Source: an uncultured Chloroflexia bacterium (GTDB taxonomy: Bacteria > Chloroflexota > Limnocylindria > Limnocylindrales > CSP1-4). From it: a stretch of 64,000 nt of DNA. The stretch spans positions 416,001-480,000 of the forward strand of contig CAVVJT010000004.1 in NCBI GenBank assembly GCA_963748625.1. The letters run 5' to 3'. Positions within the stretch are counted from its first letter, which is position 1. Each line of letters opens with the position of its first letter. A program made the translations under genes and the position numbers. Positions 1 through 64,000 of the stretch are shown one piece after another. The notes under the pieces were generated by a model that was not told the origin of the DNA, did no database searches, and saw nothing but the letters and a program-made list of their open reading frames with translations.

Positions 1-397
1 CCGCCCGAGCCGTATACGGCCCCACTCCCGGCAGCGCCTCGAGCGCCTCCACCGACGCCGGCACCTCGCCGCCATGCTCGCGCACGATCTCCTGGGCAGC
101 CCGGTGCAGGGACACCGCGCGCCGGTTATACCCAAGCCCGGCCCACGCGCGCACGGCGTCGGCCACCGGTGCCGCTGCGAGGTCGCGGACCGTCGGCCAG
201 CGGGCCATCCAGCGGGTCCACGCCTCGGCAGCGCGCTCGGCCTGGGTCTGCTGGGCCATCAGCTCGGAGACCAGCACCGCATACGGATCTGCGGTCGTCC
301 GGAAGGCGAGCTCCCGGCCGGTCGCCGCGTACCAGGCCAGGATCGCCTCGCGGACGGAGGGCGGCACCAGGTCATCGGGCGGGGCGAGACTCGTCAC
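1..397 (-). CDS. mutY: A/G-specific adenine glycosylase, 3' end outside the window
   Basis: Not in the ORF track. My manual translation of the minus strand gives ...AILAWYAATGRELAFRTTADPYAVLVSELMAQQTQ...WAGLGYNRRA...LEALPGVGPYTARA, the HhH-GPD MutY signature. GTG start at 397 with TACCCT just upstream. Confidence 0.9.
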   Translation of the reverse strand, partial: MTSLAPPDDLVPPSVREAILAWYAATGRELAFRTTADPYAVLVSELMAQQTQAERAAEAWTRWMARWPTVRDLAAAPVADAVRAWAGLGYNRRAVSLHRAAQEIVREHGGEVPASVEALEALPGVGPYTARA

Positions 398-494
398 GCG
401 TCAAGGGTAGCGGGGGCCAAGCGGACGAAGATTGATCCTCGCGCAGTGCCAGACTCGTCGGTAGGGTGTGACGAGCACCACGCATGGGGGACGA

Positions 495-1022
495 ATGGCC
501 GACCGGGCGGCGACGACGGGAGCACAGCTCGAGCGGGAGCGCGCCTTCGGCCGCCTTGTCGACCGCGAGCTGGCGGCGGCCTACCGGACGGCGTCCCTGC
601 TCCTGCGCGATCCCGCGGAGGCGGAGGACGCCACGCAGGACGCGCTCGAGCGCGCATGGCAGCGCTGGGACCAGCTGCGCGACCCCGATCGGGCGGGGGC
701 CTGGTTCGGCCGGATCCTGGTGAACACCTGCCGGGACCGGATGCGCGCGCCGCGGCGGTCGCCGGTCCGCTGGATCGGCGAGCCGGCGGCGCCAGACGCC
801 ACGGCAGACCTCGCCGAGCGGGACGCGATGGGCCAGGCGCTCGCGGACATGAACCCCGACCAGCGGATCGCGCTGGTCCTCCGCTACTTCCTGGACCTGC
901 CGGTCGAGGAGATCGCGCAGCGGACGGGCGCGCCGGCTGGGACGGTGAAGTCGAGGTTGCGGCTCGCGCTCGACGCGGTGCGGGCGCGCTACGAGGCGCA
1001 TGAGCGCGAGGCGGCACGATGA
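495..1022 (+). CDS. ECF-type RNA polymerase sigma factor
   Basis: Region 2 (AEAEDATQDALERAW...AWFGRILVN) and region 4 (LRYFLDLPVEEIAQRTGAPAGTVKSRL). ATG at 495 after GGGGG; an upstream GTG at 468 is also possible. Confidence 0.9.
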   Translation: MADRAATTGAQLERERAFGRLVDRELAAAYRTASLLLRDPAEAEDATQDALERAWQRWDQLRDPDRAGAWFGRILVNTCRDRMRAPRRSPVRWIGEPAAPDATADLAERDAMGQALADMNPDQRIALVLRYFLDLPVEEIAQRTGAPAGTVKSRLRLALDAVRARYEAHEREAAR

Positions 1023-2416
1023 ACGACGAGCAGCTCGAAGGCCTGGTCCGCGCCGGTCTGCAGGAACGCGCCCCGCGCGAGGTTCCCGCATCCATGGCCG
1101 AGCGGGCCGCCGTGATCCCGTCGAACGCACCTTCTCGCAACCAGGGGACGACTCGCAGGTGGTTCGGGGTTCCAGTCCCCGTCGCCGTCGCGGTCGCCTT
1201 GGTGGCAGTCGTGGCTGTCGCGCTTCCCCCGTCGGTGGGCTTCCTGGCTGGCATGCTCGGCCCGAACGGGGCGGCCGCCCCGCAGGCGCCGGACCCGACC
1301 TCGCCCCTCGGCGCCGGCGCACCGGGAGCATCGGCCGCCGCGAGCCTTCCGCCGATGAGGCGGCTGGTGCCATTCCAGGAGGCGACCCTGGCCGAGGATC
1401 GCCGCACGCTGACGCTCGAGTTCATCGGTGCCAAGGGGTACAGCCCTGGCAACCCGTGCTCCGCCGACTACGCGGCGTGGGCGGAGGCCGATGGGGAGGT
1501 CCTCCGCGCCGCGGTGATGGACATCACCCCCGAGCCCCCCGACGGTCCGGTTGTCGAGTGTGCTGCGATCGGCTACCCGCGCACGGTCACGACGACCCTC
1601 CCCGAGCCGTTCACCGGCTCGGTCGTCGAGGACTTCACCGGTGGCACCCACGTCCTTGACGGCACGGGAGCGGCGGCGTCACCCGGAGCGGTGGAGCTCG
1701 ACACGGTCGTCGTGCCCTTCGCCGGCCGGACGATGTCGGTGACGCTCGTCGGCCTGCCGGGCATCCTGACCGACTGGCGGGCCGCGACCAGCGAGGAGCT
1801 CCTCGACGTCACATGGGACGACCGCGACACGATCGGCCTCGCCGGCCTCAACGAGCGCGAGATCGTCCTCGCGTGGACCGGGACCGTCTGCGACATCGAG
1901 GCGACCCTCACGGCGGCGGCGCACAAGCTCGTGATCTCGCCCGCGCCAAGGGGTGGCTGCGACGCGATGGCCGTCGCACGGGGCGTGGTGCTGACCTACG
2001 CGGACCCTGTTGACCCTGCCGCATTCGAGGTGGCCCTTGCCGGCGAGGCCCCCGCGCTCAACCCATGGGGTCCGCTCGCCGTGATCCCGGGTCAGGACGG
2101 CTCGGACACCGCTCGAGCGGAGGGCATGCTGCGGATCGCCGAGGGATGCGCCTACCTGGACAGCGGAGGCGAGCGTGTGCTCCTCGTCTGGCCGGCTGAC
2201 CGGGTGCGATGGGATGCCAGACCCGGGGACATCGAGTTCGACAACCCGGACGGGACGACCGAGAGCGTTATGGACGGCAACCTGGTGGTCCTCGGCGGCG
2301 GGGGCGGCAGCACCGGGGAGGACGGCGCCTGGTTCGAGGCCATGGACTGGATCGCCGCCCCACCCGATGGCTGTCCGCTGGACGCGTACTGGGTCGTCGG
2401 GACGGTCGAGAGGTGA
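1019..2416 (+). CDS. Putative anti-sigma factor: single TM helix plus multi-domain extracytoplasmic region
   Basis: ATGA overlap with the sigma gene, short cytoplasmic N-terminus, one TM segment (VPVAVAVALVAVVAVAL), Pro-rich linker, Cys-pair domains. Paralog of 3428-4807. Confidence 0.65.
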   Translation: MNDEQLEGLVRAGLQERAPREVPASMAERAAVIPSNAPSRNQGTTRRWFGVPVPVAVAVALVAVVAVALPPSVGFLAGMLGPNGAAAPQAPDPTSPLGAGAPGASAAASLPPMRRLVPFQEATLAEDRRTLTLEFIGAKGYSPGNPCSADYAAWAEADGEVLRAAVMDITPEPPDGPVVECAAIGYPRTVTTTLPEPFTGSVVEDFTGGTHVLDGTGAAASPGAVELDTVVVPFAGRTMSVTLVGLPGILTDWRAATSEELLDVTWDDRDTIGLAGLNEREIVLAWTGTVCDIEATLTAAAHKLVISPAPRGGCDAMAVARGVVLTYADPVDPAAFEVALAGEAPALNPWGPLAVIPGQDGSDTARAEGMLRIAEGCAYLDSGGERVLLVWPADRVRWDARPGDIEFDNPDGTTESVMDGNLVVLGGGGGSTGEDGAWFEAMDWIAAPPDGCPLDAYWVVGTVER

Positions 2417-2422
2417 TCTGAC

Positions 2423-2848
2423 ATGCGGCGGCTGCGGCAGATCGGCTGGGCGGGGCTCACGCTGTCGGGCGCGGCGGGGGTCGTCGGGCTGGTCCTGGTG
2501 CTCGGGTCGGCAGTTGCTGCGGGGGACTGGTACCTCGCGCCGATGCCCTGGATCGGCATCGGCATGGTCCTCGTCGTCCTGAGCCTTGCATGCGGTGCCG
2601 GTTTCGGCGTGCTACTCGACATCGCGGAGCCGATCGGCCTGTGGCGGCTGCTCGCGATCCCGCCCTCGCTGCTGCTCGGCGGCTTCTGGGCGTTCGTCCT
2701 CGCCTACGGCCTGCCGACGACGGGCGGTCCGGACTCCGACGTGGCGACGATCCTGTACACGCTGCCCCTGCTGATGGCGGTCCTGGTCATTGCCACCGTC
2801 GCACTCGCGCTCCCCGCCGTCGCGGGAAGGCGCACCATCACCCGCTGA
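2423..2848 (+). CDS. Hypothetical 4-TM membrane protein
   Basis: Four hydrophobic stretches; GAGGTG SD before the ATG. Confidence 0.7.
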   Translation: MRRLRQIGWAGLTLSGAAGVVGLVLVLGSAVAAGDWYLAPMPWIGIGMVLVVLSLACGAGFGVLLDIAEPIGLWRLLAIPPSLLLGGFWAFVLAYGLPTTGGPDSDVATILYTLPLLMAVLVIATVALALPAVAGRRTITR

Positions 2849-2919
2849 CGTACACCGACGCACTCACCCGTTTCGCCATGCCGGTGCCTCTCCTTGGTCA
2901 CACATGGGGCGAAGGATGG

Positions 2920-3435
2920 ATGGACACTGTGCTGGTGAGCGAGGGGACTCCGGCGATCACAGGCGAACGGGAGGCGCTGGCCGACGCGCTGGCGGCGCAC
3001 GGTCCCGTGCTGCTCGCCACGGCCCGTGTGATCACGATGGACGCCGATGAGGCGCAGGACCTCGTCCAGGTGACGTTCGAGATCGCCCTCCGCAAGGCAG
3101 ACCAGCTCCGCGACCCAGCTGCGTTGCGCGCGTGGCTCCTGCGGATCGAGGTCCGCGAGGCCTTCCGCGTGGTGCGTCGTCTGCGGCGGCTGGTCTCCCT
3201 CGATGGCCACGTGACCGACCTGACCACCCAGCCGCCCGACCTCGCCCAGCGCGCGGACGTCCGAGACGCCATGCGCAGGCTGCCGAAGCGGACGCGGGCA
3301 GCGATCGCCCTCCACCACATGGCCGGGCTCTCCGTCGCCGAGACCGCGACCGCGATGGGCACCAGCGAGAACACCGTCAAGAGCCAGCTCCGCACGGGGC
3401 TGGCCCGCCTGCGGGAGGACCTCGGCGATGGCTGA
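2920..3435 (+). CDS. ECF-type RNA polymerase sigma factor (second copy)
   Basis: EAQDLVQVTF...LRAWLLRI and LHHMAGLSVAETATAMGTSENTVKSQL motifs; ATG at 2920 after GAAGGA. Confidence 0.9.
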   Translation: MDTVLVSEGTPAITGEREALADALAAHGPVLLATARVITMDADEAQDLVQVTFEIALRKADQLRDPAALRAWLLRIEVREAFRVVRRLRRLVSLDGHVTDLTTQPPDLAQRADVRDAMRRLPKRTRAAIALHHMAGLSVAETATAMGTSENTVKSQLRTGLARLREDLGDG

Positions 3436-4807
3436 CCGCCCGACCGACCCCGCCGTGGACCCCGCTATCGACCCCCGCGTCGAGGCCTACCTCCACGCCG
3501 AGCTCGCACAGGCCGAGCGCGACGCCATGCGCGACGCCGTGTTCGATGCCCTGCACCCGCGGTCCGGCCGGGTGCGACGCCGGGATCGCATCGGCCCGAT
3601 CGCAGCACTTGCGGTCGCCGGAGCCGGCCTCGTGCTGGTCGTAGCCCTGGGCGGGCCACGGCTCATGGGCGTGGCGGCGACCCCCGCGCCGTCGGACCCG
3701 ACCGGTTCCGGCCCCTCAGCGCCGTCCGCGGTCGACCCCGCAGCGACGCCAGACCCCGAGACGGTCGTCCGCTTCGACGGCCTCTCGCTCTCCGCCGACG
3801 GGCGGATGCTCACCCTCGAGTTCACGGGCGGCAAGGAATACGAGCCCGGCAACCCGTGCACCAGCGACTACGCGGGCTGGACGGAGGTGGTCGACGGCGT
3901 GCTGCACGCAGCGGTCGTCGACATCACGCCGGCGCTCACGGACCCCCCGGCGTACGAGTGCACGGCCGAGGGCTACGGGCGCACGGTGTTGGTGACGCTG
4001 CCGGAGCCCTTCACTGGCGACCGCGTCGTGGATCTCTCCGACGGGGTCACGAAGTTCGTCCGGGAGCCGGCCGACCTCGTCGAGTTGGAGGGACTTCCTG
4101 GGGCGTGGAGCCTGCAGTTCTCCGAGAGCGTCGACTCCGACGGCATCCCGCGCTGGCGTCGGGTCTATGCGACGTCCTCCGCGACCGAAGGCTCAGGTGT
4201 GGGCCGGCTCGAGCTGACCCAGGGCTTCGGCGGTGCTGCGGGCGTCAGCGGCGGTGATACCGATACGGATGTCATGGTTGGCGAGCATCCGGGTGTCCTC
4301 TATCGGACTCCCCTGTACGGCGAGCTGGTCCTCGTCTGGATGCTGGGCGACCATGGGCTGGCCATCGTGGCCAACGATGCCGACTTCACCCCCGACGAGC
4401 TGATCGCCCTCGCGGAGAGCGCGATCATCCCGGATGGCGATGACTGGGGTCCGCTCGCGGTTGTCGCCCCACCGGGTGTCGCCATGTGGGCGCGGGACGA
4501 GGGGACCCTCAGAATCACCGATGACTGCGTCTACCTCATGCACCAGGACGAGCCGACCCTGCTCATCTGGCCCTCAGACCAGACGACCTGGGACGCGGCG
4601 ACGCGCACGGTCACCTTCACCAACAGCGACGGCAGCACCGTCACCGCGGGCGACGGCACCACGGTCGTCCTCGGGGGAGGCGAGGTGCCCCGGACGGACG
4701 GTGTCGGGAGCGGCGGCGTCCAGTTCGGTGGCATGCGCTGGGTGGCCCCGCCGCCGGACACGTGCCTGGTCGGCTCCTCATGGTCCGTCAGCGCGATGGG
4801 CAGGTAG
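3428..4807 (+). CDS. Putative anti-sigma factor, paralog of 1019-2416
   Basis: Overlaps the sigma stop; one TM helix; shares the LTLEFxGxKxYxPGNPC and WGPLAV...EGxLRI domains with 1019-2416. Confidence 0.65.
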   Translation: MADRPTDPAVDPAIDPRVEAYLHAELAQAERDAMRDAVFDALHPRSGRVRRRDRIGPIAALAVAGAGLVLVVALGGPRLMGVAATPAPSDPTGSGPSAPSAVDPAATPDPETVVRFDGLSLSADGRMLTLEFTGGKEYEPGNPCTSDYAGWTEVVDGVLHAAVVDITPALTDPPAYECTAEGYGRTVLVTLPEPFTGDRVVDLSDGVTKFVREPADLVELEGLPGAWSLQFSESVDSDGIPRWRRVYATSSATEGSGVGRLELTQGFGGAAGVSGGDTDTDVMVGEHPGVLYRTPLYGELVLVWMLGDHGLAIVANDADFTPDELIALAESAIIPDGDDWGPLAVVAPPGVAMWARDEGTLRITDDCVYLMHQDEPTLLIWPSDQTTWDAATRTVTFTNSDGSTVTAGDGTTVVLGGGEVPRTDGVGSGGVQFGGMRWVAPPPDTCLVGSSWSVSAMGR

Positions 4808-5131
4808 CCCGGCGAGGCCACACGTTCGACCCGTTCAGGATCCGGGTAACGGGGCCTGAAGTCGAAGCGTCATACCGGCACGCAGTCCCCTGCGCCACCC
4901 GCTGACGAAGGACCGCTCAACGACCAGCGCGCCCGCTGCGCAGCTGGACTCCCGGCACCCCGGAGCGCCGTGCCATGAGGCTCGCTCATTCCTGTCAACC
5001 GGAGCGTGACAGCAGTCAATACCCGCTTCTACGATGCGTTACAGCCCCCCGTGACACCGCGGGCGCCGTTGGTCGGCACGCCAGCGTCCTGCACGGCTCC
5101 GCGGGTGGCTGCTGAGGGGGGGTACTCGAGG

Positions 5132-7345
5132 GTGGTCGCCTCACAGCTCGCCGGGCACCGGTACATGCCCGAGGTCGAGGGACTGCGTGCCGTTGCGGCA
5201 GTCCTCGTCGCCGTCTACCACGTGTTCCTGGGGCGCGTGTCCGGCGGCGTCGACGTCTTCTTCGTGATCGCAGGCTTCCTGATCACGACGTCCCTCGTCG
5301 CCCAGGCGACGGGCGATGACGGCGTGCGCGCGGGCCGTTACCTCGGACGCCTGATGGTCCGCCTGCTGCCCGTCGCGTTGCTCGTGCTCGCATTCGTGAT
5401 CGCCGGGATCTTCCTGTGGATGCCCGCGACGCGCCACGGATCGATGCTTGCAGAGGTCGCGGCGTCCGCCCTCTACGTCGAGAACTGGGCGCTCGCCGCC
5501 AAGGCGGTCGACTATGCGGCCAGGGAGGAGATCAAGAGCCCGGTCCAGCACTTCTGGGCAATGGCCGTCCAAGGGCAGTTCTACCTGATCTGGCTGCTCC
5601 TGGCGGGCCTGATCGGTCTGGCGGCGGGACCACGGCGCTTCCGGCGGCTGTTCGGTGCTGCCCTGTGCCTGCTCTTCGCGGCATCCCTCGCCTGGTCGGT
5701 CCTCCTGACCGCGGACAACCAGCCACTGGCCTACTTCCACACGGGCGTGCGGGTCTGGGAGTTCGCGGCGGGCGGCCTGCTCGCCCTCGCGATCGGGCCG
5801 ATACGGGCGCGCCTCGATCGAGCCGGCCAAGCGGGATCCGCACTCTGTGGGATCGCAGGCTGGACCGGCCTGGCGCTCGTCGTGAGCTGCGGGCTGGTCC
5901 TGAGCGTCTCACGGCAGTTTCCCGGGGTGGCGGCGCTCTGGCCGGTGGCGGGTGCGCTGCTCGTCGTGATCGCATCAGGCCGATGCGGGCAATTCGGCGT
6001 GGGGCGTCTGCTGGCGTCGCGGCCCTTCGTGTTCGTCGGCGGCGTTGCCTACGCCCTGTACCTGTGGCACTGGCCGGTGCTGACGTTCGTCCGGAGCGCC
6101 AACCCGTCGGGTGAGGTCGGCCTCCGCGCCGGCGTGTTGGTCCTCGCCGTGTCGTTCGTGCTCGCGGTGGTGACCACCAGGATTGTCGAGCAGCCGATCC
6201 GCCTCCGGCTGGCGGTGACGCCGCACCCCTGGCGGGCGGTGGCCGGGGGCGCGGCTGCCCTGGTGCTCGTCGCATCGGTGTCCATGACGCTCGACCGGCT
6301 GGCGAGCGGCTCCCCGGCCTCGGCGGCCACGGCGGGCACGCCGGCCGTCGATGACGAAGGCCTGGCGGTCGAGCCGGAGGATCTCGAGGGCGTGCCGGCG
6401 ATTGGCGCCGGGGCCGTTGTCGCGGGCGGCGGACAGCACACGCCAGCGCCTGGAGCCGGCACGCCTGGACCGTCCGGCTCGGCAGGGATACCGGGCGGCA
6501 GCGCAACGCCAACGGTTACCGCGGCACCTGGAATGCCGGCCGGCGGGATCACGCAGGCCCGCTCTGAGGGTCCCTTCGTCCCGACCGCGCTCGAGGCCGG
6601 CGAGGACATGGCGGCGCTCAATCGCGAGGACTGCCAGCAGAAGATCGACAGGCCCGATCTTGTCATCTGCGAGCGCGGGGCAATTGGCGGCCAGAAGACG
6701 GCGATGCTCATCGGCGGCAGCCACGCGGCCCACTGGTACCCAGCAGTCAACGCCATTGCCAGGAGACGTGACTGGCGGCTGGTCACGGGCGTCAAGGCAG
6801 GGTGCAGGATCACGCTGAGTCGTGAGTTCAGCGAGGACGGCGAGGCGCAGTCCTGCAAGGCGTGGCTGGACGAGCTGCTGAGCTACATCGAGCACAACCC
6901 GCCCGACTTCATCATCACCACGGGGACCGCGACGAGCCCACGCGACGAATGGGTTCCCGAGGGGTACACCGACATCTGGAGGATGCTGGGTGCGAAGGGC
7001 ATTCCGGTGATCGCCATCCGCGACACCCCGCGGGCGCCGTTCGACCGAGTGGACTGCCTGGCGCTCCATGGTGCGGAGCCCTGGGCGTGCGACATCGAGC
7101 GCGAGCCCACCCTCGACCGCGAGAACCCCATGCTCCTGCTGGAGGATCTGCCATCCAACGTCATCCCGGTTGATGTGAACGCGTGGCTGTGCTCGACCAA
7201 CGCCTGCCCCGCGGTCGTGGGGCATGTCACCGTGTACCGGGACGCCCACCATCTCACCGCCACCTACTCCCGCACACTGGCACCGATGCTGGCGGCCCAG
7301 ATCCCCAAGGATCCCCAGTCCGTCATCGCGGCAACCGGCCAATGA
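5132..7345 (+). CDS. Acyltransferase-3 (OafA/OatA-like) fused to a C-terminal SGNH domain
   Basis: EGLRAVA, GGVDVFFVIAGFLIT, QHFWAMAVQGQFY and YALYLWHWP motifs; C-terminal GGSHA...RDAHH. Start codon uncertain (GTG 5132). Confidence 0.9.
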   Translation: MVASQLAGHRYMPEVEGLRAVAAVLVAVYHVFLGRVSGGVDVFFVIAGFLITTSLVAQATGDDGVRAGRYLGRLMVRLLPVALLVLAFVIAGIFLWMPATRHGSMLAEVAASALYVENWALAAKAVDYAAREEIKSPVQHFWAMAVQGQFYLIWLLLAGLIGLAAGPRRFRRLFGAALCLLFAASLAWSVLLTADNQPLAYFHTGVRVWEFAAGGLLALAIGPIRARLDRAGQAGSALCGIAGWTGLALVVSCGLVLSVSRQFPGVAALWPVAGALLVVIASGRCGQFGVGRLLASRPFVFVGGVAYALYLWHWPVLTFVRSANPSGEVGLRAGVLVLAVSFVLAVVTTRIVEQPIRLRLAVTPHPWRAVAGGAAALVLVASVSMTLDRLASGSPASAATAGTPAVDDEGLAVEPEDLEGVPAIGAGAVVAGGGQHTPAPGAGTPGPSGSAGIPGGSATPTVTAAPGMPAGGITQARSEGPFVPTALEAGEDMAALNREDCQQKIDRPDLVICERGAIGGQKTAMLIGGSHAAHWYPAVNAIARRRDWRLVTGVKAGCRITLSREFSEDGEAQSCKAWLDELLSYIEHNPPDFIITTGTATSPRDEWVPEGYTDIWRMLGAKGIPVIAIRDTPRAPFDRVDCLALHGAEPWACDIEREPTLDRENPMLLLEDLPSNVIPVDVNAWLCSTNACPAVVGHVTVYRDAHHLTATYSRTLAPMLAAQIPKDPQSVIAATGQ

Positions 7346-7376
7346 ACGCCAGCACCACATGCACGTTGAGGGGACG

Positions 7377-8330
7377 ATGATGCCTGACCGCAGCCGCAGC
7401 GCCTGGCGGGCGCTGACCACCGCCCTGGTCCTTGCCGGGGTCACGGCGATGACCGTTGAAGCCGCGCCGCGACCGGGCGCCGGCGCCCCGGACGATGCCT
7501 GGCAGCAGGCGATGCCCGGCGTGACGCTGCCTCGACCCAGCGAACCCGGTGAGGCCCGCCCGGCCTCAGCACCACAGCCCCCGACGGGCGAATACAACCC
7601 GACGCTCGGTGCGGCAGCTGGCGACGTAGCGGCGCTGAACCGCGCAGGGTGCCAGCAGAGCCTGACCGGGTTCAAGCTCATCGTCTGCGTCCGCGGCGAC
7701 ACGGGCGGCAGGCGCACGGCACTGCTGGCCGGCGGGAGCCATGCCACCCACCTGTATCCGCCGGTCAACCGCATCGCACGCGAGCGGGGCTGGCGCCTCC
7801 TCACGGCGGTCAAGGCAGGCTGTCGCCTGGACCTGGACCAGGTCTTCACCTCCAGCACCCGGGATCGCTCGTGCAAGGCCTGGCTGGATGCCCTGGTCGC
7901 CCGGATCAAGCGGGATCCGCCCTACGTCTTCATCACCACCGGGACGATCACGTCGACCTCAGGGGAGCGCCTGCCCTCCGGCTACATCCGGTTGTGGAGG
8001 CTGCTCAACCGGCTCGGTGTCAAGGTCATCGCCATCCGTGACACGCCGCGTACGACCTTTGACCGTGTCACCTGCCTGCGTGATCATCCCCGCCACCCGG
8101 AGGCCTGCGAGATCGTGCGCGATGCGTCCCTGGATGCCACGAGCCCCCTCGTGCGGCGAGAGGATGAGTTGCCCGGCAATGTCGTGGCGGTGGATCTGAC
8201 CGAGGCCGTCTGCACCGACACGATCTGTCCCGCGGTCTCGGGGAGCTACGTGATGTACCGGGACAGACACCACTTCACGGCGACCTTCGCGCGGACGCTT
8301 ACCTCGCCCCTCCGCGCCCAGATCCCCTAG
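7377..8330 (+). CDS. Secreted stand-alone SGNH-hydrolase domain protein
   Basis: Signal peptide, then clear similarity to the C-terminal domain of the upstream gene (GGSHA, VKAGC, AIRDTPR, YRDRHH). Confidence 0.8.
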   Translation: MMPDRSRSAWRALTTALVLAGVTAMTVEAAPRPGAGAPDDAWQQAMPGVTLPRPSEPGEARPASAPQPPTGEYNPTLGAAAGDVAALNRAGCQQSLTGFKLIVCVRGDTGGRRTALLAGGSHATHLYPPVNRIARERGWRLLTAVKAGCRLDLDQVFTSSTRDRSCKAWLDALVARIKRDPPYVFITTGTITSTSGERLPSGYIRLWRLLNRLGVKVIAIRDTPRTTFDRVTCLRDHPRHPEACEIVRDASLDATSPLVRREDELPGNVVAVDLTEAVCTDTICPAVSGSYVMYRDRHHFTATFARTLTSPLRAQIP

Positions 8331-8468
8331 CGGGAACACGGGGGCAGCAGCGCTCCGCCCAATCGCGTGATTGCGGGGGCGGCGTAGAATCGAGGTGTCC
8401 GCTGCGACGGCGATCGAGCGTGGCTCCGCGCTCTTGCACGTCCGCCGGCGGCATCGGGCAGGTGCGGT

Positions 8469-8933
8469 ATGGACCAGGTCGTCAAGCCGGACGCTCCATT
8501 CGGGATCGACCGGGCGGGCGCTGGTTGGCGCCGCCTCGACGGTCCCTCCCTGGCGTCCTCCGACGCATGCCGCATGGCCCTCGCCGTGTACGAGCGCGCC
8601 TACCGCATGTGCCGTGAGATGGAGCCCGACGTGGGCTTCGCGGAGCGGTTCACCGCCGGGCGACGATCGCTCGACGCCCGGCGCCGCGCGCACGCGTGGA
8701 CACTTTCCGTCGAGCGCATGGCGGCGGTCGAGGCGTTGCTCGACCAGATCACGCAGGCGTCCGCAGACCAGGCAGGGGACTGGATGGACCGCTTCCCCCG
8801 GGTCTTCATGGGGATCCTCGAACGGAGGACCAGTCAGGGCACGCTGCCCGATGTGCCGGGTCGCCGCTTCAACGAACGGGCCCCCACGCCCCAGCCGACG
8901 GCACGGATTCCGATGCGGGTCGTCTTGGACTAG
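8469..8933 (+). CDS. Hypothetical protein
   Basis: 154-aa ORF with a plausible amino-acid composition that fills the gap; GGCAGGTG SD-like sequence. Confidence 0.55.
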   Translation: MDQVVKPDAPFGIDRAGAGWRRLDGPSLASSDACRMALAVYERAYRMCREMEPDVGFAERFTAGRRSLDARRRAHAWTLSVERMAAVEALLDQITQASADQAGDWMDRFPRVFMGILERRTSQGTLPDVPGRRFNERAPTPQPTARIPMRVVLD

Positions 8934-8975
8934 GTGGCGTTCCCCGGGGTTTGCGTGGCAAGCGGACCGCCAAGG

Positions 8976-9881
8976 CTACGGGTCGAAGCGAACCGCCAGG
9001 TAGCCGACCGTGCGATCGCGCGGGCCGCCGGCATCGGCGGAGGTGGCGGCGGCGAGCACGGTCCCCGTCTGCGCACCCATTGCATGCAGGGCGGCCAGGC
9101 CCAGGACCGCGGGCTCGATCCCGCACATGCCGCAGGCCACGCCTCGCAGGCGGGCCGAGCGAAGGTCCTCCTCGCGCGCCGCCAGGCCTGCTGCATCGAT
9201 CCGCAGGATGGCCGGGAGGTGGTCGCGGGTCACCCGCTCGCAAACGTCCGCCGCCGGGTAGTGCGCCATGTCCGTGCTGATCGCCAGCAGGATCCGGGCA
9301 CCATCGGCACGACGCCTGGCGAGGAGCGCCCCCAGCCGCGCACCAGCCGCAATGGCTTCGGGACCGGTACCGGTGCCGACAGCCAGCGGCACGATCAGGG
9401 CGCCCGGCGCGATGCCGGCCAGGACCGGCAACTGGACCTCGATCGAGTGCTCGCCCTGGTGCGCCTCGGGGTCGGCAATGAACGGGAACCCCAGGTCGAT
9501 GACGGCGGCGGCGAGATCCTCGTCCACCTCCGTCACGCCGGCCGGGGTGTCCCAGCCGCCCGTGGGCCAGGCAGCGACACCGCGGAGCCACGGCGCGACG
9601 TGGTTGGTGCCCAGGATGACGACCGTGATCGGCCGCTCATCGTCCACCACGCGGAGCATGGTCCAGCCCGCGGCCGCCACCAGCCCGGAGTAGACGAGGC
9701 CCGCGTGTGGCACCAGGATGCCCAGCGGCTCGGGGCGACTCTCGACATGGTCGACGGCCACCGCCGGCAGGGCGGCAGCCGAGCCCAGGAGGCCGCCGAC
9801 GAGCTCTTCGAGATCGGCGTGGTCATCGGGATAGAAGCTGCCGGCGACCGCCGGCCAGCGGATTCCTCCGGGGCGTGTCAC
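8976..9881 (-). CDS. amrB: AmmeMemoRadiSam system protein B (MEMO1 family)
   Basis: RWPAVAGSFYP, PHAGLVYSG, EHSIEVQLP, STDMAHY and CGMCG motifs. GTG start overlaps the amrS stop. Confidence 0.9.
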   Translation of the reverse strand: MTRPGGIRWPAVAGSFYPDDHADLEELVGGLLGSAAALPAVAVDHVESRPEPLGILVPHAGLVYSGLVAAAGWTMLRVVDDERPITVVILGTNHVAPWLRGVAAWPTGGWDTPAGVTEVDEDLAAAVIDLGFPFIADPEAHQGEHSIEVQLPVLAGIAPGALIVPLAVGTGTGPEAIAAGARLGALLARRRADGARILLAISTDMAHYPAADVCERVTRDHLPAILRIDAAGLAAREEDLRSARLRGVACGMCGIEPAVLGLAALHAMGAQTGTVLAAATSADAGGPRDRTVGYLAVRFDP

Positions 9882-10954
9882 GGGCCTTCCCTCCTGTCGC
9901 TTCGGACCGGCGCGGGCCAGCGTCCCTCGAGGACTCTGCCGCACCTGGGGCACGCCCCGCCCGGGCCAAGGACGGACGAGCAGCGGTAGCCCCGCCGCTC
10001 CACGAGGAGCAGGCCGCAACCCACGCACGCCGTGTCCTCCAGTCGGACATCGGGCGCATTGCCCACGTAGACGTGCTGGAGGCCTGCCTCGCGCCCGATC
10101 CCGGCGGCACGCCGCAGGGTGGCGGCAGGCGTGGGCGGGACGTCGCGCATGCGGTAGGCGGGGAAGAACCGCGAGACGTGCCACGGGACGTGGGGCCCCA
10201 GCGTGTCCACGATCCAGCCGGTCAGGTCGCGCAGTTCGGCATCGGAGTCGTTGTGGCCCGGGATGACCAGCGTGGTCAGCTCCAGCCAGACGCCCGCGCG
10301 GGCGTAGGCCATGATGGCGTCGAGGACCGGCGCCAGCGTGGCGCCGCAGAAGCGCCGGTAGAACCGGTCGTCGAAGGCCTTGAGGTCCACGTTGGCAGCA
10401 TCCAGCACCGGCGCCAGGAGCCCGATCGCCTCCGGCGTGGCGTAGCCGTCGGTGATGAACAGGTTGCGCAGCCCTGCCCTCCGCGCGAGACGACCGATCT
10501 CGAGCGCGTACTCGAGGAAGACCGTGGGCTCCACGTAGGTGTAGGCGATCGATGACGCACCTGACGCGAGCGCCTCCTCGACGAGGCGGGCCGGCGGCAG
10601 GACGCGCTGCGGAACCTCCAGGCCCAGGCGAGGTGCCTGCGCGATCTCCCAGTTCTGGCAGAACGTGCAGTGGAAGGGGCAGCCGGCCGTCGCCACCGAG
10701 AACGCGAGGGAGCCCGGATCAACGTGGTAGAGCGGCTTCTTCTCGATCGGATCGACCGATGCCGCGACGACCGCGCCGTACGCCGAGCACCACAGCATCC
10801 CGTCACGGTTCTCGCGGACCCCGCAGATCCCGCTCCGGCCGGGCCGCACCAGGCAGCGGTGGGCGCACACACCACAGCGGACGCTACCATCGGCCTCGAG
10901 CGTGGCGAGGACGGTGGGCGTCTCCGGGAACTGGATCGGCTGCGGCAGTGGCAT
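9878..10954 (-). CDS. amrS: AmmeMemoRadiSam system radical SAM enzyme
   Basis: CGVCAHRC, DPIEKKPLYH, GCPFHCTFCQNWEIAQ and WHVSRFFP motifs. Confidence 0.92.
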   Translation of the reverse strand: MPLPQPIQFPETPTVLATLEADGSVRCGVCAHRCLVRPGRSGICGVRENRDGMLWCSAYGAVVAASVDPIEKKPLYHVDPGSLAFSVATAGCPFHCTFCQNWEIAQAPRLGLEVPQRVLPPARLVEEALASGASSIAYTYVEPTVFLEYALEIGRLARRAGLRNLFITDGYATPEAIGLLAPVLDAANVDLKAFDDRFYRRFCGATLAPVLDAIMAYARAGVWLELTTLVIPGHNDSDAELRDLTGWIVDTLGPHVPWHVSRFFPAYRMRDVPPTPAATLRRAAGIGREAGLQHVYVGNAPDVRLEDTACVGCGLLLVERRGYRCSSVLGPGGACPRCGRVLEGRWPAPVRSDRREGP

Positions 10955-11079
10955 AGGCACCGCGGCCAGTCTGGTCCGGCGCCAGCCGCCTGCCAATGGT
11001 CGTCAGGACCGGAATCGGGCCGATTGCCACCTGTACCGGTATGCCTGAACGGGGAGGATGCCGGACGGAGGAGCCGCCC

Positions 11080-11673
11080 ATGACCGCATCGTCATCAGGC
11101 CTGCCCGGGCCTGTCACCGTGAGCGAGCCGGACCAGACCCGCCTGCTGGGGCTCGCGCGCGTGGCCGTCGCAGTGGCGTCTGGAGCGGCGGCCCAGGACG
11201 CGCTGGACGCGGCGATCGCGTCGGGCCCGCTTCCCTCCTTCCCGGCAGCGGCCTTCGTCACCCTGCTCGAGGACGGTGATCTCCGCGGCTGCATGGGCAC
11301 GCTGGACCCGGATGGGGAGGCGTGGTCGGCCGTCGTGGAGACGGCGGGCTGGGCCGCCCAGCGCGATCCGCGCTTCCCACCGCTCGACCGTGCGGAGCTG
11401 GCGGCGCTCGAGATCGACGTGTCGATCCTGGGACCACTGGTCCCGCTGGAGGATCCGGCCGCGTTCCGGCCCGGCATCGACGGCATCGTCATCAGCCGGG
11501 ACGGTCGCCGGGGACTCCTGCTGCCGGAGGTCGCGGACGACGTGGGCCACGGGCCGACCGACATGCTCGACGCGGTGTGCCGCAAGGCGGGCCTGCCGCG
11601 CACGGCATGGCAGGACGCCAGGTCGAAGCTGTGGGTGTTCCGCACGCTGCGCTTCGGCGGGCCGGCGGCCTGA
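11080..11673 (+). CDS. amrA: AmmeMemoRadiSam system protein A (AMMECR1 family)
   Basis: AFVTL...LRGCMG, RDPRF, GLLLPEV and CRKAGL motifs; GGAGGAG SD. Confidence 0.92.
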   Translation: MTASSSGLPGPVTVSEPDQTRLLGLARVAVAVASGAAAQDALDAAIASGPLPSFPAAAFVTLLEDGDLRGCMGTLDPDGEAWSAVVETAGWAAQRDPRFPPLDRAELAALEIDVSILGPLVPLEDPAAFRPGIDGIVISRDGRRGLLLPEVADDVGHGPTDMLDAVCRKAGLPRTAWQDARSKLWVFRTLRFGGPAA

Positions 11674-11701
11674 CGGGTTGCGCGGGGCGAGTTCGCGGTC
11701 T

Positions 11702-11812
11702 GCCCCACGTGAGGGGCGAATCGGAGGGTCGTGAGCGTGGTCCGGGCGCGAAACCCGTGGTTTCGTACCCGGGGCGTGCGTGGACGGGCGCACAACGCCC
11801 CACACGTGGGGC
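11702..11812. repeat. 111-bp intergenic element, copy A (core type 1)
   Basis: Inverted ends GCCCCA-N5-GGGGCG; central GAAACCCGTGGTTTC palindrome; aligns ungapped with the reverse complement of 53712-53822. Confidence 0.8.
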
Positions 11813-11908
11813 ACGCCGGTGTTGCGTTGGGCGCGCGAGGTGCTGGATGGATCGCGCCCGCGCTGCGTGGCTCGGCACCCTACGATGGTCCCGAGGAGGC
11901 AGGCGCAG

Positions 11909-12835
11909 ATGACGATGCGGTTCGGGGCGGCGTTCTGGGCCCAGCGCACGGGCTGGTCGGAGATGCGCGAGGTGGCGATCCGCGCGGAGGCCGCGGGCTT
12001 CGACGACGTCTGGATCGACGACCACCTGCTCACCGACGAGGGCGACTGGACCGATCCCAAGCTCGAGGCCTGGACGACAATCGCGGCAGTCGCGGCGGTC
12101 ACATCGCGGGTGCGGCTGGGGCACCTGGTGTCAGCCAACACGTTCCGCAACCCCGGCCTCCTGGCCAAGATGGCGACGACCGTGGACCACATCTCGGACG
12201 GGCGCCTGGTCCTAGGGCTTGGCGCCGGCTGGTTCGAGCGCGAGCACGAGGCGTTCGGGCTCGACTTCGGGAGCGGCATCGGCGAGCGGCTCGACCGGCT
12301 GGTGGAGGCGGTCCCGCTGCTGCGCCGCCTCCTCGACGGCGAGACGGTCACCCACGACGGCCGCTTCTACACGTTCCGTGAGGCCGTCTGCGCGCCCCAC
12401 CCGGTCCAGGCGCACCTGCCGATCCTGGTGGGCGGCTCCGGGCCACGCAAGACCCTGCCGCTGGTCGCGCGCTCCGCCGACATGTGGAACTGCTACGGAA
12501 CGCCCGAGGAGGTCGCCGCTGCCGATGCCATCCTCCGCGACGCCTGCACGGCGGCCGGCCGTGACGAACGGGAGATCGAGCGCACGTTCGACGTCAACGT
12601 GGTGATCCGCTCCTCGCGGGAGGCGGCCGAGGCCGCGTGGCGGGGCTGGTCCGAGGCGCACCAGCCGCAGGACGGCGAGGGGGAGCTCGATGCCGGCGGC
12701 ACCGTGGACGATGTGGCCGCGGTGCTTGCACGCTACCGGGACGTGGGGTTCGCCCACCCGATCATGATCTTCCGAACGCCGTGGGACCTCGAGACGATCG
12801 AGCGCCTGCCCGACCTGCGCGCCGCGCTGGGATAG
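11909..12835 (+). CDS. LLM-class (probably F420-dependent) oxidoreductase
   Basis: AEAAGFDDVWIDDH, FRNPGLLAKMATTVDHISDGRLVLGLGAGW and PILVGGSG motifs. Confidence 0.88.
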   Translation: MTMRFGAAFWAQRTGWSEMREVAIRAEAAGFDDVWIDDHLLTDEGDWTDPKLEAWTTIAAVAAVTSRVRLGHLVSANTFRNPGLLAKMATTVDHISDGRLVLGLGAGWFEREHEAFGLDFGSGIGERLDRLVEAVPLLRRLLDGETVTHDGRFYTFREAVCAPHPVQAHLPILVGGSGPRKTLPLVARSADMWNCYGTPEEVAAADAILRDACTAAGRDEREIERTFDVNVVIRSSREAAEAAWRGWSEAHQPQDGEGELDAGGTVDDVAAVLARYRDVGFAHPIMIFRTPWDLETIERLPDLRAALG

Positions 12836-12844
12836 GCTGCGTCC

Positions 12845-13159
12845 ATGCATCGCCTGACCGTTCTCCTGCTCGCCGTCCTGGTGACCAGCCTGCTGGCCGG
12901 ATGCTCGCCCGCGCTCACCCGGGAGCAGGCGCAGGAGAAGGCGATCGCCGCGTTCGCCGCCCCCGACGCGCATGAGGGGCCGGTCCAGGACGTGATGGTG
13001 CTCGGGGCGACCGAGACGACCCGAACCGGGTATCGCGGGTGGGACTTCCGGCTCTCCGGCCTGATCGTGCTGCCCGGCCTTCCCGAGGGCATGCTCGTGA
13101 CGGAGACGCTGTTCGTGACCGCAGACGATGGCAGCGTCAGCGTCGTCGGGCAGGGGTAG
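12845..13159 (+). CDS. Small lipoprotein (PepSY-like)
   Basis: Lipobox LLAGC; LTREQAQEKA helix and FVTADDGSV C-terminus; TAGGCT -10 box 6 nt before the ATG. Confidence 0.7.
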   Translation: MHRLTVLLLAVLVTSLLAGCSPALTREQAQEKAIAAFAAPDAHEGPVQDVMVLGATETTRTGYRGWDFRLSGLIVLPGLPEGMLVTETLFVTADDGSVSVVGQG

Positions 13160-13184
13160 CGCGTCGGTGTACGGGCGGCCGGTG

Positions 13185-13481
13185 ATGGCACTGCTGGGGC
13201 TGGTGTTCGCGCTGGTCGTCGCCGCCTGCAGCGGGGGCGTGTCGGACGCGCAGGCGCGCAAGATTGCGGCCCAGTGGTTCTCCGATGCCGAGAAGGCCGC
13301 CGGTGAGGTGGCGCGCGAGGTCAAGACCAGCGACCCGCTCAAGGCGGACATGAACGGGGTTGCCGGCTGGGAGGTCCAGGTGTCGGGCACGGAGGACTCG
13401 ACCGGCGCCCTGAAGATCGTCTACGTGTTCGTGGACGCCGCGACAGGCGAGGTCACGAAGATGGGCGAGGGCGTCGAGTAG
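13185..13481 (+). CDS. Small lipoprotein (PepSY-like), similar to the previous gene
   Basis: Lipobox VAAC; GWEV...VFVDAATGEV. Start codon uncertain. Confidence 0.7.
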   Translation: MALLGLVFALVVAACSGGVSDAQARKIAAQWFSDAEKAAGEVAREVKTSDPLKADMNGVAGWEVQVSGTEDSTGALKIVYVFVDAATGEVTKMGEGVE

Positions 13482-13554
13482 CAGCGGGACGGGGGTTCGC
13501 GTCACATTGGGGGCCGGCAGACCGCCGGCGGCAGGCGTCCCGGAGGCAGCGGAC

Positions 13555-15093
13555 ATGTGCCCGACGAGCGCGTGGCGGGTGGGCTGCATGGCCGTCGTCG
13601 CGGCGCTGGCCATTGCCGCGTGCGGATCGGAGGCGGCGACACCCACCCCTCCCCCATCTCCTTCGATGACGCCAATGGGGACCCAGCCGGTCACGATCGA
13701 TCCGACGCCCGTCGCCGTCCCATCGGTCACGTCGCCGTTCGAAGAGCCGCTCCTCGCGCCCACGTGGGCGCCCGCCCAGCTGCCGGCCGAAACGGGCACG
13801 GTGCACATCGCAGCCGGTGCGGACGGCGACCTGTACGTCCTCGTTGACGAGCCCAAGGTTCTTGCCGACGGTCCTCCCTCCAGGGCCACCTTTGCGCGGC
13901 TCGATCCGGCGGGCGGCATACGGCCGGGCTGGCCGGTCAGCGTGGACGGATGGTTCTGCGCCTGGGAGTGGGGCGAAACCCGGCCGCTGGGCCCGCTGGT
14001 CGCAACGGACGGCTCGGTCCGTGCGCTGTGCACCTCCGACGAGGAGACCACCACACCCGACGGGGAGGTCGGCTTGCCGCTGAGGATCGCTGTCGGGCTC
14101 GCGGCCGATGGCAGTCCCCTCAATGGATGGCCGGTGGACCTTCGCGGGACCGGATGGCATACGCCAGCCGTGATCGACGGCACCACGCTCGTCGTCGCCG
14201 CGAACGTCACGCTGACCGATGCCCAGGGGAACGGCACGGGATCGGACGTGTGGGTTGTGGCCATCGGCGGTGACGGCACGCGCCGGGACAGTCCGCACCT
14301 GGACGCGACAAGGTTCGTCTGGCCGGTGCTGGGTCCCGATGGCATCGCGCGGATGGTCAGCTTCGCCGCCGACGGCATGCTGCTGGCCATGACGCTCGAG
14401 GGTGTTGTCGACGGGTGGCCCGCGACGCTGGGTCCCGGCATGTCGGGGCCCGCGGCGGGACCGGACGGCACGACCGTCGCCGCCATCGTGACCGGCTCGA
14501 CGACGAGGACGGTGATCCTCGATCCTCGGGGTGTCGAGCTCGACTCGGGCTCCGATGCCCTGCGGGTGGTCCAGTCTCCCGAGTGGAGCGGGGCCGGCCC
14601 GCACGGTGGCCCGGCGATCCCGCTCGTCGCGTCGGACGGCACCGTCTACCTGCTCGAGCAGCGCGACGATGAGTTCACCGTCATGGCGATCGACCGGGCC
14701 GGGCAGGTGCTCGCGGGGTTCCCGGTCTCGCTGCCCGGGCAGCTCGAGGAACAGGGCCGGTGCGACCGCGAGGAAACGGGCTGTGGCGTGTGGACTGTGC
14801 AGCCGGCGTTGGCCCCGGACGGCACCGTCTACCTGGCGCTCCGACGTGCAGGACAGGGGGCGTCAGGCTCGCTGGTGGCGATCACCCGCAGCGGCGGCCT
14901 GGTCTCCAACTGGCCGGTGCTCGCCGGCGATGCCCGCGAGGCAATCCGCGATCTCAAGGTCGGTCCTGACGGCACGGTGTTCGCCGTCGTCGTCGATCGG
15001 GCCGCCGAGCCCAGGTCGTGGAGCGTGCTCGCGTTGCGCCCGGACGGGTCCGAGATCTACCGGACGCAACTCGTGGTATCAGACCGCCAGTGA
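13555..15093 (+). CDS. Large lipoprotein, probable beta-propeller
   Basis: Lipobox IAAC, Pro-rich linker, recurring (G)WPV and (P/S)DGTV(Y/F) repeats. Start codon uncertain. Confidence 0.7.
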   Translation: MCPTSAWRVGCMAVVAALAIAACGSEAATPTPPPSPSMTPMGTQPVTIDPTPVAVPSVTSPFEEPLLAPTWAPAQLPAETGTVHIAAGADGDLYVLVDEPKVLADGPPSRATFARLDPAGGIRPGWPVSVDGWFCAWEWGETRPLGPLVATDGSVRALCTSDEETTTPDGEVGLPLRIAVGLAADGSPLNGWPVDLRGTGWHTPAVIDGTTLVVAANVTLTDAQGNGTGSDVWVVAIGGDGTRRDSPHLDATRFVWPVLGPDGIARMVSFAADGMLLAMTLEGVVDGWPATLGPGMSGPAAGPDGTTVAAIVTGSTTRTVILDPRGVELDSGSDALRVVQSPEWSGAGPHGGPAIPLVASDGTVYLLEQRDDEFTVMAIDRAGQVLAGFPVSLPGQLEEQGRCDREETGCGVWTVQPALAPDGTVYLALRRAGQGASGSLVAITRSGGLVSNWPVLAGDAREAIRDLKVGPDGTVFAVVVDRAAEPRSWSVLALRPDGSEIYRTQLVVSDRQ

Positions 15094-15119
15094 CGAGGTC
15101 GCCACGACGTACGGGTTGT

Positions 15120-16481
15120 TTACGGAGTTTCCGCGACGGCGAGCCAGGCCGTTCCGCCGTCGCGGACGAGGAGTCCATCCGGTAGCTGGATCACAAGGTC
15201 GGGATGACGGGGCGCGACGGCGGCGCCGTCCTGATCGCCCGTCTTCGCTCGTGTCCAGGACCTTCCGTCGGCCGACGTCCAGACGGCTCGCCCATTGCGG
15301 TAGGCCACGATGCGCGTTCCATCACCCATGTACGAGCCGTCCACGCACGGCCGGCACTCGCCGTAACGCGGTGGTGTGGCAGGCAGCGGGCCCAACTTGT
15401 CCAGGACCGTCCAGCGCGTTGCATCGCGCGACGTGCACACGACCTGGGTGACGAGCGTGCTGCCCGTGTCGCCCGGCTCCCCCACCGGCACGGGGTTGAT
15501 GTCACCCACGGCGAGCATGCCGTCGGCCCCCGCAGCCACGGAGGACGCCACGCCGCAGCGGGCGGGAATGCGTGACCGTGACCATGTGACCCCGTCCGCC
15601 GAGGTCAGCGCCTTGCCGTCCCGGACGCTCACGAGTACGCCACCCTGCGCGGCGACAAGCGCCGGCCCAGAGCCCGCGTACTCACCTGTGCTGCCGGCCT
15701 GCGAGACGGACCAGGTGGTGCCGTCCCGTGTCACAGCGAGCACCTCCGCCGCGTAGCCCTCGATGACGAGCCACGGATCCGCGTGCCGGGCGAGGACGAC
15801 GTGGTTCGCCTCGTCACCGGTCTGCTCCTCCGGCAAGGCGATCGAGGGAGCCGGCAACTCCTCCCATACCGTCCCGTCGCTCGATGCCCACAGGCGCATG
15901 GGTCCGGTGAGGTCGCACAGCTCGACGGCTGGGACCGCGTCATCTGGCACGCACCACGAGCCCTGTTCCAGCGTGAGCACGACCACGCGCCCACCGAGCG
16001 GCGCCGCTGAGATGACGAGGCCCGTGCCGAACGTGCCGGCAGGGATCTCGCGCCAGGCGCCGGTCGATCGGACACCCATACTCGGGACCGGTAGCGGAGG
16101 ACAGATCGACGTCCTCACCGTCCGGGTCCACTCGTCCGGCACGAGCGTCTCACCAACGAGCAGGCGGCCACCGGGCCATTCGACCACGTCGATGGCATCG
16201 GCCAGTGGACTGCCAGCCTCAACGGCCCGCCATGTGAGCAACCGCCAGACGGCAGGCCTGGGCGTTGGGGCGGATGTTGGCAGCAACTCCGGGGCGCTCG
16301 GCCGGGGACTGGGTGAAGGCGAGGCCGGGACCCTCGATGGGCGATCGACACGACTGCTTGCCGTAGGCGCGGCTGTCCCGGATGGTGCGTCTGGCGCGAT
16401 GGCAGGGGTCGGCGAATCGTCGCTCCCGCATGCAGCCAGCAGCCCGAGCAGGAGCGCCACAAGGACGTGCCGGCCGGTCAT
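15120..16481 (-). CDS. Lipoprotein with Asp-box (BNR-like) repeats
   Basis: Lipobox LAAC; repeats SSDGTVW, TRDGTTW, SADGVTW, SRDATRW and SADGRSW. Confidence 0.7.
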   Translation of the reverse strand: MTGRHVLVALLLGLLAACGSDDSPTPAIAPDAPSGTAAPTASSRVDRPSRVPASPSPSPRPSAPELLPTSAPTPRPAVWRLLTWRAVEAGSPLADAIDVVEWPGGRLLVGETLVPDEWTRTVRTSICPPLPVPSMGVRSTGAWREIPAGTFGTGLVISAAPLGGRVVVLTLEQGSWCVPDDAVPAVELCDLTGPMRLWASSDGTVWEELPAPSIALPEEQTGDEANHVVLARHADPWLVIEGYAAEVLAVTRDGTTWSVSQAGSTGEYAGSGPALVAAQGGVLVSVRDGKALTSADGVTWSRSRIPARCGVASSVAAGADGMLAVGDINPVPVGEPGDTGSTLVTQVVCTSRDATRWTVLDKLGPLPATPPRYGECRPCVDGSYMGDGTRIVAYRNGRAVWTSADGRSWTRAKTGDQDGAAVAPRHPDLVIQLPDGLLVRDGGTAWLAVAETP

Positions 16482-16570
16482 GAGGGCAGCCTCCATCCAT
16501 CGCGGGACGCCATCGTGCGTGAGACGCGCACCCGACCGGGAGTGCTACATCCCAGCACTCCGGAGCTCGA

Positions 16571-18006
16571 TCAGCTGCGGACCGAGCCCGCGAGCACCGC
16601 TGTCTGGGCTTCCGCGAGCCATTCCCGTGTCCGGGTCGCGGCGGCGAGACCCGACGTGATGCAGTCGGGGAGGCCGACGCCCCGGTACGAGGCCCCGGCC
16701 ACCGTCACCGCGGGCCAGGCGGAGACGGCCTCCTCGACGGCGCTCGCACGTGCCAGGTGGCCGACGGTGTAGCGCGGCATCGCGCCGTCCCAGCGGGAGA
16801 CGCGGACCAGCAGCGGCTCCCCGTTGATCTGGAGCGTGGCCGTTCGGCGTCGGCGCGGGCGGCGCCGACGAGATCGGCTTCCGGGAGCGAGGTCCACGTG
16901 CCCTCGTCGCGCACGAACATCCGGAGCAGCACCGTGTCGGCGGGCGCCCGGTCGGCCCACTTCTCGGAGGACCAGGTGCACGCTGAGATCGCGCCGCCCT
17001 CGCTGGGCGGGACGAGGTAACCGTGGCCCACCAGGTCGCGCCCGACGGCGCCCCGCGGGTACGCAAGCGTCACCAGGATGGACGTCCCGTGCGGGATCGT
17101 CTCGAGCGCGGACGCGGCGCCTGGGATCTCGGCCTCCAGCAGCCACGCGGCGACCGGCGCCGGGGTCGCGATGACCGCGCCGTCGAAGATCTCCACCGAC
17201 CCGTCGTCCAGGCGCGCTGCCACCCTGCTCCCAGCGCGGTCCAGCGCCCGCACCGGCACCCCCGTCCTGACGTCCGCGCCGAGCTCGTCCAGCGACGCCG
17301 CCAGCGCCTCCACGAGCGTGCCCATCCCCCCGCGCAGCGACTGGAACACGCCCATCGACTTCGCGCCCGGTGGCCGCTTCGCCGCCATCTCGCGCTGCTT
17401 GCGGCCATCCGCGAGCCCGGCCCGCAGCAGCGAGCGGTGCTCGGCCTCCGCGATGCGCAGCTGCGGAACCACGGCATCGAGCGAGAGCTCGTCGATCGGC
17501 GTGCCGTACACGCCGCCCACCAGCGGGCCCGCGAGCCGTTCCACGATCGGCGACCCGAGCCGGCGGCGCAGGTACACGCCCACGGCGATGTCCTCCGGCC
17601 CGAGGGAGCGCGGCGCCACCAGGTCGCGGGCCATGCGGGCCTTCTCGGGCCACGAGAACAGGCGTGTCCTGGCGAACGGCAGCACCTTCGTCGGCAGGAC
17701 GAGCCCGAGGCCCTCGGGCATGGGAACGAGCGAGCCCCGGTGGCGGATGTAGACGGCCCGCGGATCCCGCGTGCCCACCAGCTCGTCGCCGAGGCCCAGC
17801 TCGCGGGCGAGCGCGATCGCCGCCGGCCGCGTGGCCAGGAAGGAATCCGGCCCGTGCTCCAGCAGGAATCCGTCCACGTGCTCGGTGGCGATCTTGCCAC
17901 CCAACCGCGACCCCGCCTCGAGCAGTGTGACCGGAACCCCCGTGAGGGCCAGCGAGCGCGCGGCGGCGAGACCGGTGATCCCGCCGCCGACAATCAGGAC
18001 GCCCAT
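16571..18006 (-). CDS. hemY: Protoporphyrinogen/coproporphyrinogen III oxidase (HemY/CgoX type), frameshift near 16840
   Basis: IVGGGITGLAAA FAD motif and LEHGPDSFL. The C-terminus (RW...MPRYTVGH...GASYRGVGLPDCI) continues in another frame. Confidence 0.88.
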
Positions 18007-18026
18007 GTGGATCCGCCGGCCCAGGC

Positions 18027-19230
18027 CTACGCCATGCCGTACTGGGGCAGGTCGCCCGACGGCACGTAGGGGCAGAGCGGGTCGGACTCGAGCGGATCGC
18101 CCGTCCACATGTAGGCGCGGGCGCGCGAGCCGCCGCAGACGCGCGACCACTCGCACACGCCGCAACGGCCCTTGAACTCCTGCGGCTTGCGCAGTGCCTG
18201 CATGAGGGGGTGGTCGCGGTACACATCCACGATCGAGTCGGTCCGGACATTGCCCAGCGGGATCGGCAGGAAGCCCGACGGATTGATGGTGCCGTCGTGG
18301 TTGATGAACACGATCCCGTTGCCGTCGCGGATGCCGAACCCCCGCCCGACGGACGTCGCAAGGATCTCCTCGAAGGACTTGCCGTCCGCCTCCATCGAGC
18401 GGACTGCGAGACGGCGGTAGTGGGTCGCCTCGGTGGTCTTGACCTGGAACGGCGCGGTCTTGGACAGCTCGAACGCCCAGGCGTTGAGCTTCTCGGACTG
18501 GCCGGGCGTGACCTCCTTGAGCTCCGAGCCCCGGCCCGTGGTGATGAGCATGAACAGGCTCCAGCGCATGATGTCCATGCCCAGGAGCAGCTCGTAGATG
18601 GCCGGCAGGTCCTCGAGCGTCTCGTCGGTGACGAGCGTGTTGACCTGGATCGGCAGGCCCGCGGCACGCGCCCACGTGGCCGCCTTGAGGGTCTTCTCGA
18701 ACGTGCCCGCGACCATGCGGAAGCCGTCGTGGCGCTCGGGGTTGGAGCCGTCGAGCGAGAGGCTGATGTTCTGGACGCCCGCGTCGCGCAGGCGCTCCAT
18801 GGCCTCCTGGGTGAGCAGGTCGGTGGCCGCCGGTGCGAGGCTCGGCGCCGATGCCGCGGGCGGTCGCCGCGCGCACGAGGTCCTCGAGGTCGGGGCGGTT
18901 GAGCGGGTCGCCACCGGTGAAGACGACATGCGGGTACGGCCGCCCGAACTTCGTGATCTCGTCGAGGAGCCTGTAGCCCTCCTCGGTGCTGAGCTCGAGC
19001 GGGTTGCGCTCGGCCTGGGCGGTGGCGCGGCAGTGACGGCAGGCGAGGCCGCAGGCGAGGGTCGTCTCCCAGTACACGAGCATGGGCGCGCGGTTGTAGA
19101 CGTAGCCCTCGGCGCGGACGGCACCGACGCCGGTGATGCCGGGGTGGCCGCCGCCCGGATGGCCGCCAGGGTGCCCTCCTGGATGGCCGCCGGGGCGGCC
19201 GGCCGGGGTGGGTTCGATCGTGGTGGTCAT
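18027..19230 (-). CDS. Radical SAM/SPASM protein (NirJ/AhbD-like), frameshift near 18848
   Basis: WETTLACGLACRHCRA (CX3CX2C), FTGGDPL and SPASM CGVCEW..VCGGSRARAY..GDPLESDPLC; N-terminal GGHP repeats. Confidence 0.85.
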
Positions 19231-19253
19231 GGCGCTCTCCTGCGGACGCGGCG

Positions 19254-20189
19254 CTAGGCGACGGGGACGGGCCGGAGGGCGTCGACGGCGATGTCGGCGA
19301 GACCGGCGATGAACGTGGGATCGGTGTTCATCGAGCGTGCGCGCTCGAGCCGGATCCCGGCCTGCGCGGCAACCCCCTGCGCCTCGATGTCGATGTCGTA
19401 GAGGACTTCCAGGTGGTCGGCGACGAAGCCGACGGGCCGGATCACGAGGCCCGGCACGCCCTCGGCGGCAAGGCGGCTGATCTCGACCAGGATGTCCGGG
19501 CCAAGCCAGGGCTCGTCGGTCCGGCCGGCGCTCTGGAAGGCGAACTCGTAGTCCTCGATGCCCAGGCGCTGCGCCACCAGGCGCGCGGTGGCCGCGAGCT
19601 CGGCCGGGTACGGGTCGCCGTCGGCGAGGACGCGGGCGGGAAGGCTGTGGGCGGTGAACATGAACCGGACGCCGGTCGGGTCCTCGAAGCGGGCGAGCGC
19701 CTCGCGGGCGGTCTCGGCCAGCGCCTCGATGAACTGCGGCTGGTCATGCCAGGAGGTCACGTAGAGGACCTCTGGCGGCGTTGCGCCCGCTGCGGCGATG
19801 TCCGCGAGGGCGGCGTCCACGGCGCGCTTGTAGCCCGCGGCATTGGACGACGCCTGGGGTGCGAGCGCGATGGCCACGAGACGCTCGACGCCGTCGGCGG
19901 CCATGCCCTTCACGATGTCACCGATCCGCGGCGCGATGTGGCGCATGCCGGCGTACACGGGGACGTTCACGCCCCGGGAGGCCAGCTCCGCCTCGAGCGC
20001 CGCCCGCTGCTCCTCCACGATCCGGCTCAGCGGGGACCCGCCACCGATGGCGCGATACCGGCCCAGCAGCTCCTCGAGCAGGTGCGGCGCGGGCGGCGAG
20101 CCCCGGCGGATGTCCGTGTAGTACGCCTCGACCTGGTCGAGGGAGTCGGGGGAGCCGTAGGCCATCAGCAGGACGGCATCTGTGGTCAT
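19254..20189 (-). CDS. hemH: Ferrochelatase (probably coproporphyrin ferrochelatase)
   Basis: LLMAYGSP, FTAHSLP, FQSAG...WLGPD and GFVADHLEVLYDID motifs. Confidence 0.93.
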   Translation of the reverse strand: MTTDAVLLMAYGSPDSLDQVEAYYTDIRRGSPPAPHLLEELLGRYRAIGGGSPLSRIVEEQRAALEAELASRGVNVPVYAGMRHIAPRIGDIVKGMAADGVERLVAIALAPQASSNAAGYKRAVDAALADIAAAGATPPEVLYVTSWHDQPQFIEALAETAREALARFEDPTGVRFMFTAHSLPARVLADGDPYPAELAATARLVAQRLGIEDYEFAFQSAGRTDEPWLGPDILVEISRLAAEGVPGLVIRPVGFVADHLEVLYDIDIEAQGVAAQAGIRLERARSMNTDPTFIAGLADIAVDALRPVPVA

Positions 20190-21271
20190 CGGGACGCTCC
20201 ATGTTCGTGGACGAGGTCGACAAGGCGCGCGAGCTGGTCGGGGTCGGTCCCGGGGAGGACCCCGTGCCCCAGGTTGAAGATGTGGCCCGGTCGGCGGTCG
20301 TTCTGGGCCAGGATCCAGCGTGCGGTCTCCTCCACGCCCTCCCATGGGCCGAGCAGCAGGACCGGGTCGAGGTTCCCCTGGACCGCCCGGTCGCCCACGA
20401 TCCGGCGGCCCTCGGACAGCGCGATCCGCCAGTCGAGACCGATGACGTCGCCGCCGGCCTGCGCCTGGAGGGCGAGCAGGCCCGCCGTCCCCACGCCGAA
20501 GTGCGTCTTGGGCACGTTGAGATCGGCGATGCCCGCGAACAGGCGCCGGTAGTGCGGGAGGAGCCGGACCTCGTAGTCGAGCGGCGAGAGGCCGCCCACC
20601 CACGAATCGAACAGCTGGACCGCCTCGGCGCCGGCGGCCACCTGGGCCCGCAGGTAGGCGATCGTCGCGTCCACCAGGCGGTCCAGGAGCGCGGCCCAAG
20701 TCTCGGGCTCTGCGTGCATGAGGCGCTTGGTGTTGACGAAGTCCCGTGACGGACCGCCCTCGACGAGGTAACAGGCGAGCGTGAACGGCGCGCCCGCGAA
20801 GCCGATCAGCGGCACGGGGGACTCGCGCCGGATGATCGAGATCGCCTCGAGCAGGGCCGGGACGGCGTCCTCCGGGTTGAAGGCTCGCAGAGCGACGACG
20901 TCGGCCATGGACCGGACCGGCCGCTCCATCACGGGCCCGCGACCCTCGACGATGTCGAACGCGACACCCAGGCCGGTGAAGGGCGTGGTGATGTCCGCGA
21001 AGAGGATCGCCGCATCCACGCCCAGGCGGTGGACGGGCTGGAGGGTGACCTCGGCGCAGAGGGGGGCGTCGCGGGTTATCTCGATGAGCGTCGCGCGCTC
21101 ACGGATCTTGCGGTACTCGGGGAGCGCGCGACCGGCCTGGCGCATGAACCACACCGGCGTCGTGTCCACGGACAGGCTCCGCGCGGCGCGCAGGAACCTG
21201 GCGTCGGGGCGGGGCGCGGGGACCGTCGCGTCCTGCCGCATCGCCGGTCCTGACGAGGTCTCCGCGCTCAT
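20186..21271 (-). CDS. hemE: Uroporphyrinogen decarboxylase
   Basis: PVWFMRQAGR, LIGFAGAPFTLACY, QGNLDP and IFNLGHGV motifs. Confidence 0.96.
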   Translation of the reverse strand: MSAETSSGPAMRQDATVPAPRPDARFLRAARSLSVDTTPVWFMRQAGRALPEYRKIRERATLIEITRDAPLCAEVTLQPVHRLGVDAAILFADITTPFTGLGVAFDIVEGRGPVMERPVRSMADVVALRAFNPEDAVPALLEAISIIRRESPVPLIGFAGAPFTLACYLVEGGPSRDFVNTKRLMHAEPETWAALLDRLVDATIAYLRAQVAAGAEAVQLFDSWVGGLSPLDYEVRLLPHYRRLFAGIADLNVPKTHFGVGTAGLLALQAQAGGDVIGLDWRIALSEGRRIVGDRAVQGNLDPVLLLGPWEGVEETARWILAQNDRRPGHIFNLGHGVLPGTDPDQLARLVDLVHEHGASR

Positions 21272-22542
21272 GCCGCGAACGCGGTCCGGGCCGCTGCCAG
21301 CGTCTCGGCGACCTCGGCCTCGCCGTGCGCGGCCGAGATGAACCAGGCCTCGAACTGGGACGGCGCCAGCAGCACACCCGCGTCCAGCATCGCGCCGAAG
21401 AACCGGGTGTAGGCGTCCCGGTCGGACGTGCCCGCCTCGGCCCAGTTGCGGGGGACCGACGGCCGGAAGAACACGGTGAGGAGCGAGCCCACCCGGGCGA
21501 TCGCGACATCCCGCCCGGCCTTGGCAGCGGCCTCGCGGAGCCCCGCTTCCAGCCCTGCGCCCGTACGCTCCAGGCCCGCGTAGAGCTCGGGCGTGAGGAG
21601 GTCGAGGGTGGCCACGCCAGCAGCCATCGCGAGCGGGTGGCCGGACAGCGTGCCCGCCTGGTAGACCGGGCCCTCGGGGGCGATCAGGGCCATGAGGTCG
21701 GCCCGACCGCCGTACGCACCGACGGGCATCCCGCCGCCGATGATCTTGCCCAGGGTGGTGATGTCGGGGGTGACGCCGAACCGCTCCTGGGCCCCGCCGC
21801 GTGCGACCCGGAAGCCCGTGATGACCTCGTCGAAGATGAGCAGCGCGCCGTTGGCGGCCGTCAGCTCGCGAAGTGATTCGAGGAAGCCGGGCTCGGGGGC
21901 GATGACGCCCACATTGGCCCCGACAGGCTCGACGATGATCGCCGCGATGCGGTCCGGGTGCGCCCGGAAGGCGGCGGCCACGGCGTCGCTGTCGTTGTAC
22001 GGCAGGACCACGGTGTCCGACGCGGCGCCCGCGGTCACGCCGGCCGAGCCAGGCATGGCCAGCGTTGCGAGGCCCGAACCGGCATCGACCAGCAGGCTGT
22101 CACCGTGGCCGTGGTAGCCGCCCGCGAACTTGACGATGACGTCGCGGCCGGTCGCGCCGCGGGCGAGCCGCAGGGCGCTCATCACGGCCTCGGTGCCGGA
22201 CGACACGAAGCGCATTCGCTCCATGGACGGCATGGCCGCCCGGACCCGCTCGCCGAGCTCGATCTCCCGGGGCCCGGTGGCGCCGAGCGCGAATCCGTCG
22301 AGCGCCGCCTCGCGGACCGCCTGGACCACGGCCGGGGCACCGTGGCCCAGGATCGCGGGTCCCCACGAGCCGATGTAGTCGAGATACCAGCGCCCGTCGG
22401 CGTCGCGCACGCGCGCGCCCTCGCCTCGATCGAGCACGAGCGGTGGGCGGCCGACGGACCGGAAGGCCCGGACTGGGCTGTTGACGCCGCCCGGGAACAG
22501 GTCAGCGGCCCGCTCGCGGAGCTCCGCCTGGGTCGTTGCCAT
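21268..22542 (-). CDS. hemL: Glutamate-1-semialdehyde 2,1-aminomutase
   Basis: PGGVNSPVRAF, SSGTEAVMSA, FDEVITGFR, GKIIGGG and YQAGTLSG motifs. Confidence 0.96.
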   Translation of the reverse strand: MATTQAELRERAADLFPGGVNSPVRAFRSVGRPPLVLDRGEGARVRDADGRWYLDYIGSWGPAILGHGAPAVVQAVREAALDGFALGATGPREIELGERVRAAMPSMERMRFVSSGTEAVMSALRLARGATGRDVIVKFAGGYHGHGDSLLVDAGSGLATLAMPGSAGVTAGAASDTVVLPYNDSDAVAAAFRAHPDRIAAIIVEPVGANVGVIAPEPGFLESLRELTAANGALLIFDEVITGFRVARGGAQERFGVTPDITTLGKIIGGGMPVGAYGGRADLMALIAPEGPVYQAGTLSGHPLAMAAGVATLDLLTPELYAGLERTGAGLEAGLREAAAKAGRDVAIARVGSLLTVFFRPSVPRNWAEAGTSDRDAYTRFFGAMLDAGVLLAPSQFEAWFISAAHGEAEVAETLAAARTAFAA

Positions 22543-23568
22543 CTACATCGCCTCCCGGGCCCACGCGGCGAGGTCCGCGGCGGCATACGTGATCACGAAC
22601 CCGGCGCCTGCGCGCAGGATCGAGGTGGTGGATTCGGTCAGGGCGCGGCGCCGGTCCAGCCAGCCGCGCTCGGCGGCCGCCACGATGGAGGCGTACTCGC
22701 CGCTCACCTGGTAGGCGCCGATCGGGACGTCGTAGCGGGCGCGGGCGGCGGCCAGGATGTCCAGGGAGGGCATCGCCGGCTTCACGAGGATCATGTCCGC
22801 GCCCTCGGCGAGGTCGTGCTCGATCTCCCGCATGGACTCGCGGGCGTTGGCCGGGTCCATCTGGTAGCCGCGCCGGTCGCCAAAGGCGGGCTTGGAGCCC
22901 GCGGCGTCGCGGAACGGGCCGTAGAAGGCGGATGCCGTCTTCGCGGCGTAGGCCAGGATCGCGGTGTCGTGGTGGGCGTCCGTGTCCAGCGCGCTGCGGA
23001 TGGCGGCGACCTGGCCGTCCATCATGGCGGAGGGGGCGACGATGTCCGCGCCCGCCGCAGCCTGGCTCGCAGCCGTGCGGCCGAGCAGCTCGATGGTCGC
23101 GTCGTTGTCCACACACCCGTTGGCAAGGAGCGGACCGCAGTGCCCGTGGTCCGTGTACTCGCACAGGCAGGTGTCGGCGATCAGGACCAGGTCCAGGTCC
23201 GCATCGCGGAAGCGCCGCAGGGTCTCCTGGACGATGCCGTCCTCGATCCAGCCACCGGTGCCGATGTCGTCCTTGTCGGCCGGCAGGCCGAACAGGATCA
23301 CGCCGCCGACGCCGAGGGAGGCCAGCTTGCGCCCATCGATGAGCGCCTCGTCGGGGGTGACGCGCTCCACGCCGGGCATGGAGCCGACGGGCTGGCGGCC
23401 CTCGCGCCCCTGGTAGACGAAGATCGGCGCGACGAGCTGGCGGGGATGGATCCGCGTCTCCCGCACGAATGCGCGGAGCGTCTCGGTGCGGCGGGTGCGG
23501 TGCAGGCGGTGAGCCGTGTCCGGCAGCGCGGACGCCGCGTCGGGGGCTGGGGCGAGGGCGAGGCTCAC
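22543..23568 (-). CDS. hemB: Porphobilinogen synthase
   Basis: DTCLCEYTDHGHCG, APSAMMDG, SAFYGPFRDA and AYQVSGEY motifs. Confidence 0.96.
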   Translation of the reverse strand: MSLALAPAPDAASALPDTAHRLHRTRRTETLRAFVRETRIHPRQLVAPIFVYQGREGRQPVGSMPGVERVTPDEALIDGRKLASLGVGGVILFGLPADKDDIGTGGWIEDGIVQETLRRFRDADLDLVLIADTCLCEYTDHGHCGPLLANGCVDNDATIELLGRTAASQAAAGADIVAPSAMMDGQVAAIRSALDTDAHHDTAILAYAAKTASAFYGPFRDAAGSKPAFGDRRGYQMDPANARESMREIEHDLAEGADMILVKPAMPSLDILAAARARYDVPIGAYQVSGEYASIVAAAERGWLDRRRALTESTTSILRAGAGFVITYAAADLAAWAREAM

Positions 23569-25355
23569 TGGACTCCTCCGTTATCGGTGGCGGGGGTGTG
23601 GGCCTCGCCGACGGCCGGCTCGGGGGTTCCGGCGCCGGCGAGGCCCAGGGAGAAAGCGGTGAAGGCGGCGAGGGACGCGGCATCGGGGGCTGGGGCGGTA
23701 AGGACGGTGGTGAAGCCCACCGCCCGGCAGGCATCGGCTGTGGTGGCGCCCGAGGCGATGACCGGGATCGCCAGGATGCGGGCGCGGTCGGCGTCGGCCG
23801 CGAGGGTCACCAGGCCACGGGCCGTGGAGCCGCTCGCGAGCACGAGTGCATCGAGGGGGCCGTCCTCGAGCGCGGCGGCCAGCGGCGCACGCGAGCCCTC
23901 AGGACCCTCGCGGGTCTCGTAGGCGATGACCTCCGTGACGCGGACGCCGCGCTCGCGCAGGGCGGCCGGCAGGATCACGTCGGCGATGTCGGCGCGGGGC
24001 AGGAGGACATGGTCACGGCGGTCGAGGTCGAGCTCCACGGCGAGGGTCGCCGCGTTGGCCTCGGAGGGGATGAAGACGTCGTCGATCCCGTGGGTGCGCA
24101 GGACCTCGGCGGTCGCCTCCCCTACCGCCGCCCAGCGGAACGCGCGCGGCTCCTGGCCGTTCCGCGCGAGGGCGGCGAGCACGGCGACGGCGGCACTGCC
24201 GCTGGTCACGACGATCAGCGTCGCGGACGGGGCGCCGGCGAGGGCCTGGTCGCCGGCAATGGCCTCGTCGAAGGCGCCACCGGGCGCAGCCGGCACGATC
24301 TCGATTCCCGGCACGTGGACGGCGTCCACCCCTGCGTCCTCGAGCGCCTTGAGGAGCGCGTCCGCGCGTCCGGCCGGCCGGCCGACCAGCACCCGGGGTC
24401 GCTCGCGGAGGGCGACGATGCGGGCTGCAAGCCGGGCGGCGAGGTCACGGCGGTCGTCAGCTCCAGCGCTGCCCGCCACCCAGCCGACGGTGGCGGCGTG
24501 GATCGCACGTTCGGGGGCGGCCTCGCCAACCCAGGTGCGGCCGGCACCCGCGGTCAGCGTCAGGCGACCTTCGCGAACCCTCCCGACCACGCCGATCGGC
24601 GAGCGGCAGCCGCCGCCGGTCGCGTTGAGCAGCGCCCGCTCGGCCTCGACCGCCACGCGGGTGGCCTCGTCGTCGAGCAGGCCCACCGCGGCGATCGCCT
24701 CGGCGTCGGTGGCGCGCACCTGGAGCGCGAGGGATCCCTGGCCGGGCGCCCAGGGGACAAGATCGGACGGGAGGATGTCGTCGATGCGGGCCGCGAGCCC
24801 CATGCGCGTCAGCCCGGCCACCGCGAGCACGAGCGCGTCGCTGTCGCCGCGGTCAAGCTTCGCGAGACGGGTGTCCACGTTGCCGTGGAGCGGGTGGAGC
24901 TGCAGATCCGGGCGCAGGGCCAGCAGGAATGCGGCGCGCCGCGGGCTGTCGGTGCCCACGCGGGCGCCTTCGGGCAGGGTGGTGAGCGTCGTCCCGCGGA
25001 CCCGGCACACGAGGGCGTCGCGGGCGTCCTCGCGCGGCGGGTAGGCGGCGATCACGAGGTCGGGGTGCTCGTCAGTGGGGACATCCTTGGCGCTGTGGAC
25101 GGCAAGATCCACGCGGTCCTCCAGGAGGGCGCCCACGATCCGGCCCACGAAGGCTCCCTCGCCCCACGCGGTGTCGATCGGGCGGTCGTCGCCCTCGGTC
25201 CGGATGATCGTGATCTCGGCGGGGATGCCGTGGTCGGCGAGGCGGGCGGCGACCCAGTTCGCCTGGACGAGGGCGAGGGCGCTGCCGCGGGTGCCGATGC
25301 GCAGGGTTCGGGTCATGGGACGCATCTCGATGGTGGTGATGGGGCCGTCGGTCAC
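23565..25355 (-). CDS. hemC: Hydroxymethylbilane synthase fused to uroporphyrinogen-III synthase (HemC-HemD)
   Basis: IGTRGSALALVQ, AVHSAKDVP, GNVDTRL and GGC in the N-terminal half; HemD-like VVTSGSAA, AVGEATA, AYET and ASGSTA in the C-terminal half. Confidence 0.9.
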   Translation of the reverse strand: MTDGPITTIEMRPMTRTLRIGTRGSALALVQANWVAARLADHGIPAEITIIRTEGDDRPIDTAWGEGAFVGRIVGALLEDRVDLAVHSAKDVPTDEHPDLVIAAYPPREDARDALVCRVRGTTLTTLPEGARVGTDSPRRAAFLLALRPDLQLHPLHGNVDTRLAKLDRGDSDALVLAVAGLTRMGLAARIDDILPSDLVPWAPGQGSLALQVRATDAEAIAAVGLLDDEATRVAVEAERALLNATGGGCRSPIGVVGRVREGRLTLTAGAGRTWVGEAAPERAIHAATVGWVAGSAGADDRRDLAARLAARIVALRERPRVLVGRPAGRADALLKALEDAGVDAVHVPGIEIVPAAPGGAFDEAIAGDQALAGAPSATLIVVTSGSAAVAVLAALARNGQEPRAFRWAAVGEATAEVLRTHGIDDVFIPSEANAATLAVELDLDRRDHVLLPRADIADVILPAALRERGVRVTEVIAYETREGPEGSRAPLAAALEDGPLDALVLASGSTARGLVTLAADADRARILAIPVIASGATTADACRAVGFTTVLTAPAPDAASLAAFTAFSLGLAGAGTPEPAVGEAHTPATDNGGVQ

Positions 25356-26563
25356 AGGGAGAACAGCGTCCGAGCGGCCTGGTCGAGCTCGCCGGTGGAG
25401 TCCTCGCGCAGATTTGCGAGGGGCTGGTGGATGAGGCCGGAGACCAGCCGGTGCGACATCTGTTCCACGAGGTCGCGCTCGTGGTCGGCCAGCTCCAGGC
25501 GGCGGAACAGGCGCTCGAGCTCCTCGGCCCGGCGGGTCTCCGCGTGATCGCTGAGGGCCTGGATGGCCGGCACGTGCTCGCGGGAACGGGCCCAGGCCAG
25601 GAGGTTCTGCTCGGCGTCGGCGAGCATCCGCTCGAAGCGGATCCGCAGGCGCTTGCGCAGCTCGGTCTGGGGGTTGCGGGCGAGATCGTCGATGGAGGTG
25701 TACCGGTCGCCCAGGGTCGCGCGGGTCTCGTCATCGAGCGCCGGGGGCGACGAGAGGTCGACGACGGGCTGTGCGCCCATGACCAGCGCGGCGTGTGCTT
25801 CGGGCGACAGGGGCCAGCGGGCCGAGATCGCGAGCAGGTAGGCGTCCGCCTCGGGCAGCGGGGTGTCGGCGCCGAACGGGGCGGGCTCGCCGTTCGCGTC
25901 ATAGGCGAGGGCTGCGGCGCGATCGGAGCTGCGGTTGGCGACGAGCACGCGGGCACCCTGGCGGGCCGACGCGAGCGCGCACAGGCGGGCCATACGGCCC
26001 GCGCCCACCACCAGGACACGCTGGTCGAGCAGCGGACCGGTCACGGGCAGCACCCGGTCGAGCGCCACGTCGGCGAGCGAGAGCGGCGGACCCTCGCGCC
26101 AGGAACGGGTCTCGCGGCCCAGGTGGAGGGCCAGCTGGAACAGCCGCTCGAGCAGCGGGTGGAGACCGATCGCCGACGGGTGATCCGACCCGATCTGCAC
26201 GGGGCAGGCGGCGGCGGCCGGCACGTGGCGGTCCGCGAGGCACTCGCGCAGCTGGTGCAGGATCTGGTCCTCGCCCACCACGACGCTGTCGAGGCCGGCG
26301 GCGACCGAGAACACGTGGCGGGCGGCGTCGGTGCCCTCGAGGCGGATGGTGCCGGCGGGGGCCTCCGGGAGCGGCGGCAGCGGGCACCCGGGGTCGGCGG
26401 CCACGTAGAGCTCGATACGGTGGCAGGTGCGCAGGAGGATCGCCCGCGGGTCATTGGCGATCCTGGCGGCGGCGTCGCCGAATGCCTCGCGCTCTTTGCT
26501 GGGGACGCTGCGGGCGTGGGCGATGAGGGCGATCAGCCCGACGACGGGGCGCGGCTCGGTCAC
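25352..26563 (-). CDS. hemA: Glutamyl-tRNA reductase
   Basis: TCHRIELY catalytic Cys, VAAGLDSVVVGEDQILHQ, VVGAGRMA and VANRS motifs. Confidence 0.9.
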   Translation of the reverse strand: MTEPRPVVGLIALIAHARSVPSKEREAFGDAAARIANDPRAILLRTCHRIELYVAADPGCPLPPLPEAPAGTIRLEGTDAARHVFSVAAGLDSVVVGEDQILHQLRECLADRHVPAAAACPVQIGSDHPSAIGLHPLLERLFQLALHLGRETRSWREGPPLSLADVALDRVLPVTGPLLDQRVLVVGAGRMARLCALASARQGARVLVANRSSDRAAALAYDANGEPAPFGADTPLPEADAYLLAISARWPLSPEAHAALVMGAQPVVDLSSPPALDDETRATLGDRYTSIDDLARNPQTELRKRLRIRFERMLADAEQNLLAWARSREHVPAIQALSDHAETRRAEELERLFRRLELADHERDLVEQMSHRLVSGLIHQPLANLREDSTGELDQAARTLFSL

Positions 26564-27294
26564 ATCTGACTCCCGGTGGTGGATGCGGGGCGACGGGAGG
26601 CGGGGCGGCGGGTTGCGCTGGGGGCGGCCGACTCCCAGCCACGCAACGTGGCGAGGAGCAGGCCGTCGAGGGCCTCGTTGGCCTCGGCGATGAGCGTGGT
26701 GGAGGCGGCGGCGTCGAACTCGCGACGACGGGCAACGGCGCCTAGCTCGGTGAGGAAGGGCCGGCGGAAGCGGAGGAAGAGATCCGCGGTCATCGGTGCG
26801 CCGAGGCCCTGGAGCCCGGAGATCCGGCCGTACTCGGTACAGGCGTCCTCCGCCTCCCGGAGCTGCTCGGCTCGCCGGCCCGGCTCGTCCGAGGAGAGTG
26901 CCTCCACGAGCGCGTTGACGATGGTGCGACCGTAGCCGCGGAAACGCTCGCGCTGGGCGTCATCGAGCTCGGCCACCCAGGGAATGCTGGAGTGATCGTC
27001 CTCCGCAGCGCGCCGGTAGCCCCGGGCCATCCGGCTCGGCGTCTCGCCGAGGTCCGCGAGGGAGGGCCGGACGGACGGCGTCTCGGGCAGGAGGGCCTCC
27101 AGGCCGCTCCGGGAGAACCGGCGATGGCCGCCAGGGGTGACGAAGGTCCGCACCATGCCGGTGTCGCCCCAGCGGCGGACAGTGGAGGCGGAGACACCGA
27201 GCAGCTTGCACGCTTCGGTGAGCGTGACCCAGCCGGGATCGCTCGTGACGGGACGCGTGACCACGGGACGCCCGAAACCTCCCAAATCTACCAA
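26560..27294 (-). CDS. MerR/excisionase-like HTH protein with helical C-terminal domain, first gene of the heme operon
   Basis: LTEACKLLGVSASTVRRWGDTG...TPGGHRRF. Its stop overlaps the hemA start. Start codon uncertain (TTG or GTG). Confidence 0.8.
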   Translation of the reverse strand: MVDLGGFGRPVVTRPVTSDPGWVTLTEACKLLGVSASTVRRWGDTGMVRTFVTPGGHRRFSRSGLEALLPETPSVRPSLADLGETPSRMARGYRRAAEDDHSSIPWVAELDDAQRERFRGYGRTIVNALVEALSSDEPGRRAEQLREAEDACTEYGRISGLQGLGAPMTADLFLRFRRPFLTELGAVARRREFDAAASTTLIAEANEALDGLLLATLRGWESAAPSATRRPASRRPASTTGSQM

Positions 27295-27561
27295 AGCTGC
27301 TCGAACCTGCCGCTATGCTACGGGAGATTGCGGGTGGTCCAGACAGGGCCGACTGGCCTCGCATCGGTCCCATGCGGCCCATGCCGCAACCCTGCCGCTA
27401 CCCCACGGGACCGTCCCGAATATGGGCATTTCGGTCGCGACTTCGTTTGTCCGGGGAAACCCGCGTGCAGGGTTCGGTGCCTGGAGCGATACGGTGGTCC
27501 CGGGGCCAACGGGCCGTTGGTCCCTTCTGCCTTCGGCTGTGCATCAGGCCTACTTGCGGCC

Positions 27562-27810
27562 ATGACTCAAGCGTCCCTGCCGCTCTCCGGCGTCCCCGTC
27601 GGCGAGCGGCGTGTCATCACCGAGATCCAGGGCCACGCGCGCGCCGAGCTGGCGCGCGAAGGCCTCCTGCGCGGGAGCGTGGTGCTGGTCGCGGCGCGCA
27701 CCCCGCTCGGCGGTCCCGTGATCGTGGAGGTGGGTCGTGCCCGGGTCGCCGTGGCAAGCCAGGTGGCGGACAGCGTGATCACCGTGCCGCTCGACACGGT
27801 CCAGGCCTGA
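27562..27810 (+). CDS. feoA: Ferrous iron transport protein A
   Basis: 82-aa SH3-like protein with REGLLRG...TPLGGPVIVEV...VAV; its stop overlaps the feoB start. Confidence 0.85.
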   Translation: MTQASLPLSGVPVGERRVITEIQGHARAELAREGLLRGSVVLVAARTPLGGPVIVEVGRARVAVASQVADSVITVPLDTVQA

Positions 27811-29832
27811 TGGTCGAGCTCGACTGCCACGCGGCGCCAGCCCCCGTCGGCGGTGCCGTGCGCGCAGATGGGCGCGACGACAGGTACGCGGACGGGCGTG
27901 CTGACGGGCGCCCCGTGGTCGCGATGGTCGGCCGCCCCAACGTGGGCAAGTCCACGTTCCTCGCGCGCGCCAGCCGCCGCTTCGTCGAGACGGCGAACGC
28001 ACCCGGCACCACCGTTGGTATCGAGCGCCGGCTGATAGCCGTGGGCGGACGCGAGGCCTGGCTGGTGGACCTGCCGGGCACCCGCTCACTGGACGACGAT
28101 CCCGCCGGCGACACGCCGTTCTGGAACGCTCCTGCTCGAGGCTGCGCCGGACGCCATTCTCGTGGTCGTCGATGCCGGCCAGCTGGATCGCCACCTCCCA
28201 ATCGCCATCGCCTGCCGTGACCTGGGCCTGCCGATCGTGGTGGCGGCAAACCTGGCCGACGAGGCCGGCAGGCGCGGGATCACGGTGGACGCCGGCCGCC
28301 TCGGCCAGCTCGTCAACGCGCCCGTGCACGTCACCTGCGGACGGAGCGGTAAAGGCGTGGACAAGGCCCTGGCAGATGCCGTCCGCCTCGCCGGCGTGCG
28401 CCGCGCGGTCCGGTCCGGGGAGAGCTCGCCCCGGTCGACGATCCCGGCGTCCGTCTTTGCCTTCGACGTGGAGCAGCGCCTCGCGGCAGCTGGTTCGGCC
28501 CTGACCGTCGAGCCGCGGTCCCTGGGTGCTGCAGGCTTCCCCGACCCGATCGCCGCGGCCGTCATCGACGGGCGCATCTCGCCACGCGGCGGGGCGTCGC
28601 TGCGGATGGCGGGCATGCTGGAGCCCCCGCGCTGGGCCATCGCGGCACGCTGGGCCGAGCAGTCGGAGCGCCGCACCGACGTGCCGGAGCCCCTCGCGGA
28701 CAAGGCTGCGCGCCTGACGACCTCGCCGTGGCCCGGCATCCCGCTGTTCCTGGGCATCAGTGTCGGCGCCTTCCTGTTCGTCATCTATGTCGGGGGGTTC
28801 CTGGCCTCCGCCCTGGGCGAGGTGTGGGCGGCGACCGTGTCCCCGTTCCTCACCTCGGCCGTGCCCGTGGTCATTCCGTTCCCCGTGGTCGCGAGCTCGG
28901 TGCTGTGGGCGCTCGACGGCGGCATGCTCGGGATGCTCGCGGTGGGGATCCCGTACGTGCTCACGTTCTACCTGCTCCTTGCGGCGCTCGAGGACTCCGG
29001 GTACCTCACCTCCGCGGCGGTGCTCATGGACCGGGTGTTCGGGACGCTCGGGCTGCCCGGTCGGGCGGCGATCCCGCTGCTCGCCGCGGCCGGCTGCAAT
29101 GTGCCGGCGATCTACGGGACGCGCGTGCTGCGGACACGGCGCGAGCGGCTGCTGGCCTCGTGGCTGGTGACGTTGACGCCCTGCTCGGCGCGGTCCGCGG
29201 TGATCATCGCGGCGCTCGCGCCGTTCGCGGGCGTGCAGGTCGCCATCGCGGCGTTCGGCGTGGTGGCTTTGGTCACGATCGGGGCGGGGCTTGCTGCGAA
29301 CAAGATGATCCCAGGCCGCCAGACAGCCCTGGTGCTGGAGCTGGCCCCCTTGCGGGCGCCGGTCGCCAGTCACGTCGTACGCAAGGCCTGGTTCCGGTTC
29401 CGCGCCTTCGTTCTGACGGCCACGCCGATCATGCTCATCGGCTCGCTCGTGCTGGGCGTCGTCTACGAGACGGGCGCCTGGGAGACGGCGGCCGCGGTCA
29501 TCGGCCCGGTGTTCGAGGCCTCGATGGGGCTGCCGGCGATCGCGGGCGTCGCGCTCGTGTTCGCCTTCCTGCGCAAGGAGCTGGCGCTCCAGCTGCTGAT
29601 CGTGTTCGCGGCGGCGCAGGCAGGCTACGCGATGGGCCTGGGCGAGCTCATGACGCCGCCGCAGCTGTTCGTGTACGCGGTGGTGGCCTCGATCTCGATC
29701 CCGTGCATCGCGACACTCGCCACGCTCAAGGGCGAGCTGGGGACGCGCGGCGCGGTGGCGATCACGGTGGCATCTCTGGCGCTGGCGCTCGTGATCGGGA
29801 TGGTGCTTGCGCGCCTGCTCGGGATCGCCTGA
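27810..29832 (+). CDS. feoB: Ferrous iron transport protein B, frameshift near 28127
   Basis: G1 GRPNVGKS, G2 NAPGTTV and G3 DLPG in one frame; NLAD and the membrane domain (LEDSGYL, GCNVPAI, PCSAR, PCIAT) in the next frame. Confidence 0.92.
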
Positions 29833-30134
29833 GCGGCGTCGCGGGCGACACGGACGGACCCACATGCGCCCGCACCATCGGCGGTGCTATCGACGCCGAC
29901 AACGCGCGTCCGAGACGCCGATCCGCGCCTCATGGCGTCCCTTGACCGTGCGGCCAGCACTGGGGGTGCTGGGAGACGCTGCAGGTCACTGGCCTGGGCC
30001 GAGTTCGCCGTGAGGTAGCACGGCGGGTGCTGCGCCGCGCGTGCTGGGGCCCGACCGGCGCGCGGCGGCGCCGTGGCTGCTGGCGCCCGACCGGCGCCCG
30101 GCGGCGCCCGCCCGGCGAGTGCCCCTCGTGGCGC

Positions 30135-31151
30135 CTACGTCGCCTTGAGCCGCTCCTCGCCCAGGGTCTCCGCGCCCGTGCGTCGCCACAGCTCCGCGGC
30201 CAGCAACTCCGCCACGGCCGACTCCACGATCGAGCGCACCAGGCGGTTCGCGATCGCGGCCTGCGGCAGCGGGATCGACACGTCGGCGGCGGCCTCCTCG
30301 GACCGGACCGGCCCAACCGACACGACGCGGCCGCCGCGCCGGTGGATCGTGCGCACCGCCTCGGCATCGGCGGGAGCTCCGCCATAGAGCAGCACCGGAT
30401 CGCCGGGGAGCAGCGTGTACAGGCCCACGTGCAGCCAGTCGCCCGTGTCGAAGGGCATCGCAGGCAGGCGCGGCCCCTCCCGCAGCATCAGCGCTGCCTG
30501 CTCGAGCGTTCCGGCACGGACCCCGTCGCCCAGGATGTGGATGTGACGGGCGCCATCGAGCACGTCGGCGGCATCGGCGATCCAGGCGTGGCGTCCGGCG
30601 ATCAGCTCCTGGAGCGCGACCACGGACGCATCGAGCGCGGCTCGATCCTCGTCGGGCTCCCCCAGCCCGGCGAGGGACGCGAGGGCCGCCACCGTGGCCC
30701 GGTACGTGAGCGTGGCCACGCCGCTCGCCTCCGCACGGTCCGCGCGCAGGGGGATCAGCGCGTCGGCATGGCGAGCCAGCGGCGAGTCCGGGTTCGCGGT
30801 GAGCGCCAGCACGAACGACGTCCCGCGGTTGCGCTCGGCGGCGTTGAGCACCTCGGGTGTCCGACCAGACGCAGAGATCGCGACGACGAGCGTGTCGCGG
30901 CTGCCCGGTGAGTACGTTGAGGCGGAGGCGGTCTCCGCGTACGCGTCCCGCTGCGCCTCCCGCAGCCGGCACGCGGCGTCGAGGGCGGCGAACCGCGAGC
31001 TGCCCATGCCCACCAGGCGCCAGGTGGGCCGGGCGAGGGCGCCAACCTGGAGGTCGCGGATCGCCGCCTCCTGCGCGCGGAGGACCTCGGCCAGCTCGGC
31101 GGGGGCGGCGAGGATGTCCTCGAGAAGGGCAGTAGACCGGTCCACGCTCAT
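30135..31151 (-). CDS. SIS-domain (sugar isomerase/deaminase/deglycase family) protein
   Basis: VGMGSSRFAA, VAISASGRTPE, LTANPDSPLA and LMLREGP...GDWLH: two SIS domains. Confidence 0.85.
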   Translation of the reverse strand: MSVDRSTALLEDILAAPAELAEVLRAQEAAIRDLQVGALARPTWRLVGMGSSRFAALDAACRLREAQRDAYAETASASTYSPGSRDTLVVAISASGRTPEVLNAAERNRGTSFVLALTANPDSPLARHADALIPLRADRAEASGVATLTYRATVAALASLAGLGEPDEDRAALDASVVALQELIAGRHAWIADAADVLDGARHIHILGDGVRAGTLEQAALMLREGPRLPAMPFDTGDWLHVGLYTLLPGDPVLLYGGAPADAEAVRTIHRRGGRVVSVGPVRSEEAAADVSIPLPQAAIANRLVRSIVESAVAELLAAELWRRTGAETLGEERLKAT

Positions 31152-32683
31152 GCGGGCTCTCCGTGGTCGAGAAGCCACCGCATGCCCTCGCGCGGTGCCC
31201 AGAGCCAGCTGGGCAGCACCGTTGCGGCGTACACGAACTCGTAGGCCTCCTTGGCAACCTCGAACGCGTCGAGGAGGTCGCCGTCAAGTGTGAAGGGCGC
31301 GCCTGATCTTCGCAGCCCCCCCGTGTAGGCCGCAAGGAACCGCTGGCGCGCCCGCTCGATCCAGGCGTCGATGTCCAGGCCCGGGCGCTCGATCGGTCCG
31401 CCGGTCCGCTGCTCCGCCCGCCGCCGGGCGCTCCGCGCCACGTGATCGAGGGACCGCAGCAGCGAGGCGACATCCCGCAGCGGGGAGTCCAGCCTTCGCC
31501 GGTCCTCGATCGGCCGCAGCGGCTCGCCCTCGAAATCGATCACGCGATACCCGTCGGCCGCGACCAGGATCTGGCCGAGGTGCAGGTCGCCGTGGATGCG
31601 CATGACGAGCGGCGCCACAGCGACAGCCTCGAAGCGCGAGACGCGAGCAGCGATGGCGGCCGCCTCGCGCTTGAGCTCCGCGCCGGCCCCCGGATCGACG
31701 GCGGTCACCGCGGGCAGGGCCGCGTTGAGCTGGCGGTGCGCGTCCAGGCGCCAGGCCTTGAGCTCATCGTGGGTCGCCTCGCGCGGCGCGAGGTCCGGGG
31801 CATCCGACGGCGGGGTGGCCAGGGCGGCATGGAGCCCGGCGACGAGCGTGCCCAGGTCCTCGGCCACCTCCGTCGCCCATTCCATCGACACTGAGCCGGG
31901 CGCGGCCACCAGGTCCGCCAGGAACTCCGCGGTCTTCTCGTACAGGTCCTCGGCCTCGCCGATGAAGGCCTGGAGCATCGCGACCGTTGCCACGCCGCCG
32001 TTCCGCGTCACCACCTCGGCCCAGCCGGCGAGGCGCGGGACCCCCGCGAATGCCGCGTCCTCGGAGAGGTAGGCGGTCAGCTCGAGGTCCGGGTTCAGGC
32101 CCGGCTGCAGGCGCCGGTACGCCTTCAGGAGCATCCGCCCGCCGATGACGGTCGATGTGTTCGACTGGTCACGACCCAGCGGCTCCTCGTCGGCCGTGGC
32201 CGCGGTGGACGGATCGTCGCCCCAGACATCCTCGAAGCCTGGGGAACGGCGGCAGACCAGCGCGGCCTCGGACTGGACGTTGGCGACGGGGGCCATCGGA
32301 TCCAGCCCGTCCCGGCCCATCGCCGGCAGCGTGCGTTCCTCGGCGATCGCGGCAGCCAGGGCGCGCCAGGCGCCGTGCCCCTCGCCCGCCTCCAGGACAG
32401 CGCCGTCCCGCTCGACGAAGGGGATCGCGTACCGGTCGGTCCGCTCGAGGCGGCCAGGGCCTTCGCCGCCGGCGAGTCCGCCGCCGCGGTCGCCATCTCC
32501 GCCCCGCTCGCCGAAGCGCAGGTCGACCAGGGCCAGGACCACGTCCGGCGCCAGCGCGAACGCATGGGCGAGCCGGGCCGACGAGGGGACATCGCCCTTC
32601 GCGGTGAACCACCGGCGAGCGGCGAGGTCGACCAGGTCGAGGCTTCGGACGGCCGCAGCGACGGCCGCCCGCTCGAGTGTCAG
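31148..32683 (-). CDS. Maltokinase-like sugar/amino-sugar kinase (APH fold)
   Basis: RWFTAKG N-terminal motif, DQSNTS, LKAYRRLQPG, RIHGDLHLGQ, IDFEGEP and RDVASLLRS. The frame is open upstream of the first GTG (32542); a CTG at 32683 is my proposed start. Confidence 0.8.
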   Translation of the reverse strand: MTLERAAVAAAVRSLDLVDLAARRWFTAKGDVPSSARLAHAFALAPDVVLALVDLRFGERGGDGDRGGGLAGGEGPGRLERTDRYAIPFVERDGAVLEAGEGHGAWRALAAAIAEERTLPAMGRDGLDPMAPVANVQSEAALVCRRSPGFEDVWGDDPSTAATADEEPLGRDQSNTSTVIGGRMLLKAYRRLQPGLNPDLELTAYLSEDAAFAGVPRLAGWAEVVTRNGGVATVAMLQAFIGEAEDLYEKTAEFLADLVAAPGSVSMEWATEVAEDLGTLVAGLHAALATPPSDAPDLAPREATHDELKAWRLDAHRQLNAALPAVTAVDPGAGAELKREAAAIAARVSRFEAVAVAPLVMRIHGDLHLGQILVAADGYRVIDFEGEPLRPIEDRRRLDSPLRDVASLLRSLDHVARSARRRAEQRTGGPIERPGLDIDAWIERARQRFLAAYTGGLRRSGAPFTLDGDLLDAFEVAKEAYEFVYAATVLPSWLWAPREGMRWLLDHGEPA

Positions 32684-32692
32684 AGCGACCGC

Positions 32693-34139
32693 CTAGATCG
32701 CCGTGTTGACGGTGACGTGCTTGACGACCGTGTAGTCATCGAGCGCGTACTTGGACCCGTCCTTGCCCCAGCCGGACTCCTTCACGCCGCCGTGCGGTGT
32801 CTCGGAGGTCAGTGTGAAGTGGTCGTTGATCCAGACCGTGCCGTACTGGAGGCGGCGGGCGGTGCGCATGCCCTTGGCGAAGGAGCCGGAGAAGACGGAG
32901 CTCGCGAGGCCGTACTTGACGTCGTTCGCCCAGGTGATGGCCTGCTCCTCGTCCGTGAAGCGCTGGACCGTGACGACCGGGCCGAAGACCTCCTCCTGGA
33001 TGATCTCCGAACGCTGGTCGGGGTTGGCGATCACGGTCGGCTCGAAGTAGGCGCCGTGGTCCGCCGGTCGCCTGCCGCCGACCACGAGCTCCGCCTTGTT
33101 CTCGAGCGCGGTGTTGACCATCTGCTCGACCTTGTCGGCCTGGGCCCGCCCGATGAGCGAGCCGACGTCGAGGTCGTCCGCGCTCTGCGGGTCGCCCCAC
33201 TTGATGGTCTTGACCTGGTCGGCAAGCTCGGCCAGGAGGTTGTCGTAGATCGCCGGGGCCTGCGATCACGCGGCACGCCGCGGTGCAGTCCTGGCCGTTG
33301 TTCCAGTAGCCGGCGAAGCGCAGGGTGCTCGCGACGAGCTCGAGGTCCGCATCGTCATACACGATCACGGGGGCCTTGCCGCCCAACTCGAGGTGCAGGC
33401 GCTTGACGCCCTGCGCGGCGATCTCGGCGATGTGCTTGCCGGTGGCCGTGTCGCCCGTGATCGAGATCATCCGGACCTTCGGATGGCCGACCAGGAGGTC
33501 GCCCATCACGCTGCCGGAGCCCGTGATGACGTTCAGGGTGCCGGCCGGAAGGGCCTCCTGGACGATCTCCGCGAAGCGGAGGGCGGACAGCGGCGTGCGG
33601 CTGGCGGGCTTGAGGACGCAGGTGTTGCCGGCGGCCAGGGCCGGGGCCAGCTTCCAGGCGGCCATGTACATCGGGTAGTTCCAGGGTGCGATCGAGGCGA
33701 CCACGCCCACCGGGTCCCGCCGGATCATCGACGTCCGGCCTTCCACGTACTCGGTCACCGCGAGCCCCTCGGGCACGCGGCAGGCGCCTGCGAAGAAGCG
33801 GAACAGGTCGCTGGCCACGCCCATCTCGTCGATGGCGGCCCCGACCGGCTTGCCGGTCTGCAGGGACTCGAGACGGCCGATCTCGTCGGCGTTCGCGTCG
33901 AGCAGGTCCGCGACCTTGAGGAGCGCGAGGCTGCGGGTCTGCGGGGTGGTATGGCTCCAGCTCTCGAACGCCTCGGCGGCGGCGTCCACCGCGCGGTTCA
34001 CATCCTCCTGGCCCGAGGCCGGGACGTGCGCAATGGTCTCGTAGACGGCGGGGTTCTCGACGGCTTGCGTCTCACCGGACGCGGCGTCGACCCACTGGCC
34101 GCCGATGAACTGCTGGTACGTCTTCACGTGGTCACGCAT
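32693..34139 (-). CDS. Aldehyde dehydrogenase (aminobutyraldehyde dehydrogenase-like), frameshift near 33252
   Basis: IAPWNYP, LELGGKAP, GYWNNGQDCTA and EEVFGPV motifs; the C-terminal third is in a different frame. Confidence 0.88.
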
Positions 34140-34345
34140 CTCCCTGCGGTCTCATGGTCGCGCCACCTGGACTGCTGGCGGGGACGCCGCTCCCCGCGAC
34201 GCCGCGCGGCGGCTGCCGGTGCAGATTGTGCGGCAACCCGGCGCGGGCACGCCACGAGCAATACCGCCACGTGCGACGGACGCATGCACCTCGGCCCCCG
34301 CCTTGGCACGAACGGACCGCCAGACGACCAGTGGCCGCCCCGTGC

Positions 34346-34825
34346 CTACGCCTCCTGCGCCTCCTCGGCCACCGCCTTCGCGATCGCGTCGTACGGAATT
34401 GGAGGCCAGGGCGCGCCGCGCTTGCGCAGGTAGGCATTCGCCGCTCCCCGGCCAACGCGCAGGAACTGGATCATGTGGAGCGGTGCCCCGGCATGGGGCA
34501 TCTCGTCCGTGTCGGAGCGGCCGTTGGCCGTGATCACGTCGCCGACCACGAACACCGTGTCGCCGGCCCGAACCTCGATGGCCCCCTTGAGGACCATCTG
34601 TGCGAGGCCCTCGAGGCGCTCGTCGTGGCGGTGGAACAGGAGCGTTGCGCCACCACGCCAGGCAACGGCGTACGGCGGCACGTCCAGCAGCACGACGTCC
34701 CTCGTCCCCGGCACCCACCGAACGGCAACACGGACGCTGGCGGGGAACCCGTCGTCCTCCAGGTGGCTCAAGACGGCACCCGCGGGGTATCCACCGAGGC
34801 GTGCCAGCAGCGCGTCACTTGCCAT
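34346..34825 (-). CDS. Hypothetical protein (possible split-barrel fold)
   Basis: Overlaps the upstream gene by 11 nt; DGFPASVRV and LLFHRHD. Confidence 0.6.
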   Translation of the reverse strand: MASDALLARLGGYPAGAVLSHLEDDGFPASVRVAVRWVPGTRDVVLLDVPPYAVAWRGGATLLFHRHDERLEGLAQMVLKGAIEVRAGDTVFVVGDVITANGRSDTDEMPHAGAPLHMIQFLRVGRGAANAYLRKRGAPWPPIPYDAIAKAVAEEAQEA

Positions 34826-35339
34826 GGCGCACCTCGAAGACCTGCGGCGAGGCCGAGAAGTCCCCTCCCGGCCAGACGGTGAACCGCTCCGGCGTCACGC
34901 GCAGCGCGATCCGCTGGAAGAGGTACCACGTGAAGATGCGACGGACGAACCGGTTCGCGGTGAACCTGACGCTGTCGGGCTGGCGCCTGGACACGGTGCG
35001 GAACAGGCCGATCACATCGGGCGGGTAGTCGAGCACCTCGGCCACGGCGGCCCTGCCCTGGACCAGCACGGCGGGCGCATCCGCCAGACCGGAGCCGGTG
35101 GGCTCCGAGAACAGGAGCGCGACCTGCGGATGGCGTCTGGCGTTGTACGCCTTCACGGGGAAGGCGATGGAGACGGCGCACGTGATGTGGCCGTCGACGG
35201 GATCGACGAACGGGACAGCCGGCCACGCGATGGCCTCGCCACGCCGGTTGACGGTGGCGAACTCGCAGGTCAGGTACCCGGCGAGCACGGCCCGCACGTC
35301 GGACGGGAGGTTCGCGGGTGACACGATGATCTCAGGCAT
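34815..35339 (-). CDS. Pyridoxamine 5'-phosphate oxidase-like (split-barrel) protein
   Basis: CEFATVNRRGEAIAWP...KAYNARRHPQVALLF...VLVQGRA; TAGACT -10 box 7 nt before the ATG. Confidence 0.75.
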   Translation of the reverse strand: MPEIIVSPANLPSDVRAVLAGYLTCEFATVNRRGEAIAWPAVPFVDPVDGHITCAVSIAFPVKAYNARRHPQVALLFSEPTGSGLADAPAVLVQGRAAVAEVLDYPPDVIGLFRTVSRRQPDSVRFTANRFVRRIFTWYLFQRIALRVTPERFTVWPGGDFSASPQVFEVRHGK

Positions 35340-35362
35340 GGGCGCCAGTCTACGGGCCATGG

Positions 35363-36022
35363 CTATCCCTCTCGCGATGCCCGACCCACCAGCTCAGCGA
35401 GCAGGGCGGAGGCCGCGTTGATGACCGGGCCGCCGCGGGAGTCGTTCGAGAGGGCGTAGACCGAGCCCGCTCCCACGTGGATCCCGCCCGGCGTGAGGAT
35501 GCTGATCATCGCGCCCCCGTGGCCGGGCGGGCCGGGGCGCTCACCGTCGAGCGGACCGGTCACCGCGACCACCTCCTCGGCGCGGAACAGCAGGTCATCA
35601 ACGAGCCGGCCGATCTCCGCATCCGGGGCCTCCCACACGACGCCTGCGCCCGAGTAGTTCAGGTAGCGCGCCGAGCCGTCGCGGAAGCCGGCGAGCGTGT
35701 CGAGGCCGTCGTCGGTGTGCATATCGACGACAACGCCCAGCGCGCGGCGACCGCTCAAGCCCGGGTCGATCCCGGCGAGGCGGGCCAGGTGCCAGGCCTG
35801 CAGGAAGAGGCGGGTCTCGCGCTCCGGGGCCGGGGCGGCGGCGATGGTGCGCAGGGCCGCAGGCGCATCGCCGGCCTCGGCGGCCGCCGCCAGCTCCACG
35901 ATGTACCGCGTCGCCTCCCCTCCCCGCGTGAACACCTCACGCGCGCGGGCCGGCGCCAGATCGGCGAAGAGGAGATTGCGCAAGGCCTCGGACGGGGACG
36001 GCGCGGCGAAGGTGTCGGTCAT
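35363..36022 (-). CDS. Hypothetical protein
   Basis: Coupled to the upstream gene by a TGATG overlap; DTLAGFRDGSARYLNYSG. Confidence 0.65.
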   Translation of the reverse strand: MTDTFAAPSPSEALRNLLFADLAPARAREVFTRGGEATRYIVELAAAAEAGDAPAALRTIAAAPAPERETRLFLQAWHLARLAGIDPGLSGRRALGVVVDMHTDDGLDTLAGFRDGSARYLNYSGAGVVWEAPDAEIGRLVDDLLFRAEEVVAVTGPLDGERPGPPGHGGAMISILTPGGIHVGAGSVYALSNDSRGGPVINAASALLAELVGRASREG

Positions 36023-36891
36023 CAGGACGCCTCCACGGACCGACGGACCGGCGCCTCGCGCTGCCAGGCGAGGATCGCGATCGTGCCCACGAGGGACCCG
36101 CCCAGCACGATCCAGGCGGCGGCCACCGAGATGGCGGGTCCAGAGAGATCCTCGGCCCGGATCACGAGGGCGCCGAGCATCAGGGCCAGCGCCGCGCACT
36201 GGGCGATGAGCGGCTGCCGTAGCGACGAGCGGCGCCGGTCGAGCGCGATGCCGATCGCGATCACGCCGGGCAGGCACAGCATCGGCGCCTGGATCCGGGC
36301 CGACAGCGGCGTCATCTTCCACGGCCAGACGTCGATGAACAGCGTGGGCACCAGGTACAGCAGCACGGCGAAGCCCATCGTGCCGAGGCCGATGATCAGC
36401 ATGACCCGCACGAGCCGATGATCGGTCAGCGCATCTTCGGGCTGCGGGCCGGGGTCCAGCCGCCGGTTGCGCAGGAAGGCCAGGACCACGAGCGGCGGCG
36501 CGACGATGTACACGATCGTCCACACCCACGCCGTGACCCGCTCGAACAGGAACAGGTCCCGGTGGAGGAAGGTCGTCACCAGGAGCAGCGACGCGAACGT
36601 CGCCACGGCCGGCACCCCGAGGTGCACCCGGTGCCACTGGCGCGCGGCGAGGAGCGAGGTGAAGAAGACGGCGCCGCCGGTGTACGCGGACCCGAGCAGC
36701 ATGGCCGTGAGCCGCGGCTTGATGTCCCACGCGAACACGAGCGACGCGGCGGCGTTGTTGACATACAGGATGCCGAACGCGACCAACAGCACCGGGCTGA
36801 CGACGAACGCGACGACCCGCGTCAGCCGCTGGATCCGGTCGGTGCGTCCCGCGGGCGCGGGGGTCGGCGGGGGCGTGGGCTGGGACGTCAC
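36022..36891 (-). CDS. Multi-pass membrane protein
   Basis: About eight hydrophobic segments with an internal duplication (FAWDIKPRLTA / WPWKMTPLSA). Confidence 0.75.
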   Translation of the reverse strand: MTSQPTPPPTPAPAGRTDRIQRLTRVVAFVVSPVLLVAFGILYVNNAAASLVFAWDIKPRLTAMLLGSAYTGGAVFFTSLLAARQWHRVHLGVPAVATFASLLLVTTFLHRDLFLFERVTAWVWTIVYIVAPPLVVLAFLRNRRLDPGPQPEDALTDHRLVRVMLIIGLGTMGFAVLLYLVPTLFIDVWPWKMTPLSARIQAPMLCLPGVIAIGIALDRRRSSLRQPLIAQCAALALMLGALVIRAEDLSGPAISVAAAWIVLGGSLVGTIAILAWQREAPVRRSVEAS

Positions 36892-38201
36892 CGCGTCACC
36901 GCCTGCTGCGAGACCGCGAGGCGCTCGATGAGGTCGGCGGCGCGGGTCGTGCCGTCGGTTGCCTGCATGCGGGCGCTGACCCCGGCCAGTCGCGCCTTGA
37001 GCGCCGCGTCGCCCAGGAGCCGGTCCACCGCACCCGTGAGCTCGTCGTCCTCGAAGTCGTAGGTCGCCAGGCGCACCCCGAAACCCGTCTCGTCGACGCG
37101 TTGGGCATTGTCCACCTGGTCCCAGAACAGCGGCAGGACGACCATCGGCTTGCCGTGATGGAAGGACTCCACGACGGTGTTGTTGCCGCCGTGGGTGATC
37201 ACGAGATCCACCTGCGGCAGGATCGCGGGCTGCGGCAGGAAACCCTCGCCGGTCATGTTGTCGCGGAGCGTGATCTCGTCCGCGAGCGGGCCTTTCGACA
37301 CGATCACACGGTGCTCCGTCCGGCCGAGCACGTCCACCAGCCGTTGCATGAGGCCCACGTCAGCGGAGCCCAGTGAGCCCAGGGAGAGGTAGATCAGTCC
37401 GCCGTCGCGCGTCGCCAGGTCCTCCGGGAGCGACCAGGTCGTGTCGGCCGCGCGCACCGTCGAATTGAGCTGGTGCCAGGTGGGGCCAAGTGGTGCAGCG
37501 CGCTCGTAGTCAGCCTCGCGTGGGTAGCTGTAGATGTTGAGGAACGGGGACTCGTGCATGAAGTCGGGGCCGTTCGCGCCCCAGGCAAGCCCACCCGCAC
37601 CGGCCTCACGACAGAAGGCGTCGAAGTCGGCCCACATGTCGGCGTGCGTGCGGCGCACTTCCTCGAGGAATGCAGGCCACTGGCTCCTGTCCGCCGCGGG
37701 GTAGCCGGACGAGAACGGCGCCACGAGCGGGTCCTTGATCTCGGCGGGGTTGCATGAGAGGAGCCGGGCCCACGGGTGGCGCGTGGCCATGATCGTCGGG
37801 AACGAGACGACGTTGTCCTCGACGATGGCGTCGGGGGCGAGCTCGTCGATGATCTCCGCCAGCCGCGGGGCCACGTACTTGGCCCCGTCGATAAGCGCCT
37901 GGAACGTCGGGGCGATGAACTCGCCCAACTGCTCGATGGTTGGCTTGCGGAAGACGGGCGCGGTGTCGCGGATGAAGTCGATCCAGAACTGGCCGGGCAC
38001 TTCCGGCTCGGCGGGCGGCGGGCCGAGGCGCATGAGGCGTTCCTCGAAGCCCTTGGCCTCCAGGCTGCCCGCGAACGACTCCTCCACGATGAAGACGACG
38101 CGGTGCCCGCGCGCCCGCAGCACATTGCCGATTCCGACGCAGTTGTTCGTCGGGCCGTAGGCGCCCTCGGGAAAGAAGACGATCGTCCTACCGTCGGTCA
38201 C
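36888..38201 (-). CDS. GT1-family (macrolide/UDP-glucuronosyltransferase-like) glycosyltransferase
   Basis: YLSLGSLG and FLPQPAILPQVDLVITHGGNNTVVES...PLFWDQ signature. Confidence 0.9.
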   Translation of the reverse strand: MTDGRTIVFFPEGAYGPTNNCVGIGNVLRARGHRVVFIVEESFAGSLEAKGFEERLMRLGPPPAEPEVPGQFWIDFIRDTAPVFRKPTIEQLGEFIAPTFQALIDGAKYVAPRLAEIIDELAPDAIVEDNVVSFPTIMATRHPWARLLSCNPAEIKDPLVAPFSSGYPAADRSQWPAFLEEVRRTHADMWADFDAFCREAGAGGLAWGANGPDFMHESPFLNIYSYPREADYERAAPLGPTWHQLNSTVRAADTTWSLPEDLATRDGGLIYLSLGSLGSADVGLMQRLVDVLGRTEHRVIVSKGPLADEITLRDNMTGEGFLPQPAILPQVDLVITHGGNNTVVESFHHGKPMVVLPLFWDQVDNAQRVDETGFGVRLATYDFEDDELTGAVDRLLGDAALKARLAGVSARMQATDGTTRAADLIERLAVSQQAVTR

Positions 38202-38320
38202 CGGTGCCCACCTCCCTGGTCCATGGATCGCGGGATGATCGCATGCGGACCGCCCGGAGTTGCCGCCGTCCCGCGCTCCGCGGCGGTATCGTCGAAGGAG
38301 ACACGGGGAGGACACCAGCC

Positions 38321-39277
38321 ATGACCTTGCGCATCGACTCGCTCAGCAAGCGGTTCGGCGCCGTCCAGGCGCTCGACGGCATCTCGTTCACCGTGCAGCC
38401 CGGCGAGGTCTTCGGGTTCCTGGGCGCCAACGGCGCGGGCAAGACCACCACCATGCGCATCGTCCTGGGCCTCATGAAGCCCGATGCAGGCACGGTCACC
38501 TGGCAGGGCCAGCCCACCGACGCGTGGCCCCGGCGGACGTGGGGCTACATGCCTGAGGACCGCGGCCTGTACCTGCGGATGAAGGTGATCGACCAGCTCG
38601 TCCACTTCGCCGCGCTCTACGGGGTCCCGCGCCGCACCGCCCGCGCCGAGGCACTCCACTGGCTGACCCGCTTCCGCATCGCGGACCTCGCAGAACGCCG
38701 TGCCGAGACGCTGTCCAAGGGCAACCAGCAAAAGGTCCAGTTCATCGCCACGGTGCTGCAGCAGCCGGACGTGCTCCTGATGGACGAGCCGTTCGTGGGC
38801 CTGGACCCCGTCAACGTCTCGCTCCTGCGGGCCGCCTTCCTGGAGCTTCGCGACTCGGGCCGGACGATCGTGTTCTCCACGCACCAGCTCGACCAGGCGC
38901 AGGCGCTGTGCGACTCGGTCGCGATCATCGACCACGGACGGATGGTGACGACTGGCTCGACGCTGGAGGTGCGCCGTTCCACGGGCCGGCGGGCCGTTCG
39001 CATTGCGACCTCGTCCACGGCGGGCGATGGTGCCGGCTGGCTGGCCGGGCTGAAGGGCGTGACCGTGACGGCGGACTCGAACGACCTCACCGAACTGCGC
39101 GTGGACGTCGGCACGGACCCCCAGGCGATCCTGCGCGCAGCCCTTGAGCGCGGCGAGGAGGTGCTCACGTTCGAGGTGGGTGACCCGTCGCTGGAGGATG
39201 TCTTCGTGGAGCGGGTGGGCACGCGCATGGTCGACGAGGAGCGCACGCTCGCCGCGGGCGCAGGAACCGCCCGATGA
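38321..39277 (+). CDS. ABC transporter ATP-binding protein (NatA-like)
   Basis: GANGAGKTT, LSKGNQQK, LLMDEPF and STH motifs. Confidence 0.92.
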   Translation: MTLRIDSLSKRFGAVQALDGISFTVQPGEVFGFLGANGAGKTTTMRIVLGLMKPDAGTVTWQGQPTDAWPRRTWGYMPEDRGLYLRMKVIDQLVHFAALYGVPRRTARAEALHWLTRFRIADLAERRAETLSKGNQQKVQFIATVLQQPDVLLMDEPFVGLDPVNVSLLRAAFLELRDSGRTIVFSTHQLDQAQALCDSVAIIDHGRMVTTGSTLEVRRSTGRRAVRIATSSTAGDGAGWLAGLKGVTVTADSNDLTELRVDVGTDPQAILRAALERGEEVLTFEVGDPSLEDVFVERVGTRMVDEERTLAAGAGTAR

Positions 39278-40596
39278 GCCGGGTCGCCAACGTCACCACC
39301 ATCGCCCGCCGCGAGTACGTCGTCCGGACGCGGTCCCGCAGCTTCGTCATCGCCACGCTCCTGCTCCTGGTGGGCGTGATCGCCATCTCCTTTACGCCGG
39401 CGCTCATCGAGCGGCTGGGGCGGACGAACCCCACCCGTATCGCCGTCACCTCGGTGGAGCCCGGGGTTGCCGCCACCGCGAGCGCGGCGCTGGCCCCGCT
39501 GCTCAACGGCTCCGCCGGCCCCGAGGGTGGCGGGGTGGAGGCGGGGGGCTATGAACTGACGGTTGGCGGATCGCTCGACGGGGAGCGCGCCCGCGTGACC
39601 GGTGGCGAGCTCGACGGCGTCCTCGCCGTCAGCCGCGGCGCCGACGGCGAGCTCGCGTTCACCTACTACACGGAGGACAGCTCGGACGGGCGCACCGCCA
39701 CGCTCGTCCGCCAGGGCGCCAACGCCTTCGCCATCGCCGACCGCCTCGACCGCCTCGGCATCGCCCCGGACGATCGTGCGGCACTGTTCGCGCCCGCCTC
39801 GATGGAGGTGGCCTGGCCCGATCCCGACCAGCCCGGGCCGACCAAGGACGGGACCGCGCTCGTCGGCGAGAGCCTGCTGGGCTTCGGCATGACGATCCTC
39901 ATCTTCATGATGGTGATCATCTATGGGAACTGGATCGCCCAGAGCGTGGTGGAGGAGAAGTCCTCGCGCGTGATGGAGGTGGTGCTCAACGCGGCAACGC
40001 CGTTCGAGCTGCTCAGCGGCAAGGTGTTCGGCGTGGGGGCCGTGGCCCTCACGCAGTACGCCGCGCTGATGGCGGGAGGCATCATCTCGCTCGCGCTCCA
40101 GGGGCCGGTGACCGGGCTCATCCTCGGCGGGACGAGCGGATCGATGGATGTGCCCCTCGGCCTGACGCCCGGACTGCTGGTTGCGCTCGCGGTGTACGGG
40201 GTGCTGGGGTTCCTGCTGTACGCGACGCTGTTCGCGGCCGCCGGGTCCCTGGTCAGCCGGAGCGAGGACGTCAACAGCGCCGTGACGCCGCTCACGATGC
40301 TGTGCACGCTGGGGTACATCATCGGGACGTACGGGTCCACGGGGCTGCTGGACTTCGGCGACGCCTGGATGGTCGGCTTGACGATGGTCCCGTTCCTGAG
40401 CCCGTTCATGATGCTGAGCCGTGTCGCGGTGGGCGCGGTGGAGCCGTGGCAGCTGGGCGTGTCGATCTCGCTGCTCGCGGTGTCGGTGGTGATCGCCCTA
40501 TGGGTTGCCGCACGGATCTACGCCGTGGGCGTGCTGCTCTACGGCTCGTGGCCGGGCTGGAAGGGCGCCTGGAAGCTGATGCGCACAGGGATGTGA
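39274..40596 (+). CDS. ABC-2 type permease (NatB-like)
   Basis: IARREY and SVVEEKSSRVMEV motifs; multiple TM helices. Confidence 0.9.
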   Translation: MSRVANVTTIARREYVVRTRSRSFVIATLLLLVGVIAISFTPALIERLGRTNPTRIAVTSVEPGVAATASAALAPLLNGSAGPEGGGVEAGGYELTVGGSLDGERARVTGGELDGVLAVSRGADGELAFTYYTEDSSDGRTATLVRQGANAFAIADRLDRLGIAPDDRAALFAPASMEVAWPDPDQPGPTKDGTALVGESLLGFGMTILIFMMVIIYGNWIAQSVVEEKSSRVMEVVLNAATPFELLSGKVFGVGAVALTQYAALMAGGIISLALQGPVTGLILGGTSGSMDVPLGLTPGLLVALAVYGVLGFLLYATLFAAAGSLVSRSEDVNSAVTPLTMLCTLGYIIGTYGSTGLLDFGDAWMVGLTMVPFLSPFMMLSRVAVGAVEPWQLGVSISLLAVSVVIALWVAARIYAVGVLLYGSWPGWKGAWKLMRTGM

Positions 40597-40668
40597 CGGT
40601 ACGGCGGCCGGGCGGTATCGGTGGGCCGAGCAGGCGGGCTGGCCCGGGCGAACCGCACTGGCTGGGAC

Positions 40669-41445
40669 TCAGAAGGGGCGGTCCTCGATGTCCACCTCGC
40701 GGCGCACCCCTGGCGCCCACGGGATCGTCGCGCGACGCACCACGCCCACCAGCGCGTAGAGCGTCAGCGACAGCATGCTGGTGACCAGGATCGCGGCGAA
40801 GACGAGGTCCGTCCGGAACGACTTGGCCGAGAGCTGCATCCAGATGCCCAGGCCGTCCTTGGCACCCACGTACTCCCCGAAGACCGCGCCGATCACCGCG
40901 TACACCACGGAGATGCGCAGGCCGGTGAAGAACGACGGCAGCGCCGACGGCCAGCGCAGCTTCCGGAACGTCTGCCCGTCGCCTGCGCCGTAGGAGCGCA
41001 TCAGGTCCTCAGCGTCGGACGGGACGGAGCGGAAGCCGTCGAGGAGGGCGATGCAGACCGGGAAGAAGGTGACGAGCACGACGACGATGACCTTGGGGAA
41101 CAGGCCGAAGCCGAACCAGAGCAGCAGGAGCGGCGCGAGGGCGATTACCGGGATCGTCTGCGAGGCGACGAGAAGCGGCTCCACTGCGCGGCGCACGGCC
41201 GGCGTCCGGTCCATCGCCACTGCCGCCCCGATCGCGAGCAGCACCGCCGCCGCAAACCCGATCACCGTCTCCAGCAGCGTCGGGACCGCATGCCGGGCGG
41301 CGTCACCCTTGAACTGCCAGAGCGCGCCCGCGATGCGAGAAGGCGAGGGCAGCACCACCGGATCCACCGCGGCCAGCCGGACGTAGGCCTCCCACAGGGC
41401 GAGGAGGCCGACCACCAGCAGGATCGACGGGAGGCGGCTTCTCAC
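40669..41445 (-). CDS. ABC permease, NitT/TauT family (ThiX-like)
   Basis: QTIPVIALAPL and LRWPSALPSFFTGLR motifs; follows the binding-protein gene. Confidence 0.88.
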   Translation of the reverse strand: MRSRLPSILLVVGLLALWEAYVRLAAVDPVVLPSPSRIAGALWQFKGDAARHAVPTLLETVIGFAAAVLLAIGAAVAMDRTPAVRRAVEPLLVASQTIPVIALAPLLLLWFGFGLFPKVIVVVLVTFFPVCIALLDGFRSVPSDAEDLMRSYGAGDGQTFRKLRWPSALPSFFTGLRISVVYAVIGAVFGEYVGAKDGLGIWMQLSAKSFRTDLVFAAILVTSMLSLTLYALVGVVRRATIPWAPGVRREVDIEDRPF

Positions 41446-41492
41446 CCTGTTACCGCATCACCATGCCACTCCATCACCACGTCACCATGCGA

Positions 41493-42590
41493 TCACGGCA
41501 GGAAGTCGTTCGTGAAGAGCGACGCGTAGTCAGGGGCCGCTGCGAGGGGCTGGCCGTCGGCACCGGTGAGGAGTCCCTGCTCGAACAGGAATGCCGAGTA
41601 GCCGGTCCACTGCTCGAGCGTCTGGGTGCCCACCCTGCCGTCCGCGTCGACCAGCAGGCCTTCACCCGCCATGAACACGGCCGACGCCGTGGGCAGGTCC
41701 GGGTTGGCCTCGAAGACCCCCGGGTTCTGGTCCACCAACATCTGCGCCGCTTCCTCCGGGCTTGCGGCGGCAAACTCGAAGCCCTTGACCGTCGCGCCGA
41801 CGAAGGCCTTCGCGGCCGCCGGGTTGGCGTCCAGCCACTGGGTGTCACACGCGAGGACGACCTGGTAGAAGTCCGGGAAGCCGTAGTCCGTGAATGTGAA
41901 GCTCCGCAGGGCGATCCCGCGCTGGGCAGCCTCGATGCCCTCCCAGGCGGCGAAGGTGATGACGAAATCGGCGCGCTTCGCGTACAGGGCCTCGTAGGCG
42001 GCGGTGTCGAGCGTCACGGTCTCGAACTCGCCCGTGCCGCCGTCGGCCTTGATGACCGCCTGCAGGGTGGGCACCTCGTTGGGGTAGCCGAAGCCGGCGT
42101 AGGTCGTGCCGTCGAGGTCCCTGGGCCGCCCGATCGCCGACTCGTCGAGGACGGCGATCTCCTGCGCCGTGTGCTGCAGGATGGCCATGACGCTCCGGAT
42201 CGGGGCGCCAGCGGCGACGGCGAAGGTCAGCGAGTCCTGGAAGCTGATGCCGCATTCGGCCTGGTGGGCGGCGAGGATCGCCTCGGGGGTGGTGCCGCCG
42301 TACGGGAGGACCTCGAGCTCGACGCCGGCGTCGGCGTACCAGCCCTTCGCCTGGGCGACGTAGAAGCCGGTGTGGTTGGTGTTCGGCGTCCAGTCGAGCG
42401 CGAGGCGGACCTTCGCAGGCTCGACGCGGTCGGGGATGTCGGTGGGAGCCGGGGTGGCCGGGGCGGCCGTCGGGGCGGTCGAAGCCGGCGGGGTGGTCGA
42501 AGCCGCCGAGCCCGATGAGCCAGAGCCACATCCGGCGAGCAGCAGAACGAGCAGGGCGGCGGCGAGGGGGCGGCGGGAGGAGGTGTCCAC
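41493..42590 (-). CDS. NMT1/THI5-like (ThiY-like) substrate-binding lipoprotein
   Basis: LDWTPNTNHTGFYVA signature; lipobox LLAGC; lies downstream of the TPP riboswitch. Confidence 0.9.
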   Translation of the reverse strand: MDTSSRRPLAAALLVLLLAGCGSGSSGSAASTTPPASTAPTAAPATPAPTDIPDRVEPAKVRLALDWTPNTNHTGFYVAQAKGWYADAGVELEVLPYGGTTPEAILAAHQAECGISFQDSLTFAVAAGAPIRSVMAILQHTAQEIAVLDESAIGRPRDLDGTTYAGFGYPNEVPTLQAVIKADGGTGEFETVTLDTAAYEALYAKRADFVITFAAWEGIEAAQRGIALRSFTFTDYGFPDFYQVVLACDTQWLDANPAAAKAFVGATVKGFEFAAASPEEAAQMLVDQNPGVFEANPDLPTASAVFMAGEGLLVDADGRVGTQTLEQWTGYSAFLFEQGLLTGADGQPLAAAPDYASLFTNDFLP

Positions 42591-42665
42591 GTTCGCTTCG
42601 GTTCCTTGTCGCAGAGACGATGACGCCGCCCCCGGAGCCGGGGACGGCATCGAACCGAGCGGGCC

Positions 42666-42755
42666 TGCTTCCTACACCGGTACGAGCCGGATCAGGTTCC
42701 GCGGGTCTGTGGCTTTGGGCCACACTCTCAGCGCTCGAAGCGCTCCCCGGAGGCG
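42666..42755 (-). ncRNA. TPP riboswitch
   Basis: The minus strand reads GGGGAGCG...CGCTGAGAG...GACCCGCGGAACCTGATCCGG...TACCGGTGTAGGAAG, matching the THI-box consensus, upstream of a thiamine-related transporter. Confidence 0.95.
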
Positions 42756-42808
42756 GATATGCGGTTGTCCGCGGAGTCTACACCCCGGCAGCGGCCTCGA
42801 CCCTCGCG

Positions 42809-42919
42809 GCCCCAGATGTGGGGCGTTTCCGGCGTTAGCCCTCAGTGCTGAGCCCCCAACTTGTCGATTCTGCAGGTGAGCCCTGTACCGAAACTGACGA
42901 AACGCCCCCACGCTGGGGC
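42809..42919. repeat. 111-bp intergenic element, copy B (core type 2)
   Basis: Ends GCCCCAGATGTGGGGCGTTTC and GAAACGCCCCCACGCTGGGGC are inverted; aligns ungapped with 62113-62223. Confidence 0.8.
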
Positions 42920-42989
42920 GGCCGCGACGCTCGACGCGCTCACCGCGCTCCCGGGAGCGTCGCGCGCAGCCCGTGGTGGCCCTGTCCGA

Positions 42990-43910
42990 TCAGGCCTCGG
43001 GCGCCCCCGACAGGGTCGCGCGGAGCCAGGCGACGACCCCCGCGAGCACCTCGTCCTTCTCGGGCTCGTGGTGGCACTCGTGGCGCAGGCCCTCATGGAC
43101 CTGGAGCGTGACGTTCTCCTTCCCCTCGAGGCGGGCGGACGCCGACGGCGGCACGAGGGGATCGGCGGACCCGTGGAGGACATACGTCGGGACCGGCATC
43201 GAGTCGATGGCAGCAATGGCCGCCTGGACCCGGTCCTGCTCGGCGAACGCGAGCGCCCCGAACTTGACGGTGGATGAGGCCGACGTCAGCGGATCGGCCA
43301 GGGAGGCGGCGTCGATGGCCGGGTCCCGCGACACCGCGCCCATCGGCACGCCGTTCGCCATCTTGAGGCCCGGCACGATCGAGGCCAGCACCGGGGCGAC
43401 CTTGTGCTTCCAGGGCGCCAGGTTGTCCTCGAGTCCGGGGGCGGAGAGCACGAGGGCGTCCGGCAGCGGCCGCTCCCGCCCCGACAGCACGTAGCCCGCG
43501 GCGACGAGCCCACCCATCGAGTGGGCGTAGAGCACCAGCGGCAGGCCCGGGTACAGCTCACGCAGCGCCGTCAGACGTGCCCCGAGGTCGTCATGAAGGG
43601 TCGGCCACTCGTCAACCCAGCCGCGTCGCCCGCCCGAGCCGCCGTTCCCCCGGTGGTCGTATGACCAGACCTCGAGGCCGGCCGCCGTGAGGGCATCGGC
43701 CACCGTCTGGTAGCGCCCCCCGTGCTCACCGAGACCGTGCACGACCTCGACGACGCCCCAGGGCTCGCCTGCCGCCTGCCAGCGCAGCGTCCGCAGCTGG
43801 GTGCCGTCCGCCATCTGTGCCGCCCCGATCGACGGCGAGGACGACGATGGCGAAGCGGACGATGGCGAAGCCGACGGTGACGAAGCCGACGGCGTGCTGA
43901 TCCCGGTCAT
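42990..43910 (-). CDS. Alpha/beta hydrolase (lysophospholipase-like)
   Basis: VHGLGEHGGRY, DHRGNG, AHSMGG, HGSADPLV and RHECHHE motifs. Confidence 0.9.
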   Translation of the reverse strand: MTGISTPSASSPSASPSSASPSSSSPSIGAAQMADGTQLRTLRWQAAGEPWGVVEVVHGLGEHGGRYQTVADALTAAGLEVWSYDHRGNGGSGGRRGWVDEWPTLHDDLGARLTALRELYPGLPLVLYAHSMGGLVAAGYVLSGRERPLPDALVLSAPGLEDNLAPWKHKVAPVLASIVPGLKMANGVPMGAVSRDPAIDAASLADPLTSASSTVKFGALAFAEQDRVQAAIAAIDSMPVPTYVLHGSADPLVPPSASARLEGKENVTLQVHEGLRHECHHEPEKDEVLAGVVAWLRATLSGAPEA

Positions 43911-43984
43911 GCGTGGCTCCCTGATGGCGGACCCCCGCCCGTGAGCGTACCCCTGCGGGGTCTGCTCCGGTTACGATCGGGCGC

Positions 43985-44803
43985 ATGACCGCCATATGGA
44001 CCGAGATCGGCGACCGGGTGCTCGTCCGTCGCTACCCCTTCTACGACCAGAACATCGTCGTGGTGCTCGGGCGGGGCGAGGCGCTGGTCGTGGACACCCG
44101 CAGCACCCCCGCTCAGGCCCGCGAGATCCTCGACGATCTGCGTGACCTCGGCTCGCCCAAGGTCGGCGTTGTCGTCAACACCCACGGCCACTACGACCAC
44201 GCCTTCGGCAACAGCGTCTTCCGGCCCGCGGTGATCTGGGGCCACGAGCGGTGTGCCGTGATGCTCGAGGAGACAGGCGAGCGCCAGCGGACCCGGACCG
44301 CAGAGGCGGAGCCGCGGCTGGCCGCCGAGCTGGCCGAGGTGGAGATCGATCCGCCCGACCGGACCTTCAGCCTCGGCGCCACGCTCGAGGTCGGCGGACG
44401 GCGGGTGGAGCTGGCGCACCTGGGCCGGGGTCACACCGACAACGACATCGTGGTGGTCGTGCCCGATACGGCGGTGCTCTGCGCAGGCGACCTGCTCGAG
44501 AACGGCGCCGTCCCCTTCTTCGGCGACGGCTACCCGATGGACTGGCCCGAGACCGCCCAGCGTCTGCTTGCGATGACCGACGAGACGACTGTGGTGGTCC
44601 CCGGGCATGGCGCGCACTCGGACCGCACGTTCGCCGCGGCGCAGATGGTGGCGTTCCGCGAGCTTGCGGCGCTCGCCGCCAAGGTCCACGGGGGAGAGAT
44701 GGACATGGAGGCGGCGCTCGAGCGGGCGCCGTGGCCCACCGAGGCAGCTCGCGCGCCGCTCACGCGGGCGCTGGCCCAGCTGCGGGGCGAGCTGGACCGG
44801 TAG
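43985..44803 (+). CDS. MBL-fold metallo-hydrolase
   Basis: THGHYDH, GHTDND, GDL and PGHG motifs; TACGAT -10 box 7 nt before the ATG. Confidence 0.9.
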   Translation: MTAIWTEIGDRVLVRRYPFYDQNIVVVLGRGEALVVDTRSTPAQAREILDDLRDLGSPKVGVVVNTHGHYDHAFGNSVFRPAVIWGHERCAVMLEETGERQRTRTAEAEPRLAAELAEVEIDPPDRTFSLGATLEVGGRRVELAHLGRGHTDNDIVVVVPDTAVLCAGDLLENGAVPFFGDGYPMDWPETAQRLLAMTDETTVVVPGHGAHSDRTFAAAQMVAFRELAALAAKVHGGEMDMEAALERAPWPTEAARAPLTRALAQLRGELDR

Positions 44804-44936
44804 GCCCGGGCACTCTGGGGGGTGCACGGCCCACGGACAGAGCGTGCCGTCCGGCCCTTCACCCGCCCGCGCCCGGTCCGCAACCATCACCGGAACCGGC
44901 GATGCATGGGCCGGTCCACGTGAGGGGGACGCAGGC

Positions 44937-45923
44937 ATGAGCGACGCCGGGCCGGACCACGAGGCGATGCCAGACCAGATCGTGCCAGGCCAGGTGACGG
45001 CGGAGCAGGTGGCGATCGGAGACGCGCCCGACGACGGCCCTGTCGGCCTGTGGGCCACCCGAACGGCGCGCTACCAGCAGCCGGGCTACAGCGAGCCCCT
45101 GTTCCACCCCGCTCAACCTGTGGTGGCCGGGGCAGCACCGCAGCTGCAGGGCACCTGGCGGTCGGCGGGCCACCGGTCCTCGAACGTCCGGGCCATGGTC
45201 CTCATGGCGTGCCTCGCCGGCACGATGCTCATCAACGCCGCGTACTCGGCGATGTCCCTCGCGAGCCTCGGGATGCTGGATCCGGCGGCCGAGGAGATCT
45301 CGCTCGATGCCCTGGGCCTCCTCCTCGCCGCGGGGACGGTGTCCCTGGTTGGCGCGGTCGGCTACTACACCACGGCCGTCGCACTCATGGCCTGGCTCTC
45401 GCGGGTGGTTGACAACGTGCCGCCACTCACCGGGTGGACCCCGCGGCGGAGTCCCCGCGAGGCAATCGGCTGGTGGTTCGTCCCGCTTGCCTCCTACGTC
45501 GTGCCCTACCAGATCGTGCGCGACACGGTGGACTTCCTCGAGCGTCCGCAGCGGGTGTCACAGGGGCTCGTCAACGCCTGGTGGGCGTGCTTCCTGGTCA
45601 GCATCTTCGGAACGATCCTGGCCAACGCCATCACGGGCGCCTCGGTGACCGTGGGTGATTTCAGGACCGCGATCCTGTTCGAACTGGTGCCCGACGTCGC
45701 CCTGCTCGTGTCGGGCGTGCTGCTGTTCGCCATCGTGCGGCGCGTCGAGCGGGCCAGCGTGGGGCACGCGACCCAGGTCGCCATGCGGCCCGCGGAGGGC
45801 GATGCCAGCATGGCGCCCGTCGCGCCACCGGTGGACGAGCCGGCCCGCGAGCGGGTGATCGTGACCGCATCGGCCGACGGGCCCGCAGCTCCCCCGCCGC
45901 CTCCGGGGCAGCCTCCGTCCTGA
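44937..45923 (+). CDS. Membrane protein (DUF4328-like)
   Basis: WLSR..N, AIGWWFVP...PYQIVRD and VNAWW motifs; four TM segments. Confidence 0.7.
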   Translation: MSDAGPDHEAMPDQIVPGQVTAEQVAIGDAPDDGPVGLWATRTARYQQPGYSEPLFHPAQPVVAGAAPQLQGTWRSAGHRSSNVRAMVLMACLAGTMLINAAYSAMSLASLGMLDPAAEEISLDALGLLLAAGTVSLVGAVGYYTTAVALMAWLSRVVDNVPPLTGWTPRRSPREAIGWWFVPLASYVVPYQIVRDTVDFLERPQRVSQGLVNAWWACFLVSIFGTILANAITGASVTVGDFRTAILFELVPDVALLVSGVLLFAIVRRVERASVGHATQVAMRPAEGDASMAPVAPPVDEPARERVIVTASADGPAAPPPPPGQPPS

Positions 45924-45954
45924 CCGGGCGAACGCCTGCCCGACGGAGCGAGCG

Positions 45955-46959
45955 TCAGCCTGCGACCCGCACCACCCAGCGGCCGCGGGCCTGGCCGGCG
46001 TGGATTCCGTCCAAGGCGCCCTCAAGCGAGTCGAGGCCCACCTCGGTGATGCCGTCGGTGATGCCCCGCGGCAGCAGGTCGTCACCCAAGCGGGCCCAGA
46101 GCGCACGACGGGGTCCGATCGCCATGTTGGCCGAGTCCATCCCCAGCAGCGCACAGCCACGCAGGATGAAGGGGAAGACGGTGGTGGCAAGCTCGGCCCC
46201 CGACGCGTTCCCTGATGACGCCACCGCGGCACCGATCCGCAGGGTCCGCAGCACGTAGGGCAGCGTCGCCGCGCCCACGGTGTCCACAGCGCCCGCCCAG
46301 CGCTCGCGCTCCAGCGGCTTGCCTGGCCCGGTGACCTCCTCGCGGGCCAGGATTCCGACCGCCCCCAGGTCGCGAAGCCGGTCGGCCTCGTCGGCCTTGC
46401 CAGTGGCCGCCCAGACCTCGTGGCCGCGCGCCGCCAGGATGGCGATGGCATTCGAGCCCACCCCGCCCGACGCCCCGGTGACCAGGACCGGTCCGTCGCC
46501 CGCGCGCAGGCCGCGATCCTCGAGCGCCTGGACGCTCATGCCTGCGGTGAACCCGGCCGTGCCGATGGCCATCGCGTCACGCGCGGTGAGGCCCGCCGGC
46601 AGCGCGACCGCATACCCCGACGGGATGCGGGCGTACTCCGCGAACCCGCCGTGGCGCCCGACCCCGATGTCGTACCCGTTCGCCAATACCCTTGCGCCCA
46701 CCGGGAAGGCGTCGTCGTCCGACGCCGCGACGGTGCCGGCCAAGTCGATGCCGGGGACCAGCGGGTACGAGCGGGCCACCCTGCCGTCCTCGCGCGCCGC
46801 AAGGCCGTCCTTGAAGTTCACCCCCGACCACTCGACGTGGACGGTGACCTCGCCCGGCGGCAGGTCCGCGGGCCCTAGGTCACGGAGGCCCCGGGAGAAG
46901 GTGCCGCCATCGGGGCGGTCGACGACGTAGGCGCGGAAGGCGGCAGGCAGGTCGGACAT
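45955..46959 (-). CDS. YhdH/AcuI-family MDR oxidoreductase
   Basis: VNFKDGLA, PGIDLAG, AMAIGTAGFTA, VTGASGGVG and FPFILRG motifs. Confidence 0.9.
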   Translation of the reverse strand: MSDLPAAFRAYVVDRPDGGTFSRGLRDLGPADLPPGEVTVHVEWSGVNFKDGLAAREDGRVARSYPLVPGIDLAGTVAASDDDAFPVGARVLANGYDIGVGRHGGFAEYARIPSGYAVALPAGLTARDAMAIGTAGFTAGMSVQALEDRGLRAGDGPVLVTGASGGVGSNAIAILAARGHEVWAATGKADEADRLRDLGAVGILAREEVTGPGKPLERERWAGAVDTVGAATLPYVLRTLRIGAAVASSGNASGAELATTVFPFILRGCALLGMDSANMAIGPRRALWARLGDDLLPRGITDGITEVGLDSLEGALDGIHAGQARGRWVVRVAG

Positions 46960-47015
46960 GCGCGGATGATGCATGGTCCAGGCAGACGCGTCACCCGCCG
47001 TCGCACGCCACGCGT

Positions 47016-47044
47016 TCACGGCAACCTCACAGGAACCTCTCAGG
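47016..47044 (+). promoter_or_regulatory. OmpR-family operator: three direct repeats at 11-bp period
   Basis: TCACGGC (47016), TCACAGG (47027) and TCTCAGG (47038) immediately upstream of the response regulator. Confidence 0.7.
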
Positions 47045-47066
47045 AAGCACGCGCACAATCCCCAGC

Positions 47067-47804
47067 ATGGCCACAGCACCCGACCCGGGCACCGCGCCCA
47101 CGCCCGCGCGGATCCTCGTCGTGGACGACGAGCCCGCGATCACCGAGCTGCTCGCCACCGCCCTGCGCTACATGGGCTACGAGGTCACGGTGGCCGCATC
47201 CGGGATTGCGGCGCTCGAGGCTGCGGCGACCACGGCGCCCGCCCTCGTCGTCCTCGATGTGATGCTGCCCGACATCGATGGCTTCGAGGTCTGCCGCCGC
47301 CTTCGGGACCAGCGCGACTTCGTTCCCGTGATCTTCCTCTCGGCCCGCGATGCTGAGGATGACCGCGTCACCGGCTTCGTTCGCGGCGGGGACGACTACG
47401 TGACCAAGCCCTTCAGCCTCGAGGAGCTCACCCTGCGCATCCGCGCGCTCCTGCGGCGCACCGGTGCGGCGGCGGGTGGCGGCGAGGCCGACAGCGCGCG
47501 CCTGCGCTACCGCGACCTCGAGATGGACGAGGACCGCCACCAGGTGTGGAAGGCCGGCCGCGAGGTGGAGCTCTCCCCCACCGAGTTCCGCCTCCTGCGC
47601 TACTTGCTTCTCAACCCCGAACGGGTGCTGTCCAAGCAGCAAATTCTCGACCACGTCTGGCAGTACGACTTCAACGGCGAGGACAACGTCGTGGAGACGT
47701 ACGTGAGCTACCTGCGGCGCAAGCTCGATGACGCGGATCCACGCCTCATCCGCACGGTGCGCGGCTTCGGCTACGTGCTGCGGACCGATCCGTCGCGGCC
47801 ATGA
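47067..47804 (+). CDS. OmpR/PhoP-family response regulator
   Basis: LVVDDE, LDVMLPD, DDYVTKPF and winged-helix ETYVSYLRRK...TVRGFGY. Confidence 0.95.
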   Translation: MATAPDPGTAPTPARILVVDDEPAITELLATALRYMGYEVTVAASGIAALEAAATTAPALVVLDVMLPDIDGFEVCRRLRDQRDFVPVIFLSARDAEDDRVTGFVRGGDDYVTKPFSLEELTLRIRALLRRTGAAAGGGEADSARLRYRDLEMDEDRHQVWKAGREVELSPTEFRLLRYLLLNPERVLSKQQILDHVWQYDFNGEDNVVETYVSYLRRKLDDADPRLIRTVRGFGYVLRTDPSRP

Positions 47805-47828
47805 GCCCCAGCGCATGAGCGTCCCGCC

Positions 47829-49247
47829 GTGAGCCTCCGGGCGAGGCTGGTACTCGCGGTGGCCGTCATCGTCGGCGGCGCGCTCCTCGTGAGCGGCGTG
47901 CTCCTTGCGCACTTCACGCGCGCCGCCCTCGTGGACCGCATCGACCAGGAACTGGTCACCGTTGCCACCACCAGCAACCGCGTCCAGCGCCTCGGCGAGC
48001 TCACCTCCAGCGATTCCGATGCCGGCCGGCGGCTGGCCGTCCTGCGTCTCGACGAGCAGGGCAACGTGCTGACCGCGCTCGAGTCCGGGTTCGCGTCAGA
48101 CCCCGACCCCCTCCCGGTCCTGCCCGTGTACGAGGAAGGCATCCCGTCCGACGCGTACGGCCGGATCGAGACCCGCACATCCATCGATGGCACCACGGAG
48201 TACCGCGTCATCACCGCCGAGATGCGCGCCGGCGAGGGCCGGCGACGCGGCGTGGTTGCCATCGCCGCGCCGTTGTCCACCGTGGATGCCGCCCAGCGCG
48301 CCCTCGTGCGCACGATGGCGGTGGTGGGCGTGGTCGCCATGCTGATGACGATGGGCCTCGCCTGGCTCGTGATCCGGCGCGGTCTGCTGCCACTCGAGCG
48401 CATGACCCGGACGGCCGAGGAGATCAGCGCCGGCGACCTCTCGCATCGCGCGGGCATCCCCCGCGACGACACCGAGGTGGGGCGCCTGGGCGCCGCGTTC
48501 GACACCATGCTCGACACCGTCGAGGACGCCTTCGCCGAGCAGCACGCGGCCCTCGGTGCGAAGGCCCGATCGGAGGACCAGCTGCGGCGCTTCGTCGCGG
48601 ACGCCTCGCACGAGCTGCGCACGCCGCTGACCGCGGTCCGGGGCTATGCCGACCTCTACGCGGCGGGCGGCCTGGAGGACCCCGAGGCGCTCGCGCGGGC
48701 GATGGACCGGATCGGCACGGAGAGCCGGCGCATGGGCGGCCTCGTGGAGGACCTCCTGCTCCTCGCCCGGCTTGACCAAGGGCGGCCGGTGCGCCGGGAC
48801 CACGTGGACATCTCCCGGATCGCCGCCGACGCGGTCGCGGATGCGCAGGCCCTGGAGCCCGGGAGGCCGACGGTGGGCGCCATCGACCCCGGGATCCTCG
48901 TCGCCGGTGACGAGGACCGGCTCCGCCAGGTCGTGGGCAACCTGCTGGCCAACGTGCGCGTGCACACACCGGCCGGCAGCCCCGCGGAGGTGGTCCTGCA
49001 CCAGGACGGCGACTGGGCCGAGCTGCGGGTGATCGACCACGGGCCGGGCATCGACCCCGAACATGGCGCCCTCGTGTTCGACCGGTTCTTCCGCGCCGAC
49101 AAGGGCCGGAGCCGGGAGCACGGCGGCACGGGACTCGGCCTCTCCATCGTGGCCTCGCTCGTGCACGCCCATGGGGGCCAGGTGGGCCACGAGCCGACCC
49201 CCGGCGGGGGCGCGACCTTCGTCGTCCGCATCCCGCTGGCCTCATAG
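47829..49247 (+). CDS. HAMP-domain sensor histidine kinase
   Basis: Two TM helices, HAMP, DASHELRTPL, N box, DHGPGI, FDRFFR and GTGLGL. Confidence 0.95.
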   Translation: MSLRARLVLAVAVIVGGALLVSGVLLAHFTRAALVDRIDQELVTVATTSNRVQRLGELTSSDSDAGRRLAVLRLDEQGNVLTALESGFASDPDPLPVLPVYEEGIPSDAYGRIETRTSIDGTTEYRVITAEMRAGEGRRRGVVAIAAPLSTVDAAQRALVRTMAVVGVVAMLMTMGLAWLVIRRGLLPLERMTRTAEEISAGDLSHRAGIPRDDTEVGRLGAAFDTMLDTVEDAFAEQHAALGAKARSEDQLRRFVADASHELRTPLTAVRGYADLYAAGGLEDPEALARAMDRIGTESRRMGGLVEDLLLLARLDQGRPVRRDHVDISRIAADAVADAQALEPGRPTVGAIDPGILVAGDEDRLRQVVGNLLANVRVHTPAGSPAEVVLHQDGDWAELRVIDHGPGIDPEHGALVFDRFFRADKGRSREHGGTGLGLSIVASLVHAHGGQVGHEPTPGGGATFVVRIPLAS

Positions 49248-49266
49248 GCAGCCCTGGGCGCCCGGT

Positions 49267-49284
49267 TCACAGCCAGTTCCCAGC
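49267..49284 (+). promoter_or_regulatory. Second OmpR-type direct-repeat site
   Basis: TCACAGC (49267) and TCCCAGC (49278), 11 bp apart, upstream of the secreted protein. Confidence 0.65.
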
Positions 49285-49359
49285 CGCCGCCCGGCGACAA
49301 CACAATCCCGACGCGGGAGAATGGCGACATCGACCTTCCAGCACCCGGGGATCGAAGCC

Positions 49360-49941
49360 GTGAAACTGCACCCGTCCCTCGTCATCCTCCCGCTCGTCGG
49401 ACTCCTCGTCGTTGCCGGAGCCGGCGCCGTCCTGGCGACGGCGGCCGACGCCCCCGCCGCAGCACCGGCCGCACCCGCGGCCGCCACGCCGACCCCCGAC
49501 CCCGCGGCATCGGCCAAACCCAGGCTCGAGCGCACGGACACCGTCCTCGAGGATGCGCTGACCGGCCTCGTCACGGACGGCACCATCACCGCCGACCAGA
49601 AGTCGAAGATCCTCGACGCTGTGACCGCGGAGCGGACCGCCCGCCACGAGCAGCGCCAGGCCGACCGCCAGGTCCTCAAGGACGCGCTGGCCGACGGTGA
49701 GATCACGCAGGCCGAGCTGGACAAGCTCTCCGTGGACCACTGGCTCCGCCAGGCAACCGACCTCATGGCCGACGGCAAGATCACCACCGACGAGCTGCGC
49801 GGCCTCGGCCGCGGCTTCAAAGGCGGCAATGGAATGGGCGGCATGCGCGGCCACGGGATGGGGGGCCACGGGATGTGGGGCAAGGGCCCGGCGGCCTCAC
49901 CCGCAGCGAGCCCGGCGGCGACCTCCGGCACGAGCGGCTGA
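49360..49941 (+). CDS. Secreted small helical protein
   Basis: Signal peptide, repeated DGxIT motifs and a Gly/Met/His-rich tail. Start is either GTG 49360 or ATG 49321. Confidence 0.7.
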   Translation: MKLHPSLVILPLVGLLVVAGAGAVLATAADAPAAAPAAPAAATPTPDPAASAKPRLERTDTVLEDALTGLVTDGTITADQKSKILDAVTAERTARHEQRQADRQVLKDALADGEITQAELDKLSVDHWLRQATDLMADGKITTDELRGLGRGFKGGNGMGGMRGHGMGGHGMWGKGPAASPAASPAATSGTSG

Positions 49942-50011
49942 CCGGACCCGTCTCCCTGCGCCCGCCGGGGAACCCGAGAGTTGCATTTCGGTTCCGATCG
50001 GCGGGTCGGGG

Positions 50012-50041
50012 TTGACGGAACCGCGCCCCATCCCCCATTCT
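50012..50041 (+). promoter_or_regulatory. Putative sigma70-type promoter of the met operon
   Basis: TTGACG-N18-CATTCT. Confidence 0.55.
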
Positions 50042-50050
50042 CCGCCACCA

Positions 50051-50137
50051 ATGACTCACACGACTGTCTCCTGGTTGATGCGCATGCGTGGGCGGCCCCG
50101 TCGTTCGGAGGACGGGCGCCGGGTCTCCGCGCGCTGA
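50051..50137 (+). CDS. Putative leader peptide MTHTTVSWLMRMRGRPRRSEDGRRVSAR
   Basis: 28-codon uORF 9 nt after the -10 box, with Met codons at positions 10 and 12, upstream of a terminator and metY. Confidence 0.55.
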   Translation: MTHTTVSWLMRMRGRPRRSEDGRRVSAR

Positions 50138-52843
<2,706 letters not shown>

Positions 52844-52916
52844 CGGCGGGCATACTGGGGCCGACCGCGTCCCCGGCCGGGATGTCGTCTCCACGCCACA
52901 TCCGGACGAGGGCCCG

Positions 52917-53651
52917 ATGACCACCAACCGCACCGCCTCCCGCCGCGCCATCGCGGGCGCCCGTCGCGCCGTCCCTGCCCTTGCGCTGGCCGCGACCCTG
53001 GTCATCGCCGGCTGCGGCGGATCAGCCGGCACGCCCGCACCAACGCCTGTCCCGACGATCGCCGTCGTGGCCACCACGGCGCCGACGCCCGTGTCGACGG
53101 CCGCGCCCACGGCCGAGCCGACCATCGCCCCGACCGAGGCCCCCACCGAACCTGCCGAGTCGCCCGCCGAGCCCGCGATCACGACCGCACCCGCAGGCAC
53201 CTTCCTCTTCGGCTACCAGGACATGCTCGCCTATTACCAGGCGTCCGGGTACACGTGCCAGGAGCCCGGCCCGAGTGCGGTCGCCGCGGGCTACACCACG
53301 CACATCTGTGCCATCGAGAACGAGGGTGGGACGACCGACATGGTCGGCTTCCTGGTGGCCGACGACGGCACGCTGGGCGATGTGTTCGCAGGTTCCCTCA
53401 ACCCGGCGGGAGGTGAGATGCCCACCGCGATGGACATGATCGCGCCGCTCGCGTTCATCCTGGGCGCGACGTTGGGCGAGACCGAGGGGGCCGCCGCCGC
53501 GGAGTGGCTGGCCACCAACCTGGGCAAGGAGATGGCCCAGGCCGAGTTCAACGGGAACACCGTGTACACGTACACGGTCAACGATGACTCGGGCGTGGGT
53601 GCGTTCACGGAGGTGGCGACGCCTGAGTACCTCGCGGCGCCGGCGCCCTGA
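52917..53651 (+). CDS. Lipoprotein with a Pro/Thr-rich linker
   Basis: Lipobox IAGC and PTAEPT-type linker. Confidence 0.75.
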   Translation: MTTNRTASRRAIAGARRAVPALALAATLVIAGCGGSAGTPAPTPVPTIAVVATTAPTPVSTAAPTAEPTIAPTEAPTEPAESPAEPAITTAPAGTFLFGYQDMLAYYQASGYTCQEPGPSAVAAGYTTHICAIENEGGTTDMVGFLVADDGTLGDVFAGSLNPAGGEMPTAMDMIAPLAFILGATLGETEGAAAAEWLATNLGKEMAQAEFNGNTVYTYTVNDDSGVGAFTEVATPEYLAAPAP

Positions 53652-53711
53652 CGCTCCGGTCGGCGGCCCTCGTACTCCGGGTCCTCGCGGCCCCCTTGCC
53701 CACCGGATTCC

Positions 53712-53822
53712 GGCCCACGTGGGGGGCGAATCGCGCGGCCGCACGCACGAGCCGGGCGTGAAACCCCGGGTTTCGCACGCAGACCACGCTCAGCACGTCC
53801 CGATTTGGCCCCCAGCTGGGGC
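53712..53822. repeat. 111-bp intergenic element, copy C (core type 1, inverted relative to A)
   Basis: Central GAAACCCCGGGTTTC; its reverse complement matches 11702-11812 (TGAGCGTGGTC, GCGAAACCC, CGTGCGTG blocks). Confidence 0.8.
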
Positions 53823-53945
53823 AGCACGCGGGAATGGGGCGGAACGTAGGGATGGGGCGCCGCGCGGGGATGGCGCAGCTGGGGCAATGGCCCGACCGCG
53901 CGATGGCCCGATCTCGCGGACTTGCGCTACACTCGCGCGTGCCGC

Positions 53946-54020
53946 TGGCGCGTGGCCTAATGGTATGGCACCTGACTCTGGATCAGGGGGTTCTAGGTTC
54001 AAATCCTAGCGCGCCAGCCA
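53946..54020 (+). tRNA. tRNA-Gln (anticodon CTG)
   Basis: TGGCGCG/CGCGCCA acceptor stem, CCTGA-CTCTGGA-TCAGG anticodon arm, CTAGG-TTCAAAT-CCTAG T arm, G73 plus CCA; TACACT -10 box at 53928. Confidence 0.97.
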
Positions 54021-54259
54021 ACTCCCCTTTCGTCGGGTCGAGTCCTTCCGGCATCACCAACCGTCCCTGACCCGGGGCGCATTGTGCTCCCGGCACGCGC
54101 TTTCCGGGACAACCGGCCTTTGCCGCACGTCCCCGCTCCCCGTCTACTGCGCAGCAGAGGAGCCGTGCGGCCCTGCCGCGACGCCCCGGGGGTCCGGCCG
54201 CCTCTGACGCCCGCCGTCACAGGGAAGCTGCAGCCGCGCACAGCCGCACGAGGAGGACC

Positions 54260-55876
54260 ATGCACGCCCGACCGTCGTTCCTGCGCGCCGCGCTCACCGC
54301 CGTGCTCGCTGTGGTCCTGCTCGCGCCGTCGACGCAGGCAGCCGCCGGCGCCGGGGCCACCATCAGCGGCACCGTCATCGACCGCACCGGGATCGAACTC
54401 AACGACCGCACGGTCTACCTCATGGGGTGGGATGGCAGCAACCCGGCCGCGCCCTACCTCGATGCGACGACGGCAGCCGACGGCTCATTCTCCTTCGCGG
54501 GGCTGGCGCCGGGCAGCTACGTGCTCGCCGTCCAGGGCGTCGAGCGCTGGCTGTCGGGCTGGTGGGATGCCGGCGCGCCCGGCCACTTCCGTGAGGTCCT
54601 CTCGGCTACGTCCGTCATCGACGCCACGGCCGGCGACGTCACGCTTGCCCCACTCGCGGAGGCACGCACCGCGGCCGCCGTCCACGGCATCGTCATCGAC
54701 AGGACAACGGGGCTGCCCGCGACCCGGGTCCGGGTGGATGCGGACGAAGCGGGCGAGTTCTACCCCAACGCCGACGGCGAGTTCATCCTGGCGCGCGAGC
54801 CCGGGAAGACGACCATCGGCTTCTGGGGCGACCCTGATGGCCCATACCCGTCACTCAGCGCCGTCTACACGACCGGAACTGCGTCGCACATCACCTCCAA
54901 CCTCAACGCCGGGACGATGGTCACCTGGACGGACGCCGACCAGGATCTTGGCGTCATCGGGATTGCCGATCCTGCTGTGATCCGCGTGACCCTGCCCGCC
55001 TCGCGCGCTGGTGCCACCGTCTGCGCGCAATCGACCTCCTCACCCTTCGCAGACATCTCCTGCGACACCGTCGGCGCTGGCGGCGTCGCGAGGATTGGCG
55101 GGCTCGACCCGGACACCTACAACGTCAGCATGGGTCATGATCGCGAGAGCCCGGCCATCCCGGGGATGCTCTACAACGAGGACGCTCCCGGGAACGTCTC
55201 CATGGACACGTACACGCCCGTCGCGGTGAGCACGACCACGTCGATCTCGGCCTGGCCCCCCACCGCCAGGCACCTGCGCGGCACCGTCCGCGTCGGGGCA
55301 TCGCGGGCGGACATCTACCTCTACCACGGCGCCCGGACATCCCTGTACGCCTACCGGCTGGTCCAGGGGGGCCTGAACCAGTTCGACCTGCTCGTGCCGC
55401 CCAACGTCGACGTGCGGCTCAAGGTCACGACCCGCAATGCCCGGCTCAACAGCCCGGCCTGGTGGAACCGCGCCTACGCGGGAGACCTCGGCCGGGTCGC
55501 CGCCACGATCCACATCGGCACGAGGTCGGTCAGCCTGGGCACGCTGACACCGCCGGCGGCGGCCAACCCACGGGTGCTCCGGTTCTCACCGGTGCCGGGC
55601 AGGACCGGCGTGAGTCGCAACGTGACGGTCAAGATCGTGTTCAGCGAGGTCGTGAGGAACGTCACGACCACGACGCTGCGCCTTGTCGACCTCACGACCG
55701 GCAAGACCGTGCCCGCAACGGTCAGGGCCGCCGACCCGTACGGGGCTTGGCTGATCGACCCGGTCGATCCCCTGCCTGCGACCCACAGCTTCAGGGTCAA
55801 GCCCTCATCTGCGATCACGGATACAAAGGGCCACGCCCTGAGGGTGTCGACGGCGACGTTCAAGACAGGGACCTGA
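54260..55876 (+). CDS. Secreted protein with carboxypeptidase-regulatory-like beta domains and a C-terminal Ig-like domain
   Basis: Signal peptide, ISGTVID...GLAPGSY, and C-terminal SPVPGRTGVSRNVTVKIVFSE...FKT; GAGGAGG SD. Confidence 0.75.
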   Translation: MHARPSFLRAALTAVLAVVLLAPSTQAAAGAGATISGTVIDRTGIELNDRTVYLMGWDGSNPAAPYLDATTAADGSFSFAGLAPGSYVLAVQGVERWLSGWWDAGAPGHFREVLSATSVIDATAGDVTLAPLAEARTAAAVHGIVIDRTTGLPATRVRVDADEAGEFYPNADGEFILAREPGKTTIGFWGDPDGPYPSLSAVYTTGTASHITSNLNAGTMVTWTDADQDLGVIGIADPAVIRVTLPASRAGATVCAQSTSSPFADISCDTVGAGGVARIGGLDPDTYNVSMGHDRESPAIPGMLYNEDAPGNVSMDTYTPVAVSTTTSISAWPPTARHLRGTVRVGASRADIYLYHGARTSLYAYRLVQGGLNQFDLLVPPNVDVRLKVTTRNARLNSPAWWNRAYAGDLGRVAATIHIGTRSVSLGTLTPPAAANPRVLRFSPVPGRTGVSRNVTVKIVFSEVVRNVTTTTLRLVDLTTGKTVPATVRAADPYGAWLIDPVDPLPATHSFRVKPSSAITDTKGHALRVSTATFKTGT

Positions 55877-55882
55877 CCCCGC

Positions 55883-55930
55883 GCGCGGGAGCGCGGCTGT
55901 GGCGCGCGGAGCGCGGCTGTGCGCGGGAGC
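55883..55930. repeat. Short tandem repeat (about 20-bp unit, about 2.5 copies) between convergent genes
   Basis: GGAGCGCGGCTGTG occurs twice, 20 bp apart, followed by a partial third copy. Confidence 0.6.
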
Positions 55931-55956
55931 CCGGCCGGACCCGCCGGCAGCGGGCC

Positions 55957-57483
55957 CTACCGCAGGAACAGGTCGTAGGCCGCGCTGCCGTCCTCGGCGG
56001 CCCAGGGCAGCCCGAGCGAGTCGATGAAGGCGCGGAAGTCGCCCATCTCGGCCTCCGGGACCTCGAAGCCGGCCAGCACACGCCCGAAGTCCGCCCCGTG
56101 GTTGCGGTAGTGGAAGAGGGAGATGTTCCAGCGCCCGGCGAGCGCGTCGAGGAACCCCATCAAGGCCCCCGGGCGCTCCGGGAACTCCACGCGCAGCACC
56201 CGTTCGTCGCGGACAGCCGCCGAGCGTCCGCCCACCATGTGGCGCACGTGGACCTTCGCCGTATCGTCGCTTGAGAGGTCGGTGACGGCCAGGCCAGCCG
56301 CGCGGAGCCGCGAGACCAGGTCGGTCGCGTCGGCCTGGTCGCGCACGGCCACGCCGGCGAACACGTGGGCTGCCGCCCGATCCGCGAGGCGGTAGTTGAA
56401 CTCGGTGATGACGCGCCCATCGCCGAGCAGGGAGCAGAACTCGCGGAACGCGCCCGGCCGCTCGGGGATCGTGGCCGCCAGCAGCGCCTCGCGGTGCTCG
56501 CCCAGGGCCGCCCGCTCCACGATGAAGCCAAGCCGGTCGAAGTCGATGTTCGCGCCCGAGAGCACCGCAGCCAGGCGCAGGCCCTGCCGGCCGCTCTCGG
56601 CCGCCCACCGCCGCAGGCCAGCGACCGCCAGCGCGCCTGCCGGCTCCACCACCGCACGGGTGTCCTCAAAGACCTCCTTGGTGGCAGCGGCGATCTCGTC
56701 GTTGGTGACCCGGACCACGCCCGCGCAGTGGCGGCGGGCGATCTCGAAGGGCAGCGCACCCACCTGGGCAACAGCCACGCCATCGGCGAAGATGCCCACC
56801 GTCGGCAGGACGACCCGCTCCCCCGCCTCGAGGCTTCGCGCCATCGAGTCGGCGTCGTCGGGCTCCACCCCGATCACCAGCACCGACGGCCGGACCGCGG
56901 CCACGTACGCGGCGATCCCCGCGAGCAGCCCGCCACCGCCCACGGGCACGAAGATCGCGTCCACATCGCCCAGCGCGTGGTGGAGGATCTCGGGCGCGAC
57001 GGTCCCGGCCCCCGCGATCACATCGGGGTCGTCGAACGGGTGGATGAAGACCCGCCCGGTCTCGGCGGCCAGTGCATCGGCCCGGTCCTTGGCATCGGCG
57101 AAGACAATCCCGGCGAGCACGATCTCGGCACCCAGGTCGCGCACCGCATCCACCTTGATGGCCGGGGTGGTCGCCGGCATCACGATGACCGCACTGATGC
57201 CCAGCTCGCGGGCAGCCCACGCGACACCCTGCGCGTGGTTGCCGGCCGAGGCAGCGATGACGCCCCGCGCGCGCTCGGCGGCCGACAGGCGCGCGATCCG
57301 GTTGTAGGCACCCCGGAGCTTGAAGGAGTGGACGGGCGAGAGGTCTTCACGCTTGAGCAGCACGTGGCAACCGAGGCGTGCGGACAGGCGCCGGGCGGAC
57401 TCGAGCGGGGTCTCGCGGGCGGCGGCTGGAACGCGCGCCTCGAGGATCGCGCGGAGCAGATTGTCCAGGCTGGGGTCGGGCAT
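55957..57483 (-). CDS. ilvA: Threonine ammonia-lyase, biosynthetic
   Basis: KREDL..HSFKLRGAYN, ASAGNHAQG, VGGGGL, SGAN, and two regulatory domains (ITEFNYR, NISLFHYRNHG). Confidence 0.95.
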   Translation of the reverse strand: MPDPSLDNLLRAILEARVPAAARETPLESARRLSARLGCHVLLKREDLSPVHSFKLRGAYNRIARLSAAERARGVIAASAGNHAQGVAWAARELGISAVIVMPATTPAIKVDAVRDLGAEIVLAGIVFADAKDRADALAAETGRVFIHPFDDPDVIAGAGTVAPEILHHALGDVDAIFVPVGGGGLLAGIAAYVAAVRPSVLVIGVEPDDADSMARSLEAGERVVLPTVGIFADGVAVAQVGALPFEIARRHCAGVVRVTNDEIAAATKEVFEDTRAVVEPAGALAVAGLRRWAAESGRQGLRLAAVLSGANIDFDRLGFIVERAALGEHREALLAATIPERPGAFREFCSLLGDGRVITEFNYRLADRAAAHVFAGVAVRDQADATDLVSRLRAAGLAVTDLSSDDTAKVHVRHMVGGRSAAVRDERVLRVEFPERPGALMGFLDALAGRWNISLFHYRNHGADFGRVLAGFEVPEAEMGDFRAFIDSLGLPWAAEDGSAAYDLFLR

Positions 57484-57492
57484 GGGTGGACG

Positions 57493-57774
57493 CTACGCCT
57501 GCCGGCGGATCGCGCTCCAGATGACCCAGGCGCCGGCCACGATGCCCCCGATGTTGAGCGCCTGGCCGGCTGGCCCACTGAGCAGCGACGTGTCCGCGCC
57601 CGCCGGCGCCGTCGCCTGCGCGACCAGCAGGAACAGCGACACCAGGAGGATCACGATCCCGGCGACAAGGCGCTGCCAGTCCAGGCGCGCGGGCTTTGGC
57701 TCAGCATCCGCGGCAGGCGCCGGCTTGGACTCGTCCGGCTTCGGCTTGTCGGTCTGCTCATTTCGGTCGGGCAT
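57493..57774 (-). CDS. Small 2-TM membrane protein
   Basis: MPDRNEQ... with two hydrophobic helices; TAGGCT -10 box just upstream. Confidence 0.65.
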   Translation of the reverse strand: MPDRNEQTDKPKPDESKPAPAADAEPKPARLDWQRLVAGIVILLVSLFLLVAQATAPAGADTSLLSGPAGQALNIGGIVAGAWVIWSAIRRQA

Positions 57775-57840
57775 GGCTGCAAGCCTACCCGACACTGGTG
57801 GGCCGGTCGTCCGCGCGCGGTATGATCGGCCGCAGGTCGC

Positions 57841-57912
57841 TGATGCGTGGCTCACGGTGAGCGTCCGGCGCTGAGCCGGAAGGTGCGGGTTCGACTCCCG
57901 GAGCGTCAGCCA
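57841..57912 (+). ncRNA. Degenerate tRNA-Gln(CTG)-like cloverleaf in the glnS leader
   Basis: TGATGCG/AGCGTCA acceptor stem, GCTC-ACGGT-GAGC D arm, TCCGG-CGCTGAG-CCGGA anticodon arm, GCGGG-TTCGACT-CCCGG T arm, G plus CCA; TATGAT -10 box at 57821. Confidence 0.8.
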
Positions 57913-57986
57913 ACTCCCCTGGGAGTGTGGTGCGCCGGTCCGCGAGTCACCTCTCCTCCCCGTGCACGCAGGTCGAAGGAGACGCG

Positions 57987-59672
<1,686 letters not shown>

Positions 59673-59758
59673 GAGCCGAGTCCATGCGGCACTAGGCGCG
59701 TGTCGCTCCGGGGCGCAGGCTGCGGCTTGTCGAGGCGTGATCGGGCACGAGGCGACAC

Positions 59759-60469
59759 GTGGACGGACGGCGGTTGCTCCTCCGGCTCAGCGGCGCGGCA
59801 TGGCTCCTGCTTGCGATCGCGTCCATCCCTGCCCTTGCTGCGCTCGTCGACCCCACAGACCTCGCAAGCACGTCAGGCACGATTTCGGCCGTCCTGCTCG
59901 CGCTCCTCCTCGTGGCCCTGGAGCTCTGCGCGGCAATCCTGACCGGGGTCCGCCGGCTGGCTCCGGCTGCGATGGTGGCCGGACCCGTGGCACTCGTGAT
60001 CGCCGCTGTCGTCTACACCGTGTCGCTCTACGAGTGTGTCGGCGGGACGTCTCTCGGCTGCGGCCGACCAGTGGCGGCGGCCTTTGCGATCACCGGGGTC
60101 TTCGGGATCCTTGCGGGGTACTGGCCGGCGTCACTGCCTGATCGCGTGTGGGTCGCGATCGGCGTCGTGACGCAGTTCTATGCCGTTGCGGCCCTCCTGC
60201 TCCTTGGATCCCTGCTCGTCCTCGGCGTATCCGCGGGCGTGCCGGAGGACCGATCGCTGGTCGACTTCGCCGGCCCGATCCCACTCATGATCGGTGTTGC
60301 AGTGGTGGCATTCGTTGCAGGTCGGCATGCGCAAGCATCATGGGCGCGGTTCGGACTGCTGCTCGGCTGGATCCTTCCGACGCTGCTGACGCTTGGCGTG
60401 GCCCTCGCTCCCGTCGTAGCGGTCTACATCCTGATGGGCGATCGGCCGATCCGGCAGCCCACCGCCTGA
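59759..60469 (+). CDS. Hypothetical multi-pass membrane protein
   Basis: About seven hydrophobic segments. Confidence 0.6.
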   Translation: MDGRRLLLRLSGAAWLLLAIASIPALAALVDPTDLASTSGTISAVLLALLLVALELCAAILTGVRRLAPAAMVAGPVALVIAAVVYTVSLYECVGGTSLGCGRPVAAAFAITGVFGILAGYWPASLPDRVWVAIGVVTQFYAVAALLLLGSLLVLGVSAGVPEDRSLVDFAGPIPLMIGVAVVAFVAGRHAQASWARFGLLLGWILPTLLTLGVALAPVVAVYILMGDRPIRQPTA

Positions 60470-60517
60470 GTCTCCTGGGGTTCGTCGATCTGCTCCGGCG
60501 GCTATGCTCGCGGCGCG

Positions 60518-61375
60518 ATGACCGGGTTCCCGTTCGACTTCCGGATCCGCACGCCCGACAGGCCGCTCGGCCGCGCCGTGGCGTCGGTCTGGTATGCGCG
60601 CGGCACGATCCCGTATCGCCGGGAGAAGGTCGCGCCCACCGGGTCCACCGTGGCGGTCATCGTCCTGGGTGACCCGATCATCGAGACCGCCGGCGGTCCC
60701 AGGGCCGTCCCGCTGCACGCCGCCGAGGGGTTCCTGATCGGGCCGCACGACCGGCCGGTCACGAACGAGCCGACGGGCGAGACGTTCGCCGTGGGGATCG
60801 TGACGACGCCGGTGGGCTGCCGGGCTGCGCTGGGCCTGGACCCGGCGCCGGTCGCCGGGCACGTGGTGGAACTGGCCGACGCGTGGGCACCGGCGGCCGA
60901 CCTGCGCGAGCGCCTGCTGAGTCTGGACGACCCGGAGGCGATGCTGGACCAGGTGGTCGACGTCCTGGGCGAGGGCCTCGATCTCGACATCGTCGGCCTC
61001 GACCGGTGCGAGCGGGCGGTCGCACGACTGGGCGAGGACCCGGCCCGTCCGATCGCCGACATCGCCGCGGCGGTGGGCATCTCGCACGGCCACCTTGACC
61101 GCGAGTTCACGCGGATCGTGGGCCTGTCGCCGCGCCGGCTGGCCCGGCTGCTGCGCGTGGAGCGGCTGCTCGAGGCGATCGACGTGGCCGGCGCGCCGGC
61201 GTGGGCGGACCTCGCCGCGGACCTGGGCTGGGCGGACCAGTCGCACATGATCCGTGACGTGAAGCGACATACCGGCTCATCGCCGTCGGCCTACCTGGCG
61301 GCCAGGCGGGCGTTCGAGGCGGGAGCACCGGCGCAGGGCGACGAGTCGGCGAGGTTCGTGCCCGAGGTCGTGTGA
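60518..61375 (+). CDS. AraC-family transcriptional regulator
   Basis: IAAAVGISHGHLDREFTRIVGLSP and LAADLGWADQSHMIRD HTH motifs. Confidence 0.9.
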   Translation: MTGFPFDFRIRTPDRPLGRAVASVWYARGTIPYRREKVAPTGSTVAVIVLGDPIIETAGGPRAVPLHAAEGFLIGPHDRPVTNEPTGETFAVGIVTTPVGCRAALGLDPAPVAGHVVELADAWAPAADLRERLLSLDDPEAMLDQVVDVLGEGLDLDIVGLDRCERAVARLGEDPARPIADIAAAVGISHGHLDREFTRIVGLSPRRLARLLRVERLLEAIDVAGAPAWADLAADLGWADQSHMIRDVKRHTGSSPSAYLAARRAFEAGAPAQGDESARFVPEVV

Positions 61376-61466
61376 AGTCCGTCCAAGACCCGGCATCGTG
61401 CTTGGACCGACCATCCGCCCGTCCGCCCCCGCGTCCCCGTCCCCTGTCACCGGAGAGCCAGCCGCC

Positions 61467-62027
61467 ATGCCCGATCCTTCCGCCGCCACCGAGACCCAGC
61501 TCCGCAACATCGAGGCCTCGACCGGCATGAGCATGGCGGCCTTCGCGGCCGCCGTGGCCGAGCACGGGATCGAGGGGCACGCGAAGACGCTCGCGTTCCT
61601 CAAGGAGGAGTACGGCCTCAGCCACGGCAACGCCAACGCCGTCGCGCTGCGGGTGCGCGAGCTCGCCGCCGGCGGCCCCGCGGGTGCCGAAGCCCTGCTC
61701 GACGCCCAGTACGCGGGCGGCAAGGCGGCCCTGCGCCCCGTCTGCGACACGTTGGTCGACCTGGCCCGCAGTCTCGGACCGGACGTGGAGGTCCTCGTCC
61801 AGAAGACCGGCGTGGCTCTCCGGCGCCGCAAGCAGTTCGCCGTGGTCCAGGCGGCGTCGGCGAAGCGCGTGGCGCTGGGGCTCAACCTGTCGGCAGCCCC
61901 GGATGACCCTCGCGTGGTCGCGACGCCGGGCGCGATGTGCGGCTACCGGGTTGACCTTCCCGACGTGGAGGCCGTGGACGCGGACGTGGCCGACTGGCTC
62001 CGGCAGGCCTACGAGCGGGCGGGCTGA
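61467..62027 (+). CDS. DUF4287/DUF5655-like protein
   Basis: NIEASTG...LKEEYGLSHGNAN and RRKQFA...WLRQAYE motifs. Confidence 0.75.
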   Translation: MPDPSAATETQLRNIEASTGMSMAAFAAAVAEHGIEGHAKTLAFLKEEYGLSHGNANAVALRVRELAAGGPAGAEALLDAQYAGGKAALRPVCDTLVDLARSLGPDVEVLVQKTGVALRRRKQFAVVQAASAKRVALGLNLSAAPDDPRVVATPGAMCGYRVDLPDVEAVDADVADWLRQAYERAG

Positions 62028-62112
62028 CGGCAGACGGCGAGCGGACCCGTGCGCGACCGGCCGGCCGGTGCCGGTGCGGGCGGGCTCCGTGCGCGGGTGG
62101 CGCCGGGCTCCC

Positions 62113-62223
62113 CCCCCAAGCATGGGGCGTTTCGCCGCCGGACCCTCGTGGCTCAAGGCCCAGGATGTCGATGTGCCGGGTGAGCCGTGCAGGCAGGCAG
62201 GCGATTTGCCCCAACCTTGGGGG
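62113..62223. repeat. 111-bp intergenic element, copy D (core type 2)
   Basis: Shares GGGGCGTTTC, CCCTC, TGTCGAT and GGTGAGCC at the same offsets as 42809-42919. Confidence 0.8.
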
Positions 62224-62294
62224 AAGGCCCTGACGGGCCGGAGCCGCGCAACAGCCGGGCGGCGGGGCGAAGCAGCCAGGCTGTCACGCCCTTG

Positions 62295-64000
62295 CTACCA
62301 GCGCTTGCGGCCCTGGAGGCGCCAGACGGACTGGCGGATGGCGTCGTCGATGCGCGGGCCGCGGCGCTTGAAGCCGAGGTAGCCGGTGACCTCGGCGAGC
62401 AGCTGGTCCTCGGTCTTGGGATGCGGGTCCGACAGCGTCCAGAGGACCACGCGGTCGAGCTCGTAGAGCGAGACCTTGTCGATCGAGTCGGCCTGGTGCA
62501 GGCGGGGGCGCGGGCCGCGGGTGTCCGGCGGAGGCGGCGGGGCCACGGAGCCGGCGCCTCCCCCACCCCGCACGCGGGCGATGGATGCCTCGATGCCGGC
62601 GACGATCTTCGTTCCCTTGCGGGCGAACCCAAGCTCCTTCATGACCTCGGCGACGAGCTCGTCCTGGGTCCGGAGCTGGTGGTCGGACTCCACCCAGCGG
62701 ACGAGGTTGTCGAGCTCCGCCTGCGGCACGTCGTCGATGCCGGCGTGGCGCCCGAGCTTCGGCTTCGGTCCACGCAGGGCGGCCTCTGGGGCGGCGTCGG
62801 GCTGGGCCGGTGCCGGCTGGGCCGGTGCCGGCTGGGCGGGCGCCGGCTCGGCCGGTGCGGGCAACGGGGTCTGGGTCGGCGGGGTATGGGTCGACGGGGC
62901 TGCCGACGCTGCCGCGGTCGCACCCCAGGCCGTCCACGGTGACGGCGGCCCTGCGGGCGCCGGCGGGACGGTCGGGCCAGGGGGATCCGTGGGTTCGGGC
63001 GGATCGGGGGGACCTGCAGCCTGCGCGGCCTCGGCAGCCAGCCGGTCGGCTTCGGCAGTCGCCAGCGCTGCGGCGTCGGCTTCGGCGCCGTGTCGCGGCC
63101 TCGGCTTCGGCCTTCGCCGCGGCCTCGGCCTCGTCAACGGCGGCAACCGCGCGGTCGTACGCGACCTTGAGCCGCAGGATCTCCCCTGCCCGATCGCGGT
63201 ACCAGTCTGCCGACCAGATCCGGTGGAACTGCCAGCCGATCACCTCGAGATGCTGCTGGCGCAGGCGGTCACGCTCGCGGGCCGTCGGGGCGGAGTGGTA
63301 CGTGGGCCCGTCGCACTCGACGGCGAGGACGAACCGGCCTGCCTTGGTCGGATGCTCCAGGGCGATGTCGAGCGCATAGCTCGACGTCCCCACCTGCGGG
63401 ACCGCACGCACGCCCATCGCCCCCAGCGCCGCGAGCACGTCGCGCTCCAGGCCGTTGAGCGGCGGCCGCGGCGGGACCGCGTTCCCCAGGTCCGCGCCAC
63501 CGCTCTCGGCGTAGCGCAGGTAGGCCGCCATCAGGCGCACGCCCTCGGCGCTGGTCCGCGACGGGTCGACGTCCTCGGAGCCGAACGACGAGACCACCGT
63601 GACGCGCCGCTTGGCCCGCGTGATGGCGACGTTGAGCCGGCGCTCGCCGCCCTGCTGGTTCAGTGGCCCGAAGTTCTGGCGCAGCCGCCCGTCGGACGTC
63701 CGCCCGTAGCCGATGGTGAGGATGATCGCGTCCCGTTCGTCGCCCTGGACGCGCTCGAGGTTCTTCACGAAGAAGGGCTCGCGTCCGGTCTCGGCGAAGA
63801 ACGCGTCCAACTCTGGCACCGACGGCCGCCGGAGGCGCAGGGCCTCGTTGATGTGCTCGGCGTGCTGGATGCCCATCGCGATCACGCCCAGGCTCTCGTT
63901 GGGGCGGGTCCGCGCATGCTCGAGCACGAGGTCCACGACCGCCGCGACCTCCTCGGACGAGGAGACCCCATCGGAACCATCAGGTCGCGGCGCCACCCGC
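62295..64000 (-). CDS. C-terminal part of an SF1 (UPF1-like) helicase fused to a Vsr/REase-like nuclease and two small helical domains; frameshift near 63090
   Basis: VKNLERVQGDERD and RRLNVAITRAK helicase motifs; AVECDG..YHS...ERDRLRQ..L...GW..RIWS nuclease motif. The 5' end lies outside the window. Confidence 0.85.

Follow-up and report, generated by a model that had tools for sequence, protein, structure and literature searches.

The leader of the glutaminyl-tRNA synthetase (GlnRS) gene, glnS, in an uncultured Chloroflexia bacterium (Limnocylindrales, CSP1-4) very probably carries a diverged paralogue of tRNA-Gln(CUG) that selection has kept in the shape of a tRNA. The ancestral unit in the family very probably consisted of a promoter, a canonical tRNA-Gln(CUG), a structured leader of ~72 nt, and glnS. 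In one clade of the genus, a second canonical decoder is present and the glnS-linked copy has changed, with G33, a pairable 32:38 combination, A37, a short D loop, and A3:U70. Throughout these changes, selection has very probably kept the cloverleaf, the CUG loop, G10, U1:A72, G2:C71, and the G73-CCA end.

Position and structure of the tRNA-like element

The DNA analysed, referred to here as the window, is a stretch of 64,000 nt (contig CAVVJT010000004.1, positions 416,001-480,000, forward strand). It contains the following features:

57821-57826, + strand: -10 box TATGAT, putative promoter common to the tRNA-like element and glnS (read from the sequence)
57835-57840, + strand: GGTCGC, short 5' leader abutting the tRNA-like 5' end, presumed pre-tRNA leader (flank comparison)
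57841-57912, + strand: diverged tRNA-Gln(CUG)-like cloverleaf, 72 nt, ending in G73-CCA (ARAGORN, Rfam tRNA, minimum-energy fold, covariation in 25 relatives)
57869-57875, + strand: anticodon loop CGCUGAG, with C32, G33 (not U33), CUG at 57871-57873, A37, and G38 (Rfam alignment and relatives' alignment)
53946-54020, + strand: canonical tRNA-Gln(CUG), the decoding paralogue (ARAGORN; Rfam tRNA, 67.5 bits)
57987-59672, + strand: glnS, glutamine--tRNA ligase, 561 aa (translation, NCBIfam, E. coli match)

An earlier, sequence-only reading of this DNA had described a 72-nt cloverleaf that starts 14 nt after TATGAT and is separated from the glnS ATG by 74 nt free of any terminator. This layout can be read directly in the window, the two spacers occupying 57827-57840 and 57913-57986 and the start codon lying at 57987. 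No terminator-like site is present in 57600-58100, no second promoter was found between the element and glnS, and a strict sigma-70 scan returned no full promoter. A TANNNT hexamer nevertheless recurs 13-15 nt 5' of the tRNA-like start in 24 of 27 distinct diverged flanks and 11-13 nt 5' of the tRNA start in 45 of 48 canonical flanks, whereas GGTCGC is invariant in the diverged flanks (27/27) and present in 30 of the 48 canonical ones. The shared strand, the 74-nt spacing, the lack of a terminator-like site, and the conserved -10 box suggest that the element and glnS are presumably co-transcribed, and we infer cleavage by RNase P at the boundary between GGTCGC and the element.

The element has the stems of a tRNA (7/4/5/5 bp), a T loop, G18G19, a discriminator, and CCA, as judged from ARAGORN, Rfam, and 25 sequences. 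Every identity-type position and every departure listed in the sequence-only reading is present: alignment to the Rfam model and to relatives places U1:A72, G2:C71, A3:U70, G10, G33, C32/G38, CUG, A37, and G73-CCA, together with a 5-nt D loop, G7·A66, and a G·G at the base of the T stem. With the Rfam tRNA model, the element scores 29.2 bits (gathering score 29) and is the weakest of the genome's 49 matches, the second-weakest reaching 50.8 bits; ARAGORN calls a tRNA-Gln(ctg) at 57841-57912. The minimum-energy fold of these 72 nt is the cloverleaf, with C32-G38 lengthening the anticodon stem, and it has no extra stability over shuffles (z -0.36). The minimum-energy fold of the full leader is not the cloverleaf (z +0.44). 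Single-sequence folding, being uninformative in this GC-rich DNA, was set aside as evidence.

The adjoining gene product scores 724 bits against NCBIfam TIGR00440 (cut-off 425.8) and matches E. coli GlnRS chains over their full length (E 1.9e-209). As this is a GlnRS of the usual bacterial type, identity rules worked out in E. coli can reasonably be applied. In excerpts of two sources, these rules involve the anticodon, the acceptor stem, G73, and the 10-25 pair (PMC9976931, PMC1865053). The view that the element retains the E. coli identity set holds for most of it, namely U1:A72, G2:C71, G10, C34 U35 G36, A37, and G73.

Conservation and divergence of the cloverleaf

Pairing was counted over 22 pairs in 25 distinct sequences and compared with 500 shuffles. 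In the cloverleaf, 95.6% of cells are paired, versus 38-44% when the partners are slid. Both-sided changes affect 7 of the 22 pairs, including three of the five anticodon-stem pairs and one D-stem pair; compensatory changes are seen in all four stems, and none of the 500 shuffles reached the observed values. On the points that the earlier reading had proposed to check in glnS upstream regions, CUG and G73 are invariant among the diverged sequences, and the stems covary. These counts indicate that the element is more than a chance resemblance.

Sequence identity points the same way. Across 276 pairs, diverged elements are on average 85% identical to one another, and four-fold sites in the neighbouring glnS genes 60%; the corresponding figures for canonical copies are 96% and 54%. 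The diverged elements are also more varied, with 24 distinct sequences among 29, compared with 13 among 52 canonical elements. Within these 24, positions 33-38 are identical throughout, and the variation falls in the stems, the D loop, and the variable loop; C34 U35 G36 A37 are invariant, as are G10, U1:A72, G2:C71, and G73. Length changes are small and confined to the D loop and the junction of variable loop and T stem. Such a pattern argues for purifying selection on the diverged element, and for selection on the cloverleaf as a whole; neutral decay appears unlikely.

The derived features differ in how widely they are shared. G33 occurs in 25 of 25 rows, and 32:38 is C-G in 15, U·G in nine, and another combination in one. 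The canonical G37 has become A37, the D loop is shortened, and 21 of 25 rows have A:U at 3:70, where the E. coli identity pair is G3:C70. Pairing is broken at 7:66 in eight of 25 rows, at 6:67 in four, and at 47:65 in two. Among the departures first noticed in the window, those found clade-wide are G33, a 32:38 combination able to pair, and a short D loop; the 7:66 mismatch (unpaired in 8/25) and the rare T-stem G·G (2/25) do not characterise the clade as a whole. The sharing of the first three across the clade bears out the earlier judgement that the deviations are not sequencing errors.

tRNA-finding programs respond to the diverged elements in different ways. ARAGORN calls tRNA-Gln in all 29, and the Rfam tRNA model finds two of 20 at E <= 1 (29-30 bits); at these loci, canonical copies score 62-71 bits. 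According to portions of two papers, few tRNA nucleotides are as well conserved as U33, which forms the U-turn (PMC10424219, PMC8522699). With G33, a pairable 32:38, and weak Rfam scores, the element can hardly still decode and is probably not a normal decoder.

Distribution and ancestry in Limnocylindrales

A collection scan of Limnocylindrales yielded at least 80 loci. A canonical and to all appearances functional tRNA-Gln occupies the same place before glnS in 51 of 87 unique elements among relatives, and comparison of these loci indicates that a canonical tRNA-Gln(CUG) gene joined to glnS via a conserved leader is the usual state in this order of Chloroflexota. The glnS-linked canonical copy is the sole CUG copy found in eight of 12 such genomes of the genus, and it must for this reason be excised from the glnS transcript. 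The canonical-copy relatives thus have the layout of a tRNA-mRNA operon (a functional tRNA gene upstream, on the same strand, with no terminator), and the window has a diverged copy at this place. Because the leader position is inherited from a canonical tRNA gene, position alone is not evidence of regulation.

Of 70 genomes from the genus to which the window belongs, 26 have the diverged element, always directly 5' of glnS, and BLAST detected no other diverged copies elsewhere in those 26 genomes. A separate canonical tRNA-Gln(CUG), called by ARAGORN, is present in 25 of the 26, which makes decoding independent of the glnS-linked diverged copy. The earlier remark that a normal tRNA-Gln(CTG) lies upstream (53946-54020) and that decoding does not need the element is thus supported.

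One locus (L015) is intermediate between the two forms. Its tRNA is 75 nt long, has the loop CGCUGGA with G33 as the only change, and is sister to the main diverged clade on a GlnRS tree. This tree omitted 21 elements with <300 aa of glnS in the locus and merged one identical protein row. Eighteen of the diverged rows group in one clade, to which the intermediate is sister, and five in a second clade whose placement elsewhere has weak support; L036, a long-branch row, probably reflects a reading-frame error on our side. The tree is compatible with a single origin of the diverged form as well as with more than one.

Other lineages have lost the tRNA in various ways. A 5'-truncated tRNA precedes glnS in L061, L063, and L069, following mobile-element integration; a form without a D arm is present in L107, only remnants are left in L159 and L163, and no tRNA lies upstream of glnS in L152, L158, and others. 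BLAST found no other tRNA-Gln(CUG) in the L107 genome, whose assembly may be incomplete. Since sister lineages have lost or truncated it, an intact tRNA is not indispensable for glnS expression. The sequence-only reading had named absence or decay in relatives as grounds for abandoning its proposal. Outside this clade, that expectation is partly borne out, the tRNA having been lost, truncated, or deleted in other lineages. That reading did not include the canonical tRNA-Gln at the same place in most relatives, the leader's own conserved structure, or these losses.

The leader between the element and glnS

The leader downstream of the element has conserved structure of its own, the first hairpin taking in the element's GCCA end:

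57909-57931, + strand: hairpin P1, pairing the tRNA's GCCA plus ACUCC with GGAGU-G-UGGU (RNAalifold consensus, 71 leaders)
57927-57936, + strand: invariant GUGGUGCGCC block, including the UGGU partner of GCCA (BLAST-based genus scan)
57952-57982, + strand: hairpin P3, pairing the anti-SD UCUCCU (57952-57957) with the Shine-Dalgarno (SD) sequence AGGAGA (57977-57982) (anchor-based pair table, 66 leaders)

P1 is near-invariant, with 99.5% of cells paired and one compensatory change, and GCCA:UGGU, which pairs in cis, is present without variation in 70 of 70 distinct leaders. In a BLAST-based genus scan that did not force the block, GTGTGGTGC occurs in every leader match read, these being part of 44. 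In P3, 83.5% of cells are paired and three of nine pairs show both-sided changes; the SD is predicted to be paired, with a mean P(unpaired) of 0.13 in 67 leaders. The distance from CCA to the start codon is 65-77 nt among relatives (ancestral leader ~72 nt) and 24-29 nt in five short-leader relatives, and the gap of 74 nt in the window means that the element does not overlap the ribosome-binding site. The canonical tRNA-Gln(CUG) at 53946-54020 has the same promoter type and first 3'-flank bases (ACTCCCCT) as the element and lacks the P1 3' strand. This strand is found in none of the 29 stand-alone canonical copies called by ARAGORN among 31 stretches fetched.

Several further readings of the leader were rejected. 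A four-strand switch, in which the P1 3' strand (GGGAGU) pairs with the anti-SD and frees the SD, is pairable in 87% of cells, with covariation not above shuffles; in 67 leaders, predicted SD accessibility stays at 0.13 when GCCA plus ACUCC is blocked and reaches 0.19 when the strand is removed. An N-terminal extension or upstream ORF was suggested by GTG codons in GAGTGTGGTG, which are often in frame, but the spacing from CCA to the start (65-77 nt) does not change in threes and GlnRS similarity starts only at the annotated start. The leader's UGGUGCG could replace the 5' acceptor strand in most sequences, but this pairing is broken in L055 (3:70 = C:G), and the element's own stem covaries. 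Pairing of the anticodon CUG with a CAG before the SD fails in the window and several relatives, which have GAAGGAG or GACGGAG. Apart from tRNA, no Rfam family matched the leader significantly.

Possible functions of the element

The best explanation available, held tentatively, is that the element acts off the ribosome as a tRNA mimic, which GlnRS may recognise through the mimic's anticodon loop and the inner face of its L shape. Jointly, C32-G38 and G33·A37 would pre-form an extended stem and a splayed three-base anticodon. Rould et al. are said to have described in 1991 that tRNA-Gln bound to E. coli GlnRS has 32·38 and 33·37 pairs, an extended stem, and a splayed three-base anticodon. A3:U70 would lower catalysis more than binding, and free GlnRS could attach either to the transcript of the leader or to the RNA once it is excised. 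With P1 at the acceptor end and P3 covering the SD, glnS translation would then depend on the amount of GlnRS relative to tRNA-Gln. Synthetases that bind anticodon-arm mimics in their own mRNAs include E. coli ThrRS, yeast AspRS, HisRS, and others, as excerpts of two sources relate (PMC9976931, PMC6542539). Direct competition with the ribosome, in the manner of thrS, is not evident here, given the 74 nt that separate the element from the start codon.

Several observations run against recognition as a mimic, among them that 3:70 is A:U, that the SD is not opened in the thermodynamic model, that the fold is no more stable than shuffles, and that glnS manages with a truncated tRNA or none in other lineages.

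Four other explanations deserve weighing. It is conceivable, though unlikely, that the element is a processing and expression module only, its fold kept for RNase P and 3' enzymes, with glnS using a strong tRNA promoter, its mRNA starting at a protective P1, and GlnRS playing no role. The ancestral unit was a tRNA-mRNA co-transcript from which the canonical copy, the sole CUG copy found in 8/12 genomes, is excised; the -10 box, GGTCGC, the T arm, and GCCA are highly conserved, neither a terminator nor a second promoter separates the element from glnS, and RNase P-processed operons of this kind exist, for example E. coli tufB. However, RNase P relies on the acceptor/T-arm half and is not known to require the D arm or anticodon arm, and in the diverged elements the latter two are kept with compensatory changes and loop positions 33-38 are frozen (24/24). 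The D and anticodon parts were lost in lineages where only this role would matter (L107, L159, and L163), and the fixation and retention of G33, A37, and G38 would be left unaccounted for. Somewhat less probable again is that the element is still an acceptor RNA, excised and charged with glutamine by GlnRS, and serving as a poor CAG decoder or a non-ribosomal glutamine carrier. Excision is required of the canonical copies at the same place, ARAGORN recognises tRNA-Gln in all 29 diverged elements, and the encoded G73-CCA, U1:A72, G2:C71, G10, and CUG are all invariant. G33 and the pairable 32:38 nevertheless argue against the ribosomal U-turn as part of one paper describes it (PMC8522699), 3:70 is A:U, and a normal copy is present in 25/26 genomes. 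Conserved neighbours do not include a tRNA-dependent transferase; 5' of the promoter, the flanks differ from species to species. The neighbours likewise gave no clue to a glutamine carrier, those in the window being ilvA-like and unrelated genes.

The slow decay of a redundant copy after duplication, with a tRNA appearance that is residual, is improbable. It would account for the faster evolution relative to canonical copies (24 distinct among 29 versus 13 among 52), the broken pairs (7:66 in 8/25 rows, 6:67 in 4/25), and the outright loss of the tRNA in other lineages, but not for 85% identity against 60% at four-fold sites, compensatory changes in all four stems, a frozen derived loop, or the small length changes, restricted to the D loop and the variable-loop/T-stem junction, among 24 distinct sequences. 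Escape from an integrase is the least probable explanation and would be surprising: a mobile element that targets the 3' half of tRNA-Gln(CUG) would cut glnS off from its promoter, so that, with a spare copy available, divergence of the glnS-linked copy that begins at the anticodon loop and destroys the attachment site would be favoured. In L061, L063, and L069, a common foreign sequence is followed by all that is left of the tRNA, its 3' part starting at the anticodon loop; in G082 the full tRNA lies ~10 kb away, and the hybrid copies L185 and L191 carry the same foreign 5' part. Such an escape accounts for divergence, but not for the later conservation of the new loop and the whole cloverleaf, and neither an integrase gene nor a mapped attachment site came out of the analysis.

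Living genomes present a graded series, comprising the canonical, presumably co-transcribed tRNA, an intermediate with G33 only, the frozen form with 32:38 closed, and parallel losses. This series gives a stepwise view of a tRNA gene becoming a non-decoding RNA element. If the element senses GlnRS level, it would add a novel mechanism to those that control tRNA synthetases. Should GlnRS not bind the element, the CCA-pairing hairpin and the SD-hiding hairpin would still constitute an unstudied coupling of synthetase and tRNA in a widespread soil and freshwater lineage.

Comparison with known systems

Known controls of bacterial synthetase genes are anticodon-arm mimics, as in thrS, and T-boxes, which recognise a tRNA supplied in trans. 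A full-text literature search found no complete tRNA-derived cloverleaf with CCA in a synthetase leader. The E. coli thrS operator, through which ThrRS represses its own translation, resembles the element in that a synthetase gene carries, in its leader, a copy of the matching tRNA's anticodon within a tRNA-like structure, and recognition in both would follow tRNA identity rules, according to sections of PMC9976931. The hallmarks of a thrS-type mimic, a cognate anticodon arm and identity nucleotides, are found in the element except that 3:70 is not G:C. In contrast, thrS has two anticodon-arm mimics that lack an acceptor arm and CCA and abut the ribosome-binding site, whereas the candidate mimic here is a complete cloverleaf with G73-CCA that derives from a real tRNA gene and lies 74 nt before the start.

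T-boxes offer another parallel. Their UGGN (here UGGU) pairs with NCCA (here GCCA) beside a helix, and in translational T-boxes, as here, the 5' strand of the SD-sequestering hairpin can also enter a possible alternative helix (GGGAG ... hairpin ... CUCCU). The leader could be imagined as a T-box-like translational switch without Stem I and with a cis-encoded tRNA, in which GGGAG-UG-UGGU-(GC-rich hairpin)-CUCCU is laid out as helix A1, UGGN bulge, and helix A2, the 3' strands form the SD sequestrator, UGGU reads GCCA, and the diverged tRNA senses GlnRS or tRNA-Gln charging; we consider such a switch, which would be a riboswitch with a domesticated tRNA gene as its ligand-like domain, improbable. 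Unlike T-boxes, the leader lacks Stem I and a specifier, its tRNA is a cis-encoded one with the CCA covalently joined to the leader, and the alternative helix lacks covariation and thermodynamic support. The four-strand switch described above is kept only within this T-box-like reading, because antiterminators are intrinsically weaker folds. The Rfam T-box model (RF00230) gave no match at E <= 10 in 57700-58050 of the window or in 1280-1560 of L008; it found five T-box matches elsewhere in the genome, which are real T-boxes with GGGUGGCACCGCGG-type motifs.

In the E. coli thrU-tyrU-glyT-thrT-tufB operon, tRNAs are co-transcribed with the mRNA of a translation factor and cut out by tRNA-processing enzymes. 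Operons of this type fit the canonical tRNA-Gln-glnS units of relatives, but the tRNAs of the tufB operon are ordinary decoders, and we know of no tRNA-mRNA operon described with a diverged non-decoding copy or a CCA-pairing leader hairpin. The Bacillus cereus tRNA-Other, as portrayed in part of PMC3399842, is likewise a non-translational tRNA-derived element in longer transcripts, and it is linked to a genomic island that sits at a tRNA gene. It differs in lying outside a synthetase leader and in having another anticodon and another proposed role, and the evidence presented there is experimental, whereas it is comparative here.

Recognition by GlnRS, as favoured above, also has eukaryotic parallels. 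In yeast synthetase mRNAs (AspRS, HisRS, and others including GlnRS), the synthetase binds an anticodon-like mRNA element and translation follows tRNA levels, according to extracts of PMC6542539 and PMC9976931, but these mimics are small hairpins inside the mRNA rather than whole tRNA-derived cloverleaves with CCA. The mammalian mascRNA, released from MALAT1, is a full cloverleaf cut by tRNA-processing enzymes that interacts with GlnRS and raises GlnRS protein, as parts of two reports describe (PMC10424219, PMC9976931); unlike the element, it has no conserved anticodon loop and is unlinked to the GlnRS gene. If GlnRS binds the element, the latter would be a natural RNA pre-shaped for a synthetase and not for the ribosome, and a bacterial counterpart of the link between mascRNA and GlnRS.

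A diverged tRNA-Gln copy before glnS

The sequence-only reading had placed a promoter box and a tRNA-Gln mimic directly before glnS, and this observation is confirmed: the TATGAT box, the element and the ATG all lie at the positions it reported, with 14 nt between TATGAT and the element and 74 nt between the element and the start codon. As it had also claimed, no terminator-like site was found between the element and glnS.

Features at and upstream of glnS (window coordinates)
57821-57826: -10 box TATGAT, read in the sequence
57841-57912: tRNA-Gln(ctg)-like element, 72 nt, called by ARAGORN
57987: ATG of glnS
53946-54020: canonical tRNA-Gln(CUG), 67.5 bits with the Rfam tRNA model

The low score predicted for the element was borne out. 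It reaches 29.2 bits with the Rfam tRNA model (gathering score 29), the weakest of 49 matches in the 4.6-Mb genome, where the second weakest has 50.8 bits. All the deviations noticed earlier are visible in the Rfam alignment, namely the anticodon loop C32-G33-CUG-A37-G38, a short D loop, and mismatches at 7:66 and at the base of the T stem. The minimum-energy fold is a cloverleaf in which C32-G38 extends the anticodon stem. Decoding does not need the element, as had been proposed: of the 26 genomes that carry a diverged copy, 25 also encode a separate canonical tRNA-Gln(CUG) called by ARAGORN, in many cases on the same strand and 1-40 kb further upstream. G074, an 80% complete genome, is the one without and has a hybrid tRNA-Gln(CUG) copy only. 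tRNA-Gln(UUG) is likewise encoded in the window's genome.

The ORF downstream of the element is a bona fide GlnRS (TIGR00440, 724 bits; cut-off 425.8) that matches E. coli GlnRS chains over its full length, and GatB is found in the same genome. The distribution of glnS is patchy: it is present in 16 of 24 other sampled genomes of the genus, in none of 16 genomes of the small-genome sister family, and in 50 of 301 sampled Chloroflexota. One genome of the genus, G008, has two glnS loci (C13:20636-22311 and C18:84632-86313), each with a diverged element; a frame shift and TGA stops interrupt one of them. Either the locus was duplicated and one copy is decaying, or the bin holds two strains.

Origin from a glnS-linked tRNA gene

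A 170-nt query covering the element and leader matched 44 of 70 genomes of the genus. These loci were pooled with the 80 listed by a whole-collection pattern scan, and 76 of 80 matching records name a Chloroflexota lineage, mostly 'Candidatus Limnocylindrales'. Among the matches listed, the pooled loci hold 87 distinct elements, which were classed by ARAGORN.

ARAGORN classes of the 87 distinct elements
Canonical, 75 nt, loop CUCUGGA or UUCUGGA: 51
Diverged, 72-74 nt, loop CGCUGAG (17) or UGCUGAG (12): 29
Intermediate (L015), 75 nt, loop CGCUGGA: 1
Truncated or cut: 5
Chance hit in a proteobacterium (L079): 1

Among the matches listed, every diverged element belongs to a genome of the window's genus (26 genomes, with the intermediate in addition) or has the same sequence as one that does. 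Ancestrally, therefore, a normal tRNA-Gln gene stood directly before glnS, and the window carries a derived form of it. Three observations support this origin. The element and the canonical copy in the window share the same promoter type and the same first bases past CCA. Other genera of the family, together with one family of the same class, have tRNA-Gln(CUG) on both sides of glnS (L153, L154, L156, L011) or downstream only (L152, L158, L164), the following copy with its own -10 box; the redundancy is thus old, and the association of tRNA-Gln with glnS is older and wider than the leader. Finally, a quick tree of GlnRS groups 18 diverged rows in one clade, to which the intermediate is sister, and 5 in a second, weakly separated one; the element state requires three changes vs 18.9 in shuffles. 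A complete canonical glnS-linked copy is found in 12 genomes of the genus; in 8 of these it is the sole tRNA-Gln(CUG) match and must therefore be excised from the glnS transcript and used. We regard this descriptive and evolutionary account of the element as solid.

Constraint on the diverged copies

The 29 diverged elements comprise 24 distinct sequences, which are far from neutral. Over 276 pairs their mean identity is 85%, and four-fold degenerate sites in the neighbouring glnS, a proxy that is probably near saturation, give 60%. Canonical copies reach 96% vs 54% by the same, probably near-saturated, proxy, and glnS-linked ones are near-frozen, with 13 distinct sequences among 52 and one common to 32. 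Across 25 distinct sequences, 95.6% of cloverleaf cells are paired vs 38-44% with partners slid, and both partners have changed in 7 of 22 pairs (3:70 in the acceptor stem, 12:23 in the D stem, three of five in the anticodon stem and two in the T stem); none of 500 shuffles matched the observed percentage paired or covariation score. The diverged alignment shows no variation in U1:A72, G2:C71, G10:C25, the T loop or G73-CCA, and loop 33-38 (G-CUG-A-G) is identical in all 24 diverged sequences. Position 32:38 is C-G in 15 and U.G in 9 of 25 rows, and 3:70 is A:U in 21 of 25. Pair 7:66 is unpaired in 8 of 25 rows, and the D and variable loops vary.

The glnS leader

A -10 hexamer TANNNT precedes the tRNA or tRNA-like start by 13-15 nt in 24 of 27 diverged flanks and by 11-13 nt in 45 of 48 canonical flanks. 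The long leaders (n=71; CCA and start codon 65-77 nt apart) have two hairpins in common. In P1, the tRNA's own GCCA pairs with UGGU and ACUCC pairs with GGAGU; pairing holds in 99.5% of cells, and the hairpin is near-invariant, with a single compensatory change (L068). The 3' strand of P1 was found in none of 29 called stand-alone canonical copies (31 stretches fetched), which makes P1 part of the glnS leader rather than of tRNA-Gln maturation generally. In P3, an anti-SD (CUCCU and flank) pairs with the Shine-Dalgarno AGGAG and flank; 83.5% of cells are paired, with both sides changed in 3 of 9 pairs, and folding predicts a paired Shine-Dalgarno sequence in almost every leader (mean P(unpaired) 0.13). 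The leader is short in five species (L074, L086, L131, L147, L148), with the tRNA 3' end 24-29 nt from a start codon that lies a few bases past GGUGCGCC. There, the likely ribosome-binding site would fall within P1 itself. The form of the short leader suggests that sequence between two GCGCC repeats of the long one was deleted.

Lost, cut and altered copies

In three loci (L061, L063, L069), only the tRNA 3' part, from the anticodon loop onward, lies before glnS, after a shared foreign sequence; hybrid tRNA-Gln(CUG) copies with that foreign 5' part also occur (L185, L191). Seven stand-alone copies (L184, L188, L189, L192, L193, L199, L204) share a 3' flank with TGTGGTGC about 10 nt past CCA, which reads TGTGGTAC in L184, is less clear in L189 and L204, and recalls the leader's invariant block. 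tRNA-Gln(CUG) seems to be the target of an integrative element.

At L107 (7440-7640, minus strand), the glnS-linked copy is missing its D arm, and its loop of 8 nt, ACGCUGGA, again has G in the place of U33. P1, GCCA, the T arm and the -10 box are retained, and a BLAST search of that genome gave no further tRNA-Gln(CUG). In another genus of the family (L159, L163), the promoter and first 8-27 nt of the tRNA remain and a different glnS leader follows; here, the tRNA part is deleted and the promoter kept. In a low-GC Chloroflexota family (L176), glnS is preceded at 73 nt by a tRNA-Gln(CUG) whose gene does not encode CCA; a hairpin and T run resembling an intrinsic terminator, possibly an attenuator, separate the two. 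The adjacency has here either arisen independently or changed a great deal.

A putative GlnRS-binding mimic

Retention purely as a processing signal is not enough to explain the element. RNase P recognition is not known to need more than the acceptor/T half, so such a role does not account for conservation of the entire cloverleaf and, most of all, of the new anticodon loop; moreover, the lineages in which processing alone could matter have lost other parts, L107 its D arm and L159 and L163 all except remnants. G33 and the closed 32:38 position argue against a role in decoding. U33, which forms the anticodon U-turn, is one of the most strongly conserved nucleotides in tRNA (PMC10424219, PMC8522699).

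Our preferred reading, offered tentatively and as somewhat short of probable, is that the element is a putative mimic bound by GlnRS. It draws on the conserved loop and cloverleaf, the loop's unsuitability for decoding, the identity positions and a predicted pre-formed bound shape. In the E. coli GlnRS complex, the tRNA-Gln stem is reportedly extended by 32.38 and 33.37 pairs (work of Rould et al., 1991), and C32-G38 and G33.A37 would pre-form this GlnRS-bound anticodon-stem shape. The anticodon bases are unstacked in that complex (PMC8522699). The positions that the element retains agree, 3:70 excepted, with the E. coli GlnRS identity set (PMC1865053; PMC9976931, section 17).

A regulatory mechanism is plausible, with our judgement leaning slightly away from it. 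The proposal of a GlnRS decoy is partly supported: what stands is a conserved, non-canonical look-alike with identity positions. Against regulation, the element's location before glnS is inherited from the tRNA gene, and an intact tRNA is dispensable for glnS in several lineages; such losses, outside the diverged clade, in part amount to the absence or decay in related genomes that the sequence-only reading had named as counting against it. A switch in the glnS leader, proposed as a relay from GlnRS binding to the ribosome-binding site, was unsupported.

Other features of the window and genome

Further features (G000, the window's genome)
Window 42651-42759 (-): TPP riboswitch, 62.4 bits (gathering score 54.3)
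Window 50324-52843 (+): long ORF, Cys/Met-metabolism PLP domain and alpha/beta hydrolase fold, putative fusion
Window 62284-63996 (-): ORF with AAA_12 helicase and REase_MTES_1575 domains, putative fusion
G000 C10:740024-740346 (-), C6:98322-98416 (+), C4:205000-205106 (-): T-box-like leaders, all below the Rfam gathering score
G000 C7:613672-613769 (-): tRNA-Sec gene

Two near-identical T-box-like leaders carry a terminator and GGGUGGCACCGCGG, whose UGGC implies a G73 tRNA, and one short form has AGGUGGUACCACG. About 10 ARAGORN predictions, 80-98 nt long and with odd anticodons, fall outside the 49 Rfam tRNA hits (for example C10:733199-733289, tRNA-Asp(atc), and C7:292765-292846) and are probably false positives in GC-rich DNA.

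Comparison with known systems

No published description of a tRNA-Gln-derived element or tRNA-Gln-glnS leader in bacteria was found in full-text searches of open-access papers. Among the closest known systems are the thrS operator, with tRNA mimicry in a synthetase leader (PMC9976931), the yeast AspRS and HisRS mRNA mimics (PMC9976931; PMC6542539), mascRNA with mammalian GlnRS (PMC10424219, PMC9976931) and the B. cereus pseudo-tRNA tRNA-Other (PMC3399842). T-boxes are also close, and T-box-like leaders occur in the window's genome, but the T-box family model has no match to the glnS leader. The element would fall under tRNA mimicry in synthetase leaders, which is already known in kind; what is unusual is a whole, CCA-ended and recently domesticated tRNA gene with living intermediates.

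Follow-up and report, generated by a model that had tools for sequence, protein, structure and literature searches.

What function is served by the 75 nt separating the encoded CCA of a tRNA-Gln-like element from the start codon of glnS, the gene for glutaminyl-tRNA synthetase (GlnRS), is the question raised by this locus of an uncultured Chloroflexia bacterium, which was analysed within a stretch of 64,000 nucleotides (hereafter, the window). Regulation of GlnRS is poorly understood and, to our knowledge, RNA control elements have been defined for very few synthetase genes apart from the T-box and thrS cases. An earlier sequence-only reading of the locus had proposed mutually exclusive helices that couple the state of the tRNA-like cloverleaf to accessibility of the Shine-Dalgarno sequence (SD). 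All motifs on which this proposal was built are found in the sequence (Table 1). From the comparison with relatives described below, the 75-nt segment is conserved and probably represents a cis-acting mRNA leader.

Organization of the locus and distribution of the leader

The gene downstream of the leader encodes a complete GlnRS according to Pfam (tRNA-synt_1c with an E-value of 3.4e-102 plus both C-terminal domains) and, among the matches listed, its best named relative belongs to an uncultured Chloroflexia MAG (79% identity). Upstream of the tRNA-like element, a threonine dehydratase gene is encoded on the other strand. A divergent 93-codon ORF (57493-57774, minus strand) starts 66 nt from the tRNA-like element and shows a proline/lysine-rich start and two hydrophobic stretches.

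Table 1. Features of the tRNA-like element, the leader and glnS, with positions in the window.
Feature	Position	Strand	Basis or remark
-10-like hexamer TATGAT	57821..57826	+	15-20 nt 5' of position 1 of the tRNA-like element
Degenerate tRNA-Gln(CUG) copy ("mimic")	57841..57912	+	ARAGORN; cloverleaf, G33, encoded CCA
ACTCCC in the T arm of the mimic	57894..57899		Motif of the sequence-only reading
5' module	57909..57931	+	RNAalifold consensus
5' module helix, GCCA with UGGU	57909..57912 with 57928..57931	+	Predicted pairing
5' module hairpin, ACUCC / loop CCUG / GGAGU	57913..57917 / loop / 57922..57926	+	Bulged G at 57927; ACTCC is a motif of the sequence-only reading
GGGAG	57921..57925		Motif of the sequence-only reading
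Invariant GUGUGGUGC	57925..57933	+	Present in 62/62 leaders
GGTG	57929..57932		Motif of the sequence-only reading
Middle GC-rich segment	57932..57951	+	Fold in most relatives; degraded in the window
CACC	57948..57951		Motif of the sequence-only reading
Anti-SD UCUCCU, 5' strand of the sequestering helix	57952..57957	+	Conservation and covariation
CTCCC	57956..57960		Motif of the sequence-only reading
Shine-Dalgarno AGGAGA, 3' strand of the sequestering helix	57977..57982	+	6 contiguous pairs with the anti-SD
glnS start codon ATG	57987..57989		ORF list
glnS (glutaminyl-tRNA synthetase, 561 aa)	57987..59672	+	ORF; Pfam tRNA-synt_1c

A DNA search of the window's genus gave matches in 50 of 70 genomes, and extraction of the leader from these loci, with GCCA and the start codon as boundaries, resulted in 43 distinct leaders (alignment A1). 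A covariance model made from A1 was used for wider searches, and inclusion of 19 loci from 12 further genera led to alignment A2 with 63 rows, 62 of them distinct. Hence, the leader is represented by 62 distinct versions from 13 genera, all belonging to one family. In every row of A2, it begins directly 3' of the GCCA of the tRNA-Gln-derived element and ends at the start codon, which is in frame with glnS in 44 loci of the genus as established by tblastn.

With the covariance model, exactly one copy was detected in the window's genome, and the genomes with a match have one match each. In samples of 151 genomes each, the leader was found by the model in 19 genomes of the order sample (18/108 in the window's family and 0/42 in its sister family), in 21 genomes of the family sample, representing 12 of 49 genera, and in 10 genomes of the class sample, every one of the latter in the window's family (9/44) and none among 106 genomes of four other families; about 300 genomes of the family were sampled in all. 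Likewise, eight distant glnS loci checked with the model (L089-L095 and L110, taken from at least 80 distant loci) do not show the leader. No Rfam family matches it, and the whole region gives only a weak tRNA match; an 8.8-bit lncRNA match obtained with the bare leader is on the opposite strand and was rejected as spurious. A literature search did not find any paper on a tRNA-Gln–glnS leader. The leader thus appears to be restricted to one family, is not matched in Rfam and, as far as the literature search goes, has not been described previously.

In several relatives, glnS is present without the leader (for example, L013-L016 and L018), and the latter is considered dispensable because it has been lost from these glnS-bearing genomes. 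At L016 of genome G005, a normal tRNA-Gln(CUG) is followed by 39 nt and then by glnS, with neither the conserved leader nor an obvious SD; adjacency of tRNA and glnS can therefore persist after leader loss. Two glnS-leader loci on different contigs were observed in G008 (L004 and L020) as well as in G014 (L012 and L021), which may be due to duplication or to mixed bins, at a contamination of 3-5%.

The tRNA-like element itself is a degenerate tRNA copy. With 29.2 bits at a threshold of 29, it is the lowest of the genome's 49 Rfam tRNA matches, the next scoring 50.8 bits, and a normal tRNA-Gln(CUG) with 67.5 bits is encoded 3.9 kb upstream of it (53946-54020). Besides G33, this mimic shows a position 32 able to pair with position 38 and a short D loop. 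The sequence-only reading had tied the expression platform to the mimic, a connection that does not hold among the relatives: in 30 of the 63 rows of A2, the same leader follows a normal 75-nt tRNA-Gln(CUG) with U33, in 28 rows a degenerate one with G33, and in five rows no tRNA is detected by ARAGORN, of which one ends at a contig end and four, with a half-tRNA remnant beside the leader, have the 5' half replaced. In these four loci (L021, L051, L056 and L087), tRNA-Gln is reduced to its 3' half, which begins with the anticodon loop and adjoins the leader, and unrelated sequence takes the place of the 5' half, a pattern that would be expected if an integrative element had inserted into the tRNA gene.

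Other genera contributed 19 rows, 17 of them with a normal tRNA; the exceptions are the half remnant L087 and L088, the latter combining a normal tRNA with an incomplete leader match. A normal tRNA thus accompanies the leader in 30/63 rows, including every one of the 17 intact rows outside the window's genus, which makes the leader older than the mimic and the mimic a derived state within the window's genus. Throughout 25 distinct mimics, the cloverleaf is kept, with compensatory changes in 7 of 20 pairs, and the anticodon CUG, the pair U1-A72 and G73 are invariant (25/25). Judged from these substitutions, the mimic is a maintained, non-decoding element that has lost U33 and retained a compensated cloverleaf. 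The locus accordingly illustrates a natural route from a real tRNA gene to a structured non-decoding leader element, in which cloverleaf, anticodon CUG and the identity bases of the acceptor are retained, yet G33 is found.

The six bases preceding tRNA position 1 read GGUCGC in nearly all rows (57835-57840 in the window), before normal tRNAs and mimics alike, and adjoin the -10-like hexamer upstream. Pairing of this GGUCGC with a GCGAC preceding the anti-SD was considered by eye and dismissed, as variants on one side are uncompensated on the other.

A hexamer of the type TAnnnT starts 17-21 nt 5' of tRNA position 1 in 52 of the 58 rows with a recognisable 5' end, and TATGAT likely represents the promoter of the tRNA(-like)–glnS transcript. 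A consensus scan of 57400-58200 did not detect a full -35/-10 promoter and returned 0 promoter-like and 0 terminator-like sites. The arrangement expected of a tRNA-mRNA co-transcript, i.e., both elements on the same strand, a promoter upstream and a clean spacer, can thus be read from the sequence, and co-transcription of the tRNA(-like) element with glnS is the simplest reading because of the -10-like hexamer and a spacer free of promoter- or terminator-like sites. Two RNA-library contigs from two studies (57850-57999 and 57888-58058) run from the tRNA-like element across the leader into the start of glnS, albeit at a shallow depth of 2-4.6 that may be due to carried-over DNA and cannot prove a single RNA. 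Four RNA runs were covered, each through a small share in the form of contigs, and coverage of the glnS coding part in them comes from many organisms. These contigs are taken as a weak hint at co-transcription.

The 5' module and the helix at the Shine-Dalgarno sequence

Capture of the G-rich strand by ACTCC immediately after the CCA, one of the pairings put forward in the sequence-only reading, is recovered as a hairpin in 61-62 of the 62 leaders. The 5' strand ACUCC is present in 61 and the 3' strand GGAGU in 57 leaders, and the five leaders lacking exact GGAGU possess a one-base variant that still pairs. In the RNAalifold consensus, the hairpin is lengthened by pairing of GCCA with UGGU across one bulged G; UGGU is complementary to GCCA in 62/62 leaders, with a U·G at the discriminator. 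Over the 5' module, 99.8% of cells are paired in the 62 leaders and 8 of the 9 pairs never vary, so that covariation cannot confirm the 5' hairpin. Beside the invariant stem, 30 different sequences are found between ACUCC and the first GG of GGAGU. The module excluding this loop shows a mean pairwise identity of 98.3% and the loop one of 50%, compared to 87.1% at codon positions 1+2 of glnS and 67.9% at position 3. Also GUGGUGC following the hairpin is almost invariant. These values indicate that the 5' module is constrained in sequence, beyond the mere need for pairing. For the window alone, 25 of 2000 shuffles formed a perfect hairpin of 5 bp starting directly after the CCA.

The predicted GCCA:UGGU helix is of mechanistic interest because pairing of RCCA hampers RNase P. 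According to PMC9433436, RNase P pairs with the tRNA 3' RCCA via L15, and its active complex is formed more slowly when RCCA is sequestered by base pairing, which thus acts as an anti-determinant. Common to the situation described there and to the leader is a 3' RCCA in a helix extending from the acceptor end, whereas the partner of RCCA is the 5' leader in that paper and, by prediction, UGGU of the 3' trailer here.

Coding functions of the conserved sequence were considered and rejected. GUG at 57927, as start of an upstream ORF or of an N-terminal GlnRS extension, is in frame in the window, but frames are inconsistent across relatives: ORFs from the three conserved GUGs are found in all three frames relative to glnS, with scattered stops. 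Comparison of these frames also did not reveal a conserved short ORF, as a leader-peptide attenuator would have. The leader sequence UGGUGCG (57928-57934) is similar to UGGCGCG of the 5' acceptor strand in tRNA-Gln, so that pairing with the opposite (3') acceptor strand is conceivable. A genuine acceptor-strand copy is, however, not supported: full pairing of a 7-mer is seen in 172 (L009), 104 (L005) and 55 (window) of 3000 shuffles, and the window pairs only 6 of 7 bases, which in single sequences is not beyond chance.

In line with another claim of the sequence-only reading, pairing of the pyrimidine tract TCTCCT with the SD is kept in 62 leaders with compensatory changes. In A2, the anti-SD:SD helix corresponds to columns 47-55 with 81-89, where 86% of cells are paired and double-sided changes occur at three pairs; the result with A1 is alike. 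The structure tested, consisting of this helix and the 5' hairpin, has four double-sided pairs, and its covariation score was reached by 0 of 500 shuffles. When one strand is slid as a control, pairing falls to 35-56%. An alignment-free test gave a mean energy of -12.6 kcal/mol for the duplex of anti-SD and SD from the same leader versus -11.7 kcal/mol with mixed partners; the value of the own partners was reached by 0/5000 permutations and, when calculated on 43 distinct combinations, by 3/5000. The longest contiguous helix comprises 4-9 bp in 62/62 leaders (6 bp in the window) and usually runs on through a mismatch into CGC/GCG pairs flanking the SD. Variants of the helix include CUCCA/UGGAG, GCGCCUC/GAGGCGC and CGACUCCU/AGGAGUCG. 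An upstream anti-SD kept by compensatory change, the general mark of SD-sequestering leaders, is therefore present at this locus. By this comparative evidence, the upstream pyrimidine tract would close the SD. Of the four pairings proposed, this helix and the hairpin after the CCA go beyond chance, and the former alone shows compensatory changes across relatives.

Ensemble predictions for the 43 leaders of the genus gave a median P(SD unpaired) of 0.04 and a mean opening cost of 5.8 kcal/mol. The window is a weak example of SD closure, as the opening cost of its SD is 1.9 kcal/mol at a P(SD unpaired) of 0.52; the helix of 6 bp closes a 19-nt loop and is absent from the MFE structure. Considering the window alone, when the upstream leader is dinucleotide-shuffled 2000 times, a 6-mer anti-SD within 45 nt of the SD arises in 54 cases and a 5-mer in 545. 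Overall folding stability is not distinctive either. Folding of 57833-58000, which the sequence-only reading had suggested as a check, turned out no better than shuffles (z = +0.59, with 143/200 shuffles folding at least as well), and 61 leaders compared with their shuffles gave a median z of -0.23, with 2/61 below -2.

Between the two conserved parts, the middle segment forms in most relatives either a CGCG-loop-CGCG hairpin or a pairing of GCGC following UGGU with CGCG preceding the anti-SD. It folds at -3 kcal/mol or better in 50 of 62 leaders and at -2.8 kcal/mol in the window, where it is degraded and its 3' strand reads CAC. A long-range middle helix (columns 27-32 with 44-48) is paired in 98% of cells and has one covarying pair, found in two related sequences; with its 3' strand, it reaches into the lower part of the SD-sequestering helix.

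Proposed function and competing readings

With slightly better than even confidence, we regard the conserved segment as the translation-limiting leader of a tRNA-Gln–glnS co-transcript. It would be transcribed together with the upstream tRNA-Gln(CUG), degenerate in the window's genome, from a promoter just before the tRNA. In its 3' half, the SD and the adjoining downstream bases would be held in a hairpin by the pyrimidine tract and the sequence flanking the latter, limiting translation initiation of glnS, which would otherwise be riding on a tRNA promoter. The 5' half would fold into the hairpin starting at the first base after the CCA, followed by the invariant GUGGUGC, and could lengthen into a helix with the tRNA's own GCCA. 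Most likely, this 5' module would mark and protect the 5' end that processing leaves on the glnS mRNA and would influence end-processing of the tRNA. A purely constitutive brake, however, does not account for 21 nt of invariant sequence in the 5' module.

This invariance bears on the model of the sequence-only reading in its general form, i.e., a multi-state switch coupling leader states to the SD, which we consider somewhat unlikely. In such a switch, region 1 (ACUCC) would hold region 2 (GGGAG), and region 3 (anti-SD) would shut the SD, until removal or occupation of region 1 lets region 2 take region 3 and frees the SD; tRNA 3' processing, RNase P or GlnRS on the cloverleaf, or unpairing of GCCA could act as triggers. 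Processing of the tRNA and structure of the leader could indeed be coupled, as pairing of RCCA is a known RNase P anti-determinant (PMC9433436). Moreover, a first hairpin with invariant stem and variable loop is expected if its strand serves two partners, and the four segments are complementary in the pattern needed, the G-rich strand matching the pyrimidine tract (GGGAG:CUCCC) in 92-95% of cells in both registers. While the complementarity claimed for these two strands is thus found, it does not bear the signature of a selected helix: neither register shows a double-sided change in A2, both are equalled by 401-500 of 500 shuffles, and a shift by three columns gives even better pairing (97%); A1 was tested in the same way. 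Furthermore, cognate partners are no better than non-cognate ones (4301/5000 permutations). This complementarity comes automatically, since segments 1 and 3 are anti-SD-like and segments 2 and 4 are SD-like. The covariation in homologs that had been named as a check is hence seen for anti-SD:SD, whereas the alternative helices show 0 compensatory changes. When the ACUCC strand is removed in silico, the mean opening cost decreases from 5.8 to 4.5 kcal/mol and four leaders turn to an SD-open MFE structure (L007, L009, L053 and L060), as the switch would demand, but the SD is still mostly paired, with a median P(SD unpaired) of 0.14. These energies speak neither for nor against a switch under kinetic control. 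The further pairings invoked are likewise not shared. Capture by ACTCCC of the T arm is ruled out as a conserved feature, ACUCC being present there in 17/62 leaders and in 0/30 normal tRNAs, and GGUG:CACC is limited to the window and one close relative (2/62). Finally, the leader persists also beside half-tRNA remnants.

Other readings place the GCCA end or the synthetase at the centre. A T-box-like sensor without Stem I, in which UGGU binds the free GCCA of uncharged tRNA-Gln, possibly of a tRNA just cut from the same transcript, would stabilise an antisequestrator, in which GGGAG pairs with CUCCY on either side of the middle hairpin, and turn translation on. The T-box antiterminator is laid out as a helix, a UGGN bulge, a small hairpin and a return strand overlapping the sequestrator, an order matched by the possible ON fold of the leader with its UGGU, which is invariant in 62/62 leaders and complementary to GCCA with a U·G at the discriminator, and the genome itself uses T-boxes. 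Nevertheless, we judge this sensor to be very unlikely, and at most a functional analogy rather than family membership, as the Rfam T-box model matches neither the leader (57905-57995, E up to 10) nor its surroundings (57300-58300, E up to 1), Stem I or a specifier would find no space in a 75-nt leader starting at the base after the CCA with the tRNA(-like) gene upstream, the canonical GGGUGGNACCGCGG of the genome's own T-boxes is missing from the leader, the bulge would be about 13 nt instead of 7, and the antisequestrator is without covariation; with G73 in all linked tRNAs, covariation of UGGN with the discriminator is impossible here. Still less probable, indeed highly improbable in our estimate, is a synthetase feedback as in E. 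coli thrS, with GlnRS binding the co-transcribed tRNA-Gln or mimic and thereby altering its own translation. The bases and the compensated cloverleaf kept by the 25 distinct mimics, together with loss of U33 and a position 32 that can pair with 38, point to selection for recognition rather than decoding. However, direct competition with the ribosome by the thrS mechanism is impossible because the tRNA(-like) element ends 65 nt before the SD, and the same leader is associated with an ordinary tRNA that processing would release. A minimal tRNA-end sensor built around the leader's own co-transcribed tRNA, in which UGGU would read the GCCA as joined, freshly cut and free, or aminoacylated and relay this via competing helices, is regarded as unlikely. 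If true, it would follow a T-box-like logic with Stem I replaced by physical linkage to the tRNA gene, and the window's lineage would keep a non-decoding mimic solely as part of a regulator.

The translation-limiting leader favoured here offers, as a short (about 85 nt) and mutable piece of RNA before a GlnRS gene, a concrete object for tests, in particular of whether tRNA processing or 3'-end status is wired directly to translation of the synthetase. It represents a family-wide invariant module that extends from the base after the CCA to a covariation-supported SD helix in front of the cognate synthetase gene.

Comparison with known systems

Translational T-box riboswitches, such as actinobacterial ileS leaders (RF00230), are one of the closest known counterparts. 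Like these, the element described here is the leader of a synthetase gene, its SD would be closed by a sequestrator overlapping an alternative upstream fold, and it contains a UGGN-type tetranucleotide complementary to the NCCA end of tRNA. In contrast to T-boxes, it has neither Stem I nor specifier, lacks the T-box consensus and a model score, and its alternative fold is without covariation; the place of Stem I is taken by the cognate tRNA gene, covalently joined to the leader. Elsewhere in the window's genome (G000), the T-box model gives six partial matches. Those at C10:740024-740346(-), C6:98322-98630(+), C3:57644-57878(+) and C4:205000-205106(-) are below the Rfam cut-off; three of these four contain the canonical T-box sequence GGGUGGNACCGCGG, and two are followed by a U-rich terminator-like tail.

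In the E. coli thrS operator, a tRNA-like structure mediates translational autoregulation, and the bound synthetase excludes the ribosome. Both systems have a structure resembling the cognate tRNA in the 5' part of a synthetase mRNA, and control is expected at initiation. Different from thrS, the element comprises a whole cloverleaf here and in most relatives is a real tRNA gene. Moreover, it does not adjoin the SD (57912 is the last position of the tRNA-like element and 57977 the first of the SD), and an RNA hairpin, not the enzyme, would occlude the latter. In the E. coli thrU-tyrU-glyT-thrT-tufB operon, tRNA genes and a translation-factor gene are transcribed from one promoter, and the mRNA is separated by nucleases. 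A promoter shared by tRNA gene(s) and a protein gene is likewise proposed for the locus studied here, whereas the partner gene encodes the tRNA's own synthetase and the spacer is a strongly conserved, structured leader from the base after the CCA onwards.
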